A stretch of DNA of 37,514 nucleotides from Clostridia bacterium (GTDB taxonomy: Bacteria; Bacillota; Clostridia; UBA1381), in contig JAZROS010000132.1 of assembly GCA_045648825.1 (NCBI GenBank), forward strand, positions 1 to 37,514. Direction: 5' to 3'. A program made the translations under genes and the position numbers. This document shows positions 1-37,514 of this stretch, one piece after another. Each line of letters opens with the position of its first letter. The first letter of the stretch is position 1. The notes under the pieces are model-generated. The model saw only the letters and a list, made by a program, of their open reading frames with translations. It made no database searches and was not told the origin of the DNA.

Positions 1-141
1 AATTTTATCCTGTGTAAGATAGTCAACAATTCTGTCGCCAAGCTTATCAATTGCTGTAAGTGTGTTGCAATTGTATGTCTGCATATCGAATCTGTTCTGA
101 AGGTTCATCTTTTCGAGGTCACAGCAACAATCGGAAATCTG
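1..141. repeat. Terminal direct repeat, copy 1. Identical to 37374-37514 (assembly overlap of a circular genome, or true terminal redundancy).
   Basis: Read by eye: aattttatcctgtgtaagatagtcaac...acagcaacaatcggaaatctg occurs at both window ends with no mismatch noticed. Confidence 0.95.
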
Positions 142-606
142 TTTAGAAATATTCCAACTGTTTCTCTCATTGCCGTAAGCAACATCTTTAATTTCGCCCT
201 TAATACCACAGCAACAATCAGCCAACTGTGTTTGTATTGCATTTGTGTTCTGCAATGCCTGATATCCAAGTGTGCAGATTGCATTATCAACTGAACGGAA
301 ATTGTTGTTAAGTGTGTTTGTCAACTGGAACGTGCTATCACAGATACCATTGTTAATTCCGTCGAGTTTTCTTTCGATAGTTGCAAAGTCAGTAGCAAGT
401 ACATAGTTTTCGCCTACGCCACTACCACCGCCGTAACCTCCACCGAAGCCACCGCCAAAACCTCTACCGCCATAACCGAACAGAAGAAGAATTACAATCC
501 AAGCCCAATCGTTTCCGAAAAAGCCATTGTTACCATAACCGCCACCATTAGTTGCATCTCTACCAACTGCGTAGCCTGTTGCGAAATCATTTGAATTATC
601 CATCAT
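1..606 (-). CDS. N-terminal 202 codons of a junction-spanning gene. The full product is a 268-aa Gly-rich, single-TM protein with Cys clusters; it continues in frame at 37373->37173.
   Basis: Own translation from ATGATG at 606-601 (AAAGGA SD upstream): MMDNSNDFATGYAVGRDATNGGGYGNNGFFGNDWAWIVILLLFGYGGRGFGGGFGGGYGGGSGVGENYVLATDF...ADCCCGIKGE...SDCCCDLEKMNLQ. No stop occurs down to base 1. The frame matches track ORF 37173..37481 (606-108 = 498 nt). It is absent from the track because it runs off the window edge. Confidence 0.7.
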   Translation of the reverse strand, partial: MMDNSNDFATGYAVGRDATNGGGYGNNGFFGNDWAWIVILLLFGYGGRGFGGGFGGGYGGGSGVGENYVLATDFATIERKLDGINNGICDSTFQLTNTLNNNFRSVDNAICTLGYQALQNTNAIQTQLADCCCGIKGEIKDVAYGNERNSWNISKQISDCCCDLEKMNLQNRFDMQTYNCNTLTAIDKLGDRIVDYLTQDKI

Positions 607-672
607 ATTTTTTCATCCTTTCATAAGAATAAATTTTATATGTTAAATCGTGTGCACCCGATTATAACCGTG

Positions 673-885
673 TTAAATATCTTCGCCCATTGCCTGAACT
701 ACTTGCTGTGCTATTTGGGAAAATCTGTTGAAATCCTGTTGCGACATTCTTCCTGTCTGCAAAAGTCTTTCTACTTCCTGACGAGGATTTCCATTAAATT
801 GATTTTTGAAATTTCTTGCTTGCTTTATAAGGTCAGCCATTGGGTTTGATTGTTTACCCATCATATTGAACAAAGGATTTGACAT
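673..885 (-). CDS. Hypothetical protein (70 aa)
   Basis: Track ORF. The ATG is preceded by a GAGGAA SD and the gene is tightly packed with its neighbours. No motif recognised. Confidence 0.6.
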   Translation of the reverse strand: MSNPLFNMMGKQSNPMADLIKQARNFKNQFNGNPRQEVERLLQTGRMSQQDFNRFSQIAQQVVQAMGEDI

Positions 886-888
886 AGT

Positions 889-1413
889 TTATTCCTCGCT
901 TTCTTTTGTTTTTTTGCTTATTGTTTTCGCTTTTTCTACAACAGGGTGTGAGAGTTCTTCATACTTTGCCGTTAAATCGTCAATTTTGCCTTTTAAATCA
1001 TTTATTTGTTCTTTTGTGGCAAATTTATCACCGCAAGTACATTTGTGCGTTGTAGGCTCGTTTTTATCCTTTTCTGTGCGTTCTGTAAAATCATATATCT
1101 GCATTGACGGAACACCCTGTGCATTCGCGGTTTTGATATAGAATGTTTTGTTGTTTTTATCCCACAATACAACAGAATTATTTGGAGCGACAGGGTATGC
1201 ACTCGCTTCATTTTCATTTAAGACAAAAAGCATATCATTTGTCGGTTGTGTCTGAATAAACGGTGTAGGTGTCTGCATTGGCATCTGTTGCATTGTTTGT
1301 TGAACAGGAATTTGCTGATTTGTCTGCATGTTTGACATATCCTGTTGTGGTATTGATGGATTATAATATCCCATCGGTCTTGAATATGGTGCATAATAAG
1401 GTGTATAAGCCAT
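889..1413 (-). CDS. Hypothetical protein with a Q/P/M/Y-rich low-complexity N-terminus (174 aa)
   Basis: Track ORF with a GGAGAA SD. The first ~60 residues read YYAPYSRPMGYYNPSIPQQDMSNMQTNQQIPVQQTMQQMPMQTPTPFIQTQ. The C-terminal part has HKCTCG and a charged helical tail. Confidence 0.65.
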   Translation of the reverse strand: MAYTPYYAPYSRPMGYYNPSIPQQDMSNMQTNQQIPVQQTMQQMPMQTPTPFIQTQPTNDMLFVLNENEASAYPVAPNNSVVLWDKNNKTFYIKTANAQGVPSMQIYDFTERTEKDKNEPTTHKCTCGDKFATKEQINDLKGKIDDLTAKYEELSHPVVEKAKTISKKTKESEE

Positions 1414-1416
1414 AAT

Positions 1417-1797
1417 TTAATTCTCCTTTTTATAGTAATAAATTGGTACTTCTCCGGAACTATCCCAACTATCATACAAAACATTGTCGATAACACAAAC
1501 TGCGTGACTTCCTGTGCCAATAACATATGTTCCACGTGAAACATTTTGGCAAAAATCTTTTATTGTGTAACATTCGGGGCAATCATTTGAAACAATTTCC
1601 CTTGTGAATCCTTTTGATTTGAGGTAAGCATTCCAAACCGCGTTGCTTGAACCCCAATCACCCATAATATAGCCAAGCAAAGATAATTCAATGTAAGTTT
1701 CTTCCCAAGATTGGTTTAATGCTTTTGATATTGCTCTTATAACACAATCTCCCACTCGCTTATTTTTAATTGGATTTGGGTTATAATAACTATACAT
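1417..1797 (-). CDS. Small protein with an ordered Cys...His...Asp triad; possible papain-like (clan CA) peptidase or amidase fold.
   Basis: Track ORF (126 aa). It shows VGDCVIRA, then GTGSHAVCVID, then YDSWD in the order expected for a Cys-His-Asp catalytic core. This is inference from motif order only. Confidence 0.6.
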   Translation of the reverse strand: MYSYYNPNPIKNKRVGDCVIRAISKALNQSWEETYIELSLLGYIMGDWGSSNAVWNAYLKSKGFTREIVSNDCPECYTIKDFCQNVSRGTYVIGTGSHAVCVIDNVLYDSWDSSGEVPIYYYKKEN

Positions 1798-1921
1798 TTT
1801 CTTTTTTCCATTCCCATTTCAACATTCCGTCATTTATCAATGCCACAATGGTTGCATAAGCCGTTATAAAATCAAGGTCTTTTAGGTCATTATGATTTTT
1901 AATATACTGTGATATGTTCAA
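1790..1921 (-). CDS. Small hypothetical protein (43 aa, TTG start)
   Basis: Own translation: MNISQYIKNHNDLKDLDFITAYATIVALINDGMLKWEWKKENV. An AAAGGAG SD lies 8 nt upstream of the TTG, and the 3' end overlaps the next start. Below the track's size cut-off. Confidence 0.4.
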   Translation of the reverse strand: MNISQYIKNHNDLKDLDFITAYATIVALINDGMLKWEWKKENV

Positions 1922-1945
1922 AACAATCAACTCCTTTATGGTCAA

Positions 1946-1956
1946 AATATAACATA
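1946..1956 (-). promoter_or_regulatory. Possible extended -10 promoter (TATGT-TATATT) for the post-lysis accessory genes
   Basis: Minus strand reads TTTTTTTATGTTATATTTTGACC directly after the terminator: a TRTGn motif plus TATATT, with no -35 element. Confidence 0.3.
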
Positions 1957-1988
1957 AAAAAAGACAAGAAGCCTTTCAACTTCTTGTC
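1955..1988 (-). terminator. Intrinsic terminator ending the late/lysis operon
   Basis: 9-bp stem GACAAGAAG/CTTCTTGTC (1963-1971 / 1980-1988) with an 8-nt loop, followed on the minus strand by T7. Confidence 0.8.
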
Positions 1989-2002
1989 AATTTCTTGTCA
2001 AT
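1981..2002. repeat. Tandem 2 x 11-bp repeat TTCTTGTCAAT (minus strand: ATTGACAAGAA x2)
   Basis: Read by eye. The first copy forms the 5' arm of the terminator stem on the minus strand. Confidence 0.8.
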
Positions 2003-2003
2003 A

Positions 2004-2210
2004 TTAAATTACTTTTTTAACTTTCTTTGTAATACTTTTTATCCGTCTTGATACTGTACTTTCCGACATATTCAATTCAAGTGATATCGAAATAATGCTT
2101 TTGCCTTTTCGTCTTAAATCAAATACCGCTATTTCATCTTCCGTAAAAGGACATTCGGAAAGAAAATATTCATATTCAGTACGGGTAAAGTCAAATTTGT
2201 TCAGCGGAAA
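2004..2210 (-). CDS. Sigma-70 region-4 / LuxR-type HTH protein (candidate late regulator). The reading frame lacks a canonical start codon.
   Basis: Own translation of a 68-codon open frame: FPLNKFDFTRTEYEYFLSECPFTEDEIAVFDLRRKGKSIISISLELNMSESTVSRRIKSITKKVKKVI. This shows the ...LT..E..VF.L...G.S...IA..L..S..TV..R...I..K pattern typical of region 4. The only in-frame start candidate is CTG at 2204. A 14-codon ORF (ATG 2245, MEMPKAKQQGSDFR) sits one frame away. Confidence 0.55.
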   Translation of the reverse strand, partial: FPLNKFDFTRTEYEYFLSECPFTEDEIAVFDLRRKGKSIISISLELNMSESTVSRRIKSITKKVKKVI

Positions 2211-2268
2211 TCACTTCCTTGTTGCTTTGCCTTTGGCATTTCCATTTTTCTTTTTACGGACTTTCTTT

Positions 2269-2547
2269 TTAACGGTTATCTTCTGCCCCATTTAATATAT
2301 CACCATTTTCTCCGATATAATTGTTTACTCCTTCTCCGTCTTGCTCAACAATCATTTCATAACTTTCAAAATCATATTGGTATAAATACCACACAAACCC
2401 GCCAATAGTTGCAAGCCACATTGAAAGAATAACCATACAAGCAATGAACCATCTTTTTGCCTGTGCTGAATATCCTTTTAATAATTCCATTGCAAAGCTG
2501 TCTGTTTTTGTTTCGTGAGTTCCGCAAGAATTACAAGTTTTGCTCAT
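2269..2547 (-). CDS. Membrane protein of the lysis cassette (N-terminal CxxC, one TM)
   Basis: Track ORF 2269..2562. The ATG at 2547 has GAGGTG 7 nt upstream. Features are MSKTCNSCG... and the TM segment WFIACMVILSMWLATIGGFVWYLY. Confidence 0.6.
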   Translation of the reverse strand: MSKTCNSCGTHETKTDSFAMELLKGYSAQAKRWFIACMVILSMWLATIGGFVWYLYQYDFESYEMIVEQDGEGVNNYIGENGDILNGAEDNR

Positions 2548-2558
2548 TTTTATACACC

Positions 2559-2837
2559 TCATTTGAAATTAAAATACAAAAATGCTACTATGCCTGTAAT
2601 TATACACCCAAGAACCGCAGTTGTCAACCAATTGTTAAATTTTAAACCACTTTTGGTTTCGCTTCGCATTTGTTTTATTTCATTTGCCATAAGGTCAATG
2701 CGTTTGTCATCGTTGGCAAATTTAGAATTAACTTGTTCCTGCTTATCATTGCAATCATCTATTTGCACAAAGATATTTTTGCACTCAGCAATGACCTCTT
2801 TTTTTATAGCCGTTATTTCTTCGTGTGTCAATGCCAT
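2559..2837 (-). CDS. XhlA-like lysis-associated membrane protein (coiled coil plus C-terminal TM)
   Basis: Track ORF (92 aa). It has a helical N-terminal part and the C-terminal anchor WLTTAVLGCIITGIVAFLYF. It sits in the lysis cluster, as xhlA does in PBSX-type cassettes. Confidence 0.5.
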   Translation of the reverse strand: MALTHEEITAIKKEVIAECKNIFVQIDDCNDKQEQVNSKFANDDKRIDLMANEIKQMRSETKSGLKFNNWLTTAVLGCIITGIVAFLYFNFK

Positions 2838-3037
2838 TACTTATCCTCCGATATATTTGTCTTGTTGTTTTTTTGAAAATAGCTTGTAAATACAGAACTT
2901 GCAATTGAAACAAAAAGAGTTTTAATCGCTTCATCTTCAATCTGTATGTTAACAAATATAATTGTAACAAGTGTTACTGCAATTAGAATTGTCAAAAGGC
3001 TTTTCAAATCAAATAAGTTTTCAATCTTTTTAAGCAT
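2837..3037 (-). CDS. Putative holin (66 aa, two hydrophobic segments, charged C-terminus)
   Basis: Track ORF. Hydrophobic segments LLTILIAVTLVTIIFV and LFVSIASSVFTSYF are followed by a polar tail. It has a TAATG overlap with the endolysin stop. Confidence 0.55.
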   Translation of the reverse strand: MLKKIENLFDLKSLLTILIAVTLVTIIFVNIQIEDEAIKTLFVSIASSVFTSYFQKNNKTNISEDK

Positions 3038-3759
3038 TATAAAGTCCCCCTTAAATAATTCGCCATTTTATAACACAACCAATAAATATCTTCGTCATCC
3101 TTGCATTTTTGCAACCATTTGTCAGTTTCGTTCAAAATCCTTTTATTTGAAAGTTCCCAAACAATGTCCTTTGTATCTCTTAATGGTTCGTTTTTGCATT
3201 TTGTTGTTATTCCTAAATGCTCACATACACCATCAAAAATAGCTTCTGCAAATTCATCTGATTTATTGTCTAAAAGATATGCTTCTTGTGGGTTGGATAT
3301 AAACGCCATTTCAACAAGAATAGCAGGCATATTGGTATGTTTAAGAACGGCAAGGTCAGGTCTTTCTTTTATGCCCCTGTCAGTCATTCCCAAATTTCTC
3401 ACAATAGAATCATTAACCTTTTCTGCAAGTTTTTCAGCTTTGCCGTGTTTGGCATATATGAGTGTTTCTGTCCCCCTTGCAGAAGGTTGAATAAAAGAAT
3501 TGGTATGTATCGAAATAAAATAGTCGCAGTTGTTTTTGTTTGCTATTCTATATCTTTCATTTACCGCTTCTTTTTCATTTGTGCCGATGTTTGTGTGCAA
3601 TGTTGGTCTTGTCATAACCGTTTCAACGCCAACCCTCTGCAATAATTCATTCAATTTTTGAGCAATTACAAAAGTGACATCTTGCTCTCTCAAACCATTT
3701 CTTTCTGCACCTGTATCAAATCCTGAATAGTTATGTCCTGCATCTATACAGATTTTCAT
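3037..3759 (-). CDS. N-acetylmuramoyl-L-alanine amidase (Amidase_3 type), endolysin
   Basis: Motifs MKICIDAGHN...GFDTGA, ...YFISIHTNS, ...RGTETLIY, ...PAILVEMAFISNPQEA are the zinc-amidase (CwlD/Amidase_3) signature. The ATG at 3759 has AAGGTG 6 nt upstream; the track begins at GTG 3768. Confidence 0.9.
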   Translation of the reverse strand: MKICIDAGHNYSGFDTGAERNGLREQDVTFVIAQKLNELLQRVGVETVMTRPTLHTNIGTNEKEAVNERYRIANKNNCDYFISIHTNSFIQPSARGTETLIYAKHGKAEKLAEKVNDSIVRNLGMTDRGIKERPDLAVLKHTNMPAILVEMAFISNPQEAYLLDNKSDEFAEAIFDGVCEHLGITTKCKNEPLRDTKDIVWELSNKRILNETDKWLQKCKDDEDIYWLCYKMANYLRGTL

Positions 3760-3760
3760 A

Positions 3761-4024
3761 TTATTCACCTTTAATATCTTTCATAAGTTCTTTGATTTCA
3801 TCATATTTCTTTTCTTCGGTAAGTTCAACAACTTTTCTGATGTTATCAAAATCACCCTTGTTATAAAGATAAGAAATATCTTCATAAGATTTTGTGTAAA
3901 TTTCAAGAGCCTTTACCATTGCATCATTATCTTCACCCTCGTTGATAAGCATTCTCTGTGCAACGCCAATGTCGACATTTTCTGCTTTTGCTTTTTTCAT
4001 AATCTTTTTAATTAATTTAAACAT
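3761..4024 (-). CDS. Hypothetical protein (87 aa)
   Basis: Track ORF with a GAGGAA SD, lying between the tail fibre genes and the endolysin. Confidence 0.6.
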   Translation of the reverse strand: MFKLIKKIMKKAKAENVDIGVAQRMLINEGEDNDAMVKALEIYTKSYEDISYLYNKGDFDNIRKVVELTEEKKYDEIKELMKDIKGE

Positions 4025-4027
4025 AGT

Positions 4028-4201
4028 TTATTCCTCCGTATTTTCAATATTTTCATTTTGTTTTGCTTTTATTTTTTTGTATTCCTCAACAGATATTTCG
4101 TGAAATTCTGAAGCTTTTCTGTCATCGCCAAGCGTTAATATTTTGCCGAAAATTTCACCGTCTGTTAAAATCATATTTTCACTTGCATAAATCTCATTCA
4201 T
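4028..4201 (-). CDS. Hypothetical protein (57 aa)
   Basis: Track ORF 4028..4222. The ATG at 4201 lies 5 nt after GAGGTG and downstream of the preceding stop. Confidence 0.5.
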   Translation of the reverse strand: MNEIYASENMILTDGEIFGKILTLGDDRKASEFHEISVEEYKKIKAKQNENIENTEE

Positions 4202-4211
4202 ACAATCACCT

Positions 4212-4901
4212 CTAAATCTCACTTATTGTAACTCCGCTCGGTTTCAATGCTTTTACTTCATCCCAAGTCATGCCATTTGGGAACACCGCATTATTCACCG
4301 CCTTTTGTGAAAGTGTTAAAGTTACACCACTCGCGGCAGAATAAAAATGGGTTACGGTATCATAAATGCTTTCACCATCCAAATTTTCACAATCAGACAT
4401 ATCTAAATTCTGCCCGATTTCTCCACCCCATCTTACATGAACAAGATTTCTATCAAAAGTAAACCAATTTGTGAACAATTGGTCTTTATTTACGGTTATC
4501 TTTTGAATTTTTCTTAACATACCGCAATTGTTGAATACATACAAAGAACCTGATGTAATGACAATCTCGGTAAGGATTTCTTCAATATAGCCGTTTGCTC
4601 TAAACATACTGTTCCCGCCATTTGTTCCATAAATACCACCTGCCGATGAAGCTAACCCTGTACCTAATATCGGGTATTTAGCTTTTAAAACAGGAAATGG
4701 ATATGCATCATAAGCAAAGAAATATGGGTAAAATATTCTGTTGCCATAGTTCTGTATAATGTCCCAATTATGGTCAATCCCTGCACTATAAACTTCATCA
4801 ATTTTACTTTCAAACTGCGAGGGTGCAATCAAATCTTGATTTCCCAAAAAAAATCTTATTTCGTCAGCAATAGGCTTGGTTAATTCACTTAATAAACTCA
4901 T
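4212..4901 (-). CDS. Tail fibre / receptor-binding region protein (position-based)
   Basis: Track ORF 4212..4916. The ATG at 4901 has GGGAGG 7 nt upstream and an ATGA overlap with the upstream stop. It is the last large gene of the tail module. Confidence 0.5.
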   Translation of the reverse strand: MSLLSELTKPIADEIRFFLGNQDLIAPSQFESKIDEVYSAGIDHNWDIIQNYGNRIFYPYFFAYDAYPFPVLKAKYPILGTGLASSAGGIYGTNGGNSMFRANGYIEEILTEIVITSGSLYVFNNCGMLRKIQKITVNKDQLFTNWFTFDRNLVHVRWGGEIGQNLDMSDCENLDGESIYDTVTHFYSAASGVTLTLSQKAVNNAVFPNGMTWDEVKALKPSGVTISEI

Positions 4902-5176
4902 ACAGGAACCTCCCAACTATCCAAAATGGATGTCCTTATACTATCATCAACATATTTCTTGATTACTTTGTTTTGAACAGGGTTGGTTGATGTATCAGAC
5001 ATTTTATCATCAACTGTTATTGAACCACCTGCTCCACCGCCGCCTGTTCCATTTTCTTCAAGTTCGATTACTGCCCTTGCTATTTCGTTGATTGGTTCAA
5101 CTGTTAAATCACTGCCACTATCAGGAATACCCTCAATTTTATTTTCAAGGTCTTGCCAAGTATCTTTTAATGCCAT
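4898..5176 (-). CDS. Tail fibre-associated protein with a Gly linker (92 aa)
   Basis: Track ORF with an AGAGGTG SD. It has a GTGGGGAGGS linker and a TSTNPVQNKVIKKYVD motif of the kind seen in fibre stems. This is inference. Confidence 0.5.
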   Translation of the reverse strand: MALKDTWQDLENKIEGIPDSGSDLTVEPINEIARAVIELEENGTGGGGAGGSITVDDKMSDTSTNPVQNKVIKKYVDDSIRTSILDSWEVPV

Positions 5177-5188
5177 ATTTTAACACCT

Positions 5189-5623
5189 CTATTCTATTTT
5201 AAACAACGAACTATCAATTACATTTGCTCTTATATATACATTCATTTTAAACGTAGAAGGTGAAGAAGCGGGATATAAATTTTCGATAGTTATATAAATT
5301 TTATCACCCTTTGCGACTTCTACATCCCAATAATATTTCAAGTCATCATTTTTCGGTGAAACTGTTGCAGAATGAATAACCGTGTTATTTTTCCACACAC
5401 TAATCGTGGCGGTTTGCACACCATTATTATTATTAGCTGATGTTTCATAACCTACAGAAATTTTGCCTGATGTTTTTGTGACAAATGTCGATGTAGTTTT
5501 ATTTGTTGGATTAAGATTTATTGTCGTTTCATTACTAAACAAAATAGCTCCGTTTGAATTAGGATAAAATCTTAAATTTTTCTTTATTCTTTTTTCTGTC
5601 AAGAATAAAAGCTTCCAATCCAT
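5189..5623 (-). CDS. Hypothetical tail-module protein (144 aa, beta-rich)
   Basis: Track ORF with a TAATG overlap to the upstream gene. Its S/T/N-rich, beta-sandwich-like composition is suggestive only. Confidence 0.55.
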   Translation of the reverse strand: MDWKLLFLTEKRIKKNLRFYPNSNGAILFSNETTINLNPTNKTTSTFVTKTSGKISVGYETSANNNNGVQTATISVWKNNTVIHSATVSPKNDDLKYYWDVEVAKGDKIYITIENLYPASSPSTFKMNVYIRANVIDSSLFKIE

Positions 5624-6015
5624 TACTTAACCACCTCGCTTATAACATTGCCATCTGCATTGATTTCTGTTGTTTTTGTTATTGTTTTTTCACCTTCAAA
5701 AACTTCAACAACTGTGATGCTTCCATCTTCATTTTCTGTTACTGTTGTTGTATAAACAGAATTGTCATCTTGATTTGTTTCTGTAATAATTGTTACATTG
5801 CCGTTTTCAATAATATTTGTTTGAGAATTTTTGAATCCTTGCACCGCCATCATATTTTCACGATTTATGGGTGTTCCCTCAACTGTTGCATCTTCTGCAT
5901 TTTCTATTGTTACGGTTTCTGTTGTGCCGTTTTCATACTTTATAATTTTTTTACCCGAAGAAACTCTATCTATAAAATCTTTCAAAATATCACTCCCCAC
6001 ATTCAAATTCGCCAC
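5623..6015 (-). CDS. Tail fibre-region protein; the true start may be TTG at 5985
   Basis: The track ORF begins at GTG 6015, inside the upstream gene. An in-frame TTG at 5985 lies 7 nt after GGGGAG and just past the upstream stop. The sequence contains a GTPINRENMMAVQGF motif. Confidence 0.55.
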   Translation of the reverse strand: MANLNVGSDILKDFIDRVSSGKKIIKYENGTTETVTIENAEDATVEGTPINRENMMAVQGFKNSQTNIIENGNVTIITETNQDDNSVYTTTVTENEDGSITVVEVFEGEKTITKTTEINADGNVISEVVK

Positions 6016-6466
6016 AAAATCTATAATCAGCTTTTACATTGCTTATCATAACATCAAGGTCATAAAGGATTTTTTCAAGAGCATTTATATCGTTGTAATG
6101 ATATGATACAGGCGATGTGTTTGGTGTGTTTTTATACACGAAAAATGCTTGTCTTAATACATTCGTGTTGTCAAGTATTCGCTGAAACTCATCAACATTG
6201 AATATATCATTTTCGCCCCATACCTTGTTTGTTATCGGTGTGTTCCAATACCCCATATCATTGAAAAGGTTTTTTAATTCTTCTTGCTTGGTTTCAATGC
6301 GGTTAAGGGTATTATATGTGATTGTACCCTTTTCAAGTGTTGCAATTTCACTTTCTGTCAATTCTTCGGGGTTTATTGGTTGCATTGTAATAGGGTCAAA
6401 TTTTACCTTTTCATTCCTTAAACGAATGGCGGTGTCAACATCGTTTTGAGTTCTATCAAAAATCAC
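5990..6466 (-). CDS. Tail fibre-region protein (158 aa)
   Basis: Track ORF with a GTGA overlap to the upstream stop. The N-terminal FDRTQNDVD...KGTITYNTLNRIE pattern resembles baseplate/fibre accessory proteins of Firmicute phages. This rests on memory, not a search. Confidence 0.55.
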   Translation of the reverse strand: MIFDRTQNDVDTAIRLRNEKVKFDPITMQPINPEELTESEIATLEKGTITYNTLNRIETKQEELKNLFNDMGYWNTPITNKVWGENDIFNVDEFQRILDNTNVLRQAFFVYKNTPNTSPVSYHYNDINALEKILYDLDVMISNVKADYRFCGEFECGE

Positions 6467-8211
6467 TTTAACACCGCCTCTTTTACAATAATATTTCCGT
6501 TAAGATTAAATGATTGTTTTATCAATCTTCCACTAACAACACCAAGATATTCCGTTTCTGCCTTTATATTTTCGCCTACATTGACTTTTTCATCATATGT
6601 AATAATATTAGGGTATTTACCGCCATATTTCAATCCTGTACCGTATTTTAAGCCTGTACCATATTTATATGGCTCTCCATACTGAATGTGTTTACCCTCA
6701 ACGATTTTTAAATTCGTTGTATTGGTCTTTATAAGCCAATTATAACATTTTTCAAGTACATTGTCAATGTTATATTGTGAAACAAGTGTAGCGGAATCAA
6801 TCGCTACCACTTTCTCAATTTCGCTTGATAATACAACAGGATTATTTTTTCTTCTTGTTTGTGTTGTGTGGTTGTATTTATAACCTGCAAGAGAACAATT
6901 TCCCGTTACATTTAAAACCGCAAAATTTGTTCCGCTTTTTACAATCGAACCGCCTGAAGAAATTTGCAAATTGAAACAAGGCTCTGAAAAAACAATAAAT
7001 ATATTTTCTCCCTTTTCTCCTGTTTCGGTATTGTTGAACAATTCAATCATTTCTTCGCTTGGTGTGTAATTGTGAACTGTCACTTCAACTCCTGTAACCG
7101 TTTCTTCATCAACAAAATTCTGCCCTTGCATAATTCGATTGAGTGGTACTGTCTGCTTGATATCTTCTTCAAGAGTAAACACCTTTACAACCTCACTATT
7201 GCTTGTATCAACAACCGCCTGAATAGCAAAAGCCACTTGCATAAGAGCATCACGGCAAGTCGTGAATGGGATATATCCTGTAACTGTTGCATCTGCAAAA
7301 ACATCATCAATGCTATACGGCACTTTTGCAACTGTAAAAATATCAGTCAAAAGTTCAACTGCATTTTTGTTGGTATAAATACCGCCATAATATGGTATGC
7401 TATCAAGCAAACCGATATAATCTTCACTTTGTATACTCCACAATCTTTTTGCCTTGCGTGTGGATTTTTTAACAAAGGTAGTTGCTTTTAATTCGCCATT
7501 AAAATACACGCTCAAAGGTTGTTTTGCCTGAAAAGAATATTCCATATCGGTTTTACTGTCAAGGGTAAAATCTGCCGTATTTATGCTTATCTGTGTGCTT
7601 ATAGGGTCTATCTCTTGTATAAGTTTAACCCCTCGCAACTCATCGCCATAAAAGAATGTGCCATATCCATAGTCAATTACACGCAATTTAAGGCGGTTTT
7701 TAGGCATATTTAATGAATAGAATGTAATTACTACCTTGTTATAATTTTCAACGAAATTACGGCAAAAATAGAACGCATTATCGGGGTTATATTCTTTCTC
7801 GTCAAGTGTTGTTATGCCCTCGTCTGTTATTCGCAACCATTTTATGCCTAATCTTGTAGGGTGTATGCCGTTGTAAGTGTCAAAAGTTAAAGTCAAGCCT
7901 TGCGAAGAATACTGACCTGCACTTTCCAATTCCAAAACAATAGGCTCTGTAAATGTTCCGTCATCGTTGCTTATTTGTTCGCTCCACAACCCCAAATTTG
8001 CTTGTTCAGGTACAGACGGAAATGCCTGAGCCGTTCCGTCTAATACTACTGAAAACAATTCACAAGGGTTTGCATAATTCGGGAAATTAAGGTTATATTG
8101 TTGTAACTGTGCAAGTGTGTCAAATTCGCTTTCGCTTGCAGATGGAATAAAATTTTCCTTCGCTTCGGGTGCGACATCTCCATATCTTATTGCTACGCCT
8201 TTATTGTTCAT
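6463..8211 (-). CDS. Large tail tip / baseplate protein (Tal-like by position, 582 aa)
   Basis: Track ORF, the second gene after the tape measure, with an ATGA overlap to the upstream gene. The C-terminal part carries a KYGTGLKYGTGLKYGGKY micro-repeat. Confidence 0.6.
   Translation of the reverse strand: MNNKGVAIRYGDVAPEAKENFIPSASESEFDTLAQLQQYNLNFPNYANPCELFSVVLDGTAQAFPSVPEQANLGLWSEQISNDDGTFTEPIVLELESAGQYSSQGLTLTFDTYNGIHPTRLGIKWLRITDEGITTLDEKEYNPDNAFYFCRNFVENYNKVVITFYSLNMPKNRLKLRVIDYGYGTFFYGDELRGVKLIQEIDPISTQISINTADFTLDSKTDMEYSFQAKQPLSVYFNGELKATTFVKKSTRKAKRLWSIQSEDYIGLLDSIPYYGGIYTNKNAVELLTDIFTVAKVPYSIDDVFADATVTGYIPFTTCRDALMQVAFAIQAVVDTSNSEVVKVFTLEEDIKQTVPLNRIMQGQNFVDEETVTGVEVTVHNYTPSEEMIELFNNTETGEKGENIFIVFSEPCFNLQISSGGSIVKSGTNFAVLNVTGNCSLAGYKYNHTTQTRRKNNPVVLSSEIEKVVAIDSATLVSQYNIDNVLEKCYNWLIKTNTTNLKIVEGKHIQYGEPYKYGTGLKYGTGLKYGGKYPNIITYDEKVNVGENIKAETEYLGVVSGRLIKQSFNLNGNIIVKEAVLK
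6739..6767 (-). promoter_or_regulatory. Perfect consensus promoter TTGACA-17-TATAAT inside the 3' end of the tail tip gene
   Basis: Minus strand reads cATTGACAatgtacttgaaaaatgtTATAATtgg. The -35 is at 6767-6762, the -10 at 6744-6739, and the spacer is exactly 17 nt. Confidence 0.55.
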
Positions 8212-8615
8212 TCGGGTAACACCTGTGCGGACATAGGCACTATATTTACGGAAAATTTATCCCAATATACCTTTCCTGTTTTGGTGTCAATGCGTTTCAA
8301 TGCTCTTTCGCCCTGTGATACATAAGCCACAAAAGGTTTATCCCATAACGCTTGATTATGCACTATGTTTACCTCTATGCCGTCATATCGTGGAACTGCA
8401 AAGAAATTAAATAAATCATCATATTGTTTGTCATACCCTTGCTTTCTCGCAAAAGTGATTTTGTAATTAAAGAATGTGCCGAGAGGGTCAAGTGTCATTC
8501 CTGCACCCTGCGACATTGTTCTGCCTGTATTTTCGCTATACAAGATTGAAAAACTTTCGCTTATTTCCGTAACAAGTACATCCCAAACCTTGCCACCAAT
8601 TTTTACATATTCCAT
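8208..8615 (-). CDS. Distal tail component (position-based, 135 aa)
   Basis: Track ORF immediately after the tape measure, with a TAATG overlap. It is smaller than typical Dit proteins. Confidence 0.5.
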   Translation of the reverse strand: MEYVKIGGKVWDVLVTEISESFSILYSENTGRTMSQGAGMTLDPLGTFFNYKITFARKQGYDKQYDDLFNFFAVPRYDGIEVNIVHNQALWDKPFVAYVSQGERALKRIDTKTGKVYWDKFSVNIVPMSAQVLPE

Positions 8616-11341
8616 TACGCAATCACCAACCTTGTACCAATTCTACGATTTTCTCTGTTTCCCTGTTCGACAACTGCCCTGCCAAATTCTCTGCCGTCAA
8701 TTTCAAGCACTACTTCGGTGTTTCCACCGCCATAATTTGCGTTTCCTTGTAATGCAATATTGAATGCATCAACAATAGTCTGCAACGGTGCTTCAATGTT
8801 TACACCTTGTTTTTGGTCACCTAACACGGCAAGAAACTCACGATTTGGCGGTATTACTGCACCTTGTGCAAGTCGAGGGATTTTTATTTGATTGAAATTA
8901 AATCCCCATTTTTGACCACCAATTACTGGAACCCAATCAGGAACATCCCAAGACAATGTATTTATTTTTTCTATGACCCAATTTATGCCCTTTTCAATAA
9001 CACCAATAAGACCATTTATTGCTTTTTTCCCTAAATTCGCCCACCATTCACCTGTAAACACAGGGGCGATGTTTCTGTTCCAAAAATCTTTAACTTTCTG
9101 CCATACTTCTTTTACTTTATCAACAATAAAATTCCAATTCAACGCAACTGTTGCCGCCAATGCTCCACCACCTGCGACAATCAATCCTAGTGCAAGAGGA
9201 ATACCAACGCCTGTAAATAGAAGTATGATACCTAAAACAATTAGAGCCAAAGAAACGCCCACAATCAAACCAGAATTATCTTTTATAAAACCTGTTATGC
9301 TGTCATATATATAATTCCAATTCAATGCGACCGTTGCCGCCAACGCTCCACCACCTGCAACAATTAAACCTATTGCAAGAGGAATACCAACGCCTGTAAA
9401 GCATAATATAATACCTATTATAAGCAACGCAATAGAAACTCCTACAATCAACCCAGCGTTATCTTGAAAAAATTTTGTTACTTGCTCTGTTACATAATTC
9501 CAATTCAATGCAAGTTCAGCAACTAAACCAACTGCACCTACAACAATCATTCCTATTGACAAAGGTGTAACAATACCACAAACGCAAAGCACGATACCAA
9601 GTACAAGCAACGCACCGCTAATAATAGCCAATACGCCACCAACCCAACCTTGTAATGCTTCTTTTACTGCATCAGGATATAATGCTATTTCTGTTGCAAG
9701 TCCTACCGCACCTGTTACAACAAGCCCTATTGATAAAGGCGATATTTGACCAAAACATAAAAGTATAATACCTATTGCAAGCGTAAATCCTGAAACAATA
9801 GTAATTATTCCGTGTAATGTTTTTTGTGCTTCACTTCCCAATTTATTTGCCGCAACTTGTGCCATTCCAACTGCTAAAACTCCTGCACCTGCAATAATCA
9901 TTCCAAGTGCCAAAGGTTGTGCAGACGGAACTTTTAACAAAAGCACAATACCTATTGCAAGAATAAAACCGCCAACAATAGCCATAATTGATGAAAATTG
10001 TTCTGCAATTCCTAAATCAGCACCACCAATAGCCGCCACAGAAACGCCCATAGCAGAAGCACCTGCAATAATAAATCCAATACCCCAACCAATATGACCA
10101 TTAAATATAAGCAATACCCCAAGTGCAACCATAGCACCGCCTACAATTCCCATAATCGTTGCCAACATTGTGCTAATACCATCTTCTTGACCGCCTGTGC
10201 CACCGCCGCCTGTCAAACCTAAATCAGCAACACCACCGCCAACTGCACCTGCTCCTGTATCTCCGCCGCCTGTGGCATTTGATGATAAAATCTGTATCTC
10301 ATCAAATCCTGCAAGGGATTTTTTTAATTCTTTATTTGTACCTTTTACTGCATCGGTTAAGTCATTTTGATTATCAACTGCACCGCCGATTGATGAAGAA
10401 ATACCCTCTGTACCTTCAATAGTCTTTCCTGTAATTCCCGCAATGGCTCTCAAGCCTGCGGTTATAATATTCATAATCTGCGTTGCAACTCTTAAAACAG
10501 GCAATAAAACTGTATTTACAAACTGTCCCCAAGTTGCCTGCATATCTTCATAAGCCGCACGATATTGTTGTCTTGTAAACGCAGAAGTTTGTGCTACTGT
10601 TGTTCCATATTTATTTGTGGATTGTTCCAATATTGCAAGTGTTCTGACTTGTGATTGTTCATAAGCACTTAATTGTTGCCAACTTCTTCCATCTGCAATA
10701 CGCTTAAAAGCATCTGTAATTTCAATGGTTTTTATGTTTACATTTATGCCTAAATCTTCGATAGCTTCTGTATTACCAAGCAAACCTGAACGGACACGTT
10801 CCGCAACATCTTCAACGGTTCTTCCTGTTTTACTTGCAACTACTGCCGTTTGATTTAACAACGAATTTGTTAAATGTGCATTTGTTTCTTGGTCTGCCCA
10901 TACTGACAAAAGGTTTCCATAAGTGGCAGAAACAGATGCCGCCATACTTCTTGACAATCCTATTCCTCTTGCATTTGCATCTATAAAATCGCCTACTGTT
11001 TGACTTGCTTCTCCATAAATATCAATTAATCGTTGAACATTTGCTTCTTGTTGCGTTGCCATTTCTCCTGCTTCACGACTAAAATTTATAAATGCACGCA
11101 AACTTAATAAACCTAAAATTTGTCCTGCAAGCCCTTTAAGGTAAGTTCCTAATTTTTGAAAAGTATTCTTAATTGAACTGCCTACTTTTTGGAATCCTGT
11201 TCCAATTTGTGTGCCAACCTTCCCCAAATAAGTTTTTACCTTGTCAAAAGCGGTTTTAATAGAATTTGTTCCCTTTGTAATTCCGCTTTCATCTATTTTG
11301 ATAGTAAGAATAATGCTACCATCGCCACCCGAAATAGCCAT
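8615..11341 (-). CDS. Tail tape measure protein with a 12-TM repeat core
   Basis: This is the largest ORF and lies downstream of two chaperone-like genes. It has a helical N-terminal third, a Gly-rich linker (GGGDTGAGAVGGGVADLGLTGGGGTGG), six hydrophobic repeats and a C-terminal globular part. The ATG at 11341 follows AAGGAG; the track begins at TTG 11347. Confidence 0.85.
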   Translation of the reverse strand: MAISGGDGSIILTIKIDESGITKGTNSIKTAFDKVKTYLGKVGTQIGTGFQKVGSSIKNTFQKLGTYLKGLAGQILGLLSLRAFINFSREAGEMATQQEANVQRLIDIYGEASQTVGDFIDANARGIGLSRSMAASVSATYGNLLSVWADQETNAHLTNSLLNQTAVVASKTGRTVEDVAERVRSGLLGNTEAIEDLGINVNIKTIEITDAFKRIADGRSWQQLSAYEQSQVRTLAILEQSTNKYGTTVAQTSAFTRQQYRAAYEDMQATWGQFVNTVLLPVLRVATQIMNIITAGLRAIAGITGKTIEGTEGISSSIGGAVDNQNDLTDAVKGTNKELKKSLAGFDEIQILSSNATGGGDTGAGAVGGGVADLGLTGGGGTGGQEDGISTMLATIMGIVGGAMVALGVLLIFNGHIGWGIGFIIAGASAMGVSVAAIGGADLGIAEQFSSIMAIVGGFILAIGIVLLLKVPSAQPLALGMIIAGAGVLAVGMAQVAANKLGSEAQKTLHGIITIVSGFTLAIGIILLCFGQISPLSIGLVVTGAVGLATEIALYPDAVKEALQGWVGGVLAIISGALLVLGIVLCVCGIVTPLSIGMIVVGAVGLVAELALNWNYVTEQVTKFFQDNAGLIVGVSIALLIIGIILCFTGVGIPLAIGLIVAGGGALAATVALNWNYIYDSITGFIKDNSGLIVGVSLALIVLGIILLFTGVGIPLALGLIVAGGGALAATVALNWNFIVDKVKEVWQKVKDFWNRNIAPVFTGEWWANLGKKAINGLIGVIEKGINWVIEKINTLSWDVPDWVPVIGGQKWGFNFNQIKIPRLAQGAVIPPNREFLAVLGDQKQGVNIEAPLQTIVDAFNIALQGNANYGGGNTEVVLEIDGREFGRAVVEQGNRENRRIGTRLVIA
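9128..10168 (-). repeat. Six tandem ~58-61-codon repeats within the tape measure gene. The two youngest 183-bp copies are near-identical.
   Basis: Protein units include ...NYVTEQVTKFFQDNAGLIVGVSIALLIIGIILCFTGVGIPLAIGLIVAGGGALAATVALNW and NYIYDSITGFIKDNSGLIVGVSLALIVLGIILLFTGVGIPLALGLIVAGGGALAATVALNW. In DNA, attccaattcaa[ct]gc... recurs at ~9131, ~9314 and ~9497. Confidence 0.85.
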
Positions 11342-11358
11342 AAACAATCAACTCCTTT

Positions 11359-11916
11359 CTACCAATCGGAGTCAAGCCATTCTTTCTCCTCTTCGGTAAG
11401 ATTTTGAGGTAAATCTATAATTTTACGATTTTCTTTATAAAAATCTTGTTCCCACTTTTCAAGTGGTTTTCCTTTTTGCTTTTTGCTACGGATTGACACA
11501 ATATTTGAAAAGGTACATTCTCCAATTTCCATATAAGCACCGATAAAATCCCACCAATGCGTATAGTGATTAGCATCTCGCACACTATACCCAAGCACAC
11601 GGCTTATAGGTGGTGCTAATTGTGTAAAATCGTGTTGCCAATCCATAAGTTGAGGTTTTGGTATTTGCTCTTGTGTGGTTTCTTCTTCGCCATTATTTAT
11701 AATTTTCATCATTTCTTTTACGGCGGTTTCAAAATCGGTACAACCTGTCAAATCCTCATAAAAAATAAATAACGCACATCTTATGCGGTTTTCCATTTCT
11801 AATTCAATATCATTTAATGCGGTTATGACATCAAGCACAACACGGTAATCGCATTTATTCCGTATTGCATATTCTTTTCCGTCTATTTTAACGGATATAG
11901 GTAAACTCCACATCAT
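11359..11916 (-). CDS. Tail assembly chaperone-like protein (Gp15-type by pattern and position)
   Basis: Track ORF directly upstream of the tape measure. The N-terminal ...ISVKIDGKEYAIRNKCDYRVVLDVI... pattern resembles the Gp15 family of Firmicute siphophages. This is from memory, not a search. Confidence 0.55.
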   Translation of the reverse strand: MMWSLPISVKIDGKEYAIRNKCDYRVVLDVITALNDIELEMENRIRCALFIFYEDLTGCTDFETAVKEMMKIINNGEEETTQEQIPKPQLMDWQHDFTQLAPPISRVLGYSVRDANHYTHWWDFIGAYMEIGECTFSNIVSIRSKKQKGKPLEKWEQDFYKENRKIIDLPQNLTEEEKEWLDSDW

Positions 11917-12422
11917 TTTGCGTATTTGTTAAGATGCTTCGCCATTTTCTTTTCAACTTCTGCATTTGACTTATTGATGTTCTTCTGTATTTCAGGAGTA
12001 ATAGCCGTTAAGAATTGCATAATAAAATATTCTCCATTTACAACGGCAAAAGGTGAGCAATGCTTAAATACAACACTTGAAACATCACTACCAAAAGCAA
12101 AATTCAATTCTTCAAAAATAATTGTCTTTGTATCTTCAACAATTTTTGCAGTCTTTTCTGCTCTTTCGGTAATTGCCTTTGACTGTTCATCTGTCAAATT
12201 TATAAAGTCGTTAAGGTTTTCAATTTCAACCGCTTCACCTGCGTTTGTAAGTTCAAAATCTTCAAACTTCATACTTTCAATTCTTGCAGAAATTTTGTCC
12301 TTTGCAGACATCAATCTTGTCGCAAGGTCAGGGTCATTCGGGTTAAAATAAATGCAATCTTTATCCCCATTATCAAACTCAATCGGGAACGCAACTTTAC
12401 CTGTACTTAATTTCATAGCCAT
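11913..12422 (-). CDS. Tail assembly chaperone (position-based)
   Basis: Track ORF between the major tail and Gp15-like genes, acidic in composition. It has an AAGGAGG SD and an ATGA overlap with the next gene; no slippery site is needed. Confidence 0.55.
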   Translation of the reverse strand: MAMKLSTGKVAFPIEFDNGDKDCIYFNPNDPDLATRLMSAKDKISARIESMKFEDFELTNAGEAVEIENLNDFINLTDEQSKAITERAEKTAKIVEDTKTIIFEELNFAFGSDVSSVVFKHCSPFAVVNGEYFIMQFLTAITPEIQKNINKSNAEVEKKMAKHLNKYAK

Positions 12423-12449
12423 ATCAAAAAATACCTCCTTAAATTAAAT

Positions 12450-12481
12450 ATACCGCCCTACCTAATAGGGCAAGGCGGTAT
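12450..12481 (-). terminator. GC-rich hairpin after the major tail gene (attenuator/terminator)
   Basis: ATACCGCC...GGCGGTAT outer stem with an inner CCCTA/TAGGG stem, followed on the minus strand by ATTTAATTT. Confidence 0.55.
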
Positions 12482-12495
12482 GTGTGTTTGTGTTG

Positions 12496-13023
12496 TTATG
12501 CGGCACTATCAGGTGTGAATGTAATTGTTTCACCGTCAACCTTTGGCATTGTGCCTGTTGTGGTCTTGTTTGCATAGTGAATGTCTACTTCAAAACCAAG
12601 ATAACCGCCTGCTTCACCTGTGAAGTTGTTAATTGCAATCATAACATCTTCTTCAAGTCTTGCTAAACAATTATCTTCTGTGTCTGCATCTGCAAACTCA
12701 AATTTCTGTAAAATCTTAATTGCATTAAGTTTTTCATAGTTTCTTGTGAAGAACGCATCGAAAAGCATTTCACCAAGTTTAGAGCCTTTTCTCAACTTAA
12801 TAGCAACGCCACTCTGTGTAGGCTGTGCTGTGCCTCTTTCCATATCAACTGTGCCAAGTACATCAGTAACCTTTTCAACATCGCTATTTTCTTCAACTGT
12901 CCAACTCTCTACGCCTCTGCCCTGCAATTCCCATTCAGGTGTACCTGAACCGCCGACATCAGCATATATCTTAAATCTTTTGGTTTCTACCTTTGGATTT
13001 GCACAACTGTTAAATTCAACCAT
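12496..13023 (-). CDS. Major tail protein
   Basis: Track ORF (175 aa) with an AAAGGAG SD. It lies after the connector genes and before the chaperones, and is followed by a hairpin, as is usual for highly expressed tail tube genes. Confidence 0.7.
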   Translation of the reverse strand: MVEFNSCANPKVETKRFKIYADVGGSGTPEWELQGRGVESWTVEENSDVEKVTDVLGTVDMERGTAQPTQSGVAIKLRKGSKLGEMLFDAFFTRNYEKLNAIKILQKFEFADADTEDNCLARLEEDVMIAINNFTGEAGGYLGFEVDIHYANKTTTGTMPKVDGETITFTPDSAA

Positions 13024-13045
13024 ATCAATTCTCCTTTACATAAAA

Positions 13046-13378
13046 TTAAAATCTACCGCTTTGTAACGCATTGTTAAGCGTGCGGTATAGTTTGTCTTTT
13101 TGTCCTGCCTTTTCAGCGGCTTTGTCCCATTCATAAGTGGAATATGGGTTTTTCTTTTGGAATGTAAAATCCTCGCCATAATATATGCGTGTTGCATATT
13201 TGGTTTTATAGTGTATCTGCCAAGGGTTAAGAGTTGCCGTATCTTGCATTGTTCCTGTATCTCTCGGTGTATATGGGTCAATCAGCCTTTTCCACTCATT
13301 CGATACAAGCAATCCAAATCTATCACTTGTAACCTTTTCCCTTATGCGTGGCTCATTCAAATCAATCCGTAAATTCAT
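13046..13378 (-). CDS. Head-tail joining / neck protein (HK97 gp10-like pattern)
   Basis: Track ORF (110 aa). The pattern ...LVSNEWKRLIDPYTPRDTGTM...YATRIYYG... resembles minor-capsid/gp10-type neck proteins. Confidence 0.5.
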   Translation of the reverse strand: MNLRIDLNEPRIREKVTSDRFGLLVSNEWKRLIDPYTPRDTGTMQDTATLNPWQIHYKTKYATRIYYGEDFTFQKKNPYSTYEWDKAAEKAGQKDKLYRTLNNALQSGRF

Positions 13379-13865
13379 ATTCCACCTGCTTTCGAGGTGT
13401 GCGGTTTACATATCGCAAACGAACTGTGATGAAATATCCGACTGTGTTTGTGTCGGGGTCAACATATCGGATTTGCGGTACAAATGGGTTGGTTTCTATA
13501 GAAACAATTAACTCATTAATGTCGGGGAAATTGCCCTTTTTGTTCTGCTCTTTTATCCAATCGCAAACACCACAAACTTGCTCATAAGTCAACACATTTT
13601 CATTGAACTGCGGAGGGTTTGTGTCATTGACATCGTACCACTCATAGCAATTTATTTGAAAATCCTCATACACGGACGGATAAGGCTCTATTGTGCAATT
13701 ATAATATCCATTTACATCAAACTGCTCTTGATACTGCACGGCAGGACTTGCCCCTTGCGGAAGAATAACGGTATTCCCCTTTTTACTCTCACTCGCAATA
13801 CTCATAAGGTTTTTCAAATAAGGACATTGGCGAAAATAATTAAATAATACTGCATATTTATCCAA
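13362..13865 (-). CDS. Head-tail connector complex protein (position-based)
   Basis: Track ORF (167 aa, TTG start after AAGGGGGA), overlapping the next gene. Confidence 0.45.
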   Translation of the reverse strand: MDKYAVLFNYFRQCPYLKNLMSIASESKKGNTVILPQGASPAVQYQEQFDVNGYYNCTIEPYPSVYEDFQINCYEWYDVNDTNPPQFNENVLTYEQVCGVCDWIKEQNKKGNFPDINELIVSIETNPFVPQIRYVDPDTNTVGYFITVRLRYVNRTPRKQVEYEFTD

Positions 13866-13881
13866 TTTTATCCAATCCCCC

Positions 13882-14391
13882 TTATGCGTGAATTATCTGC
13901 ACATTGTCAACAGCCATACCGTGTATGTATTCATTGACCGCCGTAACAGAAAAGCCGTTGTTTTTGTATTTGCTCTGCAAGTCTTGAAATTCCCTACTCG
14001 TTGTAACAACATCGTCAACCTCTGCCAATACAACAAAGTCATTCACATTTGCGGTGAAATATTTGTCTTTCATATCAGCAGGAAGTAAAGCATATTCAAG
14101 CGGTGTTTTGTAATGCTCAATATCCTTTGTGGTTATCGTCTGTGCATTTACAACCTTTTCAATCGTTCCGTCTGCGTTCTGCAATATACCTTTTTGAATG
14201 TTGCAAAAGTCAATCACAAATCGGTCAAATCTACGAGGATTTACTCCGTCGCTTGGTATATCATTATAGATTGTTACCTTGCTACTGAATAAGTCCGTCA
14301 TTCCGCTTTTTTGGAATTTTGGGGCGGTCTTTTCTGTGATAGGTATTTCTATCTCATTATAGCCATATTTTACCTTAAAACCAACTTTCAC
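13882..14391 (-). CDS. Head-tail connector complex protein (position-based)
   Basis: Track ORF (169 aa, GTG start 6 nt after GGGGGGTG). Confidence 0.45.
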   Translation of the reverse strand: MKVGFKVKYGYNEIEIPITEKTAPKFQKSGMTDLFSSKVTIYNDIPSDGVNPRRFDRFVIDFCNIQKGILQNADGTIEKVVNAQTITTKDIEHYKTPLEYALLPADMKDKYFTANVNDFVVLAEVDDVVTTSREFQDLQSKYKNNGFSVTAVNEYIHGMAVDNVQIIHA

Positions 14392-14394
14392 CGA

Positions 14395-14769
14395 CTACAC
14401 CCCCCGATATAAAAGCGGTGTGCCATTATCGTCAACCTCATTAAGCAGATAGTCCTTAACCATATCATCAATTTCTCCTGCTCTTTCTTCAATGGAACGA
14501 ATAACAAAACTTTCGCTTTCACTTACTCCACCTGCGGATTGACTATGGTTTGATACCTGTTTTGAACTACCAAAATCATTCGCAAGATATTCAATCAAAT
14601 CCGTACAAAGTGCCTTTGCCCTCTGCGGAACTTCTGCCATACATTCAATGCGATTGTGTGTTGCATTGTCAATGATACCGCACGCACGGTCAATATAACG
14701 GTTAAAGGCGGTCAAATCCAACACGCCACCCAAACTATTTGAATATTCTTCATAGGTTAGATATGTCAT
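14395..14769 (-). CDS. Head-tail connector (gp6-like adaptor by position and pattern)
   Basis: Track ORF (124 aa). The N-terminal YLTYEEY...LDLTAFNRYIDRACGIID pattern is typical of gp6-type adaptors. This is inference. Confidence 0.5.
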   Translation of the reverse strand: MTYLTYEEYSNSLGGVLDLTAFNRYIDRACGIIDNATHNRIECMAEVPQRAKALCTDLIEYLANDFGSSKQVSNHSQSAGGVSESESFVIRSIEERAGEIDDMVKDYLLNEVDDNGTPLLYRGV

Positions 14770-14790
14770 TGATTATAACCGCCTTTCTGC

Positions 14791-15033
14791 TTATTCCTCG
14801 TCAGCCTTTTCAACTGACTTTGTTTTCTTTTCCTTTTTGGGTTCTTCCACCTTTTCGGCGATTTCCTCAATCAGCGGAACACCCTGTCTATTTTTGCTAC
14901 TTGCAAGTTCGTTAATTCTGCTCTGTAACACATTCAACCCTTTTCGCGGATATGTATTCCTTGCAGGGTCTTTCGGGTCATAAGCATAATTATTGTCCTG
15001 CATATCCGTAAAAGCCTTAATTACTCTGTACAT
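14791..15033 (-). CDS. Small capsid-associated protein with a Lys/Glu-rich tail (80 aa)
   Basis: Track ORF immediately after the major capsid gene, with an AGGAG SD. LQSRINELASS...GVPLIEEI resembles a HeH/Rho-N-like motif, but the match is weak. Confidence 0.5.
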   Translation of the reverse strand: MYRVIKAFTDMQDNNYAYDPKDPARNTYPRKGLNVLQSRINELASSKNRQGVPLIEEIAEKVEEPKKEKKTKSVEKADEE

Positions 15034-15037
15034 TTAA

Positions 15038-15937
15038 TCACGCTCCTGTTGCAGAAAAAGTTACAACAGCGATACCGTCAATAAGTTCAGCAAACAGTTT
15101 AATTCCCATAAGTGCGTGAGTTTCGCCCATAACTCTGCCGTAGTTACCCTCTTTGTGGATACCAATAAGATTTGTTTCACCATTGCCTGTTGTGTATTCA
15201 AGACCAAGTTCAGCAAAATCACCATCAGCAGGGTCAATATAATAAAGTACAATATTTTCAGCAGGAATTGCAAGAACTGTACCTTCAGGAATTTCGGAAG
15301 AAACAATTACTGTTTCAGCACCCAAGAAATTCTTGAAATATTCAATGCCGTTTGCTGTCTGCATTGTGATATTTGCAGAACCAAGATAACGACCAACATC
15401 AAGAGTGTTTACAAATGCTACGATGTTGCTGTAATCTCTGCGAAGTGTCTTGAACTTATCCTTAACAAGAGTAACAGCCATAGAAACTGCCATTTGGAAA
15501 CTCTCATAAGGTGATTCGGGTTTAAGTGTTCCTGTCTGTGCAAAAGCATAGAAATCATCAAGAACAATACCCTGTAATTCATTAAGGAACGCATCATCTG
15601 TCTTTGTAGATGCAATGTTTGCCCCATACTTTGCAACACTTTCAGCAGTAACAGCCTTTCTGTACTTTTTGAGTGTTAAATCCTCAAATACAACAGGTGT
15701 TACTTCTGCGATAGAGAGCGGAACTTCGTCACCTTCTGCAACATTTCCGTTTGCAAGTGTAACCCTTGCTGTGCTTGCTGATAACTTTGTGCCAGGTGTC
15801 TTTCTAATAGGACGCATAATTCCCATAATTTCACGGAGTGCATCCCAATTACGACCAAATCTTTCTACAAAGTCAATTTCTCTTGCCTGTAACTGACTAA
15901 ACTGTTCAGTAGTAGTTGTATTTTCAATAACTGCCAT
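15038..15937 (-). CDS. Major capsid protein
   Basis: Track ORF (299 aa) directly downstream of the scaffold gene, with a strong GAAAGGAA SD. The call rests on size and position. Confidence 0.8.
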   Translation of the reverse strand: MAVIENTTTTEQFSQLQAREIDFVERFGRNWDALREIMGIMRPIRKTPGTKLSASTARVTLANGNVAEGDEVPLSIAEVTPVVFEDLTLKKYRKAVTAESVAKYGANIASTKTDDAFLNELQGIVLDDFYAFAQTGTLKPESPYESFQMAVSMAVTLVKDKFKTLRRDYSNIVAFVNTLDVGRYLGSANITMQTANGIEYFKNFLGAETVIVSSEIPEGTVLAIPAENIVLYYIDPADGDFAELGLEYTTGNGETNLIGIHKEGNYGRVMGETHALMGIKLFAELIDGIAVVTFSATGA

Positions 15938-15943
15938 AATTTA

Positions 15944-16564
15944 TTATTCCTTTCTAAACAAATTAGGATTTGCCTGAATAGCATTTAATCTTTCTTTGCT
16001 ATCCTTTATAGACATAATTTCATCTTTTGTGGCGTACTGTTTACCACCTACGCCTTGCGGTGTACCACCCTGCAACTTAACGGCTGTAACGCCTGTAAAT
16101 GCGGTGGCATCGTCTTTTGTTAATGCGTGGAAGATGTCAACATCGCCCTTGCCTTTGTATTCTTCGCTTTCAAGTGCTTCTGCAAACTTTTTAAGGTATG
16201 ATGACTTGATTGCATCGTGCGAGAATTTCTTATCGCCTACACATTCAGCGAAACGCTTTTCAATGTCTGCGTTCTTTTCGGCAAGTATGCGGTCTGCTTC
16301 TGCCTGTTTTTCCTTTGCAACATTTTCAGCCTGTAAAGCCTCAAACTTTGCTTTCCAATCTTCACCGCTTGCATTTGCGGTTTTCAATTCTTCGATTTCT
16401 TTGTTGAAATTGTCAATAGCCTCTTTTTTTTCTTTCAATTCGGCTTCAAGTGCCGTGACTTTCGACTTTGATTTCTCAACATCAGCACCATTCAAATCCA
16501 TAACGGCTTTTAACTGTTCATCAGTCGCATCGGCAAAAATTGCCTTAATTTCTTCACGCTTCAT
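15944..16564 (-). CDS. Capsid scaffolding protein
   Basis: Track ORF (206 aa). It is highly charged and predicted helical (...EAELKEKKEAIDNFNKEIEELK...AENVAKEKQAEADRILAEK...), and sits directly upstream of the capsid gene. Confidence 0.75.
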   Translation of the reverse strand: MKREEIKAIFADATDEQLKAVMDLNGADVEKSKSKVTALEAELKEKKEAIDNFNKEIEELKTANASGEDWKAKFEALQAENVAKEKQAEADRILAEKNADIEKRFAECVGDKKFSHDAIKSSYLKKFAEALESEEYKGKGDVDIFHALTKDDATAFTGVTAVKLQGGTPQGVGGKQYATKDEIMSIKDSKERLNAIQANPNLFRKE

Positions 16565-16660
16565 AATCTTTTAATCTCCTTTATTGCTACGATTTTTTAC
16601 GAGGTATCGCCTCTTGCTTTAATTGAGTTTTGCAACTTTACGAGTTGCCAACAAAAACAT

Positions 16661-16688
16661 AAGAGTAGAACATTACAATTCTACTCTT
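16661..16688 (-). terminator. Intrinsic terminator (10-bp perfect stem)
   Basis: AAGAGTAGAA-cattacaa-TTCTACTCTT. On the minus strand the hairpin is followed by ATGTTTTTGTTGG. Confidence 0.7.
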
Positions 16689-16690
16689 AC

Positions 16691-16719
16691 ATTATAGCAT
16701 ATTAAATTTGGTTTGTCAA
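16691..16719 (-). promoter_or_regulatory. Perfect consensus promoter TTGACA-17-TATAAT upstream of scaffold and capsid
   Basis: Minus strand reads ctATTGACAaaccaaatttaatatgcTATAATgtaagag. The -35 is at 16719-16714 and the -10 at 16696-16691. Confidence 0.7.
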
Positions 16720-16726
16720 TAGGTGG

Positions 16727-17008
16727 TTAATCTTTCCAAATAAGAGCCTGCCCACAGAATTTGCAATATGGCATTTCCCAATGTATCAAGGTTTTTAATT
16801 GGTCATAACTGCCGAATAGTTTATTACAATTAGGGCAAGAGCATTGATTGTTCCACAACTCATAATGCTTTGGGATTTGCTTTTCAAGAGCCTTTTTGCA
16901 CCTTTCCATTGCTTGCAATCCCAATGTTCGTCTTTTTGTGTCAACATCTGCCACAACAAGATTATTTGCAAAAATTTCGCACCATTCTAATGCTTCTTTA
17001 TCTTTCAT
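16727..17008 (-). CDS. Zinc-ribbon protein (93 aa)
   Basis: Track ORF containing CSCPNC...19 residues...YCKFCGQALIW. Confidence 0.6.
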   Translation of the reverse strand: MKDKEALEWCEIFANNLVVADVDTKRRTLGLQAMERCKKALEKQIPKHYELWNNQCSCPNCNKLFGSYDQLKTLIHWEMPYCKFCGQALIWKD

Positions 17009-17340
17009 TCCCTCACCTCATCATTTTGGGGTGTGCGATATGCACACACAATAGCATTTATTTCATCAATCAATGGATGTTTAAGCCACTTATAAAACTT
17101 AAAATCAAGCCTTGACAATCTCATAAAAACACATTGATAAGCCTTTTTGTTGTTCTTCAAAACCTCAATAATTCTTTCGGGATTTTTTCGTAATTCACTT
17201 ATGCAAGCCTTTTCCCTTTTCTTATACTCAACAATTCTGTCAAGCTCATTTTCGGGCAGATTATCTTCGGGAGTTAAAAATGTTTTATATGGCATAAACA
17301 TTTGTTTTACAACAAAATCTTCTATGTTATATACAATCAT
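17005..17340 (-). CDS. Hypothetical protein (111 aa)
   Basis: Track ORF with ATGA coupling at both ends. Confidence 0.6.
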   Translation of the reverse strand: MIVYNIEDFVVKQMFMPYKTFLTPEDNLPENELDRIVEYKKREKACISELRKNPERIIEVLKNNKKAYQCVFMRLSRLDFKFYKWLKHPLIDEINAIVCAYRTPQNDEVRE

Positions 17341-17483
17341 TTCTCCCTCTCCCCCATTTCCTTCCTTTCCTTTGCTACGAGGTAGCGGATAAACTGACTA
17401 ATGTTCATCTTGTGTTCGTAAGCATCGTTTTTTAACTTTTCGTATTCCTTGTCATCATTGAATACTACTGTTAGCATTTTCAT
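17337..17483 (-). CDS. Ribbon-helix-helix (CopG/Arc-like) small protein, paralogue 2 (48 aa)
   Basis: Own translation: MKMLTVVFNDDKEYEKLKNDAYEHKMNISQFIRYLVAKERKEMGEREK. A perfect AAGGAGG SD lies 8 nt upstream of the ATG, inside the 3' end of the PAPS-reductase-like gene. Below the track's size cut-off. Confidence 0.6.
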   Translation of the reverse strand: MKMLTVVFNDDKEYEKLKNDAYEHKMNISQFIRYLVAKERKEMGEREK

Positions 17484-18198
17484 TTTGTTTTACCTCCTTA
17501 AATACTTTTTCCATATCAAACACATTACCATAAAAACCATATTGTTTGTTTTGAAATTTTTTCATAGGTCTGTCAATCTTGCTTTGTAATTCTTTCAGCC
17601 GTTCCCAATACTGCGGAAGATACCGCCAAATATTGTAAAGTTCCTTTTTATTTTTGTTGCAACAACACCAACAAGAAACTCGGTCAAGAATAGAATATAA
17701 TTCAATGCCGTTTTCTTCCCAAAAATAACCTTTTGAGTGGCAATATTCAAGGCAGTCCTTTTCGGTCATTCCCCATTCTGCAAGCGGAAATCTTACAATG
17801 TCTTTTCTTTCTTTAAACAATCTCTTTTCTTCATCAACTGCAATTCCACAATATGCAATTTTCCCCTTTTGATATTTTTCCAATGCAGACAATTTTTCGC
17901 CTGTACCCCATCTGCAAGCACCACCACACCAACCATAGCCATAATGAACACCCTTTCGACCATTTATAGGATAAGAAATCATCATTTCTTCCATATTTAC
18001 TTTTGGCTTTAATTCGGTGTATTTGATACCTTTTTCAGCCAATAAAGGCAACATTCTATCTCTTACCTTATAAATGGCTTCAAATTCCATTCCTGTATCG
18101 TAAAAAACAACCTCGTCAAGTGGTTTGTTTTCTTCAATCAGCCGTAAAATCATTGCAAGGCTATCTTTACCAAAACTACAACTTGCTATATGATACAT
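17455..18198 (-). CDS. PAPS-reductase-family PP-loop ATP-pyrophosphatase (DndC-like), paralogue 1
   Basis: PP-loop-like SCSFGKDSLAM near the N-terminus, and a Cys set WCGGACRWGT...DRVSCWCC. Clear paralogy with 26535..27305. The ATG at 18198 is preferred over the track's TTG at 18204. Confidence 0.7.
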   Translation of the reverse strand: MYHIASCSFGKDSLAMILRLIEENKPLDEVVFYDTGMEFEAIYKVRDRMLPLLAEKGIKYTELKPKVNMEEMMISYPINGRKGVHYGYGWCGGACRWGTGEKLSALEKYQKGKIAYCGIAVDEEKRLFKERKDIVRFPLAEWGMTEKDCLEYCHSKGYFWEENGIELYSILDRVSCWCCCNKNKKELYNIWRYLPQYWERLKELQSKIDRPMKKFQNKQYGFYGNVFDMEKVFKEVKQNENANSSIQ

Positions 18199-18230
18199 TC
18201 GCAATCCTACTTTCTTGAATTTCTATAAAT

Positions 18231-18259
18231 AGTATAACATACAGAAATAGCATTGTCAA
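18231..18259 (-). promoter_or_regulatory. Near-consensus promoter TTGACA-17-TATACT
   Basis: Minus strand reads ggGTTGACAatgctatttctgtatgtTATACTatt. Confidence 0.65.
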
Positions 18260-18289
18260 CCCATTTTCGCAAATTTCTCAAAAAAATAT

Positions 18290-18311
18290 CCCCTGCTTTT
18301 TAGGGCAGGGG
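18290..18311 (-). terminator. Intrinsic terminator after the minor capsid gene
   Basis: CCCCTGC/GCAGGGG stem. On the minus strand it is followed by ATATTTTTTTG. Confidence 0.75.
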
Positions 18312-18316
18312 GAATG

Positions 18317-19534
18317 TTATATTTTTGGTTTTTGAATAGATAATCTTTTTGTATCAACGGCAATTCCCGACTTTTCGGATATTTGATTGTATTTTTCTCG
18401 GTATGCTTTTATTTTTGCGTTGCACCCTTTTACAATCTCATTTTTGCTTGCTCCTGTTGCAATAGCCTTTTCCCATTTCTGCTGACGGATTGCATTTTCC
18501 AATGACCTCATTGACTGTTGCCATTCATACGGCTTTTTTGATACACCATCAATTTCAATCGGTGTTTCTGCTTTTGTTTTTAAGTCTGCTAACTCTTTGG
18601 CATCATAACGAGGCTCGGATATTCCACATATAATCGGTATCGTATAGTGATTGCACCCATAATCTTGCAATGCTCTTTCTGCCGATAATCCATCAGGACT
18701 TGATGGGTCTGGGTCAGAAAATCCAATAAACTTTTCGCCATTTATTGTTTGAGTTCCACTCGTGCAATATTGTTTTCCTTGCATAAATTCGTGAGATGGT
18801 CTGCAAGGAAAATGAAAATCAACCTCTTCGCCATCCGTTCCAAGTTCCTTGCCTATCATCTCGTTATATTCCTTGCTTGCTTGCTTTGCTCCCCATAACA
18901 CATCTTGACGGACAACACTTGCAAGGTTTCTTGTAATTCTTACCTCTTTTCCATTTATGATTGCAGTACCATAATCTACTCGCAATCCGCTACCCCCTAA
19001 TTCTTTTATAGCATCTCTTACAACAGTGTTGAAATCCTCTGCACCTGTCGAAACGGACATAACGGCTCTATCAAGTACATTAACAAGGGTGCTTTGCATA
19101 TTGTTAAATTTGCCTGCACCATCCACAAATCCCAACGCCTTTGTCTTTGCAAGGTTTATCATCGTTTCGCCTGTGGTCTTTGCGTACGCTCTTGCTATGG
19201 CTTGTAATTCTCGGTTGTCCTTGAACGGCACAAACTTTTTGCCCCTGTAATCATACAACGGCTGATTTGCAAGGTGTTGTTCTTCCAACAATTCCCCATA
19301 CATCTGTTCAATCTGTGATATGTTGTAGCCTGTAACCTTTGCAAGTTCTTTTGTTATGGCATCCATATCTTGCTTGACTACGACTATATTGTTGATAGCC
19401 TTAACATCTGCAAGGCTCATTTTACCATATTTGCCAATTCGCTTTCCTATTCGTTGCAAGGTAAATTGTTCCCACCCTGCAACATTGTTGAAAAGCAAAT
19501 TTGCCTGTTGTTCTAACTTTGAAATATCAGCCAT
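18317..19534 (-). CDS. Minor capsid / head morphogenesis protein (Phage_min_cap2 / SPP1 gp7-like)
   Basis: 405-aa ORF. The central ...HFPCRPSHEFMQGKQY...YGCNHYTIPIICGIS... pattern and its location in the head module support the call. The ATG at 19534 is preferred over the track's GTG at 19543. Confidence 0.65.
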   Translation of the reverse strand: MADISKLEQQANLLFNNVAGWEQFTLQRIGKRIGKYGKMSLADVKAINNIVVVKQDMDAITKELAKVTGYNISQIEQMYGELLEEQHLANQPLYDYRGKKFVPFKDNRELQAIARAYAKTTGETMINLAKTKALGFVDGAGKFNNMQSTLVNVLDRAVMSVSTGAEDFNTVVRDAIKELGGSGLRVDYGTAIINGKEVRITRNLASVVRQDVLWGAKQASKEYNEMIGKELGTDGEEVDFHFPCRPSHEFMQGKQYCTSGTQTINGEKFIGFSDPDPSSPDGLSAERALQDYGCNHYTIPIICGISEPRYDAKELADLKTKAETPIEIDGVSKKPYEWQQSMRSLENAIRQQKWEKAIATGASKNEIVKGCNAKIKAYREKYNQISEKSGIAVDTKRLSIQKPKI

Positions 19535-19799
19535 TCGCACCACCCTTTATTGCTTTCCAATCAATCTTTTTGCCACATAAAGGGCAATAATTAAATCGTG
19601 TTAAATCGGTTGATTTTCGTTTGTCACAATAATCCGATAAAAGATAGGGTTTGTCATCTACTCCGAGACTTTTCTTCCATTCAGCATAATCAACCATTTC
19701 TTCTATGTGCCTTTTTAATTCTTCAAGGTCAACTATTCTTGTATCTTCATAATCGTGCAATACACCAATCCAACACTCGCACTTCTGTATGTTATCCAA
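19527..19799 (-). CDS. Zinc-ribbon protein (90 aa, TTG start)
   Basis: Track ORF with CECW near the N-terminus and YCPLCGKKIDW near the C-terminus. Confidence 0.55.
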   Translation of the reverse strand: MDNIQKCECWIGVLHDYEDTRIVDLEELKRHIEEMVDYAEWKKSLGVDDKPYLLSDYCDKRKSTDLTRFNYCPLCGKKIDWKAIKGGANG

Positions 19800-19803
19800 T
19801 GTA

Positions 19804-19899
19804 TCACCGCCTATCTATCAAATTCCAAATCAAATGTCCTATTCCACATCCGATTAAACTGCCGACAATTACACATACTAACCAAATCAAAATACGCAT
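19804..19899 (-). CDS. Small hydrophobic peptide (31 aa)
   Basis: Own translation: MRILIWLVCVIVGSLIGCGIGHLIWNLIDRR. It fills the gap between two coupled genes. Confidence 0.4.
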   Translation of the reverse strand: MRILIWLVCVIVGSLIGCGIGHLIWNLIDRR

Positions 19900-19906
19900 A
19901 ACTCGC

Positions 19907-20380
19907 TCATCCCTCCATTTCTTTTACAAGGTTGTTAAGTTTTTGTTTTAACCAATAACACTCACCGTTTTCTAACCACGATTCTTTAAAGGTATACCAA
20001 TTTTGTTTGTCACAGAAAAATCTATATACAATCTTGGCAAACTCCTTGTATGCTTCGATTTTGATTTTGTTTCTAACATTAAAATCCTCTTTTGCAAGTA
20101 TTGGAATTTTGTGAATAGTGAAAATATCAACATCATATTTATTGCTCCAAGTTCCAACCTCGCTCATAAATGATACAAGGATATTCTGGAACCTCTCAAT
20201 CTCTGCCTTTTGTCGGTTGATGAGGTCAATGTTTTTCATTGCTCTTTGATATGCTTCTATGATTTCAACTTCGCTCATAAGCAAATCGCAAGTATCACAA
20301 TCCGTTCCACCATTACATCTTCCACTTGCTCTACGCCTTATACACAATATTTCATTTGCGAATATCTCTTTATCTGTCAT
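19907..20380 (-). CDS. Hypothetical Cys-rich / coiled-coil protein (157 aa)
   Basis: Track ORF with an AGAGGTGAT SD. It contains CNGGTDCDTCD followed by a helical region. Confidence 0.6.
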   Translation of the reverse strand: MTDKEIFANEILCIRRRASGRCNGGTDCDTCDLLMSEVEIIEAYQRAMKNIDLINRQKAEIERFQNILVSFMSEVGTWSNKYDVDIFTIHKIPILAKEDFNVRNKIKIEAYKEFAKIVYRFFCDKQNWYTFKESWLENGECYWLKQKLNNLVKEMEG

Positions 20381-20515
20381 TTAATCACCTCTTTCACCTG
20401 TAATCTTATCAATAATTCCAAAGAACCAAAAAAGACTATAAAATCCAAAACAAAGCCAATACCAAGTCCCTGCTTTAATGGTTGCTCCTATAATCGCAAA
20501 TAAAACTATATTCAT
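20381..20515 (-). CDS. Small membrane protein (44 aa)
   Basis: Own translation: MNIVLFAIIGATIKAGTWYWLCFGFYSLFWFFGIIDKITGERGD. It has a GAGGTGATTAA-ATG SD. Confidence 0.5.
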   Translation of the reverse strand: MNIVLFAIIGATIKAGTWYWLCFGFYSLFWFFGIIDKITGERGD

Positions 20516-20529
20516 TTAATCACCTCTTT

Positions 20530-20631
20530 TTACAAAAAAATATTAAGTACTTTCCAAATAGCATATAGGATAAGAAAAGCACAACCTGCTAAAAATAAAA
20601 TTCCTATAATTTGTAACAATGTTATAAACAT
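20530..20631 (-). CDS. Small membrane peptide (33 aa)
   Basis: Own translation: MFITLLQIIGILFLAGCAFLILYAIWKVLNIFL. GAGG lies 7 nt upstream, and the ORF overlaps the end of the Lar-like gene. Confidence 0.4.
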   Translation of the reverse strand: MFITLLQIIGILFLAGCAFLILYAIWKVLNIFL

Positions 20632-20885
20632 TTATTCGCCTCTTTCTGCGGTGTGCGTGTGTTCCAAAAATCAATTGCTTCTTTCACTCCGTCTTTTTCA
20701 ACAATCAAACTTCCGTTTATGTCGTAATATATGCAAGAAGCAAATGAATGTGTTTCTATACAACCAATAACACATCTTATTTTCCATTGGTCTGTAATTG
20801 TAGTTGGGACTGTCTTATATCCATTAAGATGTTTAATTAAAACCGCTTTTGCCCCACAAAACGGGCAAGATTTTAATTCAGCCAT
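20622..20885 (-). CDS. Lar-family restriction-alleviation-like zinc-ribbon protein
   Basis: N-terminal MAELKSCPFCGAKAVL, internal W.IRC..GC, and C-terminal EAIDFWNTR match the remembered Lar-family pattern (LKPCPFCGG ... W.V.C..C ... AI.aWNrR). Confidence 0.55.
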   Translation of the reverse strand: MAELKSCPFCGAKAVLIKHLNGYKTVPTTITDQWKIRCVIGCIETHSFASCIYYDINGSLIVEKDGVKEAIDFWNTRTPQKEANKCL

Positions 20886-20916
20886 TATGTACCGCTCCTT
20901 TCTTTGAATTGCGATT

Positions 20917-21168
20917 TTATTGACTTGATATTGTTATATTACTCTTGTCTACATTGTAATTTTCGGTCTTTGTTGTACCACAAACCTTACACCTGTATGT
21001 CGAACCTGCGGTGCTTACACCACAACACTCCCATTGGTGGTTTCCATTCAAACATTCGCTCATATCATTCGACTTTGAATTGTCAAATTTACAAGTGCAT
21101 TGACCTATAAACGGTGCATTTACAACGCCGCATATTGGGCAAAGCCATCCTACTTTCAATACTCTCAC
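20917..21168 (-). CDS. Zinc-ribbon protein; the start is probably TTG at 21159
   Basis: Track ORF containing CPICG...CTC...C...CC...CKVCG. An AAGGAG SD lies 8 nt before the TTG at 21159. Confidence 0.55.
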   Translation of the reverse strand: MRVLKVGWLCPICGVVNAPFIGQCTCKFDNSKSNDMSECLNGNHQWECCGVSTAGSTYRCKVCGTTKTENYNVDKSNITISSQ

Positions 21169-21182
21169 TCCTTAAAATCGTT

Positions 21183-21485
21183 TTATTTTCTTACTCCGTA
21201 CTCACAACAATTGAGTTTATAACATAAATACTCATTCGTTTCGGTAACAAGATTTCTGTGCGTATGAATTAACACTCTGTCACAATCACCGCCATTATCT
21301 GTGTTGTGCTTACACTTTTCACAACGCACAACTTCCTCAACATCTGCGGTGGGTGTAAAATATTTGCACTCATCTTCAACATTGTTATGCAATCCCCAAT
21401 CATTGCCCTCTGTTGGTTTTTCAATAATGATTTTTTCGTGTGAATTGCAAGGGTTAAAATGAATACACTCCATACAACTTGCCAT
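21183..21485 (-). CDS. Cys-rich hypothetical protein (100 aa)
   Basis: Track ORF 21183..21488. The ATG at 21485 lies within the conserved GGTGCGGAGTGATG junction. It contains CMEC...C and CEKCKH...C. Confidence 0.6.
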   Translation of the reverse strand: MASCMECIHFNPCNSHEKIIIEKPTEGNDWGLHNNVEDECKYFTPTADVEEVVRCEKCKHNTDNGGDCDRVLIHTHRNLVTETNEYLCYKLNCCEYGVRK

Positions 21486-21772
21486 CACTCCGCACCTCTA
21501 TTTCGCACAATATTTTCGTACATAACTTTATATTCTCCTGTTAATTTATCAGGGTAAAACCACCCCAAATCTTCTGTAACACCATAATCATAGAAACCTG
21601 CATTGCCCCACTTTTTTAAGTAATACCAAAGTCTTTTTATTGGAAAACCTAATGACCAAAAAACATCTATAACATTTCTTACGGTTATAAATCTATCTTC
21701 TGCCTCTGATACACCCAAAAGTTTGCACTTCATCATACAGGTTTGAAAAAATATGCGTTCCAAAGGTTTCAT
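21485..21772 (-). CDS. Hypothetical protein (95 aa)
   Basis: Track ORF 21485..21775. The ATG lies in the conserved junction motif, and the protein ends ...NRGAE. Confidence 0.6.
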   Translation of the reverse strand: MKPLERIFFQTCMMKCKLLGVSEAEDRFITVRNVIDVFWSLGFPIKRLWYYLKKWGNAGFYDYGVTEDLGWFYPDKLTGEYKVMYENIVRNRGAE

Positions 21773-21951
21773 CACTCCGCACCTTCTTTCTTTTTAAGCG
21801 GACATTTTGGGTGTGGTTTATTTAACCAAGGGTAGCAACCGATTGATGTTCCCTTTCGCCCATCACCAACCAATCCGCACCAATATATTGAGGTTATTGC
21901 GTTAGGTTTTACTTGTCTTGATTTGAGGTGTGGACAATCTTTACACAACAT
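21772..21951 (-). CDS. Cys-rich mini-protein (59 aa)
   Basis: Track ORF 21772..21954 containing CKDCPH...WCG...C...KCP. It ends ...KEGAE. Confidence 0.55.
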   Translation of the reverse strand: MLCKDCPHLKSRQVKPNAITSIYWCGLVGDGRKGTSIGCYPWLNKPHPKCPLKKKEGAE

Positions 21952-22265
21952 CACTCCGCACCGCCTTTCTGTGATTTCCCGAACTTCAAATCAAACCAAA
22001 TACAGTCAAAATGATACATTACATCTTGTATACTGCCACCCTGTAGAAGCATTTTTTTAGCTTCATTTAGATATTCCAAATATGGAATTCCTGTGATTTC
22101 AGAAAGTTCGGTTGCCACTTGTTTAAACGCATCAAGGAAAGTACTATTTGATAGTTTCATGACCTCATTTTCTACAGTAAGGATTTCAACCCACGATTCA
22201 AGTTTTTTACAGAATGTAAGGTGTGTGTCTTTTATGAACTCAACAACAAGGTTCAGTTTACTCAT
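21951..22265 (-). CDS. Hypothetical protein (104 aa)
   Basis: Track ORF with a TAATG overlap upstream. It ends ...KGGAE. Confidence 0.6.
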   Translation of the reverse strand: MSKLNLVVEFIKDTHLTFCKKLESWVEILTVENEVMKLSNSTFLDAFKQVATELSEITGIPYLEYLNEAKKMLLQGGSIQDVMYHFDCIWFDLKFGKSQKGGAE

Positions 22266-22444
22266 TACTCAACACCACCTTTCTCGGTTGGGTGGTCGAT
22301 GAGTTCTTTTGTCAATCTATCGATAACCGCCCACAACCCATCGTGTACTGTATAAATGTTTTTTATCTTTTCGCCAAGCATTTTTATACCGTCTGCAAAT
22401 CCCTCATCGTAAGCATTTGCAATATCATCCGCAATATTGTTCAT
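22265..22444 (-). CDS. Hypothetical protein (59 aa)
   Basis: Own translation: MNNIADDIANAYDEGFADGIKMLGEKIKNIYTVHDGLWAVIDRLTKELIDHPTEKGGVE. It has an ATGA overlap upstream and a TAATG overlap downstream. Below the track's cut-off. Confidence 0.55.
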   Translation of the reverse strand: MNNIADDIANAYDEGFADGIKMLGEKIKNIYTVHDGLWAVIDRLTKELIDHPTEKGGVE

Positions 22445-22620
22445 TTCCCCTCATCTTCCTTTCTCATACCTATTTCGGCAAAATAAATCAGCACCGACAA
22501 CCAATCGGCTTTATCGCTATAAATTTTCCTAATTCCTGCATTTCCTCCACATTCGGAAAGATAGATTGCTTGATTGAGCGCAATTTTAGCACTTTTTAAC
22601 GCTTCTTTATCTAACTGCAT
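22441..22620 (-). CDS. Hypothetical protein (59 aa)
   Basis: Track ORF 22441..22626. The second ATG (22620) lies 6 nt after AAGGAAG. Confidence 0.5.
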   Translation of the reverse strand: MQLDKEALKSAKIALNQAIYLSECGGNAGIRKIYSDKADWLSVLIYFAEIGMRKEDEGK

Positions 22621-22762
22621 TCTCATCTTCCTTTCTCTGCTTCTCTATCAGCCAACGAATAAAGGCTGATATTGTCATTTCGTGTTTGTGTGCCATTTTT
22701 CGCACTTCGTTGTACTGTTCAGCCGTTGAAAACTGAACGATTAAAGTTTTTGTGTCAGACAT
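22607..22762 (-). CDS. Ribbon-helix-helix small protein, paralogue 1 (51 aa)
   Basis: Own translation: MSDTKTLIVQFSTAEQYNEVRKMAHKHEMTISAFIRWLIEKQRKEDENAVR. A GAGGAGG SD lies upstream, and the start overlaps the 3' end of the methyltransferase gene. Confidence 0.6.
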   Translation of the reverse strand: MSDTKTLIVQFSTAEQYNEVRKMAHKHEMTISAFIRWLIEKQRKEDENAVR

Positions 22763-23430
22763 TCTTTCGCCTCCTCAATTCTTTTCTTTGCTATGTTAAA
22801 ATAATTTTCGTCTAATTCAATGCCGATAAAATCACGATTTGTGTTTACACAAGCAACACCTGTAGAGCCAACACCCATAAAACCATCAAAAATGACCGCA
22901 CCTTCATCGCTTGACTTTTCAATGGCTTGAACAAGCAAATCAACAGGCTTTTGGTTTTGGTGTTCTTGTTCTTTTGGCTTAACTCTTGCAAATTGCCAAA
23001 CATCAGAAATTCGTTTACCTCTTATTTTTGGCTGACCTTTACTTGCAAATATAATAAACTCATAAGAATAGCCAAAAGTGGTTGACAAATCGCCCATTCC
23101 GTTTCTTTGCTTATCCCAAATTATAATGTTTTTGAGATTAAAGCCTGCAGTTTCAATTTGTTGCTTGAAAAAGTCAATTTTTTTGTAATTGCAGAAACAA
23201 TAAATAGCCGTATTGTCTTTCATTATTCGGTAACATTCCTGCAGGTACTTTTCAATCATACCTTCGTTTGCAGAATTGTTTTCATCATTTGCAATCTTCT
23301 TTGAAAATCTGCTCTTGCTATCGTGCCTTGAATAATCGCACAAATACGGAGGGTCTGTTAATACCATATCAACACTTTCATTTGGTATTTGTTTCATAAC
23401 CTCAAGGCAATCGCCATTTAACAATTTCAT
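22741..23430 (-). CDS. DNA methyltransferase, beta-class N6-adenine / N4-cytosine (N6_N4_Mtase type)
   Basis: Catalytic motif IV VLTDPPY lies near the N-terminus, and AdoMet motif I FDGFMGVGSTGVAC lies near the C-terminus. The order IV->I defines the beta class. Confidence 0.85.
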   Translation of the reverse strand: MKLLNGDCLEVMKQIPNESVDMVLTDPPYLCDYSRHDSKSRFSKKIANDENNSANEGMIEKYLQECYRIMKDNTAIYCFCNYKKIDFFKQQIETAGFNLKNIIIWDKQRNGMGDLSTTFGYSYEFIIFASKGQPKIRGKRISDVWQFARVKPKEQEHQNQKPVDLLVQAIEKSSDEGAVIFDGFMGVGSTGVACVNTNRDFIGIELDENYFNIAKKRIEEAKECLTQKL

Positions 23431-23462
23431 TTTGTAACACTCCTTTTATAAATTCTATAAGA

Positions 23463-23491
23463 ATTATAACATATAAAAATCGCTTTGTCAA
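23463..23491 (-). promoter_or_regulatory. Perfect consensus promoter TTGACA-17-TATAAT upstream of the methyltransferase island
   Basis: Minus strand reads gggtATTGACAaagcgatttttatatgtTATAATtct. Confidence 0.7.
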
Positions 23492-23502
23492 TACCCTTTC
23501 AC

Positions 23503-23536
23503 AAAAAAATACCGAAAACATTTCTGTTCTCGGTAT
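23503..23536 (-). terminator. Intrinsic terminator after the portal gene
   Basis: 10-bp stem ATACCGAGAA/TTTTCGGTAT on the minus strand, containing one G.U pair that would be an A.C mismatch on the plus strand. It is followed by T7. Confidence 0.75.
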
Positions 23537-23544
23537 CGTGTGTG

Positions 23545-24873
23545 TTATCTGGCACTTATTATATTTTCTATTGCACGTTCGGTGTTCGCCTGATTGGTTG
23601 CGGAGATTCTCGCAAGTTTTTCTTCAATTTCCTGTTGTGACAAATCAGGGAAAAGCCAACGCACAACATCTTCTGCCTCTGCATATCCGTCTTGTGCGGC
23701 GGTTTTAATTCTTTCATACTGTGCGGTTTCATCAACAAACGGGTCGAACCAATCTACTTTTAAATCCCACAAGCCAAGAGGAATAAGGGAAAGAATATTA
23801 TCTGCAATAAGTGTTTCTTTTATTCCCTCATACATTGCATTGCGGACTTTTTTCATCATAGAAATAGTTTTTACATTTGCGGTACGGATTTCCGTTGCGG
23901 TTGCTCCTGCGGTGTATTCAGGCGGTGTAACAAATCCTGCATTTAAGCCTATTCTATCTTCATAATCGTGTCCTGCATCAATCATATTCTGCTTGTAATC
24001 ATTGTATCTTGTTGCAGGTGCAAACTCGTCAATTAAGCCACCATCAATTCCCGACTTTTTCTGTATAACATAAACATCTTCAGGCAATCCATAGACATTA
24101 CCCATTTCGGTCTGCTCAATTCTTGTTATGCTCTTATCAGCAAAGAGTTTCATTTTGGCGTTTTGCATTTCTTTGGATAACATCTGCTTTGCTTCAATAA
24201 GTTTTGCTTCTTCTTCCTTACAAGCAAAGTTTAACGGAACACCAAAAAACGGCTCTAATCCGTTGCTATCTTGTGGGCTTTTGAAATATGCAACGCCAAT
24301 ATGTTTTGCATTGTAAAAAGCGGTATTATCACTCTTATAATGTTCCCATTCTTCAACAAATGCTTCTCTGCCTGAATTATCAAGTGTGTAATAATAAACA
24401 TACAGAGTGCCATTTTTATCAAGAATATGATGCCTTACAAGTGTGTATTTCTGCTTTTTAATCGTCTTGCGGTCAATAATCATTGCCATTTCATAAATCT
24501 TGTCAGCAGAGATATTATAAACACTAACATCGGCAGGAGCAATTATTCTATGATACGGCTCTGTGTCCTCATTGGTTGCCATTGTTACCCAACAACCACC
24601 CTTGCCAAGCATCATTGAACATATATCATATCGCTTTGCTTCAAGGTCATTGCACAAAACACGCAAAGGCTCAATCAAATCGCTATCTCCACCCAATTCA
24701 AAAGTAGCCTCATCATTTACAAGTGTTCCTAATTTTTTAACAACAATGTCAAGTGGGTTATATTTGCTTATATCTTCCCACTTTCTAACATCAGGGTTAA
24801 CTTGATTTCTCTGTTCTTCATCATCTCCTAATTGTTTTATGTTGTACCAAAATGTTTTCCAATTAAAAGCCAA
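23545..24873 (-). CDS. Portal protein
   Basis: Track ORF (442 aa) directly downstream of terL, with a TTG start 7 nt after GGGAG. The call rests on size and position. Confidence 0.8.
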   Translation of the reverse strand: MAFNWKTFWYNIKQLGDDEEQRNQVNPDVRKWEDISKYNPLDIVVKKLGTLVNDEATFELGGDSDLIEPLRVLCNDLEAKRYDICSMMLGKGGCWVTMATNEDTEPYHRIIAPADVSVYNISADKIYEMAMIIDRKTIKKQKYTLVRHHILDKNGTLYVYYYTLDNSGREAFVEEWEHYKSDNTAFYNAKHIGVAYFKSPQDSNGLEPFFGVPLNFACKEEEAKLIEAKQMLSKEMQNAKMKLFADKSITRIEQTEMGNVYGLPEDVYVIQKKSGIDGGLIDEFAPATRYNDYKQNMIDAGHDYEDRIGLNAGFVTPPEYTAGATATEIRTANVKTISMMKKVRNAMYEGIKETLIADNILSLIPLGLWDLKVDWFDPFVDETAQYERIKTAAQDGYAEAEDVVRWLFPDLSQQEIEEKLARISATNQANTERAIENIISAR

Positions 24874-24884
24874 AATATCACTCC

Positions 24885-26147
24885 CTAATCAGTTAAATAC
24901 ATATAATCTTCTGCTATGCTATAAAAAAATCCATCTATGCAGTCAATGTTCATACTTCCATCATCACAAATAACCGCCTTTTCGCTTCTATCATCAAATA
25001 CGGCATTTTGTAATTGGTCGAGCAATGGTTCACATTCGCCCTCAATCATCTTAAATCTGCCCTGTGCCATTAACTTATTAAGCATAAGCGGTCTATCTTC
25101 CAAAGGCATTGAAGATTTTACCCTTGCCGCACTATCGAATATATAACGCCAATTATTCAACGAATTAACTGTTGTATAATAATTATCGTCTATGTAACAA
25201 TAACGGACTTGATTTAACATTTTTTGTACTGTTTGTTTATCCGCTTTTGCATTATAATCTCTTTCCACACCCTCAATAAAATCAATGGCTATCTTTTCAA
25301 CATCTGCAAGGTTTAATTCTTCGGGTACAATCTCAACTCCACGCAAAACAACCGCCATATTGTCAGCCGTTATTCCTGTGCATATAAGAGCAAAATTTGA
25401 CTTGTTTCCGCCTAAATCATATCCAACGCCAATATTTTTATATTGTTTCGGTGCTTTGTCTTTGCCTATGATGTACTTATCAAGATTATTCGCAATATCG
25501 GGAAAAACAAGTCCTTCTGCACGGATAAAATTCCCATTTATAAATCTTTCGTAATATACACCGCTATATTCCTTTTTCAAGTTATCTTTGTATGTTTCAT
25601 CAAGGAATATATTGTCATCAATCAAGAACTTTATAACTTGCTTGTCAAGTAAATCATTGTCAATTATTTCTGTCTTAACATAATGCTTCGGGTGGTCTGG
25701 GTTGGTAGTCGCAAGGAACACCGCTCCTTTCTCACTCAAACGAGAAAGAGCCATCAAATAAAAATCCTGCGGTATCTGTGTCAACTCGTCAATGTAAACT
25801 CCCATCAATGTCATACCACGAATTTTGCTTTCGCTTCGTTCATCATTTGCACCCTCAAGCCATACAGTACGCCCAAATATAACTGCTTTCTTCTGCGATA
25901 TTGAATAGGTTATATTATCTCCTATCAATTCTTCAAGCAATACGAGGCAGTTTCTTTTCAAGGTGGTTATTGTCTTGCCTACCATAAGGAACTGTTTGTC
26001 GCTTGGCTGTTGTCCTACCCATATCGCCCATTTTAACAAAGATATCCAAGTCTTACCACTACGAACAGAGCCATAAAGCAGATTGATACGGCATAAATCA
26101 TCTTTTAGAAATTTCTTTTGCTTTTCGCTCAACATCTGCTTACTCAT
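24885..26147 (-). CDS. terL: Terminase large subunit
   Basis: Walker A LYGSVRSGKT, Walker B MGVYIDE, and ATTNP coupling motif, with a nuclease-type C-terminal half. The arrangement is PBSX/Terminase_3-like. Confidence 0.9.
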   Translation of the reverse strand: MSKQMLSEKQKKFLKDDLCRINLLYGSVRSGKTWISLLKWAIWVGQQPSDKQFLMVGKTITTLKRNCLVLLEELIGDNITYSISQKKAVIFGRTVWLEGANDERSESKIRGMTLMGVYIDELTQIPQDFYLMALSRLSEKGAVFLATTNPDHPKHYVKTEIIDNDLLDKQVIKFLIDDNIFLDETYKDNLKKEYSGVYYERFINGNFIRAEGLVFPDIANNLDKYIIGKDKAPKQYKNIGVGYDLGGNKSNFALICTGITADNMAVVLRGVEIVPEELNLADVEKIAIDFIEGVERDYNAKADKQTVQKMLNQVRYCYIDDNYYTTVNSLNNWRYIFDSAARVKSSMPLEDRPLMLNKLMAQGRFKMIEGECEPLLDQLQNAVFDDRSEKAVICDDGSMNIDCIDGFFYSIAEDYMYLTD

Positions 26148-26517
26148 TTTTCAAATACTCCGTCAATTCGTCAAGTATGCCGTTGTTATGCTCTTTTGCA
26201 TTATCCTCGCCCAACAACTTACTCAACCGTTCCAAATCGCCCAAATTTCCGCTTTTAACAGCATTTAGTAGGCAAGTTAGGGTAAATACTTCGTGTATGC
26301 TTACATCGTCCCCTAAGCCTAATTTTGACGCTTCTTTTTCAAATACTTTAAGGTCTTTACTTTTGATACTTACAAGGTCTGCTAATATCTGTTGTGTTTT
26401 TTGTTTCTCTCGTCTTGCTTTTCCACTTGCAATACCGCCCTGCCTTGCTATTTCCACCTGTTCGCTACCTGTTCGGAATTGTGTCTTTTCTGCGTTAGGT
26501 GGTCTTTTATTGGGCAT
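26140..26517 (-). CDS. terS: Terminase small subunit (position-based)
   Basis: 125-aa ORF overlapping the terL start. It has a basic N-terminal segment, ...RQGGIASGKARREKQK. The ATG at 26517 lies 5 nt after GGAGGTG; the track starts at TTG 26538. Confidence 0.55.
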   Translation of the reverse strand: MPNKRPPNAEKTQFRTGSEQVEIARQGGIASGKARREKQKTQQILADLVSIKSKDLKVFEKEASKLGLGDDVSIHEVFTLTCLLNAVKSGNLGDLERLSKLLGEDNAKEHNNGILDELTEYLKNE

Positions 26518-26534
26518 TAAACCACCTCCGTCAG

Positions 26535-27305
26535 TCAAATTCTGTGCTTTGGCACATACCCACTTTCAAAAACCTTTTCCATATCAAAGATATTTCCAAA
26601 GTTGCCATATTCCTTACGGCTAAACTTTTTCATAGGTCTATCGGTTTTGGTCTGCATTTCTTTCAACCGTTTCCAATAGGTGTTACGGAAATAATACCAA
26701 ATGTTGTATAATTCCCATTGATTTTTATTTGCACAACACCAACAGGACACTCTATCAAGTATTGAATATAGGTCAATATATCCGCAATCGGTCTTGTCTG
26801 TTTCTTCAAGCCATTCAACACCATTTTGTCTGTTGAGTTGTAAACAATCTTTTTCATTCATTCCCCATTCTTTCAATGGGTGTATTTTATATTCTTTATC
26901 GGGTGTTCGGTTGATTTCGTTTAAAGCAATACCGACATAAACCATTGCATTTTTTTCTTCACAATATTTATCAAGTATTTTTATCTTGTCAGTAGTTCCC
27001 CATCTACACATACCGCCACACCAAGAATATCCGTTATGATAACCGCTACCGTCCCTATTCTTTACAAGGATATTAAACATTTTATCCTCAAAATCATAAT
27101 CGGGTTGTAGCATTGTGCATTTTATACCCAAAGGCTCATACTGTCTTTTTACCCATTCCCAAACATTATAGATACAATCAAAATCCATTCCGTTTGAATA
27201 AAAAACAATTTCGTCAAGTGGATATTTTCTGCGGACTAATTCTTGTACCATTGCCATACTGTCATTTCCGCAACTTACAGAAGCAATATAATACTTTTTA
27301 CTCAT
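26535..27305 (-). CDS. PAPS-reductase-family PP-loop ATP-pyrophosphatase (DndC-like), paralogue 2
   Basis: It shows SVSCGNDSMAM, WCGGMCRWGT, DRVSCWCC and RPMKKF...GN.FDMEKVF, all shared with paralogue 1. The ATG at 27305 lies 8 nt after GGAG. Confidence 0.7.
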   Translation of the reverse strand: MSKKYYIASVSCGNDSMAMVQELVRRKYPLDEIVFYSNGMDFDCIYNVWEWVKRQYEPLGIKCTMLQPDYDFEDKMFNILVKNRDGSGYHNGYSWCGGMCRWGTTDKIKILDKYCEEKNAMVYVGIALNEINRTPDKEYKIHPLKEWGMNEKDCLQLNRQNGVEWLEETDKTDCGYIDLYSILDRVSCWCCANKNQWELYNIWYYFRNTYWKRLKEMQTKTDRPMKKFSRKEYGNFGNIFDMEKVFESGYVPKHRI

Positions 27306-27396
27306 ATTCATATCTCCTAACAGATTAAATTTATATAAAGCAAGTAATCAATGGTTAGGCATTGAAAAGGGAGCTACCCTCTGTCCTTGCAATATA

Positions 27397-27558
27397 TCAT
27401 CGTTTGTCTAACTCTTTATCAAGTTGTTCTTTCATTTCTCGAAGTTTGTTCATATCCTTTTCAGTTCCAAATGCAAGCATTAACAGAATAATCGCCCAAA
27501 ACTTTTGGTCTTCGTTCATACTGTCAAACAGATTTTTTAAGTCTTTATCCTCTGCCAT
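27397..27558 (-). CDS. Small hypothetical protein (53 aa)
   Basis: Own translation: MAEDKDLKNLFDSMNEDQKFWAIILLMLAFGTEKDMNKLREMKEQLDKELDKR. A GGGGTGA SD lies 5 nt upstream. It is the first ORF after the leader terminator. Confidence 0.5.
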   Translation of the reverse strand: MAEDKDLKNLFDSMNEDQKFWAIILLMLAFGTEKDMNKLREMKEQLDKELDKR

Positions 27559-27576
27559 ACATTCACCCCATTATGC

Positions 27577-27600
27577 ACAAAAGAGCCGACACAATCGGCT
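27577..27600 (-). terminator. Intrinsic terminator at the end of the structured leader
   Basis: AGCCGA-ttgtg-TCGGCT (27600-27584 on the minus strand), followed by CTTTTGTG. The stem is short, so efficiency is uncertain. Confidence 0.5.
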
Positions 27601-27874
27601 GTGTTTGGTTAGCATATTGTATCAACTCCTTGTAAATTATTTTGGCAGGGAATAAAGGTACTGCCCCTCTTTCAACGGAGTCAAAGTCCGTTGCATTACT
27701 TTTATGCTAATTCCCTATAATTACGCACCGAAAAGTCTAAATTTCACCTTTTCGGCACTTCTCGTCTTTCAACACATTACATCGTTCCAATGTCGAACGC
27801 AAATTCTCGTTGTTCTTGTTCCGAGCCGTCAAAAAATATACAGAAAGGAGGTTAAAATGAAAAACATTATACCC
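27577..27874 (-). ncRNA. ~300-nt structured non-coding leader / candidate ncRNA between a consensus promoter and a terminator
   Basis: No credible ORF is present. Hairpins lie at 27783-27799, 27725-27758 (11 bp, with two G.U pairs that form only in the minus-strand RNA), 27673-27693 and 27644-27665, plus the terminator. The ends are inferred from promoter and terminator positions only. Confidence 0.4.
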
Positions 27875-27880
27875 GATGTA

Positions 27881-27909
27881 ATTATATCATTTTTCCCTTT
27901 CATTGTCAA
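27881..27909 (-). promoter_or_regulatory. Perfect consensus promoter TTGACA-17-TATAAT (candidate late-operon promoter)
   Basis: Minus strand reads cacTTGACAatgaaagggaaaaatgaTATAATtacatcgggTATAATg. A second TATAAT box lies 15 nt downstream (27871-27866). Confidence 0.7.
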
Positions 27910-28099
27910 GTGCTATAGCATAAGCTAACACCAATAAACTCATAAATCCACATATAAATCCTGCTACAAACATCATTTTCTTTTCCCCTTTTCTTTGTAA
28001 AAATTACACACATCTTCAAACTCGCAATACATTTTGTTTAATGCAATGCACTTTTTTTTATTTTTATAAAACTTACAATCTTTTCTAACTTTTGAATTT

Positions 28100-28351
28100 T
28101 TAAGAAACATCAACACATACCACCTTTTCAAGATTACACTCAATTATACCATTGTTGTTTAAATTATGCAAGATAGCAATATTCAAAGTTTCGCCTTTTT
28201 GATTAAAACCCATCATAAAACGGTATGGATAATATTTTATACTTTCATACTCAACCAATAGTTGATTTGGCACATCTTGTTTTGTTCCGCAAATTTCTTT
28301 TTCCAACATAGCACATTGCTGACACATTTTTATATATTTGTTTCTATCCAT
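28100..28351 (-). CDS. Hypothetical protein (83 aa)
   Basis: Track ORF with a TAATG overlap to the upstream small ORF. It contains CQQC...C. Confidence 0.6.
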   Translation of the reverse strand: MDRNKYIKMCQQCAMLEKEICGTKQDVPNQLLVEYESIKYYPYRFMMGFNQKGETLNIAILHNLNNNGIIECNLEKVVCVDVS

Positions 28352-28464
28352 TAGAATTTGTTCCTTTTACACCATTCACGAAGTTTTTTGTCATATTCAA
28401 TAGGTGAAAGATTTAAACTGCGTAAATATTGTTTATATGCTTCATATCGTTGTGTTTTATTCAT
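28351..28464 (-). CDS. Small hypothetical protein (37 aa)
   Basis: Own translation: MNKTQRYEAYKQYLRSLNLSPIEYDKKLREWCKRNKF. It is coupled at both ends (an 8-nt overlap with the upstream gene's 3' end and a TAATG overlap downstream). Confidence 0.45.
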   Translation of the reverse strand: MNKTQRYEAYKQYLRSLNLSPIEYDKKLREWCKRNKF

Positions 28465-28798
28465 TATCGCTTACCTCCTGCAATAGCCATTGTTTACATA
28501 ATTCGTATTGTTCTTTTTTTGCTTCTTCCGTTACTTTTATTGGTACTGTTTGTTCAATCGCATCACATTGTATTTTTGCCAAATTTACCGCCATTTCCTC
28601 CACACTCATTGATTTTATGCGGTCGTAGTTGGTCTTTGAAGTTGAATTATTTAGGTTTTCCACATAATTCTTAAATCCGTCAAGTCCTAATCTCATTCCA
28701 AAACTGATTGGAAATTCTTCTTCGCTATATCCTCTTAAACTATCAATGTCTTTTTGTAATTTTTTTATAATTTCTGTTTTTTTAATATATTCTTCCAT
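28457..28798 (-). CDS. Hypothetical protein (113 aa)
   Basis: Track ORF with a GGAGAGG SD. Confidence 0.6.
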   Translation of the reverse strand: MEEYIKKTEIIKKLQKDIDSLRGYSEEEFPISFGMRLGLDGFKNYVENLNNSTSKTNYDRIKSMSVEEMAVNLAKIQCDAIEQTVPIKVTEEAKKEQYELCKQWLLQEVSDNE

Positions 28799-28814
28799 TT
28801 CTTTCTACCTCTCC

Positions 28815-29069
28815 TGTAAATAACTTTAATTATTGACTATTTACACCGCAACCCTTAATATAACTGCGTTTCAGCCATTTTTGTAAATAATATAAACAAT
28901 TTTACTATACATTACCTTTTGTATTTAATAATTGTATAAAAATCAGGTTTTATAATTTTACCCCTATTTTATTATTTACTATTTACAAAATGTTGTTAAA
29001 GTGTTGATATATAAGGGTTTTTGGTTGTAAATAACTTTGTAAATAACTGTAAATAGCCTTGTAAATAAC
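28815..29069. promoter_or_regulatory. Putative origin of replication: AT-rich non-coding region with at least 8 iteron-like TGTAAATA(A/G)(C) repeats in both orientations
   Basis: Direct copies lie at 28815, 28882, 29026, 29038, 29048 and 29060; the last four are in tandem with 12/10/12-nt phasing. Inverted copies (TATTTACA) lie at 28838 and 28980. The region is immediately downstream of the primase/helicase gene. Confidence 0.55.
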
Positions 29070-29071
29070 AT

Positions 29072-30571
29072 CTAAAATGGTAAATCGGACACATCAACAG
29101 GCGGTAATTCATCAAATTTTTGTTGCAATTCTTCCTGTTGTTTTTGTTCTGTTTTTTTCCAAAACATTTGATTTCCAAAATCATCGTGCCTTTTTACTTT
29201 ATCACGCACCCACCCACCTATACTTTGCAGAATGAGTGTTATTTCGTTGCTTTCTCTGCGTGTAGGTTTGCTAAATGGATTGTCAAGGGCATTTTTCCAT
29301 AATTCCATAATGCAAACTTCTGTCTTGTTTTTGATATAATTTTCAATCATACCAATTCTGTAATCATCTTCAACTGCCTTGCCTTGCATTTCTCTTATTT
29401 CTTCAAGCAAATTTCTATCAGCATAAGGTTGTAAGTTCCCCTCATCATACAAATATTTTGCTTCTGCCCACGCCTGAATTATATCAATTTTTATTTCTTC
29501 TGCGTGGTCGTGTAAATCATAACCGCTTGAATTAACTTTTACAGGATACCAACGGCGATTTCCTGTTTTGTCGGTCAAAAATTGCTCTTTGTTCGTTGTT
29601 CCTATGAATACGCATTGCCTTTTGTGGTCTGTTGTTCTGCGGTCAAAAGGTCTGCGGTAGCGGTCAACAAGTTTTGTTATGTATGATTTAACGGCTTCAA
29701 CTTCTTTTGTTTTTGTTACCGCAAGAAGTTCAGCAATTTCGCAAATCCACGCACCCTCAATGGCTTCAATGCCCTTTTGTCCCTCAATTTCTGTTACTTC
29801 GGTAAAAAATTCATCACGCATTGCCAACCATCTTGCAAAAGTTGACTTTCCTTCACCTTGTTTTGTGCCTATCAACACACATACATCATCAAATTTACAT
29901 CCAGGGTTATAAAGTCTGTGAATGCCACCTGCAAATACAAGCCTTGTAACTTCTCTAATATATGGTGTATCTTCACACTTTAACCATTTTATAAAAAGAG
30001 TTTGTATTCTTGGTATTCCGTCCCACTCAACTGCTTCAATAATTTGTTTTATAGGATGATATTCTCGCTCTGCAAAAAGAATACGCAAAGCATCATCAAG
30101 CTTTTCTCTGCTATGAATTTTATATTTTTGTTCAATATAAAACCTTGTTCTGCTATCGTCTTTGTCTTGCCACCGTTCTAATTTACCATTGACTATATGC
30201 TCAGGAGAATATGACAACTGATTGAATCGCAAACTATCAAATGTTTTGTCATTCCTTAAAATCATAAGGAAATTATCAATCGTTGCCATCGGCTTTCCTT
30301 GTCCGTCAAAGGTCAATGGTATTTCTGCGTTTTCTTTGGCGTGTTGGCGTGTGTAAGCTTCTGCGAGTTCTTTGTCAGCTTTTTCAAAAGCCTTAAACAT
30401 TTTCTTGACTTGATTTTTCAAATCTTTATCTGCTTTCAATTCCGTCAATCTTGCAAAATATAAAGCTTTTAACTGTTCCCTTATTTCTTCGGGTTCAGAT
30501 TGTATTGCATATATGTTTTCACTTCGCAAAAGGTCATTTATTTGCAACATCTGTATTGTTTCTTCATTCAC
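29072..30571 (-). CDS. VapE (virulence-associated E) family primase-associated P-loop helicase/NTPase
   Basis: Walker A LIGTKQGEGKST, and the ...ICEIAEL...SYITKLVDRYRRPFDRRTTDHKRQCVFIGTTN...FLTDKTGNRRWYPVKV pattern typical of VirE/VapE. The GTG at 30571 lies 6 nt after AGAGGTG; the track starts at TTG 30598. Confidence 0.8.
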   Translation of the reverse strand: MNEETIQMLQINDLLRSENIYAIQSEPEEIREQLKALYFARLTELKADKDLKNQVKKMFKAFEKADKELAEAYTRQHAKENAEIPLTFDGQGKPMATIDNFLMILRNDKTFDSLRFNQLSYSPEHIVNGKLERWQDKDDSRTRFYIEQKYKIHSREKLDDALRILFAEREYHPIKQIIEAVEWDGIPRIQTLFIKWLKCEDTPYIREVTRLVFAGGIHRLYNPGCKFDDVCVLIGTKQGEGKSTFARWLAMRDEFFTEVTEIEGQKGIEAIEGAWICEIAELLAVTKTKEVEAVKSYITKLVDRYRRPFDRRTTDHKRQCVFIGTTNKEQFLTDKTGNRRWYPVKVNSSGYDLHDHAEEIKIDIIQAWAEAKYLYDEGNLQPYADRNLLEEIREMQGKAVEDDYRIGMIENYIKNKTEVCIMELWKNALDNPFSKPTRRESNEITLILQSIGGWVRDKVKRHDDFGNQMFWKKTEQKQQEELQQKFDELPPVDVSDLPF

Positions 30572-30588
30572 TTTTAACACCTCTTTTC

Positions 30589-31116
30589 TTACATACAATC
30601 AAGCAAATATTCCTGATATGTTATTTTTTGCAATGCTTCCACAAACAACGGATGCCATTCTTCTTCAGGCGTTTTTGGTGCATAAAATGTTTTGTTTTTG
30701 TCAAGCCTTATCCATTCATAAAAAATCGCCCAATATTCATTATCGGCTTGTTCCCTTTCTATTTTCTTGCGTTCTCTTTCAGCCTGTATTTTTTTCTGTT
30801 GATAATGTGACCGCCTTAATTCTTCAAAATTGTGTTCGACATACAAATTAAGGTTAAAATCAATATCAATTTTTTTTAACGCATCAGGGAAAGACAATTC
30901 AAATAACTGTTGAACAAATGAAATTTCGTCACCACTTGCACCGCACCCGAAACAATGCCAACCGCCTTTGCCCTTGTACACTTTCAAAGATGCGGTTTTT
31001 TCATTATGAAAAGGGCAACACATAAATCCTGCACGATTGGTAGAAAAACCATAATGCTGAATGACATCTTCCATTGTCAATCGCTCTTTGATTCTTTGTA
31101 CTGCATCAATTCGCAT
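30589..31116 (-). CDS. DnaG-type CHC2 zinc-finger protein (primase zinc-binding domain)
   Basis: CCPFHNEKTASLKVY...WHCFGCGASGDEISFV is the CHC2 signature. The ATG at 31116 is preferred over the track's TTG at 31134. Confidence 0.75.
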   Translation of the reverse strand: MRIDAVQRIKERLTMEDVIQHYGFSTNRAGFMCCPFHNEKTASLKVYKGKGGWHCFGCGASGDEISFVQQLFELSFPDALKKIDIDFNLNLYVEHNFEELRRSHYQQKKIQAERERKKIEREQADNEYWAIFYEWIRLDKNKTFYAPKTPEEEWHPLFVEALQKITYQEYLLDCM

Positions 31117-31120
31117 TGTT

Positions 31121-31246
31121 TTAACCTCGTTCAAAAAATCTTTCTACTGTCATACGGATAAATCCTGCAATAGTCATTTTTCTGCTTGACAAATAATTTT
31201 CCATTTTTTCAAACAATTCATCACCGAGAAAATTTTTCCAATTCAT
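31121..31246 (-). CDS. Ribbon-helix-helix-like small protein, paralogue 3 (41 aa)
   Basis: Own translation: MNWKNFLGDELFEKMENYLSSRKMTIAGFIRMTVERFFERG. It has an AAGGTGGTGA SD. Confidence 0.5.
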   Translation of the reverse strand: MNWKNFLGDELFEKMENYLSSRKMTIAGFIRMTVERFFERG

Positions 31247-31260
31247 TATATCACCACCTT

Positions 31261-31485
31261 TTATTCAATAACTTTATAAAAACAACCACAATTATTTTTG
31301 ATTGCTTCTTCTTTGCTCATATTCATTTTTAACTTTTTTCTTTCTATATATGTTGAACGGATAACATCCCAAATAATATAGAAAATCTGTCCGTTTTCTA
31401 CTCTCCAATACGGACTGTCTGTTGACTTTGTTTCTGCAAGATGAAAATTACCATCCGAATACAAATCATATCTTGCTATTTCCAT
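31261..31485 (-). CDS. Hypothetical protein (74 aa)
   Basis: Track ORF, the first gene after the promoter at 31517-31545. Confidence 0.6.
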   Translation of the reverse strand: MEIARYDLYSDGNFHLAETKSTDSPYWRVENGQIFYIIWDVIRSTYIERKKLKMNMSKEEAIKNNCGCFYKVIE

Positions 31486-31516
31486 TTAGAACACCTGCCT
31501 TTAATTTGTTAATACT

Positions 31517-31545
31517 ATTATACTACTATTTTTATACTTTGTCAA
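31517..31545 (-). promoter_or_regulatory. Perfect consensus promoter TTGACA-17-TATAAT (replication operon)
   Basis: Minus strand reads aaaagtaTTGACAaagtataaaaatagtagTATAATagt. Confidence 0.7.
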
Positions 31546-31576
31546 TACTTTTTACAAAAATAATTAAAAAAATTCA

Positions 31577-31608
31577 CAAAAAAAATCAGCCGAATGGTTA
31601 CGGCTGAT
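31577..31608 (-). terminator. Intrinsic terminator after the ThyX-like gene
   Basis: ATCAGCCG/CGGCTGAT 8-bp stem (31585-31592 / 31601-31608), followed on the minus strand by T8. Confidence 0.8.
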
Positions 31609-31612
31609 AATT

Positions 31613-32119
31613 TTATCTGTTGCAAGGGAACATTTCGTGACATTTTTCGTTATGATATTTACACATCGGAACGAGCAGATTTTCAAATTCAGGACAAACC
31701 CTCAAAACTTCGTCACATATCATCTGCACAACTTCTCTCGTTTCTTCACTTGCCTGATTGCACAATCTTTTGTTTGCTATAATCTGCAATTCTTCCGCAT
31801 TCATATACCATATCATTTTCACCATTTCGTCTTGCGGTCCTTTTTTTCTGTCATAATCGCTTTGTCTGTCATTCCTTTGCGATTTTACAAACGGTTGTGC
31901 GTGGATATGTCTTACAAGATGAACAGAAACCCAATAAGGTATATCTAATTCAAATGCAAACTGTAGCACCCTGATTGGGCTATGCCTTGCTTCAAGAATT
32001 TTATGTTTCCATTCCTGTGTCGGTTCTGTTATGCTTTCTTTTCCAACCGTAACCAGCGCACATTGTTTACAAAAACGCCAATCTTCTTTTGCCGGATATT
32101 TAATCAATTTTACTTTCAT
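31613..32119 (-). CDS. Divergent, short ThyX-like (flavin-dependent thymidylate synthase family) protein
   Basis: ARHSPIRVLQFAFELDIPYWVSVHLVRHIHAQPFVKSQRNDR parallels the ThyX core (H.S..E...F.F.i.......q..RHR..S....S.R), but with RH-I-H...SQR and only 168 aa. This is a motif-level inference. Confidence 0.4.
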   Translation of the reverse strand: MKVKLIKYPAKEDWRFCKQCALVTVGKESITEPTQEWKHKILEARHSPIRVLQFAFELDIPYWVSVHLVRHIHAQPFVKSQRNDRQSDYDRKKGPQDEMVKMIWYMNAEELQIIANKRLCNQASEETREVVQMICDEVLRVCPEFENLLVPMCKYHNEKCHEMFPCNR

Positions 32120-32139
32120 TTGTTATCTCCAAAAAATCT

Positions 32140-32595
32140 TTAAATTTCTGTATTGTCTTGTGTAAGCAACTCAATTATTCTTTTTCCTGTTACCCTTTTG
32201 TCGCAGAATATAAACTCCGTTCCGTATGCTCTGTGAATGGCTATCAATCGTTCCATAATATCACGCCCTGAAAGATAACCATATTTTGGCTTCCAATCGC
32301 ACACATGATTAAGAGTTTTGATTGTTCCACCGTGTTCAATCAAAACATACAGTTTAACCTTGCTTTCAAACGCCCTGCGAACTTCTTTCATAAATCGGCT
32401 CTTGTCATTAACAATATTACTGTAAACCTCTCCAAGATTTTGTTTTGTGTCAACTGATATGGAATTGTTCCCCTCAATCATATAATCGCCAATTTTTAAC
32501 GCCGTTGGTTGCAACTCATAACCCATTGACATTATTTGTTGGTGCTTTTTATCGTGTTTGCCCTTTTTTTGCCGTGTGTCATAATAAATTATCAT
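32140..32595 (-). CDS. ERCC4/Mus81-like PD-(D/E)XK nuclease (candidate junction resolvase)
   Basis: YYDTRQ...LKIGDYMIEG..SISVDTKQNLGEVYS matches the GDx(n)-(E/D)-x-K-x3-(D/E) ERCC4 nuclease core. It lies in the recombination module. Confidence 0.5.
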   Translation of the reverse strand: MIIYYDTRQKKGKHDKKHQQIMSMGYELQPTALKIGDYMIEGNNSISVDTKQNLGEVYSNIVNDKSRFMKEVRRAFESKVKLYVLIEHGGTIKTLNHVCDWKPKYGYLSGRDIMERLIAIHRAYGTEFIFCDKRVTGKRIIELLTQDNTEI

Positions 32596-32603
32596 TTAAC
32601 ACC

Positions 32604-33002
32604 TCAAAATGGTAAATCGCTATCCGTGTCTATTGTCTCAAAATCGCCCTGTAATGCGTTTTCTGTTGCGAGTGTAGTATTTACATTACTTGACTTGCTT
32701 CCGCAAAAATGGGCGGTTTCTACGGTCATTTCAAGCACCGTTCTATTGTTGCCCTCGTTATCAGTCCAATCTCTTGTTGACATTTTACCCTCAACAACAA
32801 TTTCTTGACCTTTTTTTAAATAATTTGTTATAAATTCAGCCGTACCTCTCCAAGCAGTGCAACGCATAAAACATTTTGTTTCAATTTCGTTTCTTTTCTC
32901 ACTCCAAGCAACTGTAAAAGAACATACTGAAATATCACTCTGCGTTTTTCTCAATTCAGGGTCAGCAGTTAATCGACCCTGTAAAATTATTTTATTTATC
33001 AT
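32604..33002 (-). CDS. ssb: Single-stranded DNA-binding protein
   Basis: OB-fold start MINKIILQGRLTADPELR, ...CTAWRGTAEF...KGQEIVVEG, and an acidic C-terminal tip DSDLPF. Confidence 0.9.
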   Translation of the reverse strand: MINKIILQGRLTADPELRKTQSDISVCSFTVAWSEKRNEIETKCFMRCTAWRGTAEFITNYLKKGQEIVVEGKMSTRDWTDNEGNNRTVLEMTVETAHFCGSKSSNVNTTLATENALQGDFETIDTDSDLPF

Positions 33003-33849
33003 TATTTGTTACCCCCCCCTCAATAGCCTGTGCTAAATCTGTTGCTTCTTTTTCATATTCAAACCAATCGGAAATTTTACTGTTGTTTTCTTTCAAACTG
33101 TTGTAGATGCCGATGTAATCAGCAAAATCTTCCGCAGTCATTGTTTCGATTTTGCGTTTTAATCTTCCCTCAATCATTTCCTGTGTAACGCCAATTTTGC
33201 CAAAAGCAACTGTCATTGATTTTACCCTGTCAATTAAAGGCGTTTCGTTGTTTCCTGTTAAAGTCTTTCGACATTCTTTTATTGCTTCGTCAACCAAATC
33301 AGACGGAAGAACGGCTAATATTCTTGCTCTTAATCTTCTTGCCGCCATATTTGCATTGTTTTCGTAAATATCACGCAAAGAAGTCAATTCTTTAATATTT
33401 CCTTTTACCTCTTTACGATGCGGATTTGTAAAATTCTGTACGCTCATTGTGTTAGTTTCCAAATCCCAACAATAAGCCTGCATTTCGGAATTGCCGTTAC
33501 CTTGTGATAGTTCCTTTATACCATAGTCAAGATTTCCCCAACATCTTGCAAGTTCTTCCGCAAATCTAATTGTCGGTCCTTGTACTGTTTCACCGCCTCG
33601 AGGATAACTGTAAAAGGCTTTTTCTGCAAGTGATTTTCTTTGACAAGCGGTCATTACCCTTGCGTGTGATGCGATTTCATCACGAGGAAAACGCTTTGCA
33701 ATAACAAGCTTTCCCTGTGCTTCTGCTATTGCTCTGCTGCTTTCAACCGCAACTGTACCTTGATTGATGTTTTCAAAATTTGCTACACCTTGCGGAAAAT
33801 TAGGTGGTGCAACTTGAACTGTGTCTTGCTTTACAATTTCTTTACTCAT
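32992..33849 (-). CDS. Single-strand annealing recombinase (RecT/Red-beta-superfamily SSAP; family not resolved)
   Basis: 285-aa ORF between a RecE-like exonuclease and ssb. It shows the ...AKRFPRDE...YSYPRGGETVQGPTIRFAEELARCWGN... pattern remembered from phage recombinases. Confidence 0.55.
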   Translation of the reverse strand: MSKEIVKQDTVQVAPPNFPQGVANFENINQGTVAVESSRAIAEAQGKLVIAKRFPRDEIASHARVMTACQRKSLAEKAFYSYPRGGETVQGPTIRFAEELARCWGNLDYGIKELSQGNGNSEMQAYCWDLETNTMSVQNFTNPHRKEVKGNIKELTSLRDIYENNANMAARRLRARILAVLPSDLVDEAIKECRKTLTGNNETPLIDRVKSMTVAFGKIGVTQEMIEGRLKRKIETMTAEDFADYIGIYNSLKENNSKISDWFEYEKEATDLAQAIEGGVTNNDK

Positions 33850-33862
33850 TTTTTATTCTCCT

Positions 33863-34669
33863 TTATTCATAATCTTTTATAAGCCAAGCAGGAAGATTAA
33901 GCACATTTGGTTTGCCTGTTTCTCCTGTATAACTATACCAATTATCTGTTTCTCTGCAATGCTTTAACATTCCTAAATATGTGCGAAAATCGTCATATCC
34001 TTTACGGATAAATATTTCGTCAGCTTCAAGAATGTTCAAACCATAAGGTGCAGTTTTTTCTACTGCAATAAATACAAATTTATGTGGTTTTCCCTCAATC
34101 AATTCTACGCCTGTTTTGTACTGTGCAGATTGTAGGTCATAACCAAACTTTAACGCATCTTTCATAAAAGCCGTTGTTTCTGCATTGGTGCAAGATTTTA
34201 AATCAACAATGATATTCAAATCTCCTATCGGTGTAATACAATCGGGTCTGCATTTACACTCAATTCCTGTCATTTCATCTTGCCAATAATAAGATATTTC
34301 TTTTTCGCCTTTCAAAAGTGCCATAGCATATTTATTACTGTATATACTTTCTCGCATTGCATTTATTGTGTCATATTCTTCGGTTGTTATGATTTGCTTT
34401 CCGCTTTCAGCAATCTTTTCAAGCAATGCTTTGCCTTCTTTTGTTCTGCGGTCAATTTTATCAACTAAAATATAATTTTTCTCAAACAATTCAGGTTCTA
34501 AAACAAAGGTGTGAAACATCGTGCCAAATCTCAACGCATCTGTTTCTTTTTCTTTGTTTTCCATAGCATACTTGAAATGTGCAGGACTACGGCTCATTTG
34601 GAAAAGACTTGAACGGCTTACAGCACTATTGCTATGATATTCCGCGTTGGTGTCTTTTTGTTTATTCAA
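33863..34669 (-). CDS. PD-(D/E)XK exonuclease (RecE / exonuclease VIII-like, DUF3799-type)
   Basis: It shows SNSAVSRSSL...F, GTMFHTFVLEPELF and CRPDC...IVDLKS (D...D/E-x-K). It is partnered with the SSAP gene. The TTG start lies 5 nt after AGAGGTGAT. Confidence 0.7.
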   Translation of the reverse strand: MNKQKDTNAEYHSNSAVSRSSLFQMSRSPAHFKYAMENKEKETDALRFGTMFHTFVLEPELFEKNYILVDKIDRRTKEGKALLEKIAESGKQIITTEEYDTINAMRESIYSNKYAMALLKGEKEISYYWQDEMTGIECKCRPDCITPIGDLNIIVDLKSCTNAETTAFMKDALKFGYDLQSAQYKTGVELIEGKPHKFVFIAVEKTAPYGLNILEADEIFIRKGYDDFRTYLGMLKHCRETDNWYSYTGETGKPNVLNLPAWLIKDYE

Positions 34670-35015
34670 TTATAATCACCTCTTTTGTTTGTCTGCCAAA
34701 TTCAAGAGCTTTTTCGTGGCTATCAAAATAAAGGTCAATTCTATTGCCTTTGATTGCACCGCCTCTGTCTTGCACAATTCTTTCACCCACACCATCAATA
34801 TAAACCTTTGTGCCGAATGGTATGCTCTTGTCCGTCGCAACTGTTACGCCCTCAACGGCTGTAACGTCTGAGGCAGTAATTCCATCTGTTTTACCGCAAC
34901 ATTTTACACAAGGGCAATAAGCGGTTATAACATAGCTTTCAAAATAGACTTGTTCTGCTGTTTCAATTTTGTTATTTTCTGCCCCATCGCTGACAGCTTC
35001 TTCCAAACAATCCAC
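34662..35015 (-). CDS. 3D-domain (RlpA-like double-psi beta-barrel) cell-wall-active protein; the frame lacks its own signal peptide
   Basis: YVITAYCPCVKCCGKTDGITASDV...VATDKSIPFGTKVYIDGVGERIVQDRGGAIKGNRIDLYFDSH is the 3D-domain signature. The only start is GTG at 35015, and the frame is open upstream to 35057. Confidence 0.65.
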   Translation of the reverse strand: MDCLEEAVSDGAENNKIETAEQVYFESYVITAYCPCVKCCGKTDGITASDVTAVEGVTVATDKSIPFGTKVYIDGVGERIVQDRGGAIKGNRIDLYFDSHEKALEFGRQTKEVIIIE

Positions 35016-35155
35016 AACGGCAGGGCAATCATAAAAACCTCTGTACCTGTTGAATTAAACCCCCTCACTTCATCAGCATATCCAAAGCACCATATTACAA
35101 ACACTATGCTCAATGTTAATATCGCACCGAACCAAAAATTATTTAACTTTTTCAT
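34925..35155 (-). CDS. ORF encoding a signal-peptide/TM segment. Probably the displaced N-terminus of the 3D-domain protein (frame break), or a separate small membrane protein.
   Basis: The track ORF starts MKKLNNFWFGAILTLSIVFVIWCFGYADE (a signal-like sequence). Its 3' two-thirds overlap the 3D-domain frame, which lies at -1. Confidence 0.45.
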   Translation of the reverse strand: MKKLNNFWFGAILTLSIVFVIWCFGYADEVRGFNSTGTEVFMIALPLWIVWKKLSAMGQKITKLKQQNKSILKAML

Positions 35156-35460
35156 ATTCTTTCACCATCCAATAAATCATTTAACAAATCACGTTCTTCT
35201 TCTGTGAAATTTTCATTCATTAAAATTGTAAATCTTTTAAGAACATCTTTTTTGCAATTGTCACAATACGTTTCATTTGCTTCGTGATTGTAACTGTCAC
35301 ATATGGGACAAGGGTCAACTTCTTCAAAACTTCCTTTGCAAATAGGGCAACCACTAAAATGTTCTCCTGTTCCATCATTAAAACCGTGTGTTTCAATCCA
35401 TTCTGTCTGTTCGCCATTCTCAAAAATATGTCCGCATTCTTCACATCTTAACATTTTCAT
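35152..35460 (-). CDS. Multi-CxxC zinc-ribbon protein (102 aa)
   Basis: It contains CEECG...CPICKG...CPICDS...CDNC. Confidence 0.65.
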   Translation of the reverse strand: MKMLRCEECGHIFENGEQTEWIETHGFNDGTGEHFSGCPICKGSFEEVDPCPICDSYNHEANETYCDNCKKDVLKRFTILMNENFTEEERDLLNDLLDGERI

Positions 35461-35644
35461 TTTTCTTTACCTCATATTCTTTCATTTTGTTTTCAAATTT
35501 GATTTTGTTTACTTCTGTTGGTTGACTTATTCCTTTTTCATATCGGTAAATCATAAAAGCACCAACCCCGAAAAGTTCAGCCAACTGCATTTGTGTTAGA
35601 TTATGCTTTGCACGGAACTCCAACAACTTTTTGCTGTAGCACAT
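35441..35644 (-). CDS. XRE-family helix-turn-helix transcriptional regulator (Cro/CI-type), the first early gene
   Basis: LTQMQLAELFGVGAFMIYRYEKGISQPT is the classic HTH_3 pattern. The gene lies immediately downstream of the early promoter. Confidence 0.85.
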   Translation of the reverse strand: MCYSKKLLEFRAKHNLTQMQLAELFGVGAFMIYRYEKGISQPTEVNKIKFENKMKEYEVKKNENVKM

Positions 35645-35673
35645 TTTATCACCTCTCTTTAATTTGTTGTCTT

Positions 35674-35702
35674 AATTGTATCATACTTTTTCATAGTTGT
35701 CA
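35674..35702 (-). promoter_or_regulatory. Near-consensus early promoter TTGACA-17-TACAAT
   Basis: Minus strand reads aaaagtaTTGACAactatgaaaaagtatgaTACAATtaag. It shares flanking sequence with the promoter at 31517-31545. Confidence 0.65.
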
Positions 35703-35740
35703 ATACTTTTCTATAAAAATCTTTAATATTTTTTACAACA

Positions 35741-35769
35741 AAAAACCGCCCTATCGCTAGAACGGTTTT
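35741..35769 (-). terminator. Hairpin plus U-tract separating the accessory arm from the early operon
   Basis: Minus strand reads AAAAACCGTTCTAGCGATAGGGCGGTTTTTTGTTGT. The GC core is short (ACCG/CGGT) and is extended by A/U pairs. Confidence 0.4.
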
Positions 35770-35825
35770 TGATTGGCAAGTCAAAATGAAAAATCCTTGC
35801 CATTAATGAGGTGGGTTTAATTATA

Positions 35826-36062
35826 TCACCTTTTTATTAACTTGTCAAGGTTGAGCATATCAAAAACAATTTTGCGTTCTTGCTCATTTTGTGTGCTTGA
35901 ATAAACGGCACGACAAAAATCGGCAATTTCAACACATAATTTTTGTAGATTGATTATGTTATGGTCTGCCTTATATTTGTGCAAAGATGGGATTATGCCA
36001 ACAACCTCTTTGTATTCTTCTGTTAGTTGCGTAGGTGTTACATTATCCTCGAATTTATCCAT
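35826..36062 (-). CDS. Hypothetical protein (78 aa)
   Basis: Track ORF with an AAAGGAA SD. Confidence 0.6.
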   Translation of the reverse strand: MDKFEDNVTPTQLTEEYKEVVGIIPSLHKYKADHNIINLQKLCVEIADFCRAVYSSTQNEQERKIVFDMLNLDKLIKR

Positions 36063-36079
36063 AACAATATTCCTTTCTG

Positions 36080-36586
36080 TTATGCTCTTTCTATTTTCCT
36101 CATCGCATCTTTGAGGATTTCTCTCTGTTCCTCGTCTGCCGAGGACATCATTTCCCCCAATTTGTTCATCATATGGTCTTTTGCATCATCACGGCTGTAA
36201 CCTCTGCCACCGCGACCGCCTCTGTATGAACTTTCTTCGGAATAATCATCATAAGATGAACTGCCCTCATAAGAACTACCTTCGGAAGAATATCTACCCA
36301 TACTGTCACGCTTTGCATTTCTACCTCTGCCTCTACGTTCGGAGTACATCATATCATCATCGTATGAAGAACCGCCCATATAAGACGAACGACCTCTACC
36401 TCTGCCGCCTCTTGCTTCGGAATAACCTCCGATTTCTTCTTCCAACATTTCAATCTTGTCAAGATTTTTTACGGTGTCTGTCAACTTGTGTATTACATCA
36501 ATATCAGCCATTGACAATTTGTTTTTCATAGCATACTCGTCAAGTTCCTTGCAGAGCATTTTTTTAATTTTTTCAATATATTCCAT
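36080..36586 (-). CDS. RGG/SY-rich intrinsically disordered protein flanked by helical N- and C-terminal segments (168 aa)
   Basis: The central ~90 residues read GGYSEARGGRGRGRSSYMGGSSYDDDMMYSERRGRGRNAKRDSMGRYSSEGSSYEGSSSYDDYSEESSYRGGRGGRGYSRDD. The flanks are helical (MEYIEKIKKMLCKELDEY... and ...EEQREILKDAMRKIERA). Confidence 0.65.
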   Translation of the reverse strand: MEYIEKIKKMLCKELDEYAMKNKLSMADIDVIHKLTDTVKNLDKIEMLEEEIGGYSEARGGRGRGRSSYMGGSSYDDDMMYSERRGRGRNAKRDSMGRYSSEGSSYEGSSSYDDYSEESSYRGGRGGRGYSRDDAKDHMMNKLGEMMSSADEEQREILKDAMRKIERA

Positions 36587-36603
36587 AATTCAACACTCCT
36601 TTC

Positions 36604-37053
36604 TTATGCTACACGGTCGAAAATGATATTAGCATTTGCAATATCAATAGCCGTACCGTCACTTGTATTCTCCACAGAAACTGTTACACAGCAACCGCAG
36701 GGAATTGTTATAAATGTTGTTAATGAAACATTAAAGAAATTTGCCAATGTTGCAGGAACGCCCACCGCCGCAGGAGTAACAACTGCAACCGCATTTGCAA
36801 GAGTTTCTCCATCTTCTTGTAATGCTACGGAAATCGGTCCAACTGTGCCACCTTCTGCAACTGCAATATTAGCATCAAATGTTACACGATAAATAGATTT
36901 GCAACCATTTGTAGCACCTTTTAAGCGGAACACACCCGAACCGCTTCTGTGTGTAATATATCCCTTGTTACAAGCTCTATCGCCGTCAAGGAATACAATA
37001 TTTTCATCCTCTGCAACTGTCTGCACGAGGGGATAACTATATTCTGCTGCCAT
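36604..37053 (-). CDS. Beta-rich protein resembling a BclA C-terminal / C1q-TNF-like jelly roll (149 aa)
   Basis: It has an alternating beta-strand pattern, AEGGTVGPISVALQEDGETLANA..., a PCGCCVTVSVEN motif, and the C-terminal ANANIIFDRVA (compare BclA ...ASIIIEKVA). The ATG at 37053 lies 7 nt after GAAAGGAAG. The similarity is from memory only. Confidence 0.55.
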   Translation of the reverse strand: MAAEYSYPLVQTVAEDENIVFLDGDRACNKGYITHRSGSGVFRLKGATNGCKSIYRVTFDANIAVAEGGTVGPISVALQEDGETLANAVAVVTPAAVGVPATLANFFNVSLTTFITIPCGCCVTVSVENTSDGTAIDIANANIIFDRVA

Positions 37054-37078
37054 AAAAATACTTCCTTTCAAATAAAAT

Positions 37079-37111
37079 AAGGCGATAAGGTTATGACTAC
37101 CCTACCGCCTT
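37079..37111 (-). terminator. Imperfect hairpin plus U-rich tract after the junction-spanning gene
   Basis: AAGGCG...CGCCTT outer stem with an inner GGT/ACC stem. On the minus strand it is followed by ATTTTATTT. Confidence 0.4.
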
Positions 37112-37172
37112 TTAACATTATCGGTCAAATACCGAACATTCCGACTTAACGGAAAGTAGTCTAATTATTCAA

Positions 37173-37514
37173 TTAGAATGAGCCACAACCACATCCATTA
37201 GAAGCATAGTTTACAGTTCCGCAACAATTTGTCGGGAAAGTAACCTGCTGAGGGGGCTGTACGATGTATGCAGGTTCAGGACATTTTTCGCCAAGTCTTG
37301 AAATAAGGTACTCGTTCTGCTTTGCCTGTGAAGCCGCAAGTCTAAGAGCCTGATTGTCTGCTGTAAGAGTTGCAATTTTATCCTGTGTAAGATAGTCAAC
37401 AATTCTGTCGCCAAGCTTATCAATTGCTGTAAGTGTGTTGCAATTGTATGTCTGCATATCGAATCTGTTCTGAAGGTTCATCTTTTCGAGGTCACAGCAA
37501 CAATCGGAAATCTG
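37173..37514 (-). CDS. C-terminal part of the junction-spanning Gly/Cys-rich membrane protein gene (see 1..606)
   Basis: Track ORF 37173..37481 stays open in frame to the window end. Because 37374-37514 = 1-141, it joins the open frame at 1..606. The protein ends ...PTNCCGTVNYASNGCGCGSF. Confidence 0.7.
   Translation of the reverse strand, partial: QISDCCCDLEKMNLQNRFDMQTYNCNTLTAIDKLGDRIVDYLTQDKIATLTADNQALRLAASQAKQNEYLISRLGEKCPEPAYIVQPPQQVTFPTNCCGTVNYASNGCGCGSF
37374..37514. repeat. Terminal direct repeat, copy 2 (identical to 1-141)
   Basis: Read by eye; see copy 1. Confidence 0.95.

Follow-up and report, generated by a model that had tools for sequence, protein, structure and literature searches.

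The window, meaning the whole 37,514-nucleotide stretch of DNA analyzed here, carries a genuine phage gene that is cut in two by the ends of the contig and whose product is, on profile comparison, an ordinary full-length member of the protein family phrog_16490. The best reading of this junction gene is that it supplies the membrane anchor and stalk of a conserved accessory cassette, which is predicted to be transcribed separately. In the form that we favor, with a probability of roughly 0.38, the protein would sit N-out/C-in in the host membrane and, as anchor and stalk, carry a thiol-rich assembly formed on the inner face of that membrane in the course of infection.

The gene becomes visible once the contig ends are joined. 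Bases 1-141 of the window are an exact copy of 37374-37514, leaving a unique circle of 37,373 bp; such an overlap is consistent with assembly at k=141, the genome being circular or terminally redundant, and the names of related contigs contain "k141". Joining minus-strand positions 606->1 to 37373->37173 gives a single open frame of 268 codons plus stop, with an AAAGGA ribosome-binding site preceding the ATG at 606. That one gene spans the junction had been proposed in an earlier note on this DNA, and independent contigs now bear this out. Uncut homologues lie inside the contigs L015 (95% identity) and L016 (96% identity), both over residues 1-268; the 38.5-kb contig P0002 holds an uninterrupted homologue that is 96% identical; and a 1,672-nt contig from another sample is collinear with the window along 36306 -> 37373|1 -> 536. 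As the same gene is found uninterrupted in independent contigs, the join is not an artifact. The gene had indeed been missed by the linear list of open reading frames, in which it appears only as two open-ended pieces, 1..606 and 37173..37514. Linear gene callers systematically lose genes in this way across the arbitrary break of circular contigs. Its parts are as follows.

1..606, minus strand: 5' part of the junction gene, codons 1-202 (acidic N-tail, hydrophobic helix, Gly-rich linker, start of the rod)
469-507, minus strand: hydrophobic helix of the junction gene, residues 34-46
208-216 and 121-129, minus strand: CCC triplets of the junction gene, residues 131-133 and 160-162
37173..37373, minus strand: 3' part of the junction gene, codons 203-268 and stop codon at 37173-37175 (end of the rod, tail)
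37374..37514, no strand: end duplicate of 1-141, an assembly overlap that adds no extra sequence

The 1,672-nt contig is the only one from an RNA library. The same library also contains a 34-kb contig and the short contig may be DNA carry-over, so it is no proof of expression. Two host-animal RNA runs gave zero reads. Among public sequencing runs, none held more than 34% of the window's words and no run held the exact sequence, and a near-identity DNA search against phage genomes found nothing.

The junction protein runs from MMDNSNDF to NGCGCGSF and begins with an acidic tail; a short hydrophobic helix with Gly-rich tracts on either side comes next, then a helix of about 155 residues, and last a PxPAY / CC / GCGC tail. 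All motifs quoted in the earlier note are present: Gly/aromatic tracts surround WAWIVILLLFGY, DCCCG occupies residues 130-134 and DCCCD residues 159-163, and the tail is NCCGTVNYASNGCGCGSF. The 3' part carries an ENQALRLAASQ-type motif, a PEPAY Pro-rich motif, and the NCC...GCGC tail. The four-part architecture described earlier agrees with the AlphaFold model, in which residues 35-43 and 74-229 are helical and the remainder is disordered; the monomer model is poor overall (pLDDT 61.6) and reaches 97 within residues 170-230. The label "glycine zipper" is not borne out, as GxxxG repeats are absent from the hydrophobic core and the glycines lie at its flanks.

The long helix and its cysteines follow a regular plan. 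Its hydrophobic stripe repeats every 3.63 residues, which corresponds to a hendecad or 29-residue periodicity and not to heptads. CCC is found in 117 of 123 family members, the spacing between triplets is 29 residues in every listed member with at least two of them, and in the window's protein the middle cysteines of the triplets, C132 and C161, sit on the hydrophobic stripe. Across the family the N- and C-terminal ends are strongly conserved and the length of the rod varies; the window and L038 proteins, for example, are nearly identical over residues 1-60, similar over 229-268, and diverged in the rod, giving 42% overall. The uncharged segment is short (median of 16 residues across the 123 members), and that it spans the membrane is a prediction. 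Toward the N-terminus, the closest charged residue is acidic in 119 of the 123, and toward the C-terminus it is Arg in 61 of 75; the remaining 48 of the 123 have no charge within 12 residues on the C-side, so that the charge bias is modest.

Residues 19-266 of the junction protein align with positions 17-282 of the 286 in the phrog_16490 profile (PHROGs v4, E 2.7e-26), and we find no difference that would set it apart from the family. PHROGs v4 labels phrog_16490 "unknown function", with neither an assigned fold nor a Pfam model, and one RefSeq virus record already tags a homologue with this family. Searches of Pfam, NCBIfam, and PDB by sequence or profile returned nothing significant for the junction protein, Foldseek found no match for its low-confidence model, and literature searches turned up nothing on the family. 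The earlier note had asked whether homologues exist and are phage-borne, and they are: there are more than 7,200 related sequences, clustering at 50% identity leaves at least 1,078 clusters that match at E<=1e-3, and among 50,697 deposited phage genomes the family is restricted, by identified host, to viruses of strict anaerobes of the gut. It has full-length members in a cultured phage of Bacteroides uniformis, in numerous crAss-like phages, and in Methanomassiliicoccales-assigned viruses, and most hosts are monoderm Clostridia. With thousands of sequences and more than 1,000 clusters, phrog_16490 is among the larger blocks of gut-virome dark matter. It also spans the deepest host divides, from monoderm to diderm bacteria and probably archaea, and a function that is independent of the envelope and bound to anoxic life would be unusual. 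Two carriers are in culture, Bacteroides phage C3_41T2LP of B. uniformis, where the gene is WLZ21182, and the Clostridium perfringens CPD1-type phages, where it is CPD1_039, and they make the role of the gene directly testable.

The junction gene is the largest in an accessory arm that begins after the terminator of the lysis operon, on both counts as previously described. All genes of this phage lie on one strand, and the arm and its borders read, in the direction of transcription, as follows.

2004..2204, minus strand: 66-aa LuxR/GerE-type HTH gene with a CTG start, immediately upstream of the arm
1951..1988, minus strand: intrinsic terminator of the lysis operon (stem 1988->1963 followed by T7)
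1790..1945, minus strand: 51-aa first ORF of the arm, TTG start, conserved in several relatives
1417..1797, minus strand: 126-aa papain-like protein, phrog_3754, model pLDDT 92
889..1413, minus strand: 174-aa protein, phrog_21718, also in Clostridium perfringens phage CPD1
673..885, minus strand: 70-aa Gln-rich helical protein, phrog_22984, directly upstream of the junction gene
37079..37111, minus strand: terminator-like hairpin between the junction gene and the BclA_C-related gene
36604..37071, minus strand: BclA_C-related partner, about 149-155 aa, beta-rich, PCGCC motif, phrog_20016
36080..36586, minus strand: 168-aa protein with helical ends and an Arg/Gly/Ser/Tyr/Asp-rich low-complexity core, syntenic in about 25 loci
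35826..36062, minus strand: 78-aa last gene of the arm, found in closer relatives only
35675..35848, minus strand: two consensus sigma-70-type promoters with TG extension (35848->35820 and 35703->35675), which start the early operon after the arm

The same gene order recurs in about 30 loci as a cassette of seven to eight genes, with the peptidase gene shifted to the 3' end of the cassette in distant loci. None of the partners has an N-terminal signal peptide or membrane segment, and none has a lipobox. In the phrog_20016 family directly downstream of the junction gene, 3 of 19 members match Pfam BclA_C (best E 5e-7), and the window's own copy is below every Pfam threshold. The 174-aa partner combines a Tyr/Pro/Gln/Met-rich N-terminus, a conserved small domain (WVxGExEAxSYPVAPN...), an HxCxC motif, and a C-terminal helix, with no relative in PDB or Pfam. 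In the papain-like family, Cys18, Arg21, His98, and Asp109 are invariant among 27 sequences. The resemblance to papain is at the level of the fold only, and the best PDB structure matches, the Josephin domains of Josephin-2 and ataxin-3 (TM 0.50, E 0.07), are not significant; the model is compatible with a Cys-His-Asp papain-like protein, for which a predicted peptidase, transferase, or cross-linking activity would be equally compatible. A double-glycine bacteriocin precursor served by a C39 peptidase was considered and rejected, as the neighbor family has no Pfam C39 match and the "precursor" would be a 268-aa rod.

Outside Clostridia phages, the neighbors of the family have no detectable homology to the window's partners, and therefore the cassette may be conserved only in outline. 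In profile-profile comparison the BclA_C-related partner showed no homology to the genes downstream of the Bacteroides, crAss, and bajarodcaudo homologues, and Pfam gave no match for those genes either. An endolysin search of IMG/VR returned only distant phages without the cassette and no cassette-free sister genome. No cysteine tRNA is located beside the cassette in the window.

The borders and mobility of the cassette recall phage morons, which are autonomous promoter-gene-terminator insertions. A promoter-like element found by scan (TTGAAA-17-TATGTT) overlaps the terminator at 1951..1988, together with an overlapping extended -10-like word, TGTTATATT, and the arrangement of a T-run with TGnTAnnnT is present in 13 of 22 related loci as against 6% of shuffles. 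In L022 the cassette stands in reverse orientation between unchanged flanks, and its position varies among genomes. It thus shares with morons the preceding terminator with a fused promoter-like element, the inversion, and the changing position, and fits an autonomous accessory unit; it differs in consisting of seven to eight co-adapted genes rather than one and in having its own small HTH gene upstream. The claim that terminators bound the arm survives for the upstream stem at 1988->1963 but not downstream, where there is a weak long-loop hairpin that the scan did not call. The spacer that contains the other, terminator-like hairpin, at 37079..37111, is swapped for 77 other letters in a related contig. 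A position typical of lysogeny or conversion genes, also suggested earlier, is not supported for this phage, given the one-strand gene layout, the two consensus early promoters directly after the arm, and a search that found no integrase- or recombinase-like ORF.

From these features we infer the following mechanism for the inner-face stalk. The hydrophobic helix would insert N-out/C-in, as the acidic N-flank and the Arg after the helix suggest, and this orientation would place the rod in the cytoplasm, where the cassette partners are also made and, given that none has a signal peptide, would stay. The rods may bundle in parallel with little supercoil, in which case each CCC would form a thiol ring about 4.3 nm from the next, and metal or disulfides could hold such rings together. 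The conserved PxPAY/CC/GCGC tail would dock the Cys-bearing beta-protein encoded next door, and the papain-like enzyme may trim or cross-link some component. Oligomer state, thiol rings, and docking to the neighbor are all deduced from sequence. The product would be a thiol-rich layer or stalk-and-knob array under the host membrane in lytic infection, belonging neither to the virion nor to the spore. Such an array could serve membrane remodeling around egress, exclusion of other phages, or organization of phage processes.

The opposite orientation, which we consider unlikely, would make the protein a surface stalk and knob inserted N-in/C-out, whose rod crosses the wall or periplasm and shows a BclA_C-like trimer, with a role in superinfection exclusion or in adhesion or aggregation of infected cells. 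An N-terminal anchor followed by a helix of about 23 nm does resemble type II surface stalks, and BclA_C-type trimers, whose Pfam model is matched by 3 of 19 members of the neighbor family, are normally surface tips. A variable rod between conserved ends is also seen in arms-race proteins, and the position and autonomous (predicted) promoter are typical of exclusion morons. The charge distribution, however, favors N-out/C-in, and the knob protein and other partners, lacking signal peptides, could not get outside before lysis. Fourteen cysteines, triplets included, would face the exterior, and one design would have to serve monoderm, diderm, and archaeal envelopes.

It is likewise improbable that the junction protein is a head or tail fiber or an ejected membrane-penetration protein, with the Gly-rich hydrophobic segment in the role of a fusion peptide and the under-twisted coiled coil in that of a class I core that aids DNA delivery through the membrane of any host. 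The top PDB profile matches are coronavirus spike S2 HR1 and influenza HA2 from its fusion peptide (E 0.02-2, nonsignificant), and depositors have labeled relatives "spike protein/glycoprotein" or "outer capsid protein/viral fiber"; in GenBank, the "spike protein" naming goes back to weak similarity to class I fusion coiled coils. The protein has in common with HA2 and S2 HR1 that a long helix of periodicity near 3.6 comes after a hydrophobic, Gly-rich segment, and composition and 3.6-type periodicity can explain the matches. Unlike class I fusion proteins, it has no receptor-binding subunit, second heptad region, or C-terminal anchor, and with its single long helix, no C-terminal hydrophobic segment, and no Foldseek match we rejected that identity; tailed phages have no envelope. 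A protein that works at the membrane could serve in Gram-positive, Gram-negative, and archaeal hosts without distinction. In Dulem virus 35 the cassette is flanked by the genes for the minor and major capsid proteins, and in cr116_1 it has head genes as neighbors. These two locations are compatible with a virion role and so tell against the inner-face stalk, as do the weak HA2 and S2 matches (E>=0.02), which would suit a membrane-penetration protein. Against a virion component stands the mobility of the cassette: it turns up at different places and in phages whose backbones are unrelated (siphoviruses, crAss-like phages), its orientation relative to the late genes can be reversed, and it carries a promoter-like element of its own behind a terminator, all unusual for a part fitted to capsid or tail. 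The tape measure and distal tail set of the window phage are, moreover, already complete.

An accessory in lysis or egress, that is, a membrane-lesion or remodeling protein working with the holin-endolysin genes and broadly comparable to i-spanins or to the proteins with which archaeal viruses form pyramids for egress, is in our view quite unlikely. In the window lineage and in bajarodcaudo virus 5 the cassette comes immediately after the lysis genes, and in cr116_1 it has holin and carboxypeptidase genes nearby; the cytoplasmic membrane is moreover a target that every host type offers. The end of the late operon, however, is a general hot spot for inserted genes, and elsewhere the gene lies among recombination genes, in the head module, or between tail genes and an integrase. 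With Rz, an i-spanin of a kind that belongs to phages of Gram-negative bacteria, the protein shares an N-terminal anchor, a long helical or coiled-coil rod, potentially chain-linking cysteines, a Pro-rich tail, and frequent proximity to lysis genes, but its predicted topology is the opposite, no outer-membrane lipoprotein partner accompanies it, and there is no sequence match. The N-out/C-in charge bias, the neighbors without lipobox or signal peptide, and the mostly Clostridia hosts, which as monoderms need no spanin, led us to reject an i-spanin. A holin was also rejected, as neither Pfam nor PHROGs gave a holin match and separate holin-like genes lie at 2269-3037; no spanin family match was found either. 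We note that the lysis reading and the inner-face stalk overlap if the array acts at egress.

A bolder form of the thiol-rich assembly, which we hold to be very unlikely, is a portable kit of anaerobic gut viruses of Clostridia, Bacteroides, and methanogenic archaea that builds an oxygen-switched, membrane-anchored thiol matrix around the progeny. The CCC rings and the Cys-bearing, Gln-rich, and Arg/Tyr-rich partners would be reduced in the anoxic gut and would cross-link when the lysate meets oxygen. If true, the hardened matrix would wrap or tether progeny, protect them during passage between animals, and dissolve under reducing conditions, as a phage counterpart of the occlusion body.

Barely tenable is a spore-surface or sporulation conversion module, through which the phage would equip the spores of its Clostridia host with coat- or exosporium-like proteins; it is suggested by the Gly-, Cys-, Gln-, and Ser/Tyr/Arg-rich composition of the cassette, the BclA_C-related neighbor, the GerE/LuxR-type regulator upstream, and 46-52-aa peptides in host-family genomes with the same Gly / hydrophobic helix / CCC / CC layout, and is largely refuted by host range. 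Full-length members occur in Bacteroides phages and Methanomassiliicoccales-assigned viruses, and the hosts of the Bacteroides uniformis phage, the crAss-like phages, and the Methanomassiliicoccales viruses make no spores. A phage without lysogeny genes must, in addition, act within the lytic cycle, and the GerE-type HTH domain is generic. The sporulation likeness raised earlier is, as that note itself cautioned, one of composition only: no sporulation family matched in NCBIfam or Pfam, for either the protein or its N-terminal 68 residues, and the whole protein gave nothing in NCBIfam at E<=1 except a spurious SigW match. A YjcZ-type Gly-rich sporulation peptide was rejected because the N-terminal 68 residues have no NCBIfam match at E<=10 and the protein has 268 aa as against under about 60 aa. 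The exosporium nap of the Bacillus cereus group (BclA C-terminal domain, ExsFA/BxpB anchor) resembles the cassette in the BclA_C-related neighbor family, the richness in Cys, and the look of self-assembly; it differs in that the junction protein has neither collagen repeats nor BclA_C by Pfam, which also removes a BclA or exosporium collagen-like glycoprotein as a candidate, and in that members of the family occur in phages of non-sporulators.

A minor observation concerns the HTH gene at 2004..2204, in place of which relatives have a sigma-70-region-4-like gene of ~70 aa. The GACAAGAA repeats are a candidate binding site of the small HTH protein.

Window bases 1-141 are identical to the last 141 bases, and the contig is therefore a 37,373-bp genome, circular or terminally redundant, opened by the assembler at an arbitrary point; the overlap fits the "k141" in the names of related contigs. 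The linear ORF list holds two open-ended minus-strand pieces at this point, 1..606 and 37173..37514, and joining them through the overlap gives a single frame of 268 codons. This junction gene starts MMDNSNDF from an ATG at 606, preceded by an AAAGGA ribosome-binding site, and ends ...NGCGCGSF with a stop codon at 37173-37175. Homologues that are 95% and 96% identical lie unbroken deep within contigs of other assemblies (L015 and L016), the protein database contains a 268-aa protein of 96% identity encoded on a 38.5-kb contig, and a contig of 1,672 nt, assembled from another sample, is collinear with the window from 36306 through 37373|1 to 536. With the unbroken genes in other assemblies, the database protein, and the collinear contig as three independent lines in agreement, the join is correct, as the earlier note had proposed; its anatomy of a polar N-terminus, one membrane segment between Gly/aromatic repeats, a cysteine-punctuated helical region, and a tail is also accurate. 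No public sequencing run contained more than one third of the window's sequence words.

As a family member the junction protein is ordinary: it matches the catalogued phrog_16490, which carries no assigned function, over its full length in PHROGs (E 2.7e-26); Pfam, NCBIfam, and PDB gave no significant match. This family is very large, with more than 7,200 relatives among 8,000 candidates scored and at least 1,078 clusters at 50% identity matching at E<=1e-3 in a search without a word index. We defined it by an alignment of 59 diverse members and by statistics on 123. The N-tail of about 29 residues (on average 3.2 Asp/Glu and 0.7 Lys/Arg) precedes a hydrophobic segment that is free of charges, has a median length of 16 residues and the usual form W-W-I-I-I-L-F-A-L-I-F-G-W, and has Gly/Asn/aromatic tracts on both sides. 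The helical region carries 11-residue GF..GV...I repeats and a nearly invariant Q-x-A-x-C-C-C motif; further motifs are L..EN.AL.LAASQ..QN and PCP.PAY.V.NP, and the tail carries CC and GCGC. CCC occurs in 117 of the 123 members, and in members with two or three triplets the spacing is 29 residues in every listed case.

AlphaFold, run with the family alignment, predicts a short helix at 35-43, a continuous helix at 74-229, and disorder elsewhere; pLDDT reaches 97 within residues 170-230. A single period of 3.63 residues dominates the hydrophobicity of residues 74-229; it equals 29/8, is near 11/3, and is the mark of a bundle with hardly any supercoil, not of a heptad coiled coil. As C132 and C161 lie on the hydrophobic stripe (F74, I77, L81, I84, I88 ... 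I124, L128, C132, I135 ... I157, C161, L164), the middle cysteine of each CCC is predicted to point to the core, with the first facing the helix-helix seam and the third outward. Lengths in the family span about 223 to 340 residues, as 11- and 29-residue units are gained or lost. When the window is compared with a related phage (L038), the backbones are nearly the same (holin, 89%; Arg/Tyr-rich partner, 82%) and the junction proteins share only 42% identity overall, with near-identity over residues 1-60 and high similarity over residues 229-268; the intervening rod has diverged and lost one CCC unit. Conserved ends around a variable spacer would fit a stalk that is attached by one end to the membrane and by the other to a partner. 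Separately, two chromosomal genes in genomes from the bin's family (L009:1489-1662, minus strand; L013:1483-1641, plus strand) encode 46-52-aa peptides, MGLFGGCG..W.WILIIIVL.CCCD.GNGG...CC..CC, with no NCBIfam match; they have the layout of the junction protein's two ends with the rod missing.

The gene belongs to an arm, or cassette, of a phage genome in which all recognizable genes lie on the minus strand, in the following order.

35848->35820 and 35703->35675, minus strand, two consensus sigma-70-type promoters at the start of the gene order
After the promoters, minus strand, Cro-like HTH gene
After the Cro-like HTH gene, minus strand, exonuclease, phrog_3657 protein, SSB, primase, and helicase, in this order
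After the helicase, minus strand, large terminase, portal, minor head protein, and major head protein, in this order
After the head genes, minus strand, tape measure and distal tail genes, then endolysin and holin-like genes
1988->1963, minus strand, intrinsic terminator, after the endolysin and holin-like genes and before the arm
1790-1945, 1417-1797, 889-1413, and 673-885, minus strand, arm genes preceding the junction gene
606->1 joined to 37373->37173, minus strand, junction gene
36604-37071, 36080-36586, and 35826-36062, minus strand, remaining arm genes

The cassette was surveyed in 59 fetched loci with tblastn and HMM searches; about 30 of these loci share a fixed gene order: a papain-like protein, a Gln/Pro-rich protein, a small Gln-rich protein, the junction protein, a beta-rich Cys protein, and an Arg/Gly/Ser/Tyr-rich protein, and only some of the loci end with an additional small gene. 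Among more distant loci, the papain-like gene has shifted to the 3'-terminal position but is still part of the block. Cys18, Arg21, His98, and Asp109 are invariant in this partner, whose confident model (pLDDT 92) is closest among solved structures to Josephin domains and then to other papain-fold enzymes, none significantly; the fold is common among very diverse phages as an unnamed protein. Three of 19 members of the downstream beta protein family match Pfam BclA_C (best E, 5e-7), and the window's own copy passes no threshold. Neither phrog_16490 nor the cassette that it anchors matches any characterized system.

The nearest charge on the N side of the hydrophobic segment is Asp/Glu in 119 of 123 members. 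On the C side, 75 members have a charge within 12 residues, and in 61 of them the nearest one is Arg; the segment is short, and a third of the members carry no C-side charge. The positive-inside rule bears on the orientation of membrane segments, and small coat proteins with acidic N-tails offer a precedent. This charge bias, the rule, and the analogy favor an N-out/C-in orientation, which would place the rod and its 14 cysteines in the cytoplasm. As no signal peptide or hydrophobic segment is evident in the sequences of the other seven arm products, any complex with the junction protein must form inside the cell. As the best-supported reading it can be hypothesized, with a probability of roughly 0.38, that the protein is a parallel helical rod of low supercoil, tethered to the membrane and facing the cytoplasm, with thiol rings along it at 29-residue spacing (about 4.3 nm); its conserved Cys/Pro tail would meet the Cys-bearing beta protein of the adjoining gene, and the papain-fold enzyme would trim or cross-link a component. 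A surface stalk would share the conserved ends and variable spacer with the opposite topology, against the charge bias, and is unlikely; to a similar degree we doubt a virion fiber or penetration protein.

Searches of the phage genome found no integrase, recombinase, or divergent repressor, and the position that the earlier note had taken for one of lysogeny or conversion genes is not supported as such. As lysogeny genes are not detectable, the arm should act within the lytic cycle. An accessory to egress, next to the endolysin and holin-like genes, would overlap with the reading of a membrane-tethered rod and is slightly less probable than a surface stalk or virion fiber. The window corresponds to contig C132 in a metagenome bin (G000) of 1.27 Mb and 76% completeness, and its relatives are binned with Clostridia (Eubacteriales, Oscillospiraceae, Acutalibacteraceae, Christensenellaceae, and Lachnospiraceae). 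The bin of bacterial contigs has taken in a complete phage genome that is apparently non-integrating and should not be attributed to the organism's chromosome. The phrog_3657 protein, of unknown function, aligns with RecT-annotated genes of relatives. Ordinary phage cargo includes a PAPS-reductase-like gene just before the large terminase (26535-27311, minus strand) and a DNA methyltransferase gene after the portal gene (22741-23430, minus strand). At 27646-27716 (minus strand) Rfam reports a tRNA (49.2 bits; gathering score, 29) where ARAGORN calls none; its anticodon loop, read by eye as CUUUGAC, would give anticodon UUG for Gln, an amino acid abundant in the cassette proteins.

A translated search of 50,697 phage genomes identified the following carriers of the family.

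Uncultured gut phages of human, lemur, rodent, and pig
Five Clostridium perfringens phages, CPD1 among them
Cultured Bacteroides uniformis phage C3_41T2LP
At least a dozen crAss-like phages
Phage csAssE-Sib, 151 kb
Two viruses assigned to Methanomassiliicoccales, one already labeled phrog_16490

The homologues in Bacteroides and crAss phages belong to the family over their full length (HMM E 1e-36 and 7e-30) and share the Gly-rich helix, the QCCC, ASQ, and P.PAY motifs, and the CGC tail. All identified hosts are strict anaerobes, and the searches yielded no carrier from an aerobic or facultative host. This points to a role independent of envelope type yet compatible only with anoxic life, consistent with the 5% cysteine of the junction protein. 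An oxygen-hardening matrix that protects progeny particles would also use those cysteines but is improbable. Carriers infecting strict anaerobes across Clostridia, Bacteroides, and Methanomassiliicoccales-assigned hosts rule out a spore-specific role, and the spore-related function earlier suggested by composition is very improbable.

In Bacteroides and crAss phages, the genes downstream of the homologue are like the window's partners in size and composition.

Cys-bearing beta protein, 136-180 aa
Protein of about 170 aa with a coiled coil at its C-terminus
Arg/Asp/Tyr/Gly-rich protein, 75-125 aa
L061 (C3_41T2LP) 7344-7808, small HExxH protein
L062 (cr116_1) 4165-4512 and 6745-7140, small HExxH proteins

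The HExxH proteins, one annotated as a PolyVal-type metallopeptidase, stand where Clostridia phages have the papain-like protein and may represent a non-homologous protease replacement. Sequence homology between these downstream genes and the window's partners was not detectable, and the resemblance is no more than suggestive.

In the window lineage the cassette lies between lysis and early genes; at L022:6747-9843 it is inverted as a whole between the same flanking genes, and the small upstream HTH gene is absent. In peptidase-first related loci the gene just upstream usually encodes an HTH protein of 66-71 aa; the window copy (2004-2204, minus strand) scores above the Pfam GerE/LuxR threshold, and relatives' copies resemble sigma-70 region 4. 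The window ORF lacks an ATG, GTG, or TTG start; it apparently begins at a CTG (2204) preceded by an AAGGAAG site. A Lys-rich ORF of 26 codons, MGQKITVKKKVRKKKNGNAKGKATRK, lies in frame with it and six bases upstream, and is closed by a TGA (2004-2291 for the pair); read-through would give a 95-aa protein. Downstream of the HTH gene, a hairpin with a T-run is followed by an extended -10-like word, TGnTAnnnT, in 13 of 22 loci and in 6% of shuffled sequences, and a promoter scan places TTGAAA-17-TATGTT over the window's terminator. The word GACAAGAA is present three times in 1963-2001: two copies are direct (ATTGACAAGAA twice), and the third is inverted and makes up the terminator's 3' arm; the repeats look like a candidate operator for the product of the adjacent upstream HTH gene.

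A second, weaker hairpin separates the junction gene from the beta-protein gene, a spacer that one related contig swaps for 77 other letters. Directly after the arm, the two promoters (TTGACA-17-TATAAT and TTGACA-17-TACAAT, both with TG) are 145 bp apart; the first overlaps the end of gene 35826-36062, and a weak, long-loop hairpin with a T-run lies between them. A single RNA-library contig at depth 18 covers 36306-37373|1-536, which may be DNA carry-over, as the same library contains a 34-kb contig. Three runs (X1, X2, and X6) from ruminant and other mammal gut samples, compared with window 35600-37514, yielded hundreds of short contig fragments of 85-99% identity in the cassette; a swarm of related cassette variants seems to coexist within single gut samples.
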